Source: Podarcis pityusensis (taxonomy: Eukaryota). Taken from it: 64,000 nt of DNA. Location of the stretch: the NCBI GenBank assembly GCA_964106645.2, contig OZ067048.1. One strand, given 5' to 3'. Each line of letters begins with the position of its first letter. Within the stretch, counting starts at the first letter, position 1. Below, piece by piece: positions 1-64,000 of the stretch. The translations under genes and the position numbers were made by a program. Below the pieces are notes generated by a model. That model was not told where the DNA came from. It saw only the letters and a program-made list of their open reading frames with translations, and did not search any database.

Positions 1-744
1 ATTATCTTAGGGGAAATAAGTTACATGTGTGTTTCAAGGTGGAAGATGATATTCTTAGGTGTATTTGATTATAATTACAAGAGTATGAATTCACTTAAAG
101 CTGCAGAGGTTCTGCTTTTTAGTAGATGTATGCGTTTGCCATTCATGTCATAATTATCTGTAATGGAGAAAAATAGTGATTTGCAGTGCTTGAGATGAAA
201 AATGTATGAGTGAAAGAACACATTTATCTTTGTAGGATGTGCCTGGTCTATTTACAAAAAGACGCAGATGTGAAATTTGCTTCAATAATTAGATTTTTAA
301 TTAGTATATCATAAGATAGATAGATTATTGCCCTGGATGGAATTAGGAAATCCATGTATCAAATGGTGGTTCTAAATGGTCATCTTTTTTTCTGACATTT
401 TTATGTATTATAAATAAGACTGTTGTTCTGTATCAGATAAAATGTCAGTTTTAATAGTGTAATGTCATAGTGGCAGGTGGATTTCTTTGGGGATAATATC
501 TGCATTAAAATTGTGGTTATAATTAACCTTAATGCATTTTCTCCTGCTGATATATGGGATATAACTTGTTTAACATTCAGTGTGTGTATAATTCTAGGTA
601 TAATGTGGTATAATTCTAGGGGTTTTCCCCCTCCCCTGAATTCAGAACGCCTATCACAAGATAGTAATTCTGAGTTAAATAGAGGGTTGGGATGCTACAT
701 ATTTGAACCATTTGTACTTTAAGTATTCTCTTCTCTTTCTACAG

Positions 745-833
745 TTGCCGGACAAGTAACCGAAAAAGTTTGATATGCAATGGACAGTCCCCAGCTATGC
801 CCCGGCCCCATTCGCCACTTTCAGCTCATGCAG
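745..833 (+). CDS. MAST4: MAST4 coding exon (window exon 1) [29 protein letters not shown]
   Basis: ctttctacag acceptor, G|gtaaat donor; 89 nt, phase 2/1. Confidence 0.93.
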
Positions 834-3319
834 GTAAATTCCACTGTTTCCATAGACTTAAGAGAGAAATCTTGTAGTGTGATTATATAACATGACTGGA
901 TTGGGGTATCCTAGCACTTCCAATGATCACCGTAGAACCAAGATTAGAATGAAAGTTTGAAATTGTAGTTTTTAATGCTGGTTTAAACACATTAATGGTA
1001 AGTTTTAGCAGCAGCAACCCCAGAAAATTCCTTAGGTAACAAAGTTCAGAGGAAATAAAAAGCTATTTGCCTGGTGCTCAGACCAGACAAATTTCATTAA
1101 AAAGGTGCTACAACAGAGAAGGCCATCCCTCTGGTCCTTGCCCACCTCATTTCAAATAGCAGAGACACTGAAAATTATTTGCAGATTAATGCTGTACATA
1201 GACAGGTTGATGAGTAAACTAATCTTTCTCTAGATCCTCAGTCTTGACAGTGTTTCACGGGAAAAAACACCAGCATGTGGGGATGGGGGTGGGAATAAAG
1301 GTATCATCAGGTTGTGGATCTGACATTTTCACAAAAAACCTTTTGGTTTTAAGTGATTTTCAATTTGCATTTGTATAGGAAAAAGATTCTACATAGCTGA
1401 TCGCACGCATAATATCTGATCACAAATATATATTCATTTCCATTCACAGTTAGTGCCTAAATAATTGATACTGGTTCCTAAAATGGAACTGTTTTTCCAG
1501 CTCTGGGTTGAAAACTTCATGTACATAAAATGCTCAGTTCACACAATTCAAATGAAAGAAATGAGAGACAGCAGTGTCATACAGAAATACATTTAAGCAA
1601 AGAATGGAGTCTTTAAGCATTAACATAAAACATGAGGACAGAAGAAGAGACAAGAAAATAACAATATGGTTGTAATTTTAAAGCAATTGTACTATGACAG
1701 AACTTCTATGAAACATGAATACTTGATAAGTTACACATTGATTTCACTGCAAATCTTACTAAAGTTTACCAAATCAAAATGCCTATACAACAAAATTATA
1801 TACCAGAAATATATTTACAGTTCGGGAACTGTCATTTTCCAGTCCTGATTTTATGCTTTTTTTTTCATTAGGAGACATAATATAGACCAACTGAAATATG
1901 TAATACAAATAAATTGTAGTACTGTACTGACAGCCACCAACATTTCTGTAGGTTCAAATTTTCCCAAAGACTCTTTCCCAGGGACTTGTTTGGAGACATT
2001 GAATTAAAAGTTTTCTTCAAAGCAAGCCTGCTGCTAGTGCCACAAGGCCACTTAGTGAAAAATTAACATTTTCCTTTCAGAAAGTACATGTTCTGATAGA
2101 TAACCAGATATAAGAGATAGGAAACTTTCCTGTAGTGAGTTCTGTTATCTTCTGGGATCATCTACATTTAATCAAGCTCAGCTTGATTATTCTCAAACCT
2201 TTTCCCACATAAATCATCTGGCAGTTTCTTGGAAAATTATTTTTCTGCCATCTGCAGCATAGTTACATTCTAGGGTGTCAAAACAGAGACGATAGCTTCC
2301 TGGATAGTTGCCTGAATTATAAAATTTGCCAGATTACTACAAACTAATAAATTTGAGTAGTTACTAGTATATTTTATAGCTATGATGATAAATGCGGATA
2401 GGCATTAAAGAGAGTTGTCAAGTGGTAACAACAAGATTTCTAACTGATCCTGTGTATAATCTAAAAGATCAGTTATTATTAATCTCCCTTAGTACCGTCT
2501 GTGTATCAAAACACTTGTTCCAGGCACTAAAGCACAGCAATAATCTATAGTCAGTGCAATAGTTGCTCTCTCAGAGTTCTTCAGGATTTCTGAAGCTCTT
2601 CATTCTGAATATATTCACATAATGCAACATGTATGCAACACAGCTCCTAATATATTGCCATTAAATTCAGTATTTTGAAATACTGATTACTCGCTCTCAG
2701 TGTTTGCCTCTCCCTGGAGATTGTAGTGTTAATTATATAATGCCTGACCCTACCAATCAGGTTTACTTTATCTGGCCAGAAACGTCAGTAGTAGTCTTGA
2801 CAGCAAATGATATGTGTGAAAGCTGAAACAGCCAGCAAAATCCCTGAGAACAGCAGGATTTGAGTAATAAGGAAGCAGTGCACATATGGGCAGAGAATTA
2901 ACTGGCACTGGTTGTCATTTGAAAGCCTCTCAGGTATTGACTTGCAGATAGGTGGATGAGTACTGAGAGAAATGCTGTGAGCGATGAAGGTCATAGATGA
3001 GATTCCAGTTGCTTTTCTGAAATGCCACGCCTTAAATCGTGGCAGCAGTATGATTCCTATTCCTATTGTCTCTGGGTTTTCTTGCCCTCTGTTTGAGTTA
3101 TTTGAATACTTAAATGAGTCGGCTGTGCAACATGCTGTGAACTCTTTGCATCTAAATATTGAGTTTAGTGACTGGCAAAGGCAATAAAGTTTTAAAAGAA
3201 AATCAATATATTCAGCAAAAGCAAACCTTCAGCTGTAGGGATGTGTGTTCTTCCAAGCATCTTCCTCATAAGATTTCTGCTTAAAATCTATTTGCCCCAA
3301 GAGTTCAAGACAAGATTTT

Positions 3320-3540
3320 CTAGTAAAGTGTGGGCTGTTGTTACCAACTTTTCCCTTCAGGGGTGGGCCCCCAGTTAGGATGGTCAAACCCCCAAAACTT
3401 ACGGATTCTGATGGATTCCTGACCATTCTGGGGGATTTTCTGGTGGATAAAGCTGGTGATCCTTCTGAGGCTCTCATCTTGCTGTGAAATGGCATGATGC
3501 AAAGGGCCGTAAGTACAGTCACACCTGAGTGTCCTCTCTG
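3320..3540 (+). mobile_element. Degenerate L2-type LINE fragment
   Basis: Aligns by eye with the reverse complement of 41640-41830 (atggattcctga...ctgggggatttt.tggtggata); boundaries approximate. Confidence 0.6.
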
Positions 3541-5185
3541 AGAATGTAGAACACATTCTCTGCCCCTGGTATACTGGGGAGAGATGTGCTATGAAACAGG
3601 CTGGACAATGTAGAATACAGGTGGTGAATGCACTGCTATGAAGAAAACCAAATGTGTGTAGGAGCACATAACCATGTGGGCAGTGAGCAGGGCCAACTTT
3701 GCTGCTTCCATCACTTCATTGCGTAATCAGCCATTAAGAGCCCTTCAGGGTGGACCATAGAGTGTTGACACCAAATTGGTTAATGGAGCCCGGAACACCT
3801 CTGAGATTTGCTTTGATGACCAAAATTAATCGCAAGGAATGACTATAATAGAATAATTATACAGTAGTTGAATAATTAACATTTTCTAGTAGAACTCTAG
3901 TGTTTATTATGACCACTGGTTAATCACTGTTTAAGCATCTGCAGTGCATTACTCTTTAGTACACACACTGGATAATTATTTGCTACCTTTAAAACTAAAT
4001 AATGTTGTCAAATAGAAAAAGACAAACCTTGTGTGCAATAACTCAACTTTATTCCCTTGAACAGTGTAATCTTGTTTCTATATATTGGACTGTGTGCTTA
4101 TCAAAAACTTAGTGGGTTGTGTGTTTCTCTAGAAAGAGGATTATGTATTCCTTGACAGACACCACTGCTCATAAAAAGAACATTCTTGCTTGTGTCGCCT
4201 TTACGTTTCCCCTGTAGACAGACCACATGCTCTAATTATGCATGCTGAGAGGCAGGCTGGGATAGTGGTGAACTTTCCCTCAACAGCTGCCTGCCAAGCT
4301 TTCTCAGTGTTCAGCAGCAGGTTGAGTGGTCTAATGTGAGAAAGTAACAAGGCCCCAAAGGAAATGTTCTCTTCACAATGAGCAGTCACATCTTCATATC
4401 ATTTAAGATCACCTCCCAATGCCTTGGTCTTACCAGTCCTGGGAATAACTTTCTATCTAATTTTCATGGTTTGCTTGTTGGCATATAGAATGGTTTTTAA
4501 GGGGGGGGCCAAGGAAAATGTTGAGAGATAGTATTTTTAAACTGTGGATATCAGTGTTTATTGCAAGTGTCCTTAAATGCTGATATATTGAGAACAGATA
4601 TACACATATTTTATATACTTTTTTAAAAAAGTAGAGTTTCAGTCTTAATATCCCCCCCCTCCAAACAGAAATATTTTTGTAACTGTGGTGAACTAATTTT
4701 GGTTGAGATGATGTAATAATTGTTTTTGGTTTTTTGTCTTTTGTGTTCTTGTTTTGTATTTTATGTTATATATTATGTTTCTTTGTTATATTTAAATATT
4801 TAGATGAAGGATGGTATACAAATTCAATGAATAAAATAATAAATAAACAAATAAATAAATATTTAGAGAACCACAGATAGAAAGCAGGATGGAAGTTCAG
4901 AGTCTGGCTTCCATTTTAGATAATTATATTTTATTTATTTACTTTATATGCCACTCCATAACAAAAGCAGTCAGTGCAGCACCAGGCAAGCCAATGTATA
5001 TGGCTCGAATAGAACTTGAAGGTTACACTATCTGACCAACTTTGTCATTAAGCACGATACGCATTAAGAGCTATACAAACAAATGATAATCAGAGTAAAA
5101 TAGGTTTCTGAGGATTTTCACTGAGTCTTACTATGATCATATGCCACTTTAAATAATTTTCTTACTTTCTTCTGTTTCTCACCAG

Positions 5186-5255
5186 GGAGCAGTCCTCAAG
5201 ATAGCCCTAGAAATTTTTCTCCTAGTGCCTCAGCCCACTTTTCTTTTGCACGAAG
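5186..5255 (+). CDS. MAST4: MAST4 exon 2 GSSPQDSPRNFSPSASAHFSFAR
   Basis: ttctcaccag acceptor, AG|gtagga donor; 70 nt, phase 1/2. Confidence 0.93.
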
Positions 5256-5593
5256 GTAGGATGGGTTTGTGTGTATTTGATGTGTCATAATTAATAGTTG
5301 GGAATCATGCTCCGCTTTGCATTTATGCATTTATAATATGCTGGTGGAGGTAAGAAACACCAATATATGTTGCATTAAAATGCAATTCAATTTATAATAG
5401 TCTTCACAACTTGCTTCTTGATACTGCTAATTTCTTGCAATATCTAAAGTTCATTCATATAAGAACCAGGATTACCACCTCTTTCCCTTCCTTCATAGTA
5501 ATTTAATTTAATTTAATTAATTTTAAAAAGACTAGAAAACAGCAGCTTGTAATCCAGCCTTTGCAAAACTGTACTAGTGAATTATAGGAGCCC

Positions 5594-5725
5594 AGAATTG
5601 TAGAGTTGGAAAGGACCTTGAGGGTCATCTAGTTCAATCCTCTGCAATGCAGGAATCTCACCTTGATCAGATGGCCATACAACCTCTGCTTAAAAACCTC
5701 CAAGGAAGGAGTGTCCATGACTTCT
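5594..5725 (-). mobile_element. CR1 LINE 3' end fragment
   Basis: agaattgtagagttggaaaggaccttgagggtcatctagttcaa is the reverse of a typical CR1 3' tail. Confidence 0.7.
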
Positions 5726-7779
5726 CATGATAGGTATCAGTACATTCTAAAACCTTCCACTCATAAATTGGTATGTGCTATTTAATGCGGCATCTTGAGA
5801 GAGAGTCCTTTGACTTCAAACTAGCTCTTCCACAACTGTAATGATACGTGTGTTGTTATGGGAAATACTGAAGGAGTTATCTACCTCAGTGATTTCCAAA
5901 ACCAGTTTCCTACTACACTGAAAGGAGCCAACTGGGGTGGAGTACAGTATGGGAATCTGTCAAAAGAGATTGTCACTACATTGTCATTCTGCAGAACTAT
6001 TAATTAAGCCACAATGCTGTGTAGTGAGTCACCCAGAGAAGAGCTGCCATTGTTGATTAGGGTGACTCTACTGATGAAGATGCCCCTAGCAGAACGAAAC
6101 CCAGAAAATAAGACAGAGTGAAAGTTGTGTTAGAAGAAGAGTGGATCCTGCCTCATCTGGCATAGGTTAGAATGTAAAAGAACCAATGAATGCCCTGAAG
6201 AGAGTGCTAGGTTTTGTCTACCCAGGAATTAATTTTTTAATTTTTGTATAGTTTTTGGAAGATGCATTTGTGATTGTATAGTACTACTGCATCAGTATAA
6301 GTGATCTGTTGGTCACCTGAAGTATTTGACTAATCCGAAGCATAGGATTACATTTACTTGTGAATACATTGCGGGTTGGTTAATGGCTACTCAGCTGTAT
6401 CAGAAAATGAACCCATTCTATATAAAGGAAACTAGTGGTTTCTAAAAAATTGTTATCTGAAGCATGCACAGATAACCAGTGTAGCTGATATGTAGCTTGA
6501 GGTTCAAATGCTACACCTTCCTCCCCACCTGTCTCGGCACCCATAAATAGATGTGAAAATAACATTAAAACTGGAATGTTCGAACATGATAATTGTCAAA
6601 TGCTGGACAATGACCCCACGTTCTCTAGTGGATTCAGTAACCTGGGTAAGAAATACCTCTTCTCCAAATAACTGCAGTCTCCTGCAGTTTTTGCCTATGA
6701 TCCTTTCTCTTTTTTCGGTGAAGAAAGCCACAAACCTGAATACAATTCCATTTGTCATGGCCTTATAGAAATCATAGAAGTATTACTGTTGGGAGAGACA
6801 GATGCATAAAATGTTACATCTTGATTATATACAGATTTATTTGAAAATTACGATTGATTTATCTTGCAGTTTCTATTCTTTCAACATTTTCTTTAAGGAT
6901 ATACTATTCCTTCCCAATTTATTTTCCATCTTCTTTTCATATTTGTTCAGAAACATAAACCACTACTATGTATTTCAGAATAGCTGATTGAAATCTAATT
7001 TACATTGTGTGCCAGTTTTATACACTAGAGGAAATACCAATAGGAAAAAAATAGATCTGTAGCATAATAAATTGCATTGATTCTCTGAGTTGTAACTGTT
7101 ACCATGAGCAAAATTCAAAGCCAGGAATGCAGGAGTTACCCCTTCTTCTATTCGTATATAGGAATTTCCCATTGTAAGACTAAGTTTTGCCTTGCTCATA
7201 GAATAAAACAGAGGATCTTATGCACATGTGTGCATGTGTGGGTTGAAAGCCCAACCCAAGAGTTTTGGGAATGAAAAGTTCATCCTAACTTTGCTGATTT
7301 AAAAGAACTGTGCATCTCAAAAATCTGAAAAAAGTCTTATCTTACTACTGTCATTACGTGTTTAGGATATGTGCTTTAAATATTAAACATTATATATTTG
7401 TGTTCATAGAAGTGTTTCTCCCTGAATCACTACTTTCGCAACAATCTATTTTTCAGTGAGGAATTAATCTGTTCTTTAGCAAGAGGTTCTCATCCCCCCG
7501 CCTTCTAGATTAGAGCAAGTCTTACACAATGCATTTTCTTCATTGCTTTGTTTTCAAAGCTTAATGAGCATGCTAGAAGTGGCAAAGTGCCATTATACCA
7601 GCACTCCCTTCCTATTTACCCCTCTGCAATATGAGTGAAATTGTCATCACTCTAGCTGACTGCTATGCATATAGTAAGGATCCTGAAATACATGTGAGGA
7701 TACATCACAATATGAGACTTAGTTTTCACACCATGCAAGTGAAAGTTGGCAGAGCAAAAAACATAGTATGGTAACATGA

Positions 7780-7990
7780 AAGGGGTGTCTGTCTAGTTCA
7801 CAAGACCATCAGTGGTCCATTAACTTCATTTAGATGGTCTTTGGCATGCTTGTAAAGATACAATTAAAAACATTACAACATCTATCACAGCACATTACAA
7901 TTGCTCCAACAACTAGAAAAATCATTAAGTGGTCCACCAAGACCCTCAGCAACCAAGTGGTCCACAGGGGGGAAAAATGGGAACTACTGA
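7780..7990 (+). mobile_element. Old hAT-like non-autonomous element, same family as 44121-44745
   Basis: Shares caattaaaaa...catcta.cacagcacattacaattgct with 44611-44656; boundaries approximate. Confidence 0.55.
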
Positions 7991-8328
7991 TCTATTCAAC
8001 ACAGCAGTTTTCTTTAAAACCAACAAATTTCTAATAAGCAAATGTTCATACATCCTATTACTGAATGGATGCCACTGGTTGCTCTTCTGGCCTTCTCTGG
8101 AAACGTAGCAAGACTGGCATCTCACTATTTCTTCAGGGGAAATAGGACTTCATGGGACGTCCACTTTAGAAGTCACCTTGGTCTGACACCACTTTGCTAT
8201 AGCATTATGAAAAAAATCACCAACAGGGTGTTTGTGTAAATAGAAGCAGGTCGTTGCATTTACCAAAGTTGAGTAAAAGATAGAGATGGGCTTTGGATAA
8301 ACAACAAAGTTGCATCATTAAGTTATGT

Positions 8329-8464
8329 CAGGGATGGAGAACCTGAGGCTCTCCTTATGTTGGATGCCCAACTCCCATCACCCCCAGCTGCCTTGGTTAT
8401 TGATCAGGGATTATGTGAGTTGTAACCTGACAAAATCTGGAGCACCACAGATCCCCCACCCCAG
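8329..8464. mobile_element. Old 136-bp palindromic hAT MITE
   Basis: CAGGGATGGAGAACCTG left end, degenerate inverted right end, flanks AGTTATGT/AGTTGTGT (8-bp TSD with one mismatch). Confidence 0.65.
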
Positions 8465-8644
8465 AGTTGTGTTTCTTTTTACATCTGTTGTAAAATTGGA
8501 AGATCTTTTGCAAAATGCCATGCAGGGTACATCCCCATATATTTTGAAGCTGTCTATGCTGATTGTCATGCACTTATATTTAGAAAGTTGTTGTTCTACT
8601 TCTTCATTTGTTTTTTAAATATACTTTGCACAATTATAATGCAG

Positions 8645-8665
8645 TCATGGGCATCGAAACGAGAG
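8645..8665 (+). CDS. MAST4: Putative alternative 21-nt microexon of MAST4 (reads S-H-G-H-R-N-E-R)
   Basis: T-rich tract then aatgcag acceptor, GAG|gtaact donor; phase 2/2 and frame-preserving; the peptide resembles the SH(S/G)HR-x-DR insert I recall at the same position in paralog MAST2. Confidence 0.75.
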
Positions 8666-9512
8666 GTAACTGACACAAAAACTTACTACTCTCTTTTTAT
8701 GGTTTGTTAATTTGATTGTAAATTTCTGACTAGGATTGCCAACTGCCTAGAAACAAACCAGCCAAGCCAGGGTTTTTCCTTTTTCTCAGAACAGTGTTGA
8801 TAAAGTGGGGCGGGGAAAGCTGATCTCCCCACTATTAGTTAAGCAGCACTGTGTAACCTTATTGCATAGACGGGTCACAAAAATGTAAAAGGCTCTCATT
8901 CACCACTGGAGCCCAGGAAGACAGCATTGAAGGAGCTCTCTTCACCATTGTGCTGGGAAGCTTACCTGCTTTGCCCCGGCACTGATTAGCAATCACAAAG
9001 CTATCGGTTGTGTTGGATGCAGACAGTGCATATCATGTGTATGTTATTTTCTACTTTTGTCTGTGAAACAGTTGTAGTCTCCTGTTAGACATGGATGGTA
9101 GTGCTGTAGCAGAGGAATTATAAACACAGGCACTAACTGCACATGTTACATGAGCAGAGAATTTAGGCCTCATCCAGCTGAAAATTTGAGTTGGCAGTCC
9201 TATGTCTGAATGTGGATTACATGTAGCAGAATTTGAAATTGTCCTACATCGTAAATGTTTTGTTCTACCAAAATTTATAATTTTATGAAAATGTTTAGTT
9301 TTGCAAGTCAAGCTGCTGTAATTCTTTGTGCATTTTAGATACATTTCCATGTACATTCCATTTTCTAGCCTGTCATTGTTGTGCATCGGTCTCTCCTCCA
9401 TCCTGTTCCTGTTTAGCATTGTCTTTAACCGATATCCTAAAACATCCCATTCACAGCGGGATTATTTCATGTGCTTTTTAAAAAAGTGCCTTGTAAAAAC
9501 GCTTGCTTATGA

Positions 9513-9725
<213 letters not shown>

Positions 9726-10744
9726 TAAAGAAATAAATAGCTGCTGCTTGTAATATATTCTCAGATTCAGCCCTTGTAAGATTTTTAACAATAATGTAGA
9801 ATTCTACTAGTATCTACAGTAGGGGTAGGGTTATAGGGAGATAGGGGGAGGCTCTATCCCAGCAATACCATCTATTAACATTTTAAAGGATTTTGATTGG
9901 ATCGCCCACCCCACTATGCTTGTCAAAATATTTACTATTTTAACTTTTTCTGGCAATGAGTCCCCCCCCCTTCCTCATAATTCATACAATAGATGCTGTC
10001 TGCTGAACTTGAATGAAAAAAATTAAGTGCAGTGCTTGAAAACAGTTACAGGCATGCTAGCTAATAAGTAATTGTTAAGGCAGCCTCACTGACATAATAG
10101 AGAATTTGCACTGATCCTCTGCCCAAAAATGCTATTCAAGTATTTCTAACGAATACACTTTTTTTGTTTTTGTCCCTCCTTCAACAGGCACACTGTGTGT
10201 TATAACCACTGTTGAATTCCCTTCTTTCATATAATATACAGTACAACATGATAGTATATTTTATATATGCCAGAAGGTACTTTGTATCCTCCCATAACTC
10301 ATTTTCACTTTGAAATTTTTATTTAGCAGGATTCCATGCATCGCTTAGCTATAATACAAATAGTTATTTTTCCCGTTACACAGTTTGGGGCCCATTTCCA
10401 TTGGAGTAAATCCATGTTCTATTGAAGCCAATCATATTCACTGCAAGATAGGTTTGGATGCCTGAATAATTACATATTCATATCTTGATAGGTACAACCT
10501 GGCTCTTCATAGTAATTTTTAAGATTAGGTGACGTTTAGATAGCTATAAGAAAATACGAACCACAGTTAATCTACTGGTAGGTTGTTAAGAGATCACAGC
10601 ATAAATTGTCATATTCTGTTATTGTTTTAAACCTTCTGGAAAATAGTTTCATGTAAACTGTTATGTTGCGAAAATTAAGAAAAAGCCTTTGAACTATCTG
10701 TCATTGGGAAGATGGCTCTGAATAATAAACATAGATAAAATAAA

Positions 10745-12489
10745 AACTGACAAATTGCCAACTGGGCCCAGATGGCATTCGCCAGAGAGTTCTCAAAGAA
10801 CTCAAATGTAAAATGGCTGATCTTCCAACAGAAATATGTAACTTGTCACTCAGATTAGCCTTCATACCAGAGGACTGGAAAGCAGCCAATATAACACCAA
10901 TTTTAAAAAAGGCATCTAGGGAGATCCTGGAAATTACAGGCCAATTTGCTTAACGTCTGGCCTGGGAAAACTAGCAGAAAGTATTTTTAAAGATAAGCTA
11001 ACCAAGCATATAGAAGAACAAGCCTTGCTGAAGCAGAGCTGGCATGGCTTCTGCAAGGGGAAGACCAGTTTCATGAGCCTATTAGAGTTCTTTGAGATTG
11101 TGAACAAGCTCACAGGGGTGATCCAGTTGGCATAGCATACTTGGGCTTTCAAAAAGCTTTCAATTAGGTCCCTCACCAAAGTCTCCCGAGTAAGCTTAGC
11201 AGTCATTGACTAAGAGGAGAGGTCATCTTGTGGGTAATTAGCAGAAAACAGAGAGTAGGAATAAATGGGCAGTTCTCTGAATGGAGAAAGGGGAGCCCCC
11301 CAAGGACTGGTATTGGGACTTGTGCATTTTAACTTGTTTATAAATGAATTGAAGTTAGGGGTGAACAGTGAGGTAGCCAAGCATGCTGCTGATATTGTTC
11401 GGGTTTGTTAAAGCAAAAAAGAGATTGTGAAACGCTCCAACAGAAATGAATGGACAGTAAAACGGCAAATGCAGTTCAGTGCAAACAAGTGTAAAGTGAT
11501 GCAAAACATTCTAATTTCACACACACACATATATGCTCATGTAGTCTGAACTTGTAGTGACTGACCATGAATGAGACCTTGAGGTTGTAGTGGACAGCTC
11601 AATAAAGTTGTAGTTCCAGAGTGTGGCAGCTGTGAAGAAGCATTATGACAATCTCATAATGCTGTTATACAAATCTGTAGTGTGACCACAATTGAAATAC
11701 TTTATACAGTTCTGGTCTCCAAACCTCAGGAAGAATATTATAGAGTGGGAAAAGATTCAGAAAAGGGCATCCAAAGTGATTGAAGAGATGGAACAATTCT
11801 CCTATGAGGAAAGGTTGTAGCATTTGGAACTTTTTAGTTTAGAGAAAATGCAAATAGGAGGTGACATGAGAAAAGCTTATCAGATTATGTATAACATGGA
11901 GGAAATAGGTAGAGAAAAACATTTCTGCCTCCTTCTTATTAAACCAGAACTTATGAACCTCTAGTGAAGCTGAATATTGGGAGATTCAGGACAGATAAAG
12001 GAAAGCGTTTATTCACACAGTGCACAGTTAAACTGTGGACCTATGGGCACCAACTTAGATGGCTTTAAAAGAGGATTAGATAAATTCATGGAGGAGAAGG
12101 CTATCAGTGGCTATAAGTCGTGATGGTTATGCTTTACCACTTCTGTCATAGGCAATATGCCTCTGAAAACCAGTTGCTGGCAATTGTAGGTTGGCAGAGT
12201 GCTGTTGCGCTCAGGTCCTCCTTGCAGGCTACCCACAGGGAGTGGAGGACCTTGGGGTCTCAAATTTCAGCAGCGGCCTGTGCAACCCCCAGAATTGGCG
12301 TTCCCTACCTCTCATATTCCATTCTAAATCATAGTTGTGGCATTCTCAAGGCTCCAGGCCTAGTGTGACCAAACCAGTCACACTCCCCTAAATCTGCCAC
12401 AGCCTTGTGGTTGGCCACTACGTGAACAGGATGCTGGACTATAAGGGCCAATGACCTGATCCAGCATGACTCTTCTCACACTTCTTAAC
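10745..12489 (+). mobile_element. 5'-truncated CR1 LINE (decayed RT region and 3' UTR)
   Basis: Decayed GPDGI..RVLKEL, PEDWKAANITPI.KK..GDPGNYRP motifs; CR1-type 3' tail ggatgctggact...gatccagca..ctcttct; many frameshifts. Confidence 0.88.
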
Positions 12490-12625
12490 CAGGCATAGGC
12501 AAACTTGGTCCTTCAGATATTTTGGGACTACAATTCCCATCATCCCTGACCACTGGTCCTGTTAGCTAGGGATGATGGGAGTTGTAGTCCCAAAACATCT
12601 GGAGGGCCAAGTTTGCCTATGCCTA
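12490..12625. mobile_element. 136-bp palindromic hAT MITE with perfect 8-bp TSD
   Basis: TIRs CAGGCATAGGCAAACTTGG / CCAAGTTTGCCTATGCCTA; TTCTTAAC at 12482-12489 and 12626-12633. Confidence 0.92.
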
Positions 12626-13081
12626 TTCTTAACTGATCAATCTGAAGCTGTCAGCACAAATCACTTAACTTAAGGATTGTATGTGAGCATAGGTAAGGTA
12701 AAATTAATAGAAAACTCCTTTGCTCATTGCTTTTTCATCCTAGATTTTAAACAAAGTGGATAGCATTTCAAAAGAAAATCTATTCATAGTAATATTCAAG
12801 CAAGCAACTATTTTGGTCTTCAAGATTTATACAGATGTTTGCTTTGTGAATCTGAATAATTGACTCAACACATGCTTGGAGACTGGATAGGAAATTTCAG
12901 TAAGGCATTTCTCCAGAAAGGTGAAGTATTGCTGCCTCGGGATTTAGAAGCAGCAGCAACCTGTTAGAAGGAAACTAACTGTTCCTCCCCATCATGTGTT
13001 CCTTCTGCAAAGCAAATGTGCCTCTTTACTACACCAAAGTAAATATCCATGTAGGAAAGTGTATTAAGTGGAGTGATTCTG

Positions 13082-13275
13082 GAACACAGGAATATAGAAA
13101 GCTTCCTTATACCAAGCCAGTCCATCAAGCTTAGTAACGTTGACCCTCACTGACAGCAGCATTCGGAGGTTTCCAGTAGGAGTTATTCCCAGCTCTACAT
13201 GGAAAACACCAGGGGTTGAACCTGGGACTTTTCATATGCAAAGGATGTGCTCTACCACTGTGCTATAAGCCTTCC
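13082..13275 (-). mobile_element. Degenerate tRNA-derived squamate SINE (Squam3-like)
   Basis: Minus strand reads atagcacagtggtagagcacatcc...gtcccaggttcaaccc (A/B-box-like head) and ends in a ttcc-type tail. Confidence 0.65.
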
Positions 13276-13700
13276 TCAAAATTGCTTCTGAAAATTGCTT
13301 CTGTAACTTTCCAACGCATCATCTTGATAAGTCACCTTCTGCACCAAATTATCTTTAAAGTTGCATTACAGCACAGCAAATCAAAAAGGATAGCTGTAGT
13401 TAATGGATGATCATGTTATACTATTTTCATACATATGCTTAGCAGTTTTGCCTGTTTTAAATCCAAGGGCTGAGAGAATACGCAGGAAGGGTCCTTGAAA
13501 TTGCAAGGCTGTATCTGTACAGATGCATATAAAGTGTTTGCATGATGTTATTGCTTCTATAATCTCTTTAAGGTTGCATTTTTATTTTCTGTGTTCAGAA
13601 AGTTTAGGAATAAGGAAGTTATTCTGTGTACAATCCAGACAAATGTTTAACGTGACTTTAGGGTTATGGTACGAATTTATCTTCCACATGTTTATTGCAG

Positions 13701-13858
13701 TCATCCTGTTCCTCCCAAGAGAAGTTGCACCAGTTACCATACCAACCAACTCCAGACGAACTACATTTTTTGTCTAAACATTTCTGTGCCACTGAAAGCA
13801 TTGCCAGTGATAATAGATGTAGGACCACTCAAATGCGGCCACGATCCAGGAGCCTGAG
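13701..13858 (+). CDS. MAST4: MAST4 exon 4 [28 protein letters not shown]...RPRSRSL
   Basis: ttattgcag acceptor, AG|gtgggt donor; 158 nt. Confidence 0.95.
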
Positions 13859-15969
13859 GTGGGTTGACCTGCCAGGAAATTGAAATGATACCTTCATGTG
13901 GAAACTCATGAGAAACTATACTTTTTATGCACGTTACTATAACATTGTTTTATATTTTGTTACCTTGTTTAAAAGCATTTCTAAATCTCTTAATATTTTG
14001 GGCATTCTTCATGAATGTAAAACATGAAAAAAGTAAAGCAATACAATAAATACGGAGATTCAAAATATACAACAGGGTCCAAAATTGTGTGTCAGGGAAA
14101 GTCTGGATAAAACAGTATGGTTTTTTTGTTGTGCTTGTACTAATGTTTGAATTGCAGTAAAATATAGAGCTAATTGTGTCTTATGCTTTTTTAAAAAATG
14201 CACATTAGTTTTCAAATGGTCTTCCACTAGCCTTGCCCTTAGAAATGTAAAATCATGACCTTCACAGTTAAGTTTATAATTTTCATTTCAGTTGCTTCCT
14301 AGCTTAATAATCTTTGCAATGTTCTCAGTATATCTATTGAAATGATTGAAAATGTGCTGCGTGACAACATAAATTATTCAGAATTCCTACCATCACAAAA
14401 AAGTATTTAGTTTAAATTTCTTCCTCTCCCAAAGTTCTGAGTACATTGTGGTGATTAATAAAAAAGCTACATTCACAATCTGCAGAGAATTAGACTACTT
14501 GTTGAGAAACCAAATTATAGGGTGATAGGTTTGCTCTTTTCAAGAGTTTGAAGTTCTCTTGTTCTCAGTAGAGGTGAAGCTTGTCAACAAAGAGAAAGAA
14601 ATATAGGTGATCTTTTCATTTGTTCAGAACTAAATCAAAATATTTAAGGCATTAGTTTAATATAAAACTAGTGTCTCCAGAAACTACAACTTGCAGAGAT
14701 TTCCTGCCATAGCTCCATAGATTGAAATGTTACATTCTTCTGATTCCCAGTTATCTGAGAAGGATAATTTTTATTCTGAACTGTGTTGCATGTATCCTGG
14801 AGGCTGTGGTCACTCTAGATTTAATGAAACAGCAGCTCCATATGAAAAAACAGTGAGTTGTAGTGTTAGTGTCAGCGTAAACAAGTCAGTCTAATGTACA
14901 TATGCACTTTGCTCCTCTTGTACTACCCCCACTCCTTAATTTCCCTTAGCCATGTAGAGGCTTGAGAGGGGACAAAATGCAATAAGCAAATAGATTCTGG
15001 ATGAAGTAGAAGGAGGACAGTAGCTGGTAGAACCTGTCTAGAGTGACATAGCTGGGGTGCAAGAGTCACAACTGGGTCCTGTTATTCAGAGGTCAGTAGG
15101 CTCTGTTGCATAAAATGGAATTCTCCAATAGTCAACATGTATACTTATCCTGAAATTCTGTGTCTTTTGCACAGTCCCCCCCCACCCCCAATGAAAATGC
15201 ATTGCAACTACATTACATTATATTTCATTATATTACATTACATCTTACAGAATTTGGCCACAGGCCTAACAAAACAGAGCAGAGATTCTACTTTAAAGAT
15301 AGTTGATGAGGATTTAGTGATATGTGTGTATTAGAACCTGTTTTCCCAGTTCATGTAAACCTGCTTTATATAGTTTTAGAACCCGCAGAAATTATTTTGA
15401 TACAAGGGGCATATCAGGTGCCTAGCCTTAGGAAATACATACACGCTCGTTCTTCGTTTCTTATAAAGTAGGAAAGGTGGAAGCAGCCTTTTGCATCTGC
15501 AGTATTTAGGAATGAGTTCAAAAATATTGTGCCCCTCAGACTAGCAAATGCATCATTAATTAAGTTAGTCTTAAAATGTCACAAAGACACTGCTGCAGCA
15601 AACTAACATGCCTACACCTTTGGAAACGAGGCGTGGACTGACTCCCAGCTCTTGAAAACATTGTTTTTATCAGTTGACAAAAAAGCATGTTCAGAGGTCA
15701 AGCTGGCTGACATGGCAAGGTACAGGGGACAGGATAGAAAACCAGGTTGCAGGGTTGACTAGAATGGAGTATTGCAGAGGAAGGCATGGCATACAGACTG
15801 GAACAGTGACTAAGACCTCTTCATTCTGCCACATTTTGTTGCAGTCCCACTTGTCCTGTAGTAATAATAATACTGACTGCCTACAGAAGAGAGTACATAA
15901 ATTATAGACCTCATTTTCAGTTCATTCAGTACAAGATCCAAGGGATGATTGGCTTTGCTTTACTTGCAG

Positions 15970-16045
15970 CCCTGGACGTTCTCCTGCCTGCTGTGACCAT
16001 GAAATCATTATGATGAACCATGTATACAAAGAAAGATTCCCAAAG
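15970..16045 (+). CDS. MAST4: MAST4 exon 5 [25 protein letters not shown]
   Basis: tacttgcag acceptor, AAG|gtaaag donor; 76 nt. Confidence 0.95.
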
Positions 16046-17427
16046 GTAAAGATGAATATTCACTGCATTCTAAAGCTGACTTGATAAGAAATCTGTGTTC
16101 TAAAAAAAGGTGTTCTGTTATATTTGGTATATCAGATTAATTTAAGCCAAAAATGCTATCATAAAGCAACAATATTCTTTAAAATATTTGTCAGCTGATC
16201 TGCAGCTGATCTGTCTCAGAAACAATCATGCCAAAGTTGCATTATAGTTCTCGTCGCTTTCCAAAAAGCTTTGGTTTTATGGTAACAGTTACACAGGGTA
16301 CATAACTTTCTAGAAGGTTCTTTGGCAGTGTAAGATGCAATGACAGGACACACAGCCCAGATAATTCCTTGCAAATACATGGAATCCTGGTGGAAGCAGC
16401 ATGTATAACTTTGTGGAAACAACTTTTGCAAGTGTGTGCTTTAGAAATATATGTTTATTTTTAGTGTAGATATTATTAGTATTGAATTATCAGAGTAACA
16501 GGGTTTTTTTGATTGCTGTACAATTATGAAATGGAATTCCTCTAGCATTCAGGAAGACCCATGTCTTAAATTTAAAAAGGAGGTTTTAAAAACCCGTCTT
16601 TTCTCAAAACATTTGATTTGTGCATTGGTGAGTTAACTGCATTTAACTGGAGTATGGTTGTTACTGCTTTATGCTAGTGGTTTTAATGTTGTTTGTTTCG
16701 CTGACTTGACTATGTGCTTTAAAAGGTTTTATAATGTACTACAGTCCATTTTGTGGAGGATTTCCTCTAAAGAGAGTATAAATCTCTTAAATAAATGCCA
16801 GGTCGTTTGAAAGAGGGATACAATTTTACCTCTTTCTACAGCCCAGTTGGCACACCACATTAAACCATAGTTTAAAAGAAGCTGATTTGATGTGAATGAG
16901 CAGTGTGCTGTTGTATGCTGGTCAAAAGTTTGCAGGATACTCTTTCCCCACTCCTTCTGCACTGTAGCTAAAACAAGCTAAAGTGGTTACTTCTGGTGAT
17001 TTGTTTGGAGGAAACAAACCACAAGCTCCTGCTTTGGACTACATGACAAGCCAGACTCTGGCTGGTTTTGCCCTCTGTGTGGTAGCAGCACAAACAGGAG
17101 AGGAGTGCCACAAGAAATTTGAGTAATGTGCACAAGCACATTGCTTGTTCACATTAAACCATAGATGGTTTTAAACTATGTTTTCCTGTAATGTGAAAGC
17201 CAAGCTAGTATGTATGGCCTATATGATCACCATCTGTGGCCTTTTTAGAAATGGGCAGGATATATATTTAAATAAATTTATTAAAGATTTCCTTTGGTTA
17301 CAAAAGTACATGCATTGTCTCTTTTTGATTCATTTCTTTATTCTCCTATGTGAAGGTTGTTGCCTGGTTGGTTGGTTGGTTGTAACTTGCTTTGAGTTGC
17401 CCTGGGCAAGATAAAGCAACTATCCAG

Positions 17428-17463
<36 letters not shown>
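17428..17463 (+). repeat. (TCAA)9 microsatellite
   Basis: Read directly. Confidence 0.95.
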
Positions 17464-17573
17464 GTAAGTTTACAGGTTCAGTAAACTTCTATTTTGTCTT
17501 GCAGGGATTTTAATTTAAATCTTAAGTATGTTTAATAGCTTCTTGATTAAACCCATAAAACTTATTTTGATAG

Positions 17574-17783
17574 GCTACTGCTCAGATGGAAGAGCGACTT
17601 CAGGAGATTATCACCAACCACTCTCCTGATAACGTCCTTCCCTTGGCAGATGGAGTTCTCAGTTTCACCCACCACCAGATCATTGAGCTGGCTCGTGATT
17701 GCTTGGATAAATCTCATCAGGGCCTCATCACCTCACGATACTTCTTTGAGTTACAGCACAAATTGGATAAGCTCCTACAAGAG
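17574..17783 (+). CDS. MAST4: MAST4 exon 6 [10 protein letters not shown]...KLDKLLQE (DUF1908 helical bundle)
   Basis: ttttgatag acceptor, GAG|gtatga donor; 210 nt. Confidence 0.96.
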
Positions 17784-18550
17784 GTATGAACCACATAAAT
17801 ATGGTTTAGAAATTGCTGAGTTATGTTAGTTGAAGAAAATGCAGCTCTGGAGATAGTTATGGCAACTGACCTATAAAAATAAATACATAAGACATGTACA
17901 GCTCTTTAACTCGGTCTGGTCAGTTCAGTGACCTTCGCGGTTGTCTAAGGGACCTTAAAGCATATGACTCTATATAATTGGTTTATGAAGTATCTGAAAG
18001 CTAGCTTATTTTATCCTAGAATGTAACTTAGGCAGTACCTCTGTGCCTCAGATGAAATAGTCTTATACTCTCCTCTGTTGTAGACAAAAGGAATATTATA
18101 TCCAAGTTTAATTTTGTCCAGTCTAATAATTTTCGCTAATTTTATCCAATCTAGTAATAATTGTGTGGTTAAGGAAAAGCTATACAAAAGAATGTGAATG
18201 TGAAATTCATTAGATTTGCAGAAGGCATTGATAATCTGCATTACATATACCAAGCCCTTCCACCAGCCAGATTTCCTCTTAGTATATTTCACCCTTTCTC
18301 CTTTGGTAAGAAAGCCTCCTCCATCCACCATGTTGGCAAGGTGGCTCAAAGTGTATAATTGTATCATTCATTTGCCTCCACCCATCAAGAGTTTTGCTCA
18401 TTCAGCAAGAGCAGCAGCATTTTCCTTAAATGTGCCTCTGCAGAAAGTCAATCAGTTGGCTACATGGGTTAGTCCCAGTATCTTTTTAAGCCTTATAAGG
18501 TAGATTTTTATGCTTTGGCCAAGACAGCATTCATGATACATGTCTTATAG

Positions 18551-18852
18551 CAGGGGTCAGCAAAGTATTTGTGGCTTGGGCTGGTTCTCGGTCCCGCAGA
18601 TGCTGTGGTGGGCTGAAGTGTGTGCACACGCACACGCAAACACTACTTCCTGTGCTCCTTCTGGTGCGGAGGAGGCGTTCGCAGCTTCCCATTGGCTGCA
18701 GGAGCTTCCTGCAGTCAATGGGAAGCTGGCTAGCATTGCGGAAGGTGGTCCCTGCTCTGTTCCGCGCTGTTTAGTGTGGCACACGGGAGCCGACCGAGCG
18801 GGTGGCGGGGGTCCATGGGCCGGTTAAACAACCCCCATGGGCCACTTGTAGC
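18551..18852 (+). mobile_element. GC-rich hAT-type non-autonomous element, right end lost
   Basis: Starts CAGGGGTCAGCAAA (hAT-type TIR); GC-rich body; no matching right TIR found. Confidence 0.6.
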
Positions 18853-21088
18853 ATGTTCTCCTAGTTCAGAAGGCAGACCTCCATTTTAAAATTATTTTCC
18901 CCACTTTGCCTTGCATGAATCAGCTTAGATATATCACACCTGATGCCATTTACATGCTTGAGGGAAGAGACCATTGGTCCTTATCTGTGAATTTGTTTAC
19001 TGTATCATTGAACATTTTGATGAAGGCAAAATTATTACATGTAGTTTAAAGGTATCACAGAACTGGGTATGCCATCTGTCCAAGTACAATGTGAAATAAT
19101 ATTTCTGAATTGTCCATGGTCAAGTGCTATTAAAATGTTAGCAATATGCTGGAGTTTTTAAGTACATTTTGGGATTTTAAAAAAAGACTTGGGTTTGCAC
19201 GATGTTTGGTAAAATTAAATTATTGATAAGATAATTGATTCCAAAGTACACTTTTAAACAGTATCTTTGAGCTCAAACTGAGCTTTTATGGTTTTTATTT
19301 AGGTGTCCTTTATTCCCAAGTATGAAAACTCCCATTTTTGCTACCTTTATAGTGTTCATTTCAACATAAATCCTTGCAGGAATGCCTGCTGTTTGCTGGA
19401 ACTAAATTGTGGGAACACACTTTGGGTTTCTGATGATGCAATTGTTGTCAGTTCCCAGCTGTGACATTCAGTGGATAGCTGTGTCTCCTGCTGCTTGGCA
19501 CATTGTTATTGCTTTGCATGGCTAAGGGAAGTCACAAGGCATCTGAGCAGCTTGATTTAGCTGACATATTTGTATTAAGGTCAAGGTCAATTTGAGTTTA
19601 ATGTTTTCTTGGAGCAACCTCCTTTTACTTTCCTGGGATCTTTTTGTCCACAAGCTCACCTAGTATTGCAGGTTTAAGCATCTGATACAAATAGTAATGC
19701 ATTCAGCATACTAATGTTTGCCAGACTGGAATAGTGAAAATCATTTCTCCCGTTTTGTTTCTTCTCTCAAATTTGCCATACAATAAAATGCAGTAATCTA
19801 TAGATACTGCCTTTAAACTACTAGGTGTTTAAAAAACCTATCCTGAACTTAATTTATCATATTGTTTTAATTAAGAGTTAACATGTATGGGATTTTAACT
19901 CACAAGTAAAAAAATATTTTGAAAAGTAAGTCTCTAGTAATGCAATCAACCATCTAACTTGGATTGATTCAGGTTCACACTCGTGGATATCTACGAGTAC
20001 ACTGGAGAATAAGTTGTGAATGTAATTTGAACTTTATCCTGCAGCTTCTATTATTCAGACAAAGAAGTGCCTTTTTTGCGATATGAACAAAGGAGCATCA
20101 ATATCCTTCAGACAGGAGAAGCAACATATGGCTTCTTTGCATTCATTAGGTCTCTGGAAGTCTATTCTTTGTTACTAGACAAAACAAAGTTTGAAAGAAA
20201 TTTGGACTGCAGTACAAAACCTCTTCCAATTTCTTTCCCAAGCTTTTTCTTTCTTCAAAAAAGTGCTCTTTTTGTTCCCATTCTTTCACATTATACTTTG
20301 AATTTCTTTTCTGATCATCTACTGAATTTGCCATCCCAGTAATTCTGCTTAGATTACTCACCTGCTATTTTTCCCCATGTACATTTTATTTGCTGCTGCT
20401 TCCACAGATAGAGGTAAAATGTTTACTCCTAAGGCAGATGATTGCACAGCTCAGATCTAAGGAAATTTGCTCTCATCCAGCAGTGGCAGTCCATGTGCAG
20501 AAGCAAGATTCCATCCATAGATTGCTTTGCTAAACATAATCTGTAAGCACATAAACATACAGTGTTGGGGTTTTTTTTAATAAAAAAAATCTTGAATCCA
20601 GCACCTATGTTATTCCAGCAGTGATTCTTAATGAACTGAGTTCATATTTCTACCACATGTATACAGTTGGACAGATGTTCACCCTGAGATGCACATAGCA
20701 AAGGCAAGATTCAAATGTAAGAACTAACTAGTTTGTACTGTCAGTCCTGACATTACAGTTCATTGTTTGGGGTGGTAGGGGGCACTGGTGCCTGCATTAA
20801 TATGGTTTGGAGTTAGCTGAGCTACCAAACAGTTAACATTGATTTAGCTATATGACTTACCTATAAATGTTATCCTTGTTTTTTCAGTAAATCCAGAGCA
20901 ATTTACGATAACATTCAAAACAAAATTAAAGAAGAACTCCTCACAAAACCATTTCCTTACAAGCCCTCTTAAAACTAATCTGCCAGATATGTGTACCAAC
21001 TATGGGTTTCCTTCTACAGCATGACTATTTTACTAAGCTTTCTCTTGCACTTGCACTAAGAAGCTCCCCTTACATAGGAGATGGATGG

Positions 21089-21145
<57 letters not shown>

Positions 21146-21148
21146 GAC
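21089..21148 (+). repeat. Compound (CA)n(GA)n microsatellite
   Basis: Read directly. Confidence 0.95.
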
Positions 21149-21346
21149 AGGTTGTGCATTTAACAACAGAGGTATTGGTATTACTTGTGTCAACATGGTG
21201 GCTATGTTGAGATGGTAACCCATGTGACTGTAGAAATGATTGTGCTGGAAGAATATACAGTTCATTTCACTGTATTACGTTTGATTTGTCATATTAATTC
21301 TTTCTCTATGTCCGTATATAACATCAAGTCTCTTTTTCTTTATCAG

Positions 21347-21448
21347 GCCCAAGAACGATCAGAAAGCGGAGAACTGGCATTTATTAAGCAGCTCGTCCGA
21401 AAGATTCTTATTGTCATAGCACGTCCTGCTCGCTTACTGGAATGTTTG
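21347..21448 (+). CDS. MAST4: MAST4 exon 7 [34 protein letters not shown]
   Basis: ctttatcag acceptor, TTG|gtaaga donor; 102 nt. Confidence 0.96.
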
Positions 21449-23553
21449 GTAAGATTATGCTTATTTTAATCAGTTGGGTTGCCATTGAAGGTCAGTGGAA
21501 GGGCTCCAATGAATGAGTGCTTTTCATTCAATATTGTTGCTTTTAGTACATTTTTAGTATTCCCCCCCCCCAAAAAAAACCACAATGAATTGCAGTCTTA
21601 GATTGGGATGCTGTGTAAGCATTCAATAGTGGTGAAATTGTTTTTTATTTGCCTTTCTTGATCTCTGGGAGCAAGTGAGTGAAAGCTAGGAAAATAGAAT
21701 GCAAATGTTTGAACCATGTGGTCTGTGGATTGAATGCATATGTTCTGCTTTATCTACTCTATTGGTTTATTGAAAGATAGTGTTTTGGATGGTAGGTGTG
21801 TAGTGTTTTTACGCCCTTTGTTTATCTTTTGACATTTTCAAAGTTAAGGTTTTATTTCTTCACAAGCGTAGGTTTCTGTGTATTACCTGTATGCCAGAAG
21901 TCCATGCTCTTATATTTTAGATTAATGATTATATATATACCTGTTTGGGAGACACTCTGCAGGTCTCCGTGAAATCAGTTGCTTACCGTGGAAAAAGATT
22001 GCAGCCAGCCTCATATTTTACTAAGCTCCAAGTGGCTTATCACTGCATGTATTCATAGGTGTTTGGGATGAGGGTCATGGTGAGGAAAGCTTATTAGGAG
22101 CGATAGGTGAATTCTCTAGTGGTCTGGTTTGGAATGGGTCCATTTAAATCAGATTATTTTAATGGATGTCTGCTAAATGTCCCAAACAAATACTATATAA
22201 AATTAGATTTGTTCCAAGTTTATTAGGCACGAGTATTTTCCTCACAATGTAATTGGGGATGAAATGGGGCCTAGAGATTACCCTGCCGCACCCATTTATG
22301 TGGGGTGGGGGCAGCAGAAAAAAGGTGTTGCATAACCATTATGGCCTCTTCTAGTAGTGGTAGTAGTGGTTGTTGTTATTTTACAATTTTTATCAAAGTA
22401 ATTCAAACAAAGCAATGCAATAAAAATAATGGAAGTACAAATGCAAATAAACAAAACAAAAAAGCAGTTCAGTATAGCTGGAAGAGACTTAAATCATATG
22501 AGGAAAGGTTACAACGTTTTAGAAAAAGGCAAGTAAGTGGGAGCATGATGGAGGTGTATAAGGAGCAAAGAAATTTTGCATCAGCTGTTAGGTGGCTCTT
22601 GCCCAGTGCACATCAGCGTCAACTGCTGTCACAGATATCCCTTTAAGGAGTCTTGTATGCACTTCCATTTTAGGACTGTCTTCTGTTTTGAAAGAGAGAG
22701 GGAGAGTTGGTTTTGATGAAACAGACTGATAAAAATGGGGAACAATAAATCACTTTCAATACATCAGTTCCATCACAAAATGACTAGCTGGAGGTTTGTG
22801 GGAGAGAGAGAGAGAGAGAGAGAGTGTCTACAGCTGGCTTTGGCACTGAAAGGATTTTGCCTTCCCCATATCAGTAATCAGTCATAGGTGTTAATAGAAC
22901 TTTAACTTGTCACCATGTTTGTTGTGAGCATTGAGGAGAGGCAGGACTGAGGAGGATCGCCATAAGAAGTCTTGCGGGAGTCACACTATGGCCCCAGGTG
23001 GGAGAGCTGCTTTTGGCCACAACATACCCAGGTTGCTCACAGAACCCTCAGAAGGGGCCATAGTGGGCTTAGGAGTCAGAAAACTCCCTGAAGATTTACA
23101 CTCAGGATGGTGACGGGGGCAGCAATGTCAGCCAACAAACAGGTTGCTCACTGTTTGGATCTTTGCAAAATTCTGGCAAGCAGTAATCAATAAAGCTGCC
23201 TTCAATCAGACTATCAATCAGTCATTGCCCCAAACAATAGAACTCGCTGTGCACGGTACCCAAATATATATGAACGGAAACATTTTAATTGCAAAAGGGA
23301 AATAATGTGAAATCTGCTAGAATAAAACTGAAATAAGAGGAATTTGTACACTTTCTAAAGTTTAGATTTTGTTGTTCTTTCCCTTTGATTTCAATGATAA
23401 GCCATTCCACAATGGTTGTGGCAGTGGTGGTGTTTGCAGCGTGTGGGGATGCTATGCATCAAAATTGTTATCATAAGAAAGGCATCTTAATGACTTGCAA
23501 CCAAATTAAGTAAACACAGAAGATCTCTGCAGTGATTTTTCTTTTCTTTTTAG

Positions 23554-23686
23554 GAATTTGATCCTGAGGAATTTTACTATCTTCTTGAAGCTGCTGAAGG
23601 ACATGCAAAAGAGGGACAGGGCATTAAAACTGACATTCCTAGATATATTATCAGTCAACTGGGATTGAATAAGGATCCTTTGGAAG
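23554..23686 (+). CDS. MAST4: MAST4 exon 8 [44 protein letters not shown]
   Basis: ctttttag acceptor, G|gtatga donor; 133 nt. Confidence 0.96.
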
Positions 23687-24349
23687 GTATGAGAATGCCA
23701 TGGACTAATAATAAACAGCTCTTAAATCAAGTTTATTATGTTAGCGGGTTCTACTTTCTTTATCTAGTTTATTTCAATCTTTATAATGATGTACAAACAG
23801 CATGGAATAAAATATCTAATATTTTATCTATCAAGTGTTAGAAAATAGCAAGTTGTTAGGAAGAAAAAGGGAGATAAAGGATAAAGCCAGTTCATTTTTC
23901 ATCTCAGGAGGTGCATTGCTGATAAAGGAAGATACGACTGAGCTTCTCAATGCCTTCCCTCATTAAATGTTTTCATGGTGGAAATTTGTGGTGCGACGTT
24001 TAGTGGTTTTGAGAAAAGCAGGGACAGCTGCAGGTGAGGTCAAGTCACAGGCCAGGATAAACGAAGGATGATGTGAATATAAGTTATGTTAGAGCATATC
24101 AAAACATTCTTGGATAGTCTGGATAATTTTAATATGATTCACTCAGAGAACCAGAAAGAAGTCATTGGGCAAATCTCAATAGTAAAGGGGGTAGCAGCAT
24201 AGATAAAAGTAACGCTTTTGAGATGGGTTTTTGTATGTTAATCTAATTTAAAAGAAAATTTCAAGGCAGTCCAGAGGTATGAAGTAAGTGTGCATAGAAT
24301 TTCAGCCTTACATTTAAGTAAGTGATCACACTCTCTATCCTTGTATTTA

Positions 24350-24738
24350 CCGTATTTTTCGCCCCATAGGACGCACTTTTTCCCCTCCAAAAATGAAGGG
24401 GAAATGTGTGTGTGTCCTATGGGGCGAATGCAGGCTTTTGCTGAAGCCTGGAGAGTGAGAGGGGTTGGTGCTATCAGGAAGCTATCCGCAAGTCTTGCAA
24501 GCCCGGCGGGAGTTCCCGCGGGCTCACAAGGCTTGCGGGCAGCAGCCTGCTGCCCGAAGCACAGGGAGCCCTCCGGAGGTGTCCACAAGCCTTGTGCGCC
24601 CGGCGGGAGGTCCCGCCGGGCGCGCGAGGCTTGGGGCGGCAGCCGCGGCTGGGGGGGGGATTTTTTTTTATTCATTTCCCCCCCAAAAAATGAGGTGCGT
24701 CCTATGGGCCGGTGCGCCCTAGAGGACGAAAAATACGG
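24350..24738. mobile_element. 389-bp Tc1/mariner-superfamily (pogo/Tigger-like) MITE with CpG-rich core
   Basis: TIRs CCGTATTTTTCG / CGAAAAATACGG, TA at both flanks, subterminal repeats ccataggacgcac / gtgcgtcctatgg. Confidence 0.88.
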
Positions 24739-25444
24739 TATATAGAACGAGCCACACAGAAATCGGTCTCTAAGCAGATACAATTCTTCAGAACAAAAGA
24801 CATATAGACTACATGGCCAAAGCTTTTGGATTATGGTCCTAGGTTGCTACTGACTACTTAGTTTTATACCAAAACATTAAATATGGCATGCATTCCTCTC
24901 TAGGAAATGTATTAACCTCCCATGGGAAACAGTTAGGTTAGTCTTCTTGCCTATTTAAATCAGTATAGCAAATTGCCCTAGTTTAAAACAATCCTCTGGT
25001 TGGCACGTGGGGATAGAACATGGAAATACACCACTTATTGACCTTCTTTAGTATTCTTTAGTATTTTTGAAGGATGAGGACAACTTGACTTCCCCGCAAA
25101 AACATGCAATACCTGTTTGCATACAGTTTCTTAAATAATTTATCCATATAGTTAATTTATTGCACGGTTTCATTTCTTCAGGCTAATCAAACAGTGATTT
25201 AAGCCCACTTGCCTTTTTAATGTTCAAACCATATAAAGAAAATTGGACTTTGAATAGGATTGTACTGTAATTATACATGTTACAACAACGTAAGCATGCA
25301 GTGGTGCTTTCTGTTGCATACTTCTGAAACTTATCTAAAGAAACATGCAATCCCACCTGCAGATTTTGAAGCTTGTTAATAATTTCAGTGGTATGTAAAT
25401 TCAGACACATTGAAATAAAAGAAAACATGTTTATGAAACTATAG

Positions 25445-25741
25445 GGGAGACTCTCGTTGCTCTGTCCCAGCTTCTGACAACCTAGCAGTTCAAAAGCATA
25501 CCAGTGCAAATAGATAAATAGGTACCGCTGTGGCGGGAAGGTAAACAGCGTTTCTGTGCACTCTGGTTTCCGTCACGGTGCTCCGTTGCACCAGAAGTGG
25601 TTTAGTCATGCTGGCCGTATGGCCCAGAAAGCTGTCTGTGGACAAACGCTGGCTTCTGAAAGCAAGATGAGCACCACACCCCATAGTCGCCTTTGACTGC
25701 ACTTAACCATCCAGGGGTCCTTTACCTTTACCTTTTACCTT
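25445..25741 (+). mobile_element. 5'-truncated Sauria SINE
   Basis: Same body as 54596-54947; (ACCTTT)n tail. Confidence 0.88.
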
Positions 25742-26679
25742 CATTGTTAGTATCAGCTCAGCTCTAGTTGACTAAGTTTATAAAAACAAGTTTATAACAA
25801 GGATATATTTTCAGTTGTAAGCGAGTGAGCCTCTTAATACGACAGTGAAATTTGTTTTCCAGTAATTGTTCTTAGGATTTCAGCCTTTATGTTTTTCCTC
25901 CTTTTTGTTATAGTTTCTAAAGTATCTTTTCTTCAAGTGAAATGATGCATGCAGTACTTCAAGATAATGCCAGATAACCTATACTGTACTGAAAGCAATA
26001 GCACAACAGATTCATCATTTATTGGAGCCTGGTTGTTGTATTTCAGAAATGTTCCCTGGGGAGAAATGTTTCCCCATGGCTTTTAAATTACCATCTTTAC
26101 CTTTTTGAATCATGAGTCTTTAGAAATGGTTTAAATCAATGGAATAAAAAAGCAGATGTTTAATGGTATTTAGATGAGTTTTAAAAAATGTCTTCAGGCA
26201 TTGCAAAATGGTTCCTTAACTTCCTGCTTCAAAAGCTGACTCGTGGTTTCATTCCATTACTACCTACTGTTTACAAATAATGTGTGTTTCTCAGATAATG
26301 GTTATTTTGCAAAAGTAATGTTTAAAACGGAACCATTTTAATTTTCTTATTTATGAATATAATTTTTGGATTGAGAAGGTTGTCAAAGTACATTAATGGC
26401 TTAGGTCTTGCCAAGCCAAAAAAGCGGATGGGAAAACTCACTCTCAGCAGTTCCATGATAAAATCCCATATTTTCTAACTTACTAGTAAAGCTAATACAA
26501 AGTTTTTGTTGTTGTTGTTGTAGGTGGCCTTAACTTAAACGATAAAACATGTTGGCTTTGATTTAAAAGAAACACCTACATGCATTCTTGACTTGGATTG
26601 TATTAATGATTTTTTTCTGTGTGTTTATGAATTGGTGTTTGCTGTTATGGGATGGTTTCCTTTGTGTTTTATTTTTTAA

Positions 26680-26900
26680 AGCTGATGTGAGGATGGCTAT
26701 ACTTTGCCTCCACCGTTGGAGGCAGCTGAAAACCACAGGAGGGGAGAGTGCTCTTGTGCTCAAATCCGGCTTGTTGATTTCCCACAGGCAACTGTTTAGT
26801 CACTGTGAGAACAGGATGCTGAACTAGATGGACTGTTGACCTGATTCAGCAGGCTCTTTAAGAACATAAGAAGAGCCTGCTGGATCAGGCCAATAGCCCA
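26680..26900. mobile_element. CR1 3' end (+) joined tail-to-tail to a short inverted CR1 3' end (-)
   Basis: caggatgctgaactagatggac...gattcagcaggctctt followed by aagaacataagaagagcctgctggatcagg. Confidence 0.7.
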
Positions 26901-27270
26901 ATATTGACATGTATATACAATGGATTGGATCCTGATATTTGCTCAGTAAAGGTACACTAGTGCTGGACAAATGGGGCAAGGTGGAGATTTTTGCCATTTC
27001 CTCTTTTCCAACCACCTTAAAATTTTATCAGGGAGGTGGCACTACAAAGACATTTTTTAACTCTTACTTTCATTAGCGTGACTTTGTATTCTTAGTTCTT
27101 ACACCAATTTAAATGAAGATGTAGTTGAACTTCTAAAGTGTTATTCCTTAAGTAAATTGTATTTCCCTGTATCAGTTAAAACATTGCACCCTCTGACTTT
27201 TAGCCCATTATTTTAATAAATATTCAAACTGTATTCTTAAAATATAGTATACTTTGTTTTTATATTGTAG

Positions 27271-27338
27271 AAATAGCCCAGCTAGCAAACTATGACAGTG
27301 GAACTGCAGCAACTCCAGAAACTGATGAATCAGTTAGT
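27271..27338 (+). CDS. MAST4: MAST4 exon 9 EIAQLANYDSGTAATPETDESVS
   Basis: tattgtag acceptor, gtaagt donor; 68 nt. Confidence 0.92.
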
Positions 27339-27923
27339 GTAAGTCTTTTGCTACATTGGCCTATGTTTTCTTATAATGAGTTCAAAATAAACAGTTGGCT
27401 GTATTGTTTCATTTCATTATCTTATAAAAGTGTGCAGCATACACCCTATTTGTCTTCAGTAATCAATATAAATGTAGCAATTATATGAGAAATTAGTTTG
27501 GAGGGTTACTTTCTTTATTCTATTATTTATGTATTTAGTTGTAATCAAAGACCACTCTTTTTTGACAATATTATTTTTGCTTTATAGTAATATAAAAAAT
27601 AAAAATAAGTAATTTGTGCATTTTGTGAAATAGAAGAGAATGATTATCTGCACTGCCATTCTATTTATTAATCAAGCAATTTCTCCAGTAAGAGAGCACT
27701 TCTAGGACTTAGCACCTAGACATTCTGTTGTTGTGCCCATAACCTCGGTTTAAGGTGCCATTTAGCTCCTATCTTTCATATCTCAGTTTCTAACACTGGT
27801 TCTAAGTAGACCCACTTTGTATACAGTGGTATATACTGTGGTATCTACTTTGTATACCACTGTATATTGCAACTTTTTATGTCTAGTGTAACTGGATTTC
27901 TTTTTTTAAAATTTCTTTTAAAG

Positions 27924-28009
27924 AGTTCCAATGCATCCCTTAAACTTAAAAGGAAGCCTCGTGAAAGTGATTTTGAGACAATTAAGCTGATTAGTAATGG
28001 AGCATATGG
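27924..28009 (+). CDS. MAST4: MAST4 exon 10 SSNASLKLKRKPRESDFETIKLISNGAYG (start of kinase domain, Gly-loop)
   Basis: cttttaaag acceptor, GG|gtgagt donor; 86 nt. Confidence 0.94.
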
Positions 28010-28810
28010 GTGAGTACTCTTATAATAAATAAGGCTCATAGCTTTTGCATGCAAGTTTGTATACTGTTCAAAATGAAACTGCTTACTTCTTGGCTGGTAA
28101 ACAAGTTTGTATAGAAAAATGTAATTAAATAATTCTTCTATGTTGGTAATGAAATGAATAGCTCTTAAATGGGGAAAGGGGTTCCCATTTTTTTATTATT
28201 ATTTTATCTTTGGTACAACTTCTGCTTAAAATAGAGTCTCTTTACCTTGCATAATATGCAGCATGTGCATAAAGCTTATGTTGAAATCATTTGGCTCTTT
28301 CATTTTTTTTCATTGTTTAGTATTAACAAAACACATTCATTGGTTTTCTTTATTTGTTTGGGTTATTAATGCTAAGTTCAGAAGGTTAGAATTCTGATCC
28401 CCTGTGTTCAGTCAAATTGGACCACTATTTCCAAGTAAAAAGGTAGCACTTACTAATAACTTAGCTGTTAAGAATTTTAGTACCATTAAACAATAATTAT
28501 ACTATTTCTTTTGTGGATGCAAAGCAATAAACTGTTTCACAGGCACTTAATGCTGTTTATTACTAGTATAAACTGAAAATAAAGTTAATGTTGTCAGACA
28601 GCATTTTTCCTTTTGGTGTTTTCTAGGCCATTAATTTTCTGCAGTCCCATAAATAAGTGAGGTCTAGCTTATGGTTCATTGATTTATTTTCAGAAATGTC
28701 ACCGGGTATATTTTTCTGATGTAGTTCATTAATGTTTTTATTATGATAGTGTAACATGCTGTTTCTTCCAAATGGGAGCATTTTGATTGAACCAAATATG
28801 TATGTATATA

Positions 28811-29126
28811 AAAAGGTAAAGGGACCCCTAACCATTAGGTCTAGTTGTGGACGACTCTGAGGTTGCAGCGCTCATCTCACTTTACTGGCCGAGGGAGCTG
28901 GTGTTTGTCCGCAGACAGTTTTTCCGGGTCATGTGGCCAGCATGACCAAGCCGCTTCTGGCAAAACCAGAGCAGCACACGGAAATGCCGTTTACCTTCCC
29001 GCCGGAGCAATACCTATTTATCTACTTGCACTTGACGTGCTTTTGAACTGCTAGGTTGGCAGGAGCAGGGACCAAACAACGGGAGCTCACCCCGTCACGG
29101 GGATTCGAACTGCCGACCTTCTAATC
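28811..29126 (-). mobile_element. Sauria SINE with partly truncated head
   Basis: Reverse complement of the 54596 copy (aaaggtaaagggacccct...ggattcgaac). Confidence 0.9.
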
Positions 29127-30877
29127 TTTATTTGTTTGGTTCTGTTATGGAATTAGGTGCCTTCATTAGAGAGCTTACATGCTGTGTTTCAAAATATAAT
29201 TCTTGATTTTGCATAATTTGGCATAAATTATCAGATTTATTAAGTTTGATCAATTAAATATGTGAGCCTTTTCCCTAAGTTTCAGTAAGTATGTTTTTTA
29301 AAAGCTGGCTGAGAACTGGAGGAATAGATTCATTTGTATGGGGGAATAAATTCATTCATGTGAATTAAAATACTTTATATCACATGAGATACACTAGGCT
29401 ATTGGAAATGAATGGTTGAGAATATACAAGAAGTTAAACAAGCTGTGAATCAGTAAACATGTAGGATGCAGGCCAAGTCATTAATATCTTCACAAGCTGT
29501 CTTGTCTTAGACTTTCCTCTGTAAGCCAAATCTTGTGTTTCTTGCACATAAATTGTTTATTGTTGCAAATGAAATGTGTTCTCTTCACCCCCCCCCCCCC
29601 GTCCCCAATTATTTTAACCTCAGAACAGAAGTTTCATTCACAATTGTTGCACTTGCTTAATCCCTCATCGGTATGCTTTGGTGAAACAGTTCAATAGCCA
29701 TTTCTAGTTTTGTTGAAGGTTACATAATTACAGTTGCTGTGCACCTCAGGTCTTCTTGAGACTTTGCTAGTGAGCAGCAGGGAAATAAACATATGTGGCT
29801 GATACATACACAAAATAATTAACAAAACCTATTGTGTTGTTTTAAGTTTGAGAGGGGTGATGCTCTTTCACTTTTGGGATTAAAGGAACAGTGCTTTTTC
29901 TCATTTTTCCTAGTAGAATAGGAAGTATTTATAAATAAACTATCCAATTTGTAGAGATTACTATTAGCACTGTGGGGAAAATATTTCAGATCTTGTCTTT
30001 GCCAGTGTAGGGGCACTTCTGCCCTATTCACATCCTAATGAGCCATCCATAATGGGTTAGATCTAGACATGGAGGCAGGGATTATTTTTGCCCCTTTCCC
30101 CTGCACCCCCACCTTTACATTGTTCCAGAGGGTATCCCAATCTCTTAAGCAGTGGCATAGATTTTGGGGAGGAATAGGGGATGGCAGGCAGAAGTAGGAA
30201 TCTGAGAAAATTGCCTCATCTTCCCCAGGAAAGTATTTTTGGAAAATATATTCTCAACAGGAGCTCCATTTGGGTGTAAGGCATGTGTTTTTTAATAAAA
30301 GGGAAATAAATGAATTAACATTATTTATTTATTTAAATGCCAGTGGAGGACAATTCGATTAAAAGGGGAGCACAGAAATCTTTAAAGCAAATAAATAAAT
30401 GAACTGCCCTAAGTATGGTGCTCTTAATGATGTTTTTTGGCCTGTAAACTGACCGAAAGCGGGAAAATAATTCTTTTATATGTAAAAATACGTTTTTCTA
30501 AGGTGAAATCAGTCAAGTGAAAGAAGGAAAGCATCGCTGTGTTTTTGTTTATGTTTATCAAGATGTTGTGCAGACATAGTTGGCTGATAAACAGCTCTTC
30601 TTTCTATGCTCAGATTTAAAAGACACTTACCTTATGTTTGGCCAGTAGCGTTCCAATGTAGTTTGACTAGATTCCAAAGAACAGATTTGTGAACAAGGGA
30701 GTGAACCTGAGGTACTTTGGACTGCTACTGCAAAACTGCTTGTCTCTATTTAGCACTAGCAATGACTACAAAGGAAACCAGACGTCAGTCTCTGGATGTG
30801 TAGGATTTTCTGCTGTGTCTACATGCCCACTGGCTGAATCTTGACCTATATGCATGAGTTTTTCATAGTATTCCACT

Positions 30878-30901
30878 AAAAAAAAAAAAAAAAAAAAAAA
30901 A
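30878..30901 (+). repeat. Poly(A) tract of about 24 nt
   Basis: Read directly. Confidence 0.9.
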
Positions 30902-31168
30902 CTTTATCAAAAACAGTATCGATAAACAAATATATGACTGGATTCAGACATACGCATACTTTAGAGTAGACCTATAATAATACGTCCCATTGAGTCCAAT
31001 GGGTCTATTCTTAAGTACATTTGGATCCAGCCTATAGAATTAAATGGAAGATGTAATAATGAAAATGAGGTGAGGAAGAATTGGGAAAAAGCAAATTAGA
31101 TTAGGAAAATCAGTAATGTTAACTGTAATGTGGAACCCTCACAAGAGAATCACTTGATTTCAAATGTA

Positions 31169-31410
31169 CAGTGGTACCTCGGGTTACATACGCTTCAGTT
31201 TACAGATGCTTCAGGTTACAGACTCCGCTAACCCAGAAATAGTACCTCGGGTTAAGAACTTTGCTTCAGGATGAGAACAGAAATTGTGCTCTGGCGGCGC
31301 GGCGACAGCAGGAGGCCCCATTAGCTAAAGTGGTGCTTCAGGTTAAGAACAGTTTCAGGTTAAGAACGGACCTCCGGAACGAATTAAGTTCTTAACCCGA
31401 GGTACCTCTG
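31169..31410. mobile_element. 242-bp Tc1/mariner-superfamily (Tigger-like) MITE
   Basis: TIR CAGTGGTACCTCGGGTTA / TAACCCGAGGTACCTCTG, TA TSD; close copy at 50117-50350. Confidence 0.9.
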
Positions 31411-31742
31411 TAGCTGGTCTGTGCAATAATTAAATATTAAGGACTGCAAAGAAGTAATAACATTCACATTGTTATGTTTTCATATAGACAATGTGCCAAT
31501 GAAGATTTCAATTGAATGTTATTGAATGTTCTAGCAGACCGGGTTTTTAAACAGGATGCATTTGTTCCACAGTGTCATCTGCTGTACAGTTTCTCTCATG
31601 CCATATTAATGGTACTTGTGGTCTTCAGTATGTGGTTATATGTCATATAGCATTTATGTTTAAATTTTGTTAGAGTGGTTAAGCAACCATACGGTGTATG
31701 GTGCATAGCCTATTCATTCTTTCACACAACTAATTTCAGTTA

Positions 31743-31950
31743 CAGATAGGTAGCCGTGTTGGTCTGCCATAGTCAAAATAAAAAATTCCTTCCAGTAGCA
31801 CCTTTAAGACCAACTAAGTTAGTTCTTGGTATGAGCTTTCGTGTGCAAGCACACTTCTTCAGATCTGAAGAAGTGTGCTTGCACACGAAAGCTCATACCA
31901 AGAACTAACTTAGTTGGTCTTAAAGGTGCTACTGGAAGGAATTTTTTATT
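31743..31950. mobile_element. Penelope-like element remnant forming a perfect 174-bp palindrome, flanked by a 17-bp TSD
   Basis: ACAACTAATTTCAGTTA at 31726-31742 and 31951-31967; arms 31777-31863 and 31864-31950 are exact reverse complements; ggtagccgtgttggtct end and CTGAAGA..GAAAGCTC motif are typical of vertebrate PLE termini. Confidence 0.85.
31862..31900 (+). ncRNA. Minimal hammerhead-ribozyme core of the PLE type (mirrored on the minus strand); helix I truncated
   Basis: CUGAAGA 31865-31871, helix II GUGUG/CACAC 31873-31886, GAAA 31887-31890, palindromic AGCU, NUH triplet CUC at 31892-31894. Confidence 0.6.
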
Positions 31951-32054
31951 ACAACTAATTTCAGTTATTGCTTAGACTCTACAACTTGGACATGTTTAAA
32001 ACAGGTTTAGACTAAATATTGCACAAAATTATCAGTAGCTACAAATCATGATGA

Positions 32055-32240
32055 TTGTGTATTGCCTCCAGTGTTGGAGCTACCTTCTCCCTGAGACCAG
32101 TTGCTGGGGTTCATGGGCAGGAGAGGGCTCTTGCACTGTTGCCCTGCTTGTGTGGTTCCCATAGACCTCTAGTTGGCCACCACAGGAACAGAATTTTGGA
32201 CAAGGAAGGCCTTTCGTCTTATACAGCAGGGCTCATTTTA
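32055..32240 (+). mobile_element. Degenerate CR1 3' UTR fragment
   Basis: Similar to 12130-12480 and 26680-26860 (ccagttgctgg...gttggccac...ggac.ag). Confidence 0.6.
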
Positions 32241-34328
32241 GAGAGTGTATACACTATACAGGCAGCTCCCCATTTATGTGGGGGTTACATTCTGAGGCAC
32301 CACGTGTGTCTGTGAAATAAAGTATGATTGAAACCCATTGAAAAAGCCTACAAACACCCCGCCCTGCTCCTCCACCCTGCCTCTGTTCTGTCCTTTTAAT
32401 GACGTTTCAGTGATGTCTTTGTGACGTTTCTGGGTCACTTCTGGGTTCGGCATGATGTGCACATACATGATTGCACACATATTGAATGCACGTAAGCAGG
32501 GGGCTGCCTATACATTTAAAGCAAATTCTAAGCACATTCTTTCCCTCAAAGAATTCTGGGCACTGTGGGTTGTCAAGGGTGCTGGGAATTGTAACTCTGT
32601 GAGATGTTAACTCCATTGCCCAGAAGGAAATTTGAGAAGGAAAATGTACTTCAAATGTGCTTTAAAGGTGTAGCATATATGAAGCCTTATATTCTTATGC
32701 ACAATCAGTTGATTAATTAACTGTTTAGTTTTCAGGGTATTGGGGATGAGTCCAAACTCCCCCCCCGCCCCGTCCCTAAACTTTCCTGTTTATGGAAACT
32801 TTACAGAGCAGCAGGCCACTGTAGCATTTGTAGCCCCCCTCCTACACACGGTGGCTGGAGCAGTAGGTTTGCTCTGACAGCCTGGAAGTGGCACAGTATT
32901 AGGGCCAAGATCAGACCTGATGCCACCACATCACTATAGTAGGGCCAGGTTGGCAGATCACAGATAGACCCAGCCCTGCCCCTGGACAGTCCCATTTGAG
33001 GGTGTTCTGGTGGCTGTTGCTAGCGAGGATCCTGTTTGCCTGCATGTTTGGCAGGCAGAAGTGGAAGCTCCTTGCCAGCAGAGTGATGCCAGCAGGGCTG
33101 CTGGAGGGACATCTCTATCCCATCCACCCCACCCCCAGACAAAGCGGATCAGGGTGGATTGCTCTTGCCTTTTGACAAACTTAATGCAAATTATGAGGGC
33201 CACTTTCCTGTACATATGATAAACAAGAGCTCACCACATTAAAATCAAAGAGAAGAGTTCAAGGCTGAACAGGGCAAATCATTCATATTCAAAGAAGAGG
33301 GTTTGTGCAGAGAAACAAATGGGATAAAGAACCTAAACTATAGGGAAGGATTAAATATGTTTATGCCATAATTTCTGTGGCCAGCAGCAAGGAAATGAAC
33401 TTTATTGATTGAGTGTGTGGACACACACACATTCTGAGGGGATTGCGAGGAGCAGAAGCCAGTTTCAAAACGTTATTGGGCTGAGTCACATGGCTTCATT
33501 AAAGGAAGTACAAAGGATGTAACATGATTCATATTTTGCCTAAGGTGCTATGTCGTCCTGATTTCAGTGTGGTGCAATCTCTTTTGTCTGCTCCAACACT
33601 GAAATGGGAATGGTGCTGTCAGAATGAGAGAAATTAAGAGAAAGTGTATCTTAAGAAATGTTCCTGCAGTGGTAATAAGGGACAGAACTTTGACTATGTG
33701 GAAAAGATAACGCTGGTGTTATTTTTAAAAGATTGTGGGGATACAAATAAAAATAGACATATTTCAGCCCATATTCAGAAATATATAGGGGTCTGAACTT
33801 GAGTGATCAGAGGTTGGAAAGCTTCTATGTAGCAGCCATGATGTCAGCGAACTCCAGATTGACTCAGCCACAGCACAGCTGCCTTAGTAGTGATAAATTT
33901 TATTCATTGGTAATGTCTAGGATAGTGGGTGTACCACTTTCACAATTTGGAAAGAAAAGCTGTCTCATCATGAAGCTCTCATCCTCCCTCCTTTGTATTC
34001 AAGATTTCATCCTTAAGAGTCAAAGGTGGAGTCATAAATATGATGCACACTCGCAAAGTAAGCAGTTTCAGGTTTAATTATTATATTGCGCCATAATAGT
34101 TTTCCCCATCATAAAGCCTTTTAGTGAGTACTGACAAAAACATTTTCAGCATGGGTTTTTTTTTTTGGTGTGTTTTTTTTGTAACTGGCTTAATCAATGT
34201 TTAACTGGTTACCTGAAGTGGCAACTTAGGTCAGAAATTGAATCCTGGAATTCTAGCATAGTATGCATTAGAAGTAGTAGATTTAAAAACAATCTCATCC
34301 TGATTCTTTCTCTCTCTTTTCTTTTCAG

Positions 34329-34537
34329 TGCTGTTTATTTGGTGCGGTATAAAGAAACCAGACAGAGGTTTGCGATGAAGAAGATTAACAAACAGAATCT
34401 CATTCTTCGAAACCAGATTCAGCAGGCTTTTGTTGAGCGTGATATCCTGACATTTGCAGAAAATCCATTTGTAGTCAGCATGTACTGTTCCTTTGAAGCT
34501 AGACGCCATTTATGCATGGTCATGGAATATGTAGAAG
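34329..34537 (+). CDS. MAST4: MAST4 exon 11 kinase N-lobe AVYLVR...[10 protein letters not shown]...MEYVE
   Basis: cttttcag acceptor, G|gtacag donor; 209 nt; catalytic Lys motif AMKK. Confidence 0.97.
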
Positions 34538-35524
34538 GTACAGTATTGTTCTACATCCACTGGCATGCGCAGTGTAATACTGGAAGATGAGAATATTTTT
34601 ACCTTACAGATTTCCATTCTTCAGTGTCCACAATGCACACTAGAAATTAGGGATGACAAGATAGAAGATAAATCCCACTAATTCATAATGTTCACCTTCT
34701 TAAAAGGTAGGGAGCATTATAAGGGCTGAGCTGAAATTACTTCCAGATTTTCCTTGTGGCAAATTAGAGAGGTCATTGGGGGAGTGTGCAAAATGGTTAG
34801 GAGTAGTTAGGGGTGATGAGACACTTTGTTTACTATGATGATGGTTCTGTGTTCTTTCCCCCCTTTCCTTTTTTTTTAAGCTGTAGAAGAAAACCAGCAA
34901 CCACCAGCTTAGGTAGTTGAGTGGGGAGGCTTATGGGGTTGGTGAAGGAATTGGACCATGTTGTATTTAATACCTGGAAAGCTATGTTAACTATCTTCAG
35001 AAATAACAGAGCTTTTTGGTTTGGGTTAGTTGGGCTTGGTTATGAATCGAGCTCCTCAGGAGGATTCACCCATCAGTATTATAAGTAGATAAGGTAGCTT
35101 GCTTACTCAACCCCCCCTCCATGTGTTCTCCTGCTTGTGCCAGTGCCAGATGTTCATACTGAAATAGAACTTTTCTTCCTTCTTGTCCGTGTTTCTATGA
35201 GTGGATTTGCATAAATCCTTTGGTAAAGGGCAAATATTAAAAAGAGACACACATACCTAAAATGTTCAACATTAGTTTCTTTAACTAATTTGAATGTATG
35301 TAACACAATTTTAAAAAATATTAGTTTCTTTTTGTGATGTAAAGTGGCAAAAAAAGTCCTATTACTATAATAGTTTCTATTACAGTCAACATGTCTGCTC
35401 ACATGTTGACTTTAATAGAATAGTCTTATGGATACACTGTTCTTAATTATAATTGTGTGTCAAACGGAATCCTGAAACATCTCTTCAGTGTGGAATAGGT
35501 TTAATAATACACGTTATATTTCAG

Positions 35525-35663
35525 GTGGAGATTGTGCTACTTTAATGAAAAATATGGGACCTTTGCCTGTAGACATGGCCAGAATGTATTTTGCAGAGAC
35601 TGTTCTGGCATTGGAGTATCTCCACAACTATGGAATAGTACATAGGGATTTGAAACCAGATAA
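35525..35663 (+). CDS. MAST4: MAST4 exon 12 GDCATLMK...HRDLKPD (catalytic loop)
   Basis: tatttcag acceptor, AA|gtatgt donor; 139 nt. Confidence 0.97.
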
Positions 35664-36430
35664 GTATGTATATAGCATGTAACTAATAGTTGCTTGAAAC
35701 ACTAATGATATCGTATATGAAGCCTCTGGGCAAAGTGAAATGAAGTGTAGTGTAGTTTGCATGGTTTTCCTTTTCCGTGGTTTATATGTGTACTACTCAT
35801 TTCATATTGCATATTGAATGACTTCCAGGGTTTTAATTTTATTTTAATGGGCTTGTGTCCATGTAATAAAATTTTATTGATAGATAAATTCAGAATATAA
35901 TCATTTAACTGTTTTGTTTCTTTTTAAAAGAACTGCAGTTATAGTGAATTTGTTGACTGGTTCCTCTCTTATTTTTAACTCGTTGCAGCAGTGCGTTTCA
36001 AGGAGGTATTCCAGTCATAGTCCGTAGCTGAGGGCAACAGTTGTTTATATGCTTTATCCACCATTTGACACTTGTTAGGTATTGCAGTTTCTTCATGTGT
36101 CAGATCATGCAAATGTTTGCAGACTCACCTTTGGACAATAATGGTCCAGTTAAGAGGGTTAAAGCTTTTCTCAGGTGTGGATTATATTAAACAAGAGCTG
36201 AATGAAGACACTTCAGAATTTTCAAAGTTAGCTTTTTTAGAGCTGTCTAAAAACCTGCACAAATGTGTTTTGTCACATTCTTGTAGTATGATGGCCACCA
36301 TCTATGGAGAAACATCTTTATTTAGTTTCCATAGTTTTGGATTTCTTTTTGCTTCCTACTACTAAATGAAGGGAAAAAATATGTGTTATAGTTACCATAA
36401 CTTTATAAATGCTTTCCCTCTTCCCCAGCT

Positions 36431-36434
36431 TATT

Positions 36435-36477
<43 letters not shown>

Positions 36478-36480
36478 TTT
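36431..36480 (+). repeat. (TTTA)n microsatellite
   Basis: Read directly. Confidence 0.93.
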
Positions 36481-36987
36481 GTAGACATCTTCAATTTCTT
36501 CTATGATGATTCGAGGCCTATAACTTTATTTTAAGATTTAATAAAGCCTAATTACCAGCTCTATTTGCACATTTATTCATGCATAGGGCACTCAGTGTGG
36601 CAGCATGAGTGGAGTTGCACTTCTGGCCCTAAGGTTGGTGCCACAAGGCCATCCTGATCTTGATGTGTTGTCTGAAAAGGAAATGAGATTTTGAAATTAT
36701 ACCCATTGGAGAGATCAATCACACTGCTACTTCCATTGAATTATTCTTTATACCTACTAATTGGCTGTGCTATTATGGGACCGTGACATTCTCACTAGCA
36801 GTACTCCAGAAAGAGAGTCTAAGACCCCACATAACACATCCTGTATCCCTTGCCAGTTGTCGTATCCATTTGCTGGCTTTATTCCAACAAATTTCATGAT
36901 ATACTGTGACTGTAATGTGAGTTTAAATTTATGTGTTACAGCAAAAACATTATGCTGTTACAGCAGTGAAGTAGAAAGTAATAGTAA

Positions 36988-37170
<183 letters not shown>

Positions 37171-37852
37171 TAGCAGAACGCTTTAGAAACTAGATGAATT
37201 GTGCAAATTGTGTAGATGCTTTTTTATTTCTATAGTGTTGTTACAAATCTATATGTAAGAGTTACCTTTACTGTTCTAGACTTTCCCTCCTTCAATTATG
37301 GTCTATTAATAAGATGAATGATCTAATTGTGAGCAAGTGAGATTGTAAGAGAGACAAATGGAAAGTTGTTTTTATAAAGAATTCAGGAGTCTCAGCAGAG
37401 TACTTGTGGAACTCATGATGCATTGCACAATCAAGGGTGCTAAAAATCCTAGCTATGGCCCATTTCCCTTTAAGCATGCCTCATTACCATTTGCCCACAA
37501 TCTGTTCACTGTAAGAGTTACTTAAGGTAAATCCATTGCAGTTTTCATGTTATAATAAGGAGCCAATTGTGCTTAGTATAAATATATGTAATTTACTGTG
37601 ACTTCACATTAGCAAACAACATATATAAAGTATTTTTTCATGCTTTCAGTTGAGATCTGAATTGCAGTTGAATTTTGCATTTAGTTGCTTGAGTGCTTTC
37701 ATCAGAAAAGTTGAAATACATGCAGCCAAAAAGAAAGTCATGACAAAATTTGTAATTCTCAATATGTTTCTTTTAACACATTGATTGCAATCAACTTACA
37801 GTTTTATGCACAGAAATATAATTCAGGTTTGCTTTTCTTCTCTCACGTTTAG

Positions 37853-38035
<183 letters not shown>

Positions 38036-40589
38036 TGAATTATTATCCTTAAAACCATCCTCTCTAAAAATTGCCACTTGGCCAATGTTCAGTCAGGCCT
38101 TTGTGGGACAGGGGAGCTTTGAGGAAAAATGACATACACTTCAGTGTAAGAACTACTTAAATCCATCTTGCTTACTAACATATTTGCCACAATTAAAAAT
38201 GTAATTGTCTATATAATGCCCCAGAATTACAATACTGGTATGTGAACTTGTGAAACAGAGCAAGACTGAATTCAGCGAATATCATTATAATTTGATAATA
38301 CTACAGTGCTTACATTTAATATTTCTATAATGCTTAATATGTAGGAAGCACTTTACAATATATAAAAATTCAGAGCAATTTTCATCAGCAGTCTGTCAGT
38401 CTAAGGCAAAGAGGAAGGAACAAAAAAGGAGTATCAGTGCTGGTGAGCAAGAATATGATCAGGAAAAAAATTAGAAGAGTCATACTAGAAAAGCAAGAGG
38501 AAAATGTTTTTTAAAAGGAAAAGAGAGTTAGTCACAAAGAGGAGGATAAATACTTTAATCAGAAAGGAACTATTTTCTGGATAGTTAATACTTTTGGAAC
38601 TAGTACTGTCTTTTCAGCCATTAATTTTAAAAATCAGCAAAAAAAAAAGGGGGGGTTGATATGTACTTAATTTGCATAAATGGGAAAATGCCTAAGGGCA
38701 CAATGCAATAAATTAACAGAAATGTAATAAAACCCTAAAACAAATGTCTCCCAAATAATAAATAATGGGGAAAAGAAGGATTCAAATGCAGTTCACAGAT
38801 TGTTAATGATTTCACTAGTGGCCGTTACAGTATAATGTTATTTCTGTAACAGCTGTTCTTCTTTCATTTAAAATTCAATAACCTTTTAGATCTTAACCTG
38901 CAGGCCGGCCCTAAGTATTGTTATGCAGCTTGTGGCAAAACTAAATGATAATTAAACAGTATCTATCTCTATCCTACCTGCTGTTCCCTTATATTTTCCA
39001 GACGCAAAACATGTAGATGGCCACAGTTTATGCCAAATGCTTACTAGAATGACATTTCTGTTACTAGTTGTTTCCCGATCCATTCTATAAAATGCAATGA
39101 AAAGGTACACTAGTGAAGTGAACAGGGAGGGGAGGCTGCAATTATGTCTATGTTCTATTAGATCTTCCAGCTAGGCATGCTTGTAATCTAATGAAATAGA
39201 TTTGTTGGTTGCCTACAGTAAATAACCTCTTTATACAATACATTAGCTGTTTATAGATTTAAAAATATACTGTTTTTGGGGGACCTAAGCTACAAGAGGG
39301 AATCAAATGCTTAATTAAAACAAGCAGAAGTTGTTTTTGATCCCTGAGGCAGCAACAATTTTCATATTTTGTTTTTCAGAATGCATTTAAATAGCATTTA
39401 AAAAGATGTAGGCAGGAAAAATAAAATACTGTCATGCTTTTGTTGTGTTTATATTATCATGTGCATTTGTACATTTGGGTGCATGCATATGATATTATGT
39501 AATAAAGTAAGCTGGAGAAGGACATTCCAATAGCTTCAGATAACTAAAAAGAAATTGGACACTTCAGTATTTTAGCAGAAGTCGCAGAGACTGAAAATGT
39601 GCATCTTATTCTAGGTTAAAATTCTTGTTGAAATCAAACTCTAGTTAACAATTGCACCAGTAGGGGAAATAAATGTATGTGGAGACGAAGCTGAGACGAA
39701 AAAATGGTCAGTTGTTTTACCATGGTTAAAGGATACTACACTGTCCATACTGTGTATTTTAATACTAAATAAATATTAAATATTTTAAAAAAACTTTTAG
39801 TAAAGTATAATTAATACCTGGTTACAAGTTTCAATTCAAAGAATTGGCATTGCTTAGGAAGTAATTTTTCCCCTGGTGCATTTCTTCTGTGCAATGAGAT
39901 TCTTTACAAATTTCTCCCTAGGGGAAAGGAAGACTATATCTGTCAGATTCTCTTGAGTTCAGAGAATGTGTCTTTGCCATAGCTTTTTATTTAACACCCC
40001 TCCCTCCCTTTTTCACTGCTTTTCATACCCCATTTTGTGCCTGTGCATTGGAGTGATTTACCTCATTACAAAACATAAATGCAAAAAAAGTTAGGTAAAA
40101 ACTATGGTTTATTCCACCACGAAATCGCTTTTTGCATGATAGAAGTCTTCAGCATGTGTTTAGCTCTATAGGCAACCATATTTGACAGGATTCAGATATC
40201 AGGTCTTCCAAATGTGGGCTTCCTCAGAAGGCTTGGGTTTGTGTTTAAATCTCCTTCAATCAAGTTGAAAAATATGTATTTTGCTTTTCACTCCAAGTAA
40301 AAGCATTTCTGTGTAAATCCACCTAGGTAAAATTCAGCATGTGGCCCATCATAGTTGTGATGTTTAATCTGGCCCTTCTGGAGAATACCGCAATTAAGTT
40401 GTGACCTTTGCCATAGACCTGGTCTTGCATCTTGAATATAGTTTGCAAGTTGCATGACTATTTCCCCTGGGTGTCAGGCTGTTACATAGGTAAACATCAC
40501 CACCTACTGTCCAAGGCAGGAAATGTTCAGAGCCAAGGAGTATGTAGCTATTTCCTGTCCTCATCCAGTCCATTTCCTGCCTTTGTCCA

Positions 40590-42210
40590 AGGTGAATTAA
40601 GTTCTGCATCAGCTGCAGCCCCTGGATCAACCCCACTGCAGTAATCCAGCCATGAGTTGCCAATGCATGGACCACTGCATGGTCAAACTATTCTGATACA
40701 GGAATGTCCATAGTTGTCTTAACAACCAAAATTAGCATACGACACTCCTAGTCACTGTGGACACCCATCTAATGACAGACCTAGATCTATGAGCACCCCC
40801 AAAATCCACTTCTGTCCCTTCAAAGAGAGCACAACTCTATCCAGAGCAGGCAACTTACCAACTTCCTGGTCCCATCCATCCTCCATTTTGCAAAGATTCA
40901 GACTCAGTTTATTAGTTCTCATCCAGTCCACCACTGCATCCAAACACTGGCTCAGAGTCTTCTCAGCCATTCCTGATTGAGATGTTACTGAGAAACAGAG
41001 TTGGGTATCAACAGCATATTGATGACACCTTGCTCCAAAATACCTAATGGCAACTCCCAATGGCTTAATGTAGATGTTAAATAGCACTGGAGACCCTGTG
41101 GTGCCCTATTGCTTAAAAGCCATGGGATTGAGAAGTATGCTGTGTTCTGAAACCATCCCTGGAGATGACACCAGAACCACTGCAGAACAGTGGCCCCAAT
41201 ACCCATCACCTGTAGATGACCCTACAAAACATGGTTAGGTGGGACATTGGAAACCTCACTTCGAACACCATCAATCCTGGCATCTAGCTTGCTGTGAAGG
41301 TAACCAACTTTGCCCTCAAAGCAATGCACAGAGGGACCCTCAGGTGTCTCAGGCTCCGTCTACCAATATAGGTATCAATAGCCTATGGACCACTCTGAAG
41401 AGCTCTGCTAACCAATTTATCAAGGATGTGATGGAAGCAGCAAAGTGAGCCGCCTTTGCTGTGTTCACTTCCACATAGTAGGCAGGATTATGTGCTCTAG
41501 CACCTGTTTGGTCATCTTTGCAGTGAGACTTCTGCCACCTGCACATTAGCCATCACCTAAACTGTTTCATTACTTACAGCTTCCCAGTATACTAGGGTGC
41601 CAAACATGCTCCACAGGGGCTCAGGCATGATTATATCTACAGCCTTCTGAGTCTCACAATTCCATTGGCCTCAACAGGATTGCCAGTTCTATCCACCAAA
41701 AAATCCCCCAGAGCATTCAGGAATCCATTGAAATCCATAAGTCTCCAGGGGTGAACCATAATAGTGGGTCTTCCATCCCTACAGAGGGAAGTTGGTACCA
41801 TTAGCCCAACCCCACCAGGAAGTGGCCTGATCATGACTAGGGGGCACAGAAACCCTTCCTATTTCCAGACCATCACCAGGGGCAAAAAAACAAGTTGTCC
41901 TGCACTATGGGTCAGGGTTGCTAACCACTTGAGACAGCCCCATGGTTGTCATGGATGTTTAAATCCCTGGGACAATATTCCTAGTGTTCTCCAATGTGAC
42001 ACCAGAGGCTGCTTGCATTAGCTCTGTTAGGGAGACTACTGGGCAACAGCATCGCCAGTCTCTCTCTCTCTCTGGTTTGACACCAAGTGTCAAACCAAAG
42101 ACCAGCGCCCGAATGAAGATGTCTCCTGGTAAGCATGGCCGAAGATCAGTGAACCACAGCAACACCCCCACCTTGATCCCCGAGGCTGTGCTTATCCTGC
42201 ACCAAGTTAT
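40590..42210 (-). mobile_element. Decayed L2 LINE ORF2 (APE endonuclease and RT remnants)
   Basis: Minus-strand peptides GGGVAVV and GD.NIH (APE), LFNIYIKPL..CHQYAVDTQL (decayed YADD), DWMRTNKLSLN, VVHAL; boundaries approximate. Confidence 0.85.
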
Positions 42211-42287
42211 GCTGAATAGATGTCACAAGTCAGTGTTGAATGATAGAATGTTAAAAAAGATTGACAATTTGTCTCTCTCTCTGCTAG

Positions 42288-42389
42288 ATGAGATCAACTG
42301 GCCAGAAAAAGATGAAGCACCACCTCCGGATGCCCAGGAACTGATTACTTTGCTTCTGAGACAAAACCCCTTGGAGAGATTGGGAACAG
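42288..42389 (+). CDS. MAST4: MAST4 exon 15 DEINWPEKDEAPPPDAQELITLLLRQNPLERLGT
   Basis: ctctgctag acceptor, G|gttaga donor; 102 nt. Confidence 0.95.
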
Positions 42390-44120
42390 GTTAGAAAGCA
42401 GGGTTTTTAATACTCATGTTTACCAAGATGATAGACATAGTATCTTCTTGTTTTGAGCCTTTTATCTTGCTCTTTTTGACTAAGAAATGCCTTACAGTGA
42501 ATGCATTATGAACATTTATTACAAGGGCAACATCTAGTTTTGTTTCACTGGTAATATTTTAAGGAAGCAGTCATTTGACCAGACTCCGTAGTGTACTGTT
42601 CCTGTTGTGCTTTTTCAACATATTTTGATGAATACTGAGACTGCTTTTCACACACTGAACATATTTTCTTAAGGAAAATGCCAGTGACAGCACTTCTGCA
42701 ACCTGAGATCATAATGCCTGCAAAGGGTCAAATGTAGGTTTGTATAGACAATGCTGTTTCCCAATCACATCACAGTCTATTAATAGATCCTCAGTTCTTC
42801 CAGTTCTGAAAGTGTATATTTGTTTTTTGTTTTTTTTATTATTAAAATTTTAATTGAAAGTTCAAAAAATACATAACCATCTGTGCACCAAACACGGTGA
42901 GGCACAAACTAAAAAGAAACTGAATCCATGCAGCAGGGAAAACAAAGAGGGGAGGAAACCCGAAACTGTATGTTTGTGATGAAAGCAACTACTCCTATTA
43001 AATATCCTGGAGTGGTGTTTGTGATGATGGAATGGACACATATCCACCCTGTGGGTATTTCACTAAAGTTTCTGCTTCAGGCATTGGAAGACATGCTACT
43101 GGGTCTGAAATAAACGATCTGTGGAAACAACTGAAGTGCTAATCAGCAGTGAGATTCTGGAAGTCCTATGCTGAACCCTTTTCTGTCACTGATCTATGTG
43201 CTTTGGCTACTCACTCAGTCCACCTCACTCATACATACAGAAGAAGCCATACATAACCCCATTCCTGAACTCTGTAGTGATATACAAACCAAAAGGCACA
43301 GAGGTGGGACCATTTCTTCCCAAGGGGGACCATAGCTACTACTCTCCTGGCTGTATAATGCATCTTGGCACCCATAGCACATTGACTGAGCTGTACCAAA
43401 CTTTAAGGAAACCCATACATCTCCCACTATACGGAGGCAGTGTCTAGTAATTGCACTTCAGCAGAGAGCCCAGACTGGCTGGGTCCTCTTCTATAGCATA
43501 TCAAAGTTTACATCATGGTTAATCAATATAGAATGCCATTTTCATGTGCCATAGTTGACGCTGTCAAAACAATTATCTCAGTAGATGCTAGTGTGAGTGA
43601 CTGAACTTTTCTTTTGACTAATACAAAGAAAAGGCTTGAGTTTGAGTCACATAATGCTTTCTTATCCTCTTCATTCAGTGCAATTCTTTTGCAGAAGCAA
43701 AAAACAGGAGAAATTGAAGGAGATAAAAGGAAAGGGGTGATGAATACAGCTATGTCTTTTGTACTGCGGACTGGCTGTAATTTGTGCTCCAGTTTTTCAT
43801 AGAGAGATTGATAATGTGCTGGTAATAGCAGTGCTGGTTGCCTTGGTTTGTGATAAAGTTGTGCGTATAAAAAGAGACCGAAAAGTGTTTCTTTGAATGA
43901 CAGTCTTATGCATTTAGAGAATGTGCATTTGTGTTGGGGGTGAAAATTTGACAGTCACAATTTTTGGTGAGTCTAGATTGTTTGACATTTGGAATGCTGT
44001 GCAAAAGTGACTTTTAAAAAATTGGAAATAATATTGTTTTGGAAATTAATGCATTTGGCATTTGCCTAAAGCCAGTTTTCAGATTTTGGTAAACTTCTGA
44101 CTTTCACTGTTATTCTAGAT

Positions 44121-44745
44121 CAGAGGTTCTCAAACTCTGGTCCATGGCCCACTAGTAGTCCATGAGATTCCTTCTGGTGGTCTGCAGTGTATCTGTGGAT
44201 TTGGTTCTTTTTATTGTTATTATTTATGGGTCCCTCCGCCCCCCAAAATACAAGCATACATTGGTTTCCAAAGTACTTGTAAATTACATTTTTGACAAGT
44301 ACAACAATAACAAAAACCCATTAATTCTTCCCTTCCCTCCCCCCTAAACATTTCAGATAGCCAATCTGGACCAGGTTCACAATATAAAAATAGAGGATGA
44401 AAAACACAAAAGGCATAATAAAAACAAGAATAAAAAACCAATACCCCCCCAAGGTCTTCTTAGAAAGTCAATCTATAACTGTTATGTAGTGTCTGGATTT
44501 GTGATTGAAGAAGAGACGGCACCTTCACCATATAAAATATTCGTATAACTTTTAATTGTATTTTTATTGCTTCTTTTAAAATAAAAAGAAATGAAAGAAG
44601 CTATAAAGTACAATTAAAAAACATACAGCATCTAGCACAGCACATTACAATTGCTAAAACAGGCAAAAAAAGAATCATTGTATTAATCATGAATTACCCA
44701 CCAGCAATTTTCATGTCTGTAAGAAAAAAAGTTTGCAAATTACTG
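44121..44745. mobile_element. hAT-type non-autonomous element with 8-bp TSD and an AT-rich internal insertion
   Basis: CAGAGGTTCTCAAACT...AGTTTGCAAATTACTG ends; TTCTAGAT at 44113-44120 and 44746-44753. Confidence 0.75.
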
Positions 44746-45505
44746 TTCTAGATACTATGCAAAATGCTGTACCTGTTGAGTGCAGCAACACCAAAGAATT
44801 GGCTAACCAGTTCAATCCAATATATATAATTCAGCTCCCTTTCCCCTCTCCATTGCATCTTGGCCCAAATTGTCCCCTCAGTGTACAACTACCAAAAAAT
44901 AAATTGTTTTTAAGGAAAAGGATAGCCTTTTTAACAGGGAGTAAAGTTTAAAATATAGACAACAAAATGAACATCAAATAAAAATGCAAGATCACCAATG
45001 TTTATTTCCCAGTGTGTTGTTAATATTATTTCATATGACATAGTGGGTGTTTTTATTTTTTTCGATATCACAGACATTGTGTTGCTTCTAAATTACCTGA
45101 GTTCAGGCTATCCCTTGAAGAAGAATATGAAAATGTAGTTCACAAAAGTAATTAAACAGTTGGTAATATTCACAGACTATTTTTTCAGTATTAAAACAAA
45201 TATTAACGTCCTTTCATTGGCTCAAGCTTCTAATATATTCTTACTGGTTTGTTTAATGCTTTGCTTCTGTGTCAAAGTAAATACCGGTTCTGGTGTACGT
45301 TTTACCTACTTAAGATGGACTGGGAAGCAGTCTCAAGTTTTTGTAGTTTGTTTTTTAAAGACAGGTTAATCCAAGATAATCATTTAAAAATAAACGACAA
45401 CATGGCAACCGTTTTAGAAATAAATGGTATTATTATGTTAAAATAAATATGACTGAATAATTTATTTGTACAATTAATCCAGACAGGCTTCTCTTGCTCC
45501 CCCAG

Positions 45506-45628
45506 GTGGTGCTTATGAGGTGAAACAGCACCCGTTCTTCCAAAACTTAGACTGGAATAGTTTGCTGAGACAGAAGGCAGAATTCATTCCTCAGCTGGAA
45601 TCTGAAGATGACACAAGCTACTTTGACA
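45506..45628 (+). CDS. MAST4: MAST4 exon 16 [12 protein letters not shown]...[17 protein letters not shown] (AGC C-terminal domain)
   Basis: ctcccccag acceptor, A|gtatgt donor; 123 nt. Confidence 0.96.
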
Positions 45629-45772
45629 GTATGTTTAATTTTCTACAGAAGCGATAATTTTAATGCTATGTTTTACTGCCCTAGAAGTTGAATGTATTAA
45701 CAAAAATAAAACTGTCCTTCAGTTAGTTTTCAAACTACTGTAAATTCTGACAGATTGTCCTGTATTTTATAG

Positions 45773-45885
45773 CTCGTTCTGAGAAATACCATCACATGGA
45801 AACTGAAGAAGAGGATGATACAAATGATGAAGATTTTAATTTGGAGATTAGGCAGTTTTCCTCATGTTCACATCGATTTTCAAAA
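45773..45885 (+). CDS. MAST4: MAST4 exon 17 [38 protein letters not shown]
   Basis: ttttatag acceptor, gtaagc donor; 113 nt. Confidence 0.96.
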
Positions 45886-46849
45886 GTAAGCATTTGCATG
45901 TAACATAAGATATACCATATTTGTGGTGAGTGTAATGCATGAGAAAACAGAAGAAAAGTGTAGTGGTGAATTATTGAGAGGCATTTTTGGCACGTCCATT
46001 GAAGGGTTTTTAAAAAATGATCTTCCTGTAAATACTACTACTGTTAATTTATTATGGTTTACTTTACTAGGGCTGTTTGAGAAAACATCCAAATTATTGG
46101 ATATTAAGTAAATATATAAGTAAATATATTAGCATTATGCATTTCAGTTCCGTTGAACAAATACAAATATGGTCACACTCCATAGCAAACCCTAAGCTAG
46201 GGGTTCACTTTCTTCCATTGTACCCAGCCATATCATTTGTCAAAAAACAGTAAGTGTCCCCCCCACTCTGCACCTTTAACTTGCTCCTTTGTGAGTTCAT
46301 CATGTTTCCATATGATGAGTATGTGAGATCAAGAGGAAAGTAACTAAAAGCATTGCTCCTGGATTTTTAAAGTGAGAAAGTAATGAAGAAGAGACCCCAT
46401 ACGAAAATAGTAAAAGCTAATATTTAGGTCTTAGTTCAGTTTTAACTTATCCAAAATAAGCTTCTGCAGTTTTGAGCATAATTATTGCAATATTGAATAT
46501 ATAAAAATGAATATTCTGGGTGGTTTAACTTAGTTATTCCTTAGTATAGCATGAAGGACTTAAGGTGAAACTGTGAAGCTCTCTCGTTATTTTTGCTATT
46601 GGGTGTTGCATGCTGTTCTATTTATAGTATTGGAATGTGTTTTTCTGTATGTTACTATATTTGCTATTGTTTTGTTATGTTGTTATGTAAATGTGGGTAT
46701 GTTATTGTTTTGCTGTGTTATAATGAAATTGTTTTGTAGTGTGTGTTTGAAACGTATCCCTGTTTCTTGGTTGCAAACCTCTTTAAGCATATTTCTGTGC
46801 ATAGAAAAATGGTATACAAATAAAGTGAATGAATGAGTACGTAAGCATA

Positions 46850-47736
46850 CAGTGAGGGGGATAAGTGTTTGATCCCCTGCTAAATTTGCCCATTGAGTTT
46901 GCGAGTTGAGTTGATGGCAAAAAGCTCGATTTTGGTCTCATTCAGATGTGCATTGGCAAACTGCAGATGGGCCTGTACATGTGCTGTCTTGAGCAAGGGG
47001 ACCTTGCGGGCTCTGCAAGATCCCGGTCCTTCACGGTGTAGTGTGTTACCAACTGTTTTCATGGTGACTATGGTCCCAGCTGCCCTGAGATCATTGACAA
47101 GTTCCCACCGTATAGTTCTGGGCTGCTTCATCACCATTCTCCTGATCATTGCAACTCCACGAGATGAGATCTTCATGGAGCCCCAAACCGAGGCAGGTTG
47201 ACAGTTATTTTGTGTTTCTTCCATCTGCAAATTATTGCACCAACTGTTGTCACCTTCTCACTAAGTTGCTTGGCAATAGCTTTGTAGTCCAGTCCAGCCT
47301 TGTGAAGGTCTACAATCTTGTCCCTGACATCCTTAGACAGCTCTTTGGTCTTGGTCATGGTGGCTACTTTGGAATCTGCTGGATTGATTGCTTCTGTCGA
47401 CAGGTGGTTTTTGTACAGGTACTGTAACGAGCTGGGATTACAGGTAAAACCTCTTCCTTACAGCAGGTGCTTCTAATCTCAGCTCGTTACATACGGTGAA
47501 GATACCTGGTAGCCTGACATCTGGCTAGTTGATAGGGGATCAAATACTGATTTCACTCATTATAATGCACATCAATCTCTGACTTTTGTCTTCTGGGTTT
47601 CTGGGGGTTTTCCTGTTGTTATTCTGTCTCTCACAGCTACAGTAAACCTACCATTAAAATTATGGACTGGTCATTTCTTTGTCAGAGGGCAAAAGGGCAA
47701 ATTTAGCAGGGGATCAAATACTTTCCCCCCTCACTG
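46850..47736 (-). mobile_element. Internally deleted IR-DR Tc1 DNA transposon with transposase pseudogene
   Basis: 42-bp terminal inverted match (3 mismatches), TA TSD, inner direct repeat at 47534-47548; minus-strand [22 protein letters not shown]...RKVPLL paired-HTH region, frameshift near 47175, DDE domain deleted. Confidence 0.93.
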
Positions 47737-48809
47737 TAATTATGTCTACCCCGAGTACACTCTTGTTGTTTTTAAGGGAAGGGCAGGAGTAGTTTTAACA
47801 TCTTAAAATATGTATGCTTTTTATAGTTTGTCTGCTATTGCAGTACCTTCTCTAAACCCCTGTGATGTGATGGGCTATATGTGTAAATAAATAAACTCAG
47901 TGGGTGACTGTATACCATTTCCAAATGCTTTTTGCAGAATATGATTAAATGCAAGGGATTTTAAAGTTTCTGTTCCTCTTGTGCATAGTTATATACTTCC
48001 CTGTCTGTAGAAATCCATAATCCCCATTCATCTGTAGAGGCAATTTAAGAATGGGCAAGCGGGAAAAGCAAGAGAAGGTCTTGCTTTCCGTCTAGTGATG
48101 TTAAACCTTTGTCATGACTTGCAGCAGGAATCCAATTCTCAAACAGCAAGAAGCATTTAAATCTTCTCTTTGTGGATGGCTTCTGTGCATTTGTAAGATA
48201 GGATACTACAAGAATAGTATGATACTGATATCTTAAAAGCTCAACTTTTTTCATTGCAAACAAGCTCAATATGCAGGTTGTCAGATAAACAACTGGCTTT
48301 TTTATGCCCCCCCCCACCAAATCTCTAAATCATTTAGTCAAGTAATTTATTCTCATCTTCACAGTCAATTTCAGCTCACTCTCCCTACCACTTTGCATTC
48401 CTGAGTGATGGCCATTACATGACTTGCTGATATTTTTGTTTTCGTTTTTTCAGTGACTTTATGGTTAAGAAGTATTTGAGATATGCACCGATCCTATGAT
48501 ATAAAAATCCTGAAGCATCTATAGGTTTAGCATGCATGTCCATAGTACATAAAGTCAAAGGTGAAGAAGAAATGAGATGAATTCATGACAGAAAAGATGC
48601 CATTAGCTACCCTGTTGCTTAGCAAAGATACCAAGGAGAGTAGAATTGAAAATCATTTTAAGAACTTCATCTACTGAAGTCCTTTAAAACTCCAGGATAC
48701 TGCCTATAAGTATTTAGAGCATGCAGAGCTCTGCGTGATATGTATTTTTCTGAAGTTCTTTTAGATACAAACAACTGTTAGCTATCATTTCTTTTGCCCC
48801 CATGCACAG

Positions 48810-48937
48810 GTTTTTAGCAGTATAGATCGAGGAACTCGAAATCAAACTGCAGAGAAGGAAGATACAACAGAGAGAACAAAGAATGTAGTACTAACATCTG
48901 CAGAATCTTTAAGCTGGAGCTCAGAATATTCTGAAAT
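48810..48937 (+). CDS. MAST4: MAST4 exon 18 VFSSIDRG...SLSWSSEYSE
   Basis: atgcacag acceptor, AT|gtaagt donor; 128 nt. Confidence 0.93.
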
Positions 48938-49219
48938 GTAAGTATTTATTTCATATTTGTCCCCTGCCTATAGAGTATGTAGAATTATCATAAAGTAACT
49001 TCACAATAATCCTATGAAGCAGATTAGGCCAAACTATAATGATATGCCAAAGACCAGACATAACATGAGATGTGTACAGTAAGACATTGGTTCTCTCTTA
49101 ACACCATTGTGTTTGATTAATTTTTCTGTTAATGCAACATTGCAAAATTTTGTGTTTTTCTGGTTTTGATTTGTGTTCACCTATTTAATTATATTGTGTA
49201 AATATCATTTTAAATGTAG

Positions 49220-49452
49220 GCAGCAACTATCTACATCTTTGTCTTCTGGTACTGAAAGTTCTAGGCAACGTCACAGTTCAGGGTTACTTCCAAAATTGTC
49301 AGTATCAGCTGAAGGAGATGAAGAAGAATCACCACATTCTGCTGGATCCTGCAAAGATCAAGAAAAGGTTGCATTTGTTAGTGAGGAAATTGTTTTAGAT
49401 GAAGTGGAGGTAACAACTCCAGCAAGCACAATCAGTAGCTCCACGCTGTCAG
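49220..49452 (+). CDS. MAST4: MAST4 exon 19 QQLSTS...EVTTPASTISSSTLS
   Basis: aaatgtag acceptor, G|gtaagt donor; 233 nt. Confidence 0.93.
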
Positions 49453-49879
49453 GTAAGTCTCAAGTATGGAAGTATTTTCTACAGCATGTGTGTTTGGTTC
49501 ATCTGTTTTGTATAAAGTTAGACATTTCATCTGACCTTCTCCTTCTTAAATTCCAAGATCAAAATTACTGTATGTCTTCAGTTTTAGGGCCAAACTACAT
49601 GCGACACAAAATAATCTAAATGGGTAATGGAACATTGGGGATTTCTCTTTTAATAAACAACATACATGGATGGCAGTGACTTTCATGGGCACTGTATCAT
49701 TAATTAATTGCTTTACTCATAGAAATGACTCAGTGTCTTACAGACATAATTGAAACACTAAGACTAATTACAATAAACACAATAAAACATTAAAAGACAA
49801 GCAAATAAAATAATGGTCTAGACTCCTGCCCCATCAAAAGAGGCCACAAATACTTAAAAACTTTTCAAATTAAGTGTCA

Positions 49880-50570
49880 ATAGCACAAGAAAAATGAAAG
49901 TTTTTGCATCACACCTACAACTAGACAAAGATGGTATCAGGGAAGTTTCCTTTGGGAGAGCATTCCTCAAGTAGGGAACCACCACTGAAGAGGCCTGTTT
50001 TCATGTTGCCACCCTCCCCTCCGGACCTTCAGTGGAGGGGGCACTCAGAAAAGAGCTTCAGATGACAATCGCAGAGTCTGGACCAGTTTATGTCAGGAGT
50101 GTCAGTTCTTGAAGTACAGTGGTACCTCGGGTTACAGATGTTTCAGGTTACAGACGCTTCAGGTTACAGACTCCGCCAACCCAGAAATAGTACCTCAGGT
50201 TAAGAACTTTGCTTCAGGATGAAAACAGAAATCGCGCAGCGGCAGCAGTGGGAGGCCCCATTAGCTAAAGTGGTACCTCAGGTTAAGAACAGTTTCTGGT
50301 TAAGAGCGGACCTCTGGAACGAATTAAGTTCTTAACGAGAGGTACCACTGTATTGGGTTCCTGAGCCACATAAGGCTTTATAACTCAAATCTAGCATTTG
50401 AATTAAGCCTGGAAATTAATTGGAAGCCAGTGCAGTTGGGCTAAGGTTGGTGTTACGTGCTCAGAACATCTTGCTCCAGGAAGCAACCTGGCTGCTGAAT
50501 TCTGCACCAGCTGCATTTTCTGAACCATCTTCAAAGGCATCCCCATCTATAGCACACTGCAGTAATGATA
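49880..50570 (-). mobile_element. L2 LINE 3' fragment interrupted by a MITE
   Basis: Minus strand reads ...LHWLPI... and LDYCN-like L2 ORF2 C-terminal remnants on both sides of the MITE; boundaries approximate. Confidence 0.7.
50117..50350. mobile_element. 234-bp Tigger-like MITE nested in L2
   Basis: TIR CAGTGGTACCTC / GAGGTACCACTG, TA TSD; same family as 31169-31410. Confidence 0.9.
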
Positions 50571-51309
50571 TTTCAGAAACTTCAGCCTATAGAACAAACC
50601 TTGGCTACAGCTTGTTGGTAAGAAAGATAGACCTTAAGCATGCTAAGCCAAACCTTGGGTTAGGTGCCACATTGAGCCAAAACCTCTTGAGAGGAGCACA
50701 TTGGATGTGATTTCCTCTTCAGGAGCTAGCATGTTTATGTCAAGACATGATTTGGTAAGTATGATGTGTGAACATGGCCACTGTCAGTGCAGGCTATCTC
50801 ATTTGCTAGTGATCAATTTTTTGCTTATAAAAAAAATTGTGGATCATTGATTAATCAGCTACCATTGTTACCGATGACAGCGTAAATCATCTAACCTAGG
50901 ACTAGACACTTCACATAAAAGTGTAGGATACATTTTGTTCATTGTTAAATTATTATATTTTTAGTTGTATAAGTCTTGCACAAACACTTACATGACAGTA
51001 TAAATTGTGCAGGACATCTTAGCTGTTCACTACTTTCCTTATCAAGTGTATTTATTCAAAGTCTAAAGTTGTAGATTTTCACAAATACAGAGAGTTTAGT
51101 GCATGAAAGGGGAAGGAGACCATTGTTTTGGCTCACTCCTGATCCCTAGACATGGCTAACAATTAAGTCAATAGTGGGCATAATAGTTTAGTGTATGTAT
51201 ATGCTTCTAGAAATGAGATTGTTTTACAGTGTTGTTTGATTCTGCCCCAACCTCTTGGTTTGTTTGTTTGTTCCTTCCTTCAGTTTGTTTGTTCTTTGCT
51301 TTTGTGCAG

Positions 51310-51510
51310 TTGGAAGTTTTTCAGAGCACTTGGATCAGATAAATGGAAGAAGTGAGTGTGTGGACAGCACTGATAATTCCTCAAAGCCTTCCAATGAACA
51401 AGTGCCTCATATGGCTCGTCAGCGATTAGAAACAACAGAGAAAAAGAAAATCTCTGGAAAAGTCACAAAGTCCCTCTCGGCCAGTGCTCTATCCCTTATG
51501 ATTCCAGGAG
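51310..51510 (+). CDS. MAST4: MAST4 exon 20 VGSFSEHLDQ...KSLSASALSLMIPG
   Basis: tttgtgcag acceptor, G|gtagag donor; 201 nt. Confidence 0.95.
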
Positions 51511-51786
51511 GTAGAGATTATAATTATAACTATTAAATTGATGCTTGTATATGCGTGTTTATACCCCTTTCCTGTTCATGCAATGTGATATTAGTACAAC
51601 TTTGCTAGGTATTTAATTTGAAGTAATATTTTTAAAATAATAATTTATTTATTTTTTGTAAATAGGAGAATAATAATTTGTATATGTAGGGATCTCCATG
51701 GAAAAAGAACAGGAAATTTTAATGTAAATGCATCTTTAGATCATTCATTCAGTTTTTAAAAATTCCAACCCAACAAAAGATACATA

Positions 51787-52022
51787 CAGTGGTACCTTGG
51801 TTTAAGAACAGCTTAGTTTATAAACAACTTGGATTAAGAATGCTGCAAACCCGGAAGTAGGTGTTTTGGTTTGTGAACTTTGCCTTGGAAGCAGAACATG
51901 TTTTGCTTCCTGTTGAGTGTGTTCCATTTTTAAATTGAATCCCCCGCTGCTATGGGAAAGCACGCTTTGGTTTAAGAATGGACTTCCGGAACAGATTAAG
52001 TTTGTAAACCAAGGTACCACTG
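51787..52022. mobile_element. 236-bp Tigger-like MITE, related subfamily
   Basis: TIR CAGTGGTACCTTGGTTTA / TAAACCAAGGTACCACTG, TA TSD, different interior. Confidence 0.88.
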
Positions 52023-52167
52023 TATTGTAAATGTTTTGGAAATTTATCTGGATTTGCGGGGGAGAGATTTTTTTTTTAAGTATCTGCTTAGTTTTCTAGT
52101 CTACATATGTAGGATGTATGAACATAAATTCAGAATGTAAACTTATATAGAGGACCATTTGTTCCAG

Positions 52168-52397
52168 ATATATTTGGTGTGTCTCCTTTGGGAAGTCCAA
52201 TGTCCCCCCATTCCGTGTCTTCAGATCCTTCATCTTCTAGAGATTCTTCGCCTAGCCGTGATTCTTCAGCTGCTTCTGCAAGTCCTCATCAGCCTGTCAT
52301 AATTCACACCTCAGGCAAGAAGTATGGATTTACTATCCGAGCAATCAGAGTGTATGTGGGTGATAGTGACATCTACACAGTACAGCATATTGTCTGG
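52168..52397 (+). CDS. MAST4: MAST4 exon 21 [11 protein letters not shown]...[27 protein letters not shown] (PDZ, first part)
   Basis: tgttccag acceptor, TGG|gtaagg donor; 230 nt; carboxylate-binding loop KYGF. Confidence 0.96.
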
Positions 52398-52849
52398 GTA
52401 AGGCTTATGTTTGTTGCTTCAAGTCTACATCCGATGAAAATGGCCCAACATGCTGGCATTCTAACAAGCTATCTGGGTCACCTTGTAGGGGGCAGTATGT
52501 TCATTATATGCCATTCTAGACCTAGACCAATTTTAGAATTTTCTGTGCATCTGCTAAGTGCTGTCTTAACTCAGATATCATATGTCCAGATCCAAAAAAG
52601 TTAATTGCATCACAGTCTGCTGCTTGCAGCTGAGCCACTTGATTTGCTTAGCCCAACATCCATTGGCTTCTCTAATCCATTTTCAAGTTCCATTTTCCAT
52701 CTTACCTGGACACCAAAACGAAATTCTAAAATAATTTTATTTTTTACACCTGCCCATTACACACTCAATTTACATTATCCTTAACTTAGACAAAATCATA
52801 TAATTCCAATAAGATTTCTGGTTCAGAAATACCTCTCTTTGCTTTCTAG

Positions 52850-52972
52850 AATGTTGAAGAAGGAAGTTCGGCTTATCATGCTGGATTGAAAGCTGGTGAC
52901 CTCATCACACATATCAACGGAGAACCAGTGCATGGCCTTGTTCATACTGAAGTCATAGAACTGTTATTAAAG
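52850..52972 (+). CDS. MAST4: MAST4 exon 22 [41 protein letters not shown] (PDZ)
   Basis: ctttctag acceptor, AAG|gtacag donor; 123 nt. Confidence 0.96.
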
Positions 52973-54595
52973 GTACAGTATTTATTTATTTATATTTTTT
53001 AAAGTTTTGTACAAGAAACCTGGTGCGTACCATTCATTCAATAGATGGCTTTCCTTCTGGAGGCTGACTATTAGCAACTCGTGCTTATCCAGCCTTAAAG
53101 CTGATTTATCCAGGGCTCACCAAGTTGACTACAGTGAGAGCAATAAGATGCAGCCGCAGGTTCGGTGCAGACCAGATCCCTATTGGAATATTTTGAACAC
53201 AACCTTATCATATCCTATATCCCAGTGCTGCCCATTTGGCACTTAAAATCATGAATCTAAATTTAAGGCAACCTAGCATTTAAGTAATTTATAAACATAT
53301 TTTTGTGTTAGCTGGCTGTAATTTTAAATGGAGCATAAAGGCATCAAAGAATTCCACTGCAATATTTGGTATGTCTTTCATATTCATCTCTTATTTGAAG
53401 CTAGAGGAGCTCTCAGAACCTATAAATAACTCAGTTATCACAACCCTCCTTTGGTGGTGGTTTTGAACCACATATATTTGGCTAGTCAAGTGGAAAATTG
53501 CTAAAAGCCTACGGATTAATAGAACCACTTAAACATAATAAAGCTGAAGCCTGAATGCTCCCCACACAGAGATGGGACATGCAGTGTAGGTGAAGATGCA
53601 TTCCCAAGTCAATGAATAGAAAAATAGCACAAGTGTAATGATATAAAATGAAGCACTTCTTGCAATTATCAATCCTCTGAACTGTGTAATCCTATTTCAT
53701 CCTCATTCAGTCTTTCTGATAACGGCTAACAAATGTCACTGCTGTATTAAAGCGGGTGTTCAGCAGCTGGCCCTTTCAATTGCACTCTAGTCCTTTCCAT
53801 GTTTCTATCAAGTGCATCCTGTATATAACTCTGTTTTTGTCATTTAGAAAGGCTAGGTGATTCAAGGCATGCTGCAACAAAGTCACTGAGGGTTTTTTAA
53901 TTTTAAATTTTAAAGGGTAGTATGAGGACCTGGCCTCTCCAGTTTTGTCACCATGTACAACTTTGATAGCCATTCTTTTCGGTAATTGTCTTAGTTGCTT
54001 GCAGCAAATAGATTACTCAGATGCAGCATCAATCCAGCAGGTGGTGAAAGAGAACAGGCCTACATATATACTTGAGCATGCGACTAATTCTCTCTCTCCC
54101 CCCTCCCCACATGGGAGTGAGATTTTAATTTTAACTCTCTGTTTTCCAAATAAGTGAATATGTCCTGCTCTGTTACTAGTGTATAGTTTATATTACCCAG
54201 AAAGCACATCAGCATACTTGGGTCTGCCACTGCTTGGATTCTAAGCTTATAGGCAGGGTTCTTCATATATAATAGGCACCTGCTTTCCTTCTGTCAGTTT
54301 CTTTGTACTGGTCATCCATCAAGGCAAGCAAAGCAGTTTCACTTCCAGATTTGGGCTAGAATCCAGATTGACATGGATCTAGATAATCAGTTTGATTTGA
54401 CAGTGCTTGGAGGTGACCTAGAACCACTTGTTCCAGCACTTTGCTTAACATTAGAAACCAGCCAGGTGTTGATAAAATCCTTTGCGGTCCAAGGAGATTT
54501 ATTTCAGAAGTGGTCCTACAACCACTTCCTTCAAGGTGGCTAGAACTACAGTCTCTGCTAACAAAGCATTTATAACCTCCTAAACTCAGCTTGAA

Positions 54596-54947
54596 GGGAT
54601 GCGGGTAGTGCTGTGGTCTAAACCACTGAGCCTAGGGCTTGCTGATCAGAAGGTTGGCGGTTCGAATCCCTGCGACGGGGTGAGCTTCCGTCGCTCGGTC
54701 CCTGCTCCTGCCAACCTAGCAGTTCGAAAGCACGTCAAAGTGCAAGTAGATAAATAGGCACTGCTCTGGCGGGAAGGTAAACGGCGTTTTCGTGCAGTGC
54801 TCTGGTTCGCCAGAAGCGGCTTAGTCATGCTGGCCACATGACCCGGAAGCTGTCTGTGGACATATGCTCGGCCAGTAAAGCAAGATGAGCGCCGCAACCC
54901 GAGAGTCGTCCACAACTGGACTTAACGGTCAGGGGTCCCTTTACTTT
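54596..54947 (+). mobile_element. Full-length Sauria SINE with perfect 15-bp TSD
   Basis: tRNA-like head (B box GGTTCGAATCC), ccctttac tail; TAAACTCAGCTTGAA at 54581-54595 and 54948-54962. Confidence 0.94.
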
Positions 54948-56014
54948 TAAACTCAGCTTGAACATTGCCTCCCTGGTTAATGTGGTAAGCCCTGAAAAAA
55001 CAAGCTCACAAGTGAGTCCATATCTTTAAATTGTAACAATTGAAACTCAAGCCACAAAACCAGACTACACTGTTCAGTGGACTCTGGATTGACTCATTTA
55101 AAAAGTGCCATATAGCTCAGGGGTGAATGCAAGCAATTTTGGCCTTTCATTATCAAATGAACTACACAACCCTGCCACCTCATGGATGTAATTGAGCAGT
55201 TCTGGTAGCACTCTGAAAGCAAAATTGTACAGAGCTCAATGCATGTCCGCAGTGGTGCATCTGACGTTGGAGCCAGAGTTCTGCTGAAGCCAAATGTTTT
55301 CAGCCAGTAGCCATTCAATGATAATCACAGGATTCAGTCCTTTTGAGCTTGATTGGTCCATGAAGAAGACATGCATTGCTTTCCTCCTAAAACAAAATGC
55401 TAAATTATAAACAGTTGAGCATGTTTGAAAAATACAAAGAGCTTGGCCATGCCCAGTGGAATTTGACTTTTTATCTTTGAAGAGCAGATCCTCACTACCA
55501 CCACCAGCCCCCTCAGTTTCAAAAGAGATTTGTCACACAGCAAGTGGGACTGCTGTACAAGTTCAAAGCTCCCTTTGTTGTCTGCTACTGGTTGTGCAGT
55601 TGTTTGGATCTTGGCCACCACTTTTCAGTTCCCCTCATGATCTCTTAGAGTTCTACAGCTGACTTCACTTGTAATGTAAAACTTAAGTGGAAGCTAACAG
55701 CAGAAAGAAGCATTGCTCACTCTGTAGATCTGGACATGGAATTGCCTAGCTCAGTGAAATCACGGGTCAAAGTGCTGTCAAAGTGGAGGCGTGATGAAAA
55801 TGTTCCCTCAAAAAGCCCCACAAGCAAGAACTGGTATAACAAGAGGATGACTTGGGTAGGTGGGACCAGTAAAGATCAATGATTGCCTGTGATATTGATG
55901 TAAGAGGAAACTTTCTTCCTAACTATGTAATTGTGCACATCTCCTGATCTGCTGTTCTGTTTGGAAGAAAATGGTTCAGTAACAATTTATGCCTTGAAAA
56001 TTCTTACTTGACAG

Positions 56015-56151
56015 AGTGGCAACAAAGTGTCAATTACTACAACAGCCTTTGAGAATACTTCAATAAAAACAGGACCAGCTAGAAGAAATAGCTATAGGGG
56101 CCGAATGGTTAGACGGAGTAAGAAAACAAAAAAGAAGGAGAGTTTGGAAAG
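56015..56151 (+). CDS. MAST4: MAST4 exon 23 [25 protein letters not shown]...KKKESLE
   Basis: cttgacag acceptor, AG|gtaagt donor; 137 nt. Confidence 0.95.
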
Positions 56152-58592
56152 GTAAGTTTGTGGTTGCTTAATACAGAATAAATTGAAGTTTGTTCTCTTT
56201 GCTATTAAGAGGGAGGTGTTGCGGTCCCAGTCGCACAGCCCCCCCCCCCAATGCATGGCTACAGCTAGTGTATAATGAACAAACTCAGGCAGACAACATT
56301 CTGCAATTTTATTGGTTCCAGATGTAGGTGGATTTTGGCTCAGGCATTGTGTGTATATCCACTTCAGCATCCTGCCAGGGGGCTGAAACTTTTCAGGGTT
56401 GCACCAAGGATTATGGCCTCCGCAAGACACCAGTCTACCGTGAAGGCCATCCTAAAGCTGCCTCTGGAAGCTGTATGGCTTGTCTGCCCCACACTTGGCT
56501 TCTGGACAGAGATTTCCACCAAGACCCCTCTAACAGGGTACCTGGAATATGCCACTGGTTCTGATCCAGGTGGTGCACCAATTCACCCTAAATCTTGATG
56601 AGTAGTATTCCACTCAATGCCTTAACTGCTGAAAGTTTTTGCTGTGGGTGAGGCAAAACTTGCAAACGAGGCTAATCTGTTTGCAGGCAAATTCCTTCCT
56701 GGCTCCGAATATGGCAACCATTGGTAACCATAGCAAGGTCAGGTAATACTAAAGGCAAAACGTGGTTAAAACAAGCAACCAAGAAAGCAAAATATGGTTA
56801 GATTGATGGTAACACCAAGTGGCCTAGAATGCAAAACAAGAAAATTGCAGTAGCATGAGAGGTATGGAGGGAGGGTTTGCCAACTGTGCTGGATGTGCCC
56901 GATGCAGTTGGCTTTTATGCATCGCTGGTGGACTGGCATGGAAACATCCGGCTCTGGGTCCACCGGCAAGGATCTGCCTGCTTGGGGACCCCTGATTGGC
57001 TGATTCAAAACTGGGGTTTTGGCAGGCAGTCCTGCCTTGTAGTGCAGCCAGCCGGGGTGAATTTTAACAGCTGCCTGACCCCTGACTGCCTGACGATAGT
57101 GGCAGACCTGCAAAGGACTGCAGTCGCCACCCACACAGAATAGGGTAAGCGGTCGTTTCATCTCAAACATGAAGGCAAGTCCAGTGGTCAAATCAAGTTT
57201 AGTAGTAAGTCAAACCCAGTAGTTCAGTCCAGGTTGGTGCTGCCAGTTCCAAGACAGGACTGCTCAGGATTCTGAATAGTTACCTGTTCCAAGTGTTGAC
57301 TAGAACTCCTGTTGCCCCTTAATTAAAGGTTAAGAACCTTGAAGTCTTATTAGCAAGATACCTCCTATTAGTGCCTTTCCCCTTGAGAAGCTGTCTGCTC
57401 ATTCAAAGCATGGTGGGCATCCTCCAGCCAGTGGGCCAAGCTTGGCCTGCCAGGTATTCAAATTCATCTCATGTGGCAGTTTTCCTATAGCACGTCTCTC
57501 TACCTGTCCCAAACCTGATGTCAGTGCACAACTGGGAGCCTTAAAGTATGCTTCTCAGTTGTGTACTGGCAAGGGAAAGCAGCCTTTGGGTCTTCCACCC
57601 ATCAGCTGAAAGGCAGTATAGCCAATGCCTGCAGGGAACTTGCTCAGGCAGCCAGTGCCAACGGAAAGCATCTCTTCTGTGCAGCACTTTCTACCTGACA
57701 GCCAAAGAGAGCTGAAAACCCTTTTTACCACTTTGCACAGTGGTTCCCAAGCACCCAACAGCTAGCTAGTTGTCAGGTGGGAATCACTGCACAAGGGATT
57801 TTTTTTTAATTTAAGAGATCAATAAATTACAAAACAAACTAACCATACATTTCCTTAAATTATATGGATAGATCAGTCAAAACAAGAAGAAAGATGCATA
57901 ATTTTTCAGATATTATAATTATGTCATGTGAGTGACATGTCACATAGGTTATCCTGTTCACCACCTCAAAGTTGACCCACAGGGTGGGGCCAGATAAGGA
58001 CCCAGCCCACAGAGTCGAAAAGGTTCTCAACCCCTGATGTAAAGAGTCCTGTTCCGTAACCAGTGGCTCCTGTGGCATGAAGGTGGGGTTGTGGCCAGAG
58101 AACATGACACCGCCTCTAATTAGAACCTTACGATTATATATTGTTCTGTTTGTATTGTGAAACTGCACTGAGATATTTCATAGGAAGTGATTCATAAATG
58201 AAATGAAACTGTGATGAGTTTTTCAGAACTTAAAATTTGGGGGTTGGGTTTATTTTTAAATTCTGTTGTCACCTGCAACAGTGACAACCTTTTTTCTTTG
58301 CTTTTAATTTATTATTTAAATAAGTATTTTTTGCATTAAAAGCCACGTGGTACAAATCAGAGCTCTATTCCACATTTCTAATACCACAAGATCTGAGTTT
58401 GTAGAGTTTACACAACTGCAGTTCTAAAACTTTGGTTGCAGTGTTGCCTAAAACCTTGGTAGTCGTATAATGTTTTTTTCACTCCTTGTGGGTAAATTGA
58501 ATGTTGTTATCGCTGAGATAGTACTGTGACACCCTGCTTTTGCCGTGTTGTTGGGAGCGTGTTTTACAGAAGAGCTCTTGTCTTCACATTAG

Positions 58593-58774
58593 GAGAAGAT
58601 CTCTCTTCAAAAAGCTGGCTAAGCAGCCTTCGCCCCTCCTTCATACTAGTCGGAGTTTCTCCTGCCTGAACCGATCCCTCTCATCAGGGGAGAGCTTACC
58701 TGGTTCTCCAACTCACAGCTTGTCTCCCCGCTCACCAACACCCAGCCTCCGCTCCACCCCCGATTTCCCCTCAG
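58593..58774 (+). CDS. MAST4: MAST4 exon 24 [39 protein letters not shown]...PDFPS
   Basis: cacattag acceptor, G|gtgagt donor; 182 nt. Confidence 0.95.
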
Positions 58775-58785
58775 GTGAGTATGGA

Positions 58786-59272
58786 TGTCAGGGACTCGGC
58801 AGAGGAGGAATGGTGGAGACCACCTCCCCAGCCTGACCCAGAGAAGAAGAAGACAGTTCAGAATTGCAACAGGGGTTTGAGGGAAAATACAGCTCAGAGA
58901 CAGATGAGGGGAAAAGCTGGGAAATAATGGGTGAGGAGAGGGAGGAAGAAGAAGCACCAGGAGGACGACAGCTGGCAGAGACAGTGTCTTTAGAAAGCAT
59001 TTCAGAACCCCCTTACCAGAACCCGGCGAGCATTGAAAGTAGGAGAGCAAAGAGCTCAAAGGCAGAGGGCACTTTTCAGCACCTGTAGCAATGGCGCATG
59101 AGAGAGAGAGAAGGGGTGGAGGCTCACTCAGGACAACGCCATTATTCCAAGAGGCTGCATTCCCAAGCCTCTCTCTGTGAATATTGAATAAAAAGCAGGT
59201 GGTATGGACTTTTCCTTGTCTCATCTGTTCCTGGCAAGCTGCCGTTAAGGTTGGTTCCCCTGATGCCTGACA
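58786..59272 (+). mobile_element. 487-bp solo LTR (Gypsy/ERV-type)
   Basis: Termini TGTCAGG...CCTGACA (7-bp inverted), flanks ATGGA/ATAGA (5-bp TSD with one mismatch), internal AATAAA at 59187-59192. Confidence 0.75.
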
Positions 59273-60010
59273 ATAGATACCCACTGAAAGGAAAGCGGGA
59301 TTATCTAATGAAACCCAAGGGCCAACTGTGGTTGCAATCAGATGCTCACACACGAGCAGGCTTTCACAGCCACTTCAATGTACTGGGCAGCTTTGTTGCA
59401 TCTTCAGCAAGTGAAGAGCTTAACTTTCCAAAAGAAAAAGGCCGAAACAAAACAACCAACTTTGAGAATTCCTGTGAATTCTTGAACTAGAGGAAAAATA
59501 TTAAAAAAATTCTTAAGCCAGCAAATATTGCTGCAGTGCAGTTTTCATTATGTCATCTATTCTGTATTTCTTTTTTTGCTTCACTTCCCAGAGCATGTTT
59601 CAGATGGCCTCTGGGTTGATGCTGTCCCTCAGTAGTCCAAAAACCCAGCTAATCACACTATTAAAAGTTTCTGAAGGAGCTGCTTATATTATTCAGCCAT
59701 ATATAGAGAGTGGCTTGTGTTCACTCTGTATTCATATCAGCTCAGGCGGCTAGTATTAGACCATATAGCAGAGTCCTCTTAGAAAATTCAGAAAGTAGGC
59801 CAAGTTCAGTGAATTTAAACTTCAAGGGGAAATGCAGGCAAGGAGGATGAAAAAGCTATAGAGATTTGACCTTTGAAAGCCAGTAATTTTCAAGCCATAT
59901 TGGGTTTGATTATTATTTTCTTCTTGTCTGTATAGAAACAACATCTTTTATAGCTTATTGACAAGCATTGATTGAAGGTTCTAGTGCAGTTCTATTTGTT
60001 TCTCTTCCAG

Positions 60011-63000
60011 GTACAAATTCTTCTCAGAGTAGCTCTCCAAGTTCAAGTGCACCCAATTCTCCAGCTGGTTCTGGGCATATTAGGCCCAGCACACTTCATG
60101 GTTTGGGGCCCAAGCTTGGTGGGCAAAGATACAGGTCAGGAAGACGCAAATCAGCTGGCAGCATTCCTCTCTCTCCTTTGGCACGGACTCCTTCTCCAAC
60201 CCCCCAACCAACATCTCCTCAGCGGTCTCCATCACCTTTACTGGGGCATTCAATTGGAAACACAAAAATAGCTCAGGCTTTCCCTACAAAAATGCACTCT
60301 CCTCCCACTATTGTCAGACACATAGTGAGGCCTAAGAGTGCAGAACCACCCAGGTCTCCTTTGCTCAAGAGGGTTCAGTCAGAAGAGAAACTTGCCCCTT
60401 CTTATGGCACTGACAAGAAACACTTGTGCTCTCGCAAGCACAGCCTGGAAGTAACTCAGGAAGAAGTTAATAGAGAGGTATCTCAACGGGATACAACCCT
60501 TCAGAGCCTGGAGGAGAACGTTTCTGATGTGCCATCACTCACACGAGTGAGACCTGCTGAACAAGGCTGCCTGAAACGTCCCATTTCCAGGAAGTTGGGC
60601 AGGCAAGAATCTGTTGATGAGCTGGATAAAGAAAAATTAAAGGTTAAGATAGTTGTGAAGAAGCAAGATCTGGCAGAGAAACAGGAATATTTGCAGAAAG
60701 CAAGCACCGTACATGAAATTTGTGGTGAATCAGAAAACCCAGTTGCCTCATGCTTAGAAGAGAGAGATAGCAAAAAAGCATTTCAGAAAGCTTTGGAAAG
60801 ATCAAACCACTTTGAAGCTAAAATTGCAGCTCTGGAGACAGAGTCAGTAGGTGGCATGCTAAAAGACACCCTTCAGAAGAATGCAAGCATGAGATCAAAT
60901 GATTGTACTGCTTTGGATGCGCACACACCATGTCATGGGCCTCCACTTAATGAGCTCAGTCATTTGTCTTATGACTTCAAAAGAATCCCCCCTCCATGTA
61001 CATTGCAAAATGTTCTGCCTCACTCATCTGACAAGATGCCGAATGGGAAAGGAGAAAATGTAGATAAATCTGCACCGACAAAAGAACCTGTCAAATTTGA
61101 AAGATTAGATAGTAAGCTTGCAAATATTGATTATCTCCGGAAGAAAATGTCCTTTGAAGAAAAAGATGACAACTCCTGTCCAGTGCTAAAGTCCAAACTG
61201 ACACCAAGTGTACATGAATGCCATCAGCTGAGTGCAGTCAGACCTATAAACATGCTGCAAGATTCCACCTCGGTGACTGAAAGCCGATCATTTATTAGCA
61301 GTGCTCATGCCACTCAGATTAACTCTGTTCCTTTCATTCCTCTCAAAGGATTGACTGGCCGAACAGAAGCTGGTGTGGAGAAATCAGCCTTGATTTCCAC
61401 AGAGTCACCTGTCCGAAAGAGTCCTTCAGAATATAAGTTAGAAGGGAGGTCTGTGTCTTGCTTGAAGCCAATTGAAGGAACCTTAGATATTGCTTTAATT
61501 TCTGGGCCACAGTCTTCAAAGACAGAAGTGTCTTCATGTGCAGTTGCAGGGGGCCAAAATGCCAAAAACGATGGCCAACCACTCATCTGCCAAGGAGGCA
61601 TCAGTGTAAAGGTTGAGCCGTCTTGTCAGAAAGTGCAGCAACCAGTCTTTCAACAATCCAGTCCTTATGAATCTAATCTACTAAAGTTCCAGTCTCCAAA
61701 GCCAAATAAAAGTACTCAGAGCTCACCAGCAATGCCTGTGACCACTGAACAGCAGTCAGAAAAGACACTTTCCAATTTCAGTGCTAAATGTGACCCCTCT
61801 GTAAAGGTGATTAATCAAAAGAAAGAGGTTATTCAGCTTTCAGCACATGAGGCTAAATCCAGCAGTTCCCAAATCCAGAGTTCCACCTTGACAAGTTGCA
61901 AATCTGCCCATGCACAGGGAAATCCTGAGAAAGCCAAACGGAAAGAGAAGAAAACCTATAAAGAAGGACCAGACAACCACACAAGGCCTCAACCAAGTGA
62001 TAGCATCCTTCCAGAGAAGCCTAAGGCAGTTGAGGTTTCTCCATCAAAGAAATCTGTTACAGACGTGTCACCAAATCAGGATGCAAAACGCATTCAGAGG
62101 TATTCCTTTGATTCAGTTGCTCAGCAGCAAATACGTGGAATAGCAAAAGTACAAATAGCAAGCTCGAAAATAAAGTTCAAAGATGTGCTCAAGCCATCGG
62201 TGAAAGAGGATGAGAACACCACTAGAGACTATTCAGCAAATGAGTTGGGCCTGCAGAAAGCAAGTGGATGTTCCAAGCCTGAAGCATCACTTCTGGCTGG
62301 TGTAACCGTGCAAACGGACCAGGGGGAAAAAGAACAGAAGCAGTCCAAAAATGCAGAGCCTCCAGCTGGTAACAAAGAGTCCAGCATTGCTTCTAGGCAA
62401 CAAGGTAGCAATTCTGATCTTTCCGCTGCAAAAGAATTATTAAACAGGCCCTGTGTAGTGGATGCTCCTGGTTGCTGCAGCATTAAAGATAATATGAGAC
62501 CTGCAACACACATGGAAAATAGCACTGTTAAATCTAGACCAGTTCCTGACACTTGTTTCTCGAAATTGAAACATTCTGAAAAACAGACACAAAAGCAAAT
62601 AGCTACAAACGTAAAAGAAAAAGAAACTGGCCCTCATGCTTTGGCCGGCTCCTTGAAGGAGGGGAAAAACATCAATAAGTCTGCACTGGATTCTTTTTCA
62701 CACCCTCCAAGCTCTCGGAGAAAGCTAAATAATGAGCAAATACAGGCAGAAAGGCATCTGGTCATAGAATGTGGGTCAGAACCCTCAATCCACATCAATA
62801 GCACCTTGCCTGAAAAACAGCTCAAATCCTCCAATAAAAAGCAAGCAGCAGCAGCAGCCCCAGATGGCGCTAAGCATTTTCAGAGGCAAGAGATGGCAAG
62901 TTTAAACGATCCTGCTGATCAAAAGCCATTCAGTATACGTACCAAGCAGAACACGCCTCCCAAGACATCGTCAGCTGTAAAAGAGGGCTCCTTGCTGAGC

Positions 63001-63774
63001 AAACCGGCCGACAAGAGCCCAAACATTCAGGCCACCTCTGCGGAAATGCAACCTGAAGGGGGAAAATGCACCGATGCACTTTATTTTCAAACTGACCACG
63101 GGAAGCCAGATCCTAACCTTTCCCTTCTTAGCTGTGATGCCAGAGGAAAAGCAGCGGAAAAGGCAGTCACGGGTGCGAAGAACTTTCAAGACACTAAAGG
63201 GAAAGGGCACATGAATCAAAAGCAGCTATCCGAGGGGAACAAGCAGCATGCTGCAAAACATTCCTCCAGCCCTGCTTTGCAGAGTTCGTGTCGTGCAGCT
63301 TCAAAGCAGCTTGAGTGCCCACCCAGCTTCCCTGAATCTAGGCCGGAAGCCCCTGTTCTGCCTTCAGCAAAGGCTAGCCTGGGGTCCCCCGAGCCACTTG
63401 CACTGAGCAGCAGGGAAGTGAAAAAGCAAGCCGGCTCTTCCTCAGCAGACGGCAGGGCAGAAATGACTAAAAGTGTTTCCCTTTTGGGCTTGCACTATAC
63501 TCCGTCCCCTGTGGAAGAGAACATTCCCACTTCAGACTTGGCGGGGAAGCACAAAAGCCAAGAGAGGTCTCACTCTGCTGTGGACATGAAGGGGAAAGAC
63601 CCCGGTCTGCCTCAGTCTTCTGCCGCGAGAAAACCGAATGTAGGTAAAGATTTGCCAAAGTCAGGGACTCCAGCTGACTCTCCCAATGCACTTTCAGCCG
63701 ACAAAGACTCTGCCCGGCCGAGGAGAGGAAAAGACACCTCCCGAAGCAGCCCTCACAAAAAACCCTCCCAATAG
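60011..63774 (+). CDS. MAST4: MAST4 terminal coding exon (3764 nt; Ser/Pro-rich, largely low-complexity tail ending [10 protein letters not shown])
   Basis: ctcttccag acceptor; the long ORF 59968-63774 in the track; TAG stop at 63772-63774. Confidence 0.96.
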
Positions 63775-64000
63775 CAAGACGTGCAAATAGGACTGCTTAG
63801 TTGAAAACCTAGTGTCTTGTCTTACCTTCAGCACTGTGTAGTATTTTCTTGCAGAAAAAAATATTCAGCGCCACTTAAGCAGGGTGTGTAAAGAAAGGAC
63901 TCGTTTCCTTCCCCCCTCAAAATTCCTTCCCAAATGTAACCGGTTAAACTGTTACCATATTGTATTTGTACAAAAATACTTTTACAATTTGAGAGACAGG
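63775..64000 (+). other. MAST4: Start of MAST4 3' UTR
   Basis: Directly follows the stop codon; no AATAAA seen before the window ends. Confidence 0.8.

Follow-up and report, generated by a model that had tools for sequence, protein, structure and literature searches.

The MAST4 gene of the lizard Podarcis pityusensis almost certainly contains a real microexon of 21 nt. The exon lies at positions 8645..8665 (+ strand) of the window, the 64,000-nt stretch of contig OZ067048.1 (GenBank assembly GCA_964106645.2) that was analysed here. It preserves the reading frame and adds seven residues, SHGHRNE, ahead of a conserved serine. Our best explanation, which we hold to be probable as a whole, is that this exon is optional, is included mainly in neurons with the aid of SRRM3/4, and tunes the serine equivalent to S90 of MAST1. 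The exon itself is already known: it is present in automated annotation, and its mouse counterpart and its MAST2 paralogue are catalogued targets of SRRM3/4. New here are the homology of the exon across three paralogues, its apparent shortening from 21 to 9 nt in placental mammals, and its place beside a site for PAK4 and 14-3-3. Within open-access full texts, neither a MAST4 microexon nor its shortening was found in the text of a paper; supplements may differ.

The host gene

The last exon in the window is 97% identical to MAST4 of Podarcis muralis (P0001, RefSeq XP_028605058.2). Residues 250-2606 of this protein map to the window as 24 exon matches, and the first 249 residues map beyond it. 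The labels ‘exon 2’ and ‘exon 3’, given to the flanking exons in a first-pass annotation of this DNA, thus hold as counts within the window and not for the gene. The DUF1908, AGC kinase and PDZ domains are present in this order (Pfam on P0001, across the 24 matches). In the phylogeny, the gene groups with MAST4, a clade with support of 100/99, and not with MAST1-3; the other three paralogues are on other contigs of the same genome.

Two further features of the gene were observed. Its last coding exon is very long, at ∼1254 codons (60011-63774). Comparison of P0121 with P0001 places a further alternative exon of MAST4, 27 residues long, at the junction at window position 745 (residue 249/250 of P0001); its length agrees with that of the 81-nt exon catalogued as neural in mouse and zebrafish Mast4.

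Sequence and splice sites of the microexon

The upstream exon (5186..5255, +) codes for HFSFAR at its end and contributes two bases to the codon that follows, with a phase-2 donor at 5256. The host intron (5256..9631, +; 4376 nt, phase 2) is split by the microexon into 3389 nt before it and 966 nt after it. A CAG acceptor (8642..8644, +) and the donor GTAACT (8666..8671, +) bound the microexon, which is in frame, free of stops, and turns FAR-R-TDGRRW into FAR-SHGHRNER-TDGRRW as read from the sequence. The downstream exon (9632..9710, +) is 100% identical in four paralogues of the lizard's own genome over the matched residues. The first-pass annotation was borne out on the 21-mer and its bounding bases, on the phase-2 intron and on the peptide change.

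Between AG and GT, the host intron holds 437 candidate exons of 3-30 nt, 116 of them in frame and stop-free, and the donor of the microexon ranks first among these 116. With C at +5 and a score of 4.15 bits, compared with 4.68 for the upstream exon, on an approximate textbook donor matrix, this donor scores as moderate and not ‘good’, as it had been called. Four stop-free candidates in the intron are 21 nt long, and a paralogue-like peptide is found in 8645-8665 alone (BLOSUM62 score of 36, against 2 and 1).

The acceptor is poor in pyrimidines proximally. Their share there, 0.47, is the lowest of the gene's 25 acceptors (0.53-1.0 for the 24 constitutive ones), and the distal share is 0.73. 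A T-rich polypyrimidine tract (8590..8616, +) is set back from the acceptor within a zone of 55 nt that is free of AG. Three yUnAy matches lie within 100 nt of the acceptor; the closest (8603..8607, +), with its A at 8606 (-39), is the predicted branch point. A TGC at 8627..8629 (+; -18), identical in the other genomes compared, is a candidate SRRM3/4 enhancer. The first-pass annotation located this TGC correctly and overstated its weight: one occurs at -22..-6 in 42 of the 142 YAG sites of the host intron and in six of the gene's 24 constitutive acceptors, so that by itself it is weak evidence.

The two divergent DNA contigs compared, from other genomes that are both close relatives, have no listed substitution over 8581-8659; for one contig, picked after the fact, the chance of such a substitution-free stretch is ∼0.04. 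Within the exon itself, a single change was listed in another genome; it is at position 8660 and leaves the amino acid the same. Contigs from four putative RNA runs left the flanking exons uncovered and held no splice joint across the microexon. Three of these runs gave low-depth unspliced pieces over it, which may derive from DNA or pre-mRNA and were weighed neither way. Elsewhere in the host intron, 5594-5717 is a high-copy repeat with a summed contig depth >12,000 in four runs, and 5492-5528 is a short AT-rich simple repeat.

Spread of the insert among MAST4 proteins

The exon had been described as hidden, and the description fails: the RefSeq model of P. muralis already includes SHGHRNER. 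In a first, sauropsid-dominated search, 26 of 120 MAST4 proteins contained the insert, 88 skipped it, and the motif was missing in six. The carriers comprise eight squamate proteins with SHGHRNER, 17 bird and turtle proteins with SHGHRNDR, and one variant with an extra serine. Counts with and without the insert, from 15 listed members for each of eight clusters, were 7/7 for lacertids, 8/7 for Anolis, 8/7 for Pogona, 6/9 for colubrids, 7/8 for turtles, 10/4 for galliforms and 11/4 for passerines; the crocodilian cluster (12 crocodilian and two frog proteins) had the insert in 0/14. The insert counts rest on predicted gene models, and isoform models from the NCBI pipeline rest on RNA-seq. The conservation in other reptiles and birds to which the first-pass annotation had looked was found at the protein level, in squamates, turtles, galliforms and passerines.

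Among proteins with the motif, the insert was present in 0/12 from crocodilians (P0039, P0206, P0208, P0210-P0218) and in 0/12 from frogs (P0207, P0209, P0233, P0480-P0488). No row named as crocodilian or frog was among the best 120 of 2723 matches to the insert-bearing stretch. These absences reflect either loss or missing annotation.

The matches just mentioned were obtained with a 42-residue query bearing the insert, and the best 120 of the 2723 are ordered by how closely they resemble the form with the insert, so they do not make up a sample. Among them, MAST4-type proteins carry SHGHRTDR or SHGHRADR in sharks and rays, SHGHRPDR in gar, tarpon and arowana, and SHCHRADR or SHGLRADR in teleosts. 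MAST4 of the marsupial Dromiciops has SHGHRNDR, included in two of five isoforms. At the protein level, the exon is conserved from sharks to a marsupial, and a conserved, alternatively included MAST4 microexon is supported. As a separate observation, four proteins of other species (P0092, P0577, P0580 and P0581) have an extra serine directly ahead of RTDG, which a tandem acceptor would produce; no such option was seen at the lizard acceptor at 9632.

Paralogous exons in MAST1-3

The downstream exon has four matches within the lizard's own genome, and the other three copies were assigned via the helix-bundle exons to MAST2 (C6), MAST3 (C18) and MAST1 (C17). In the same intron, MAST2 has a 21-nt microexon encoding SHGHRADR (C6:52307976-52307996, +) and MAST3 has one encoding SHAPRTDR (C18:777795-777815, -). 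When candidates were scored by likeness to the other two paralogue peptides, the MAST2 exon came top of 14 (score 36, next 11) and the MAST3 exon top of three (score 26, next -8). The MAST2 counterpart that the first-pass annotation had named thus exists in this genome, and the comparison now extends to MAST3. In MAST1, none of 19 stop-free candidates of 21 nt qualified as a counterpart (the best scored 12, whereas the three real exons scored 26-36), and no 9-nt R-x-D/E-R candidate was found; a diverged counterpart may exist.

The surroundings of the paralogous exons were also recorded. The MAST2 exon follows a long pyrimidine tract, with no TGC within 100 nt upstream of its acceptor. For the MAST3 exon, the AG-free zone is 123 nt long, and both a (CT)n tract and a TGC at -21 are present.

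S, G, H and R are shared by MAST4 and MAST2 but written with different codons in the two genes (four codons, five silent base differences), a sign that the peptide is under selection. S1, H2, R5 and an acidic residue 7 are kept in the three paralogues and also from sharks to birds, and all three exons begin with YCAT and end in AG. MAST2 of shark, fish and placentals carries SHGHRADR or SHGHRTDR among the best 120 of 2723 matches, and MAST3 of bird, fish and one mammal-like protein carries SHxxRxDR. The length before DGRRWS also varies in outgroup-type MAST proteins (P0247, P0249, P0250, P0254, P0263, P0265, P0267), where 0 to ∼10 extra residues occur that are unlike SHxxRxDR.

By their sequences, the MAST2, MAST3 and MAST4 exons are likely to be one homologous exon, older than the MAST2/3/4 splits, and MAST1 is likely to have lost it. 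The best tree, built from 15 rows chosen from 27, is (MAST1,MAST2),(MAST3,MAST4) with support of 79/84. A MAST1-first tree, in which MAST2, MAST3 and MAST4 form a clade, has a p-AU of 0.168 and is not rejected. The origin before the paralogue split that had been claimed earlier stands as likely on this footing.

These comparisons bear on whether the exon might be an annotation artefact or a cryptic exon, that is, an intronic 21-mer lying between AG and GT by chance. Inclusion in the lizard does rest on predicted gene models. However, the peptide has been kept throughout jawed vertebrates and in three paralogues while the DNA changed silently, and independent annotations of many genomes include the exon in their models. 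In addition, a 1276-nt Logan contig (P0237) spans a multi-exon MAST3 stretch including the counterpart insert, and events are catalogued in mouse (PMC8797185). A chance 21-mer is exceedingly improbable.

Apparent shortening in placental mammals

The motif is present in 107 of 112 placental MAST4 proteins. Among these 107, 95 skip the insert, eight have RNDR, one has RNER, three have a single extra serine, and none has the seven-residue form. The three-residue insert (9/107 models) equals the last three of the seven residues, and the NDR of placentals is the end of the marsupial insert. A short NDR insert had been noted for some mammalian isoforms; this holds for placentals, whereas the marsupial keeps all seven residues. 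The three-residue form was not seen among the sauropsid or marsupial MAST4 proteins compared. Placental MAST2 was present, and placental MAST4 absent, among the best 120 of 2723 matches to the insert-bearing stretch.

By frame, the 9-nt exon corresponds to positions 13-21 of the 21-nt exon, and, should Arg be encoded by AGR, its acceptor would be formed by the two bases that open this codon. The protein forms and this geometry make it quite probable that placentals shifted the acceptor 12 nt into the exon, onto the AG of the Arg codon, and kept the last 9 nt; a minor 21-nt form may occur in placental MAST4. Lizard MAST2 has an internal CAG exactly at this would-be acceptor, and a 9-nt RADR form is possible there. 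The 21-mer of lizard MAST4 has CG instead of AG at exon positions 11-12, and a 9-nt form is therefore impossible.

A 9-nt exon of mouse Mast4 is catalogued as MmuEX0028014 (PMC8797185, table S2). It is in the same gene and at a similar place in its intron (4341/1430 nt, compared with 3389/966 in the lizard), and its length explains the RND insert of murid models: over 1250 residues, no other indel of three residues separates Mus pahari from two other murid models. The lizard exon differs in being 21 nt long, in also encoding SHGH and in having CG at the 9-nt acceptor site. From length, geometry and the RND indel, we infer that the mouse exon is the orthologue of the lizard exon.

Regulation by SRRM3/4

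The lizard exon looks like an SRRM3/4 microexon and like the orthologue of one. As in the eMIC class, its length is within 3-27 nt, its splice sites are canonical AG/GT, and it preserves the frame without a stop. The AG is weak, with the pyrimidine tract and the branch point well upstream of it, and a UGC lies between the predicted branch point (-39) and the AG, although the UGC is weak as a test. Conservation is deep at the protein level. According to one report (10.1101/2024.09.17.613571), a set-back pyrimidine tract and branch point are typical of SRRM3/4 targets, and a UGC occurs in 74-79% of known targets and is not strictly needed. The mechanism suggested by this layout is that the set-back branch point and tract would weaken the acceptor and lead to skipping by default, and that SRRM3/4 acting at the UGC spacer would raise inclusion. 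We consider it quite probable.

Known counterparts differ in their regulation. In the tables covered of PMC8797185, the mouse Mast4 exon is eMIC-sensitive, which denotes a smaller drop upon Srrm3/4 knock-down or Srrm4 knock-out, the 21-nt Mast2 exon (MmuEX0028003) is eMIC-dependent, and the 21-nt Mast3 exon (MmuEX0028009) is plain alternative; fly dop was not found there under four names. The 21-nt exon of human MAST2 (HsaEX0037980) goes from a PSI of 23.6 to 81.6 with SRRM4 (PMC7935315), and the Mast2 microexon serves as an Srrm4-dependent marker (PMC11283458). In zebrafish, the 21-nt mast3b exon (DreEX0045163) is neural, with a dPSI of 91.8, whereas the human MAST3 orthologue (HsaEX0037994) is not regulated, with a dPSI of -2.1 (PMC12626424). 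All of these mouse, human and zebrafish events are putatively placed at the lizard junction, by length and geometry. Within the lizard genome, the MAST2 microexon shares length, phase and junction with that of MAST4 and is identical in six of eight residues, but it is a paralogue that differs in its internal CAG and in having no nearby TGC. The MAST3 exon is likewise of 21 nt and in the corresponding intron, with a TGC; MAST3 events are neural in zebrafish and unregulated in human and mouse (PMC12626424, PMC8797185). Neural control thus appears labile in the MAST family, since the mouse Mast3 exon is plain alternative and its human orthologue unregulated.

Another reading is that the exon is real, conserved and alternative, with broad or weak regulation in the lizard rather than an SRRM3/4 neural switch. 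The 42/142 YAG sites with a TGC at such a distance and the mammalian Mast3 counterpart are consistent with it. So is human MAST2, whose exon is included in non-neural cells too (PMC7935315, PMC7049692) and responds to ZRANB2 and SYF2, which promote it in breast cancer cells (PMC7049692). The neural-exon table searched in PMC12626424 lists mast3b, and the 21-nt exons of zebrafish mast4 and mast2 are absent from it. Further points speak against the best explanation: the mouse Mast4 event belongs to the weaker ‘sensitive’ class, the human MAST2 exon already has a PSI of 23.6 before SRRM4 is added, and no TGC lies near the acceptor of the lizard MAST2 exon, though its mammalian orthologue responds to SRRM4. 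On the other side, the mouse Mast4 exon does fall upon Srrm3/4 loss (PMC8797185), and the lizard acceptor combines the lowest proximal pyrimidine share of 25 with a set-back tract. Broad or weak regulation is, in our judgement, distinctly unlikely. The human SRRM4-inclusion table of PMC7935315 had no MAST4 exon (12 of 19 supplement files searched), and no MAST rows occurred in the searched supplements of PMC12868881, PMC12626420 (12 of 13 files) and PMC9303857 (12 of 18 files).

Orthology leads us to infer that the lizard exon is included in neurons and controlled by SRRM3/4. For the first-pass annotation, which had proposed both, orthology is favourable, and the ‘sensitive’ class of the mouse event tempers the claim.

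Consequences for the protein

The insert forms residues 302-308 of P0001. It had been placed before a motif at the start of DUF1908; it is indeed near that start, but ∼20 residues inside the Pfam domain (282-562). The stretch is far N-terminal of the solved four-helix bundle, and no solved structure over it was found.

The neighbouring site is best described in MAST1. There, S90, in a ten-residue stretch with the motif GRRWS, is phosphorylated by PAK4 and then bound by 14-3-3, S77 is a second PAK4 site, peptide 85-97 suffices for 14-3-3 binding, and the N-terminus is disordered (PMC13598245); ‘splic’ has no match in the passages of this source that were searched. PMC12024977 and PMC12732324 link MAST1-4 to 14-3-3 and describe the start of DUF1908 as disordered; their passages on 14-3-3 and DUF1908 make no mention of the MAST4 exon. 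In lizard MAST4, a 13-residue stretch (9636..9674, +) is identical to the MAST1 85-97 peptide, which binds 14-3-3 when phosphorylated, and the codon matching S90 is at 9651-9653 (+; serine 316 in P0001). The site was shown for MAST1 only (PMC13598245), and lizard MAST1 yielded no microexon.

Counted upstream from the S90-equivalent serine, the insert starts 8 residues before it, and the 13-mer lies wholly in the downstream exon. From P-7 onward, relative to serine 316, both isoforms are the same. When the exon is skipped, P-8 is Arg and the HFSFAR serine stands at P-11; when it is included, P-8 is Glu and that serine stands at P-18. Lying beyond the 13-mer that is enough to bind 14-3-3, the insert would act as a tuner and not as a switch. 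The exchange at P-8 and the shift to P-18 might alter engagement of group II PAK or 14-3-3 at the S90-equivalent, in the unstructured start of DUF1908. That the insert fine-tunes phosphorylation of this serine or docking of 14-3-3 is a tentative proposal, possible but short of probable.

As read from the sequence, the insert has no net charge and introduces neither an R-x-S nor an R-x-x-S site; the words basic and phosphorylation-prone, used earlier of the segment, fit the flanks instead. Two other effects were considered and rejected. Inclusion does not make a basophilic phosphosite, as Ala and Phe precede the added serine at -2 and -3, and it does not alter the spacing of two 14-3-3 sites, as the insert is upstream of both and outside the S90-S161 linker.

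Splicing could also proceed as proposed while the peptide acts as a short motif of its own (SH-x-x-R-x-D/E-R), separate from the PAK4/14-3-3 site. A pure spacer needs no fixed residues, whereas S1, H2, R5 and acidic 7 are kept, and the insert is beyond the 14-3-3 core peptide. Yet the bases of the splice sites (the YCAT start and the AG end) in part dictate S1, H2 and the final residues, SHGH is missing from placental models, and no MAST1 counterpart was found. We know of no partner for such a peptide, and we regard a separate motif, which comes close behind fine-tuning, as somewhat unlikely.

Significance

A broader scenario can be drawn for the family. A single ancestral MAST gene would have had the microexon before the genome duplications of vertebrates; MAST2, MAST3 and MAST4 would have kept it and MAST1 lost it. 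It would act as a neuronal dial on the PAK4/14-3-3 site, and placentals alone would have gone from 21 to 9 nt via the AG of the exon's own Arg codon, with Srrm3/4 control retained. Taken in full, this scenario is unlikely.

The finding is useful to specialists rather than surprising. MAST kinase genes are tied to neurodevelopmental disorders, and the neighbouring PAK4/14-3-3 site, recently defined, offers a concrete biochemical test for a microexon of so far unassigned role. If the account given here is true, the lizard exon would represent the ancestral full-length state, and the family would provide a natural series of 0, 3 and 7 residues in which microexon length could be set against splicing sensitivity and kinase regulation.
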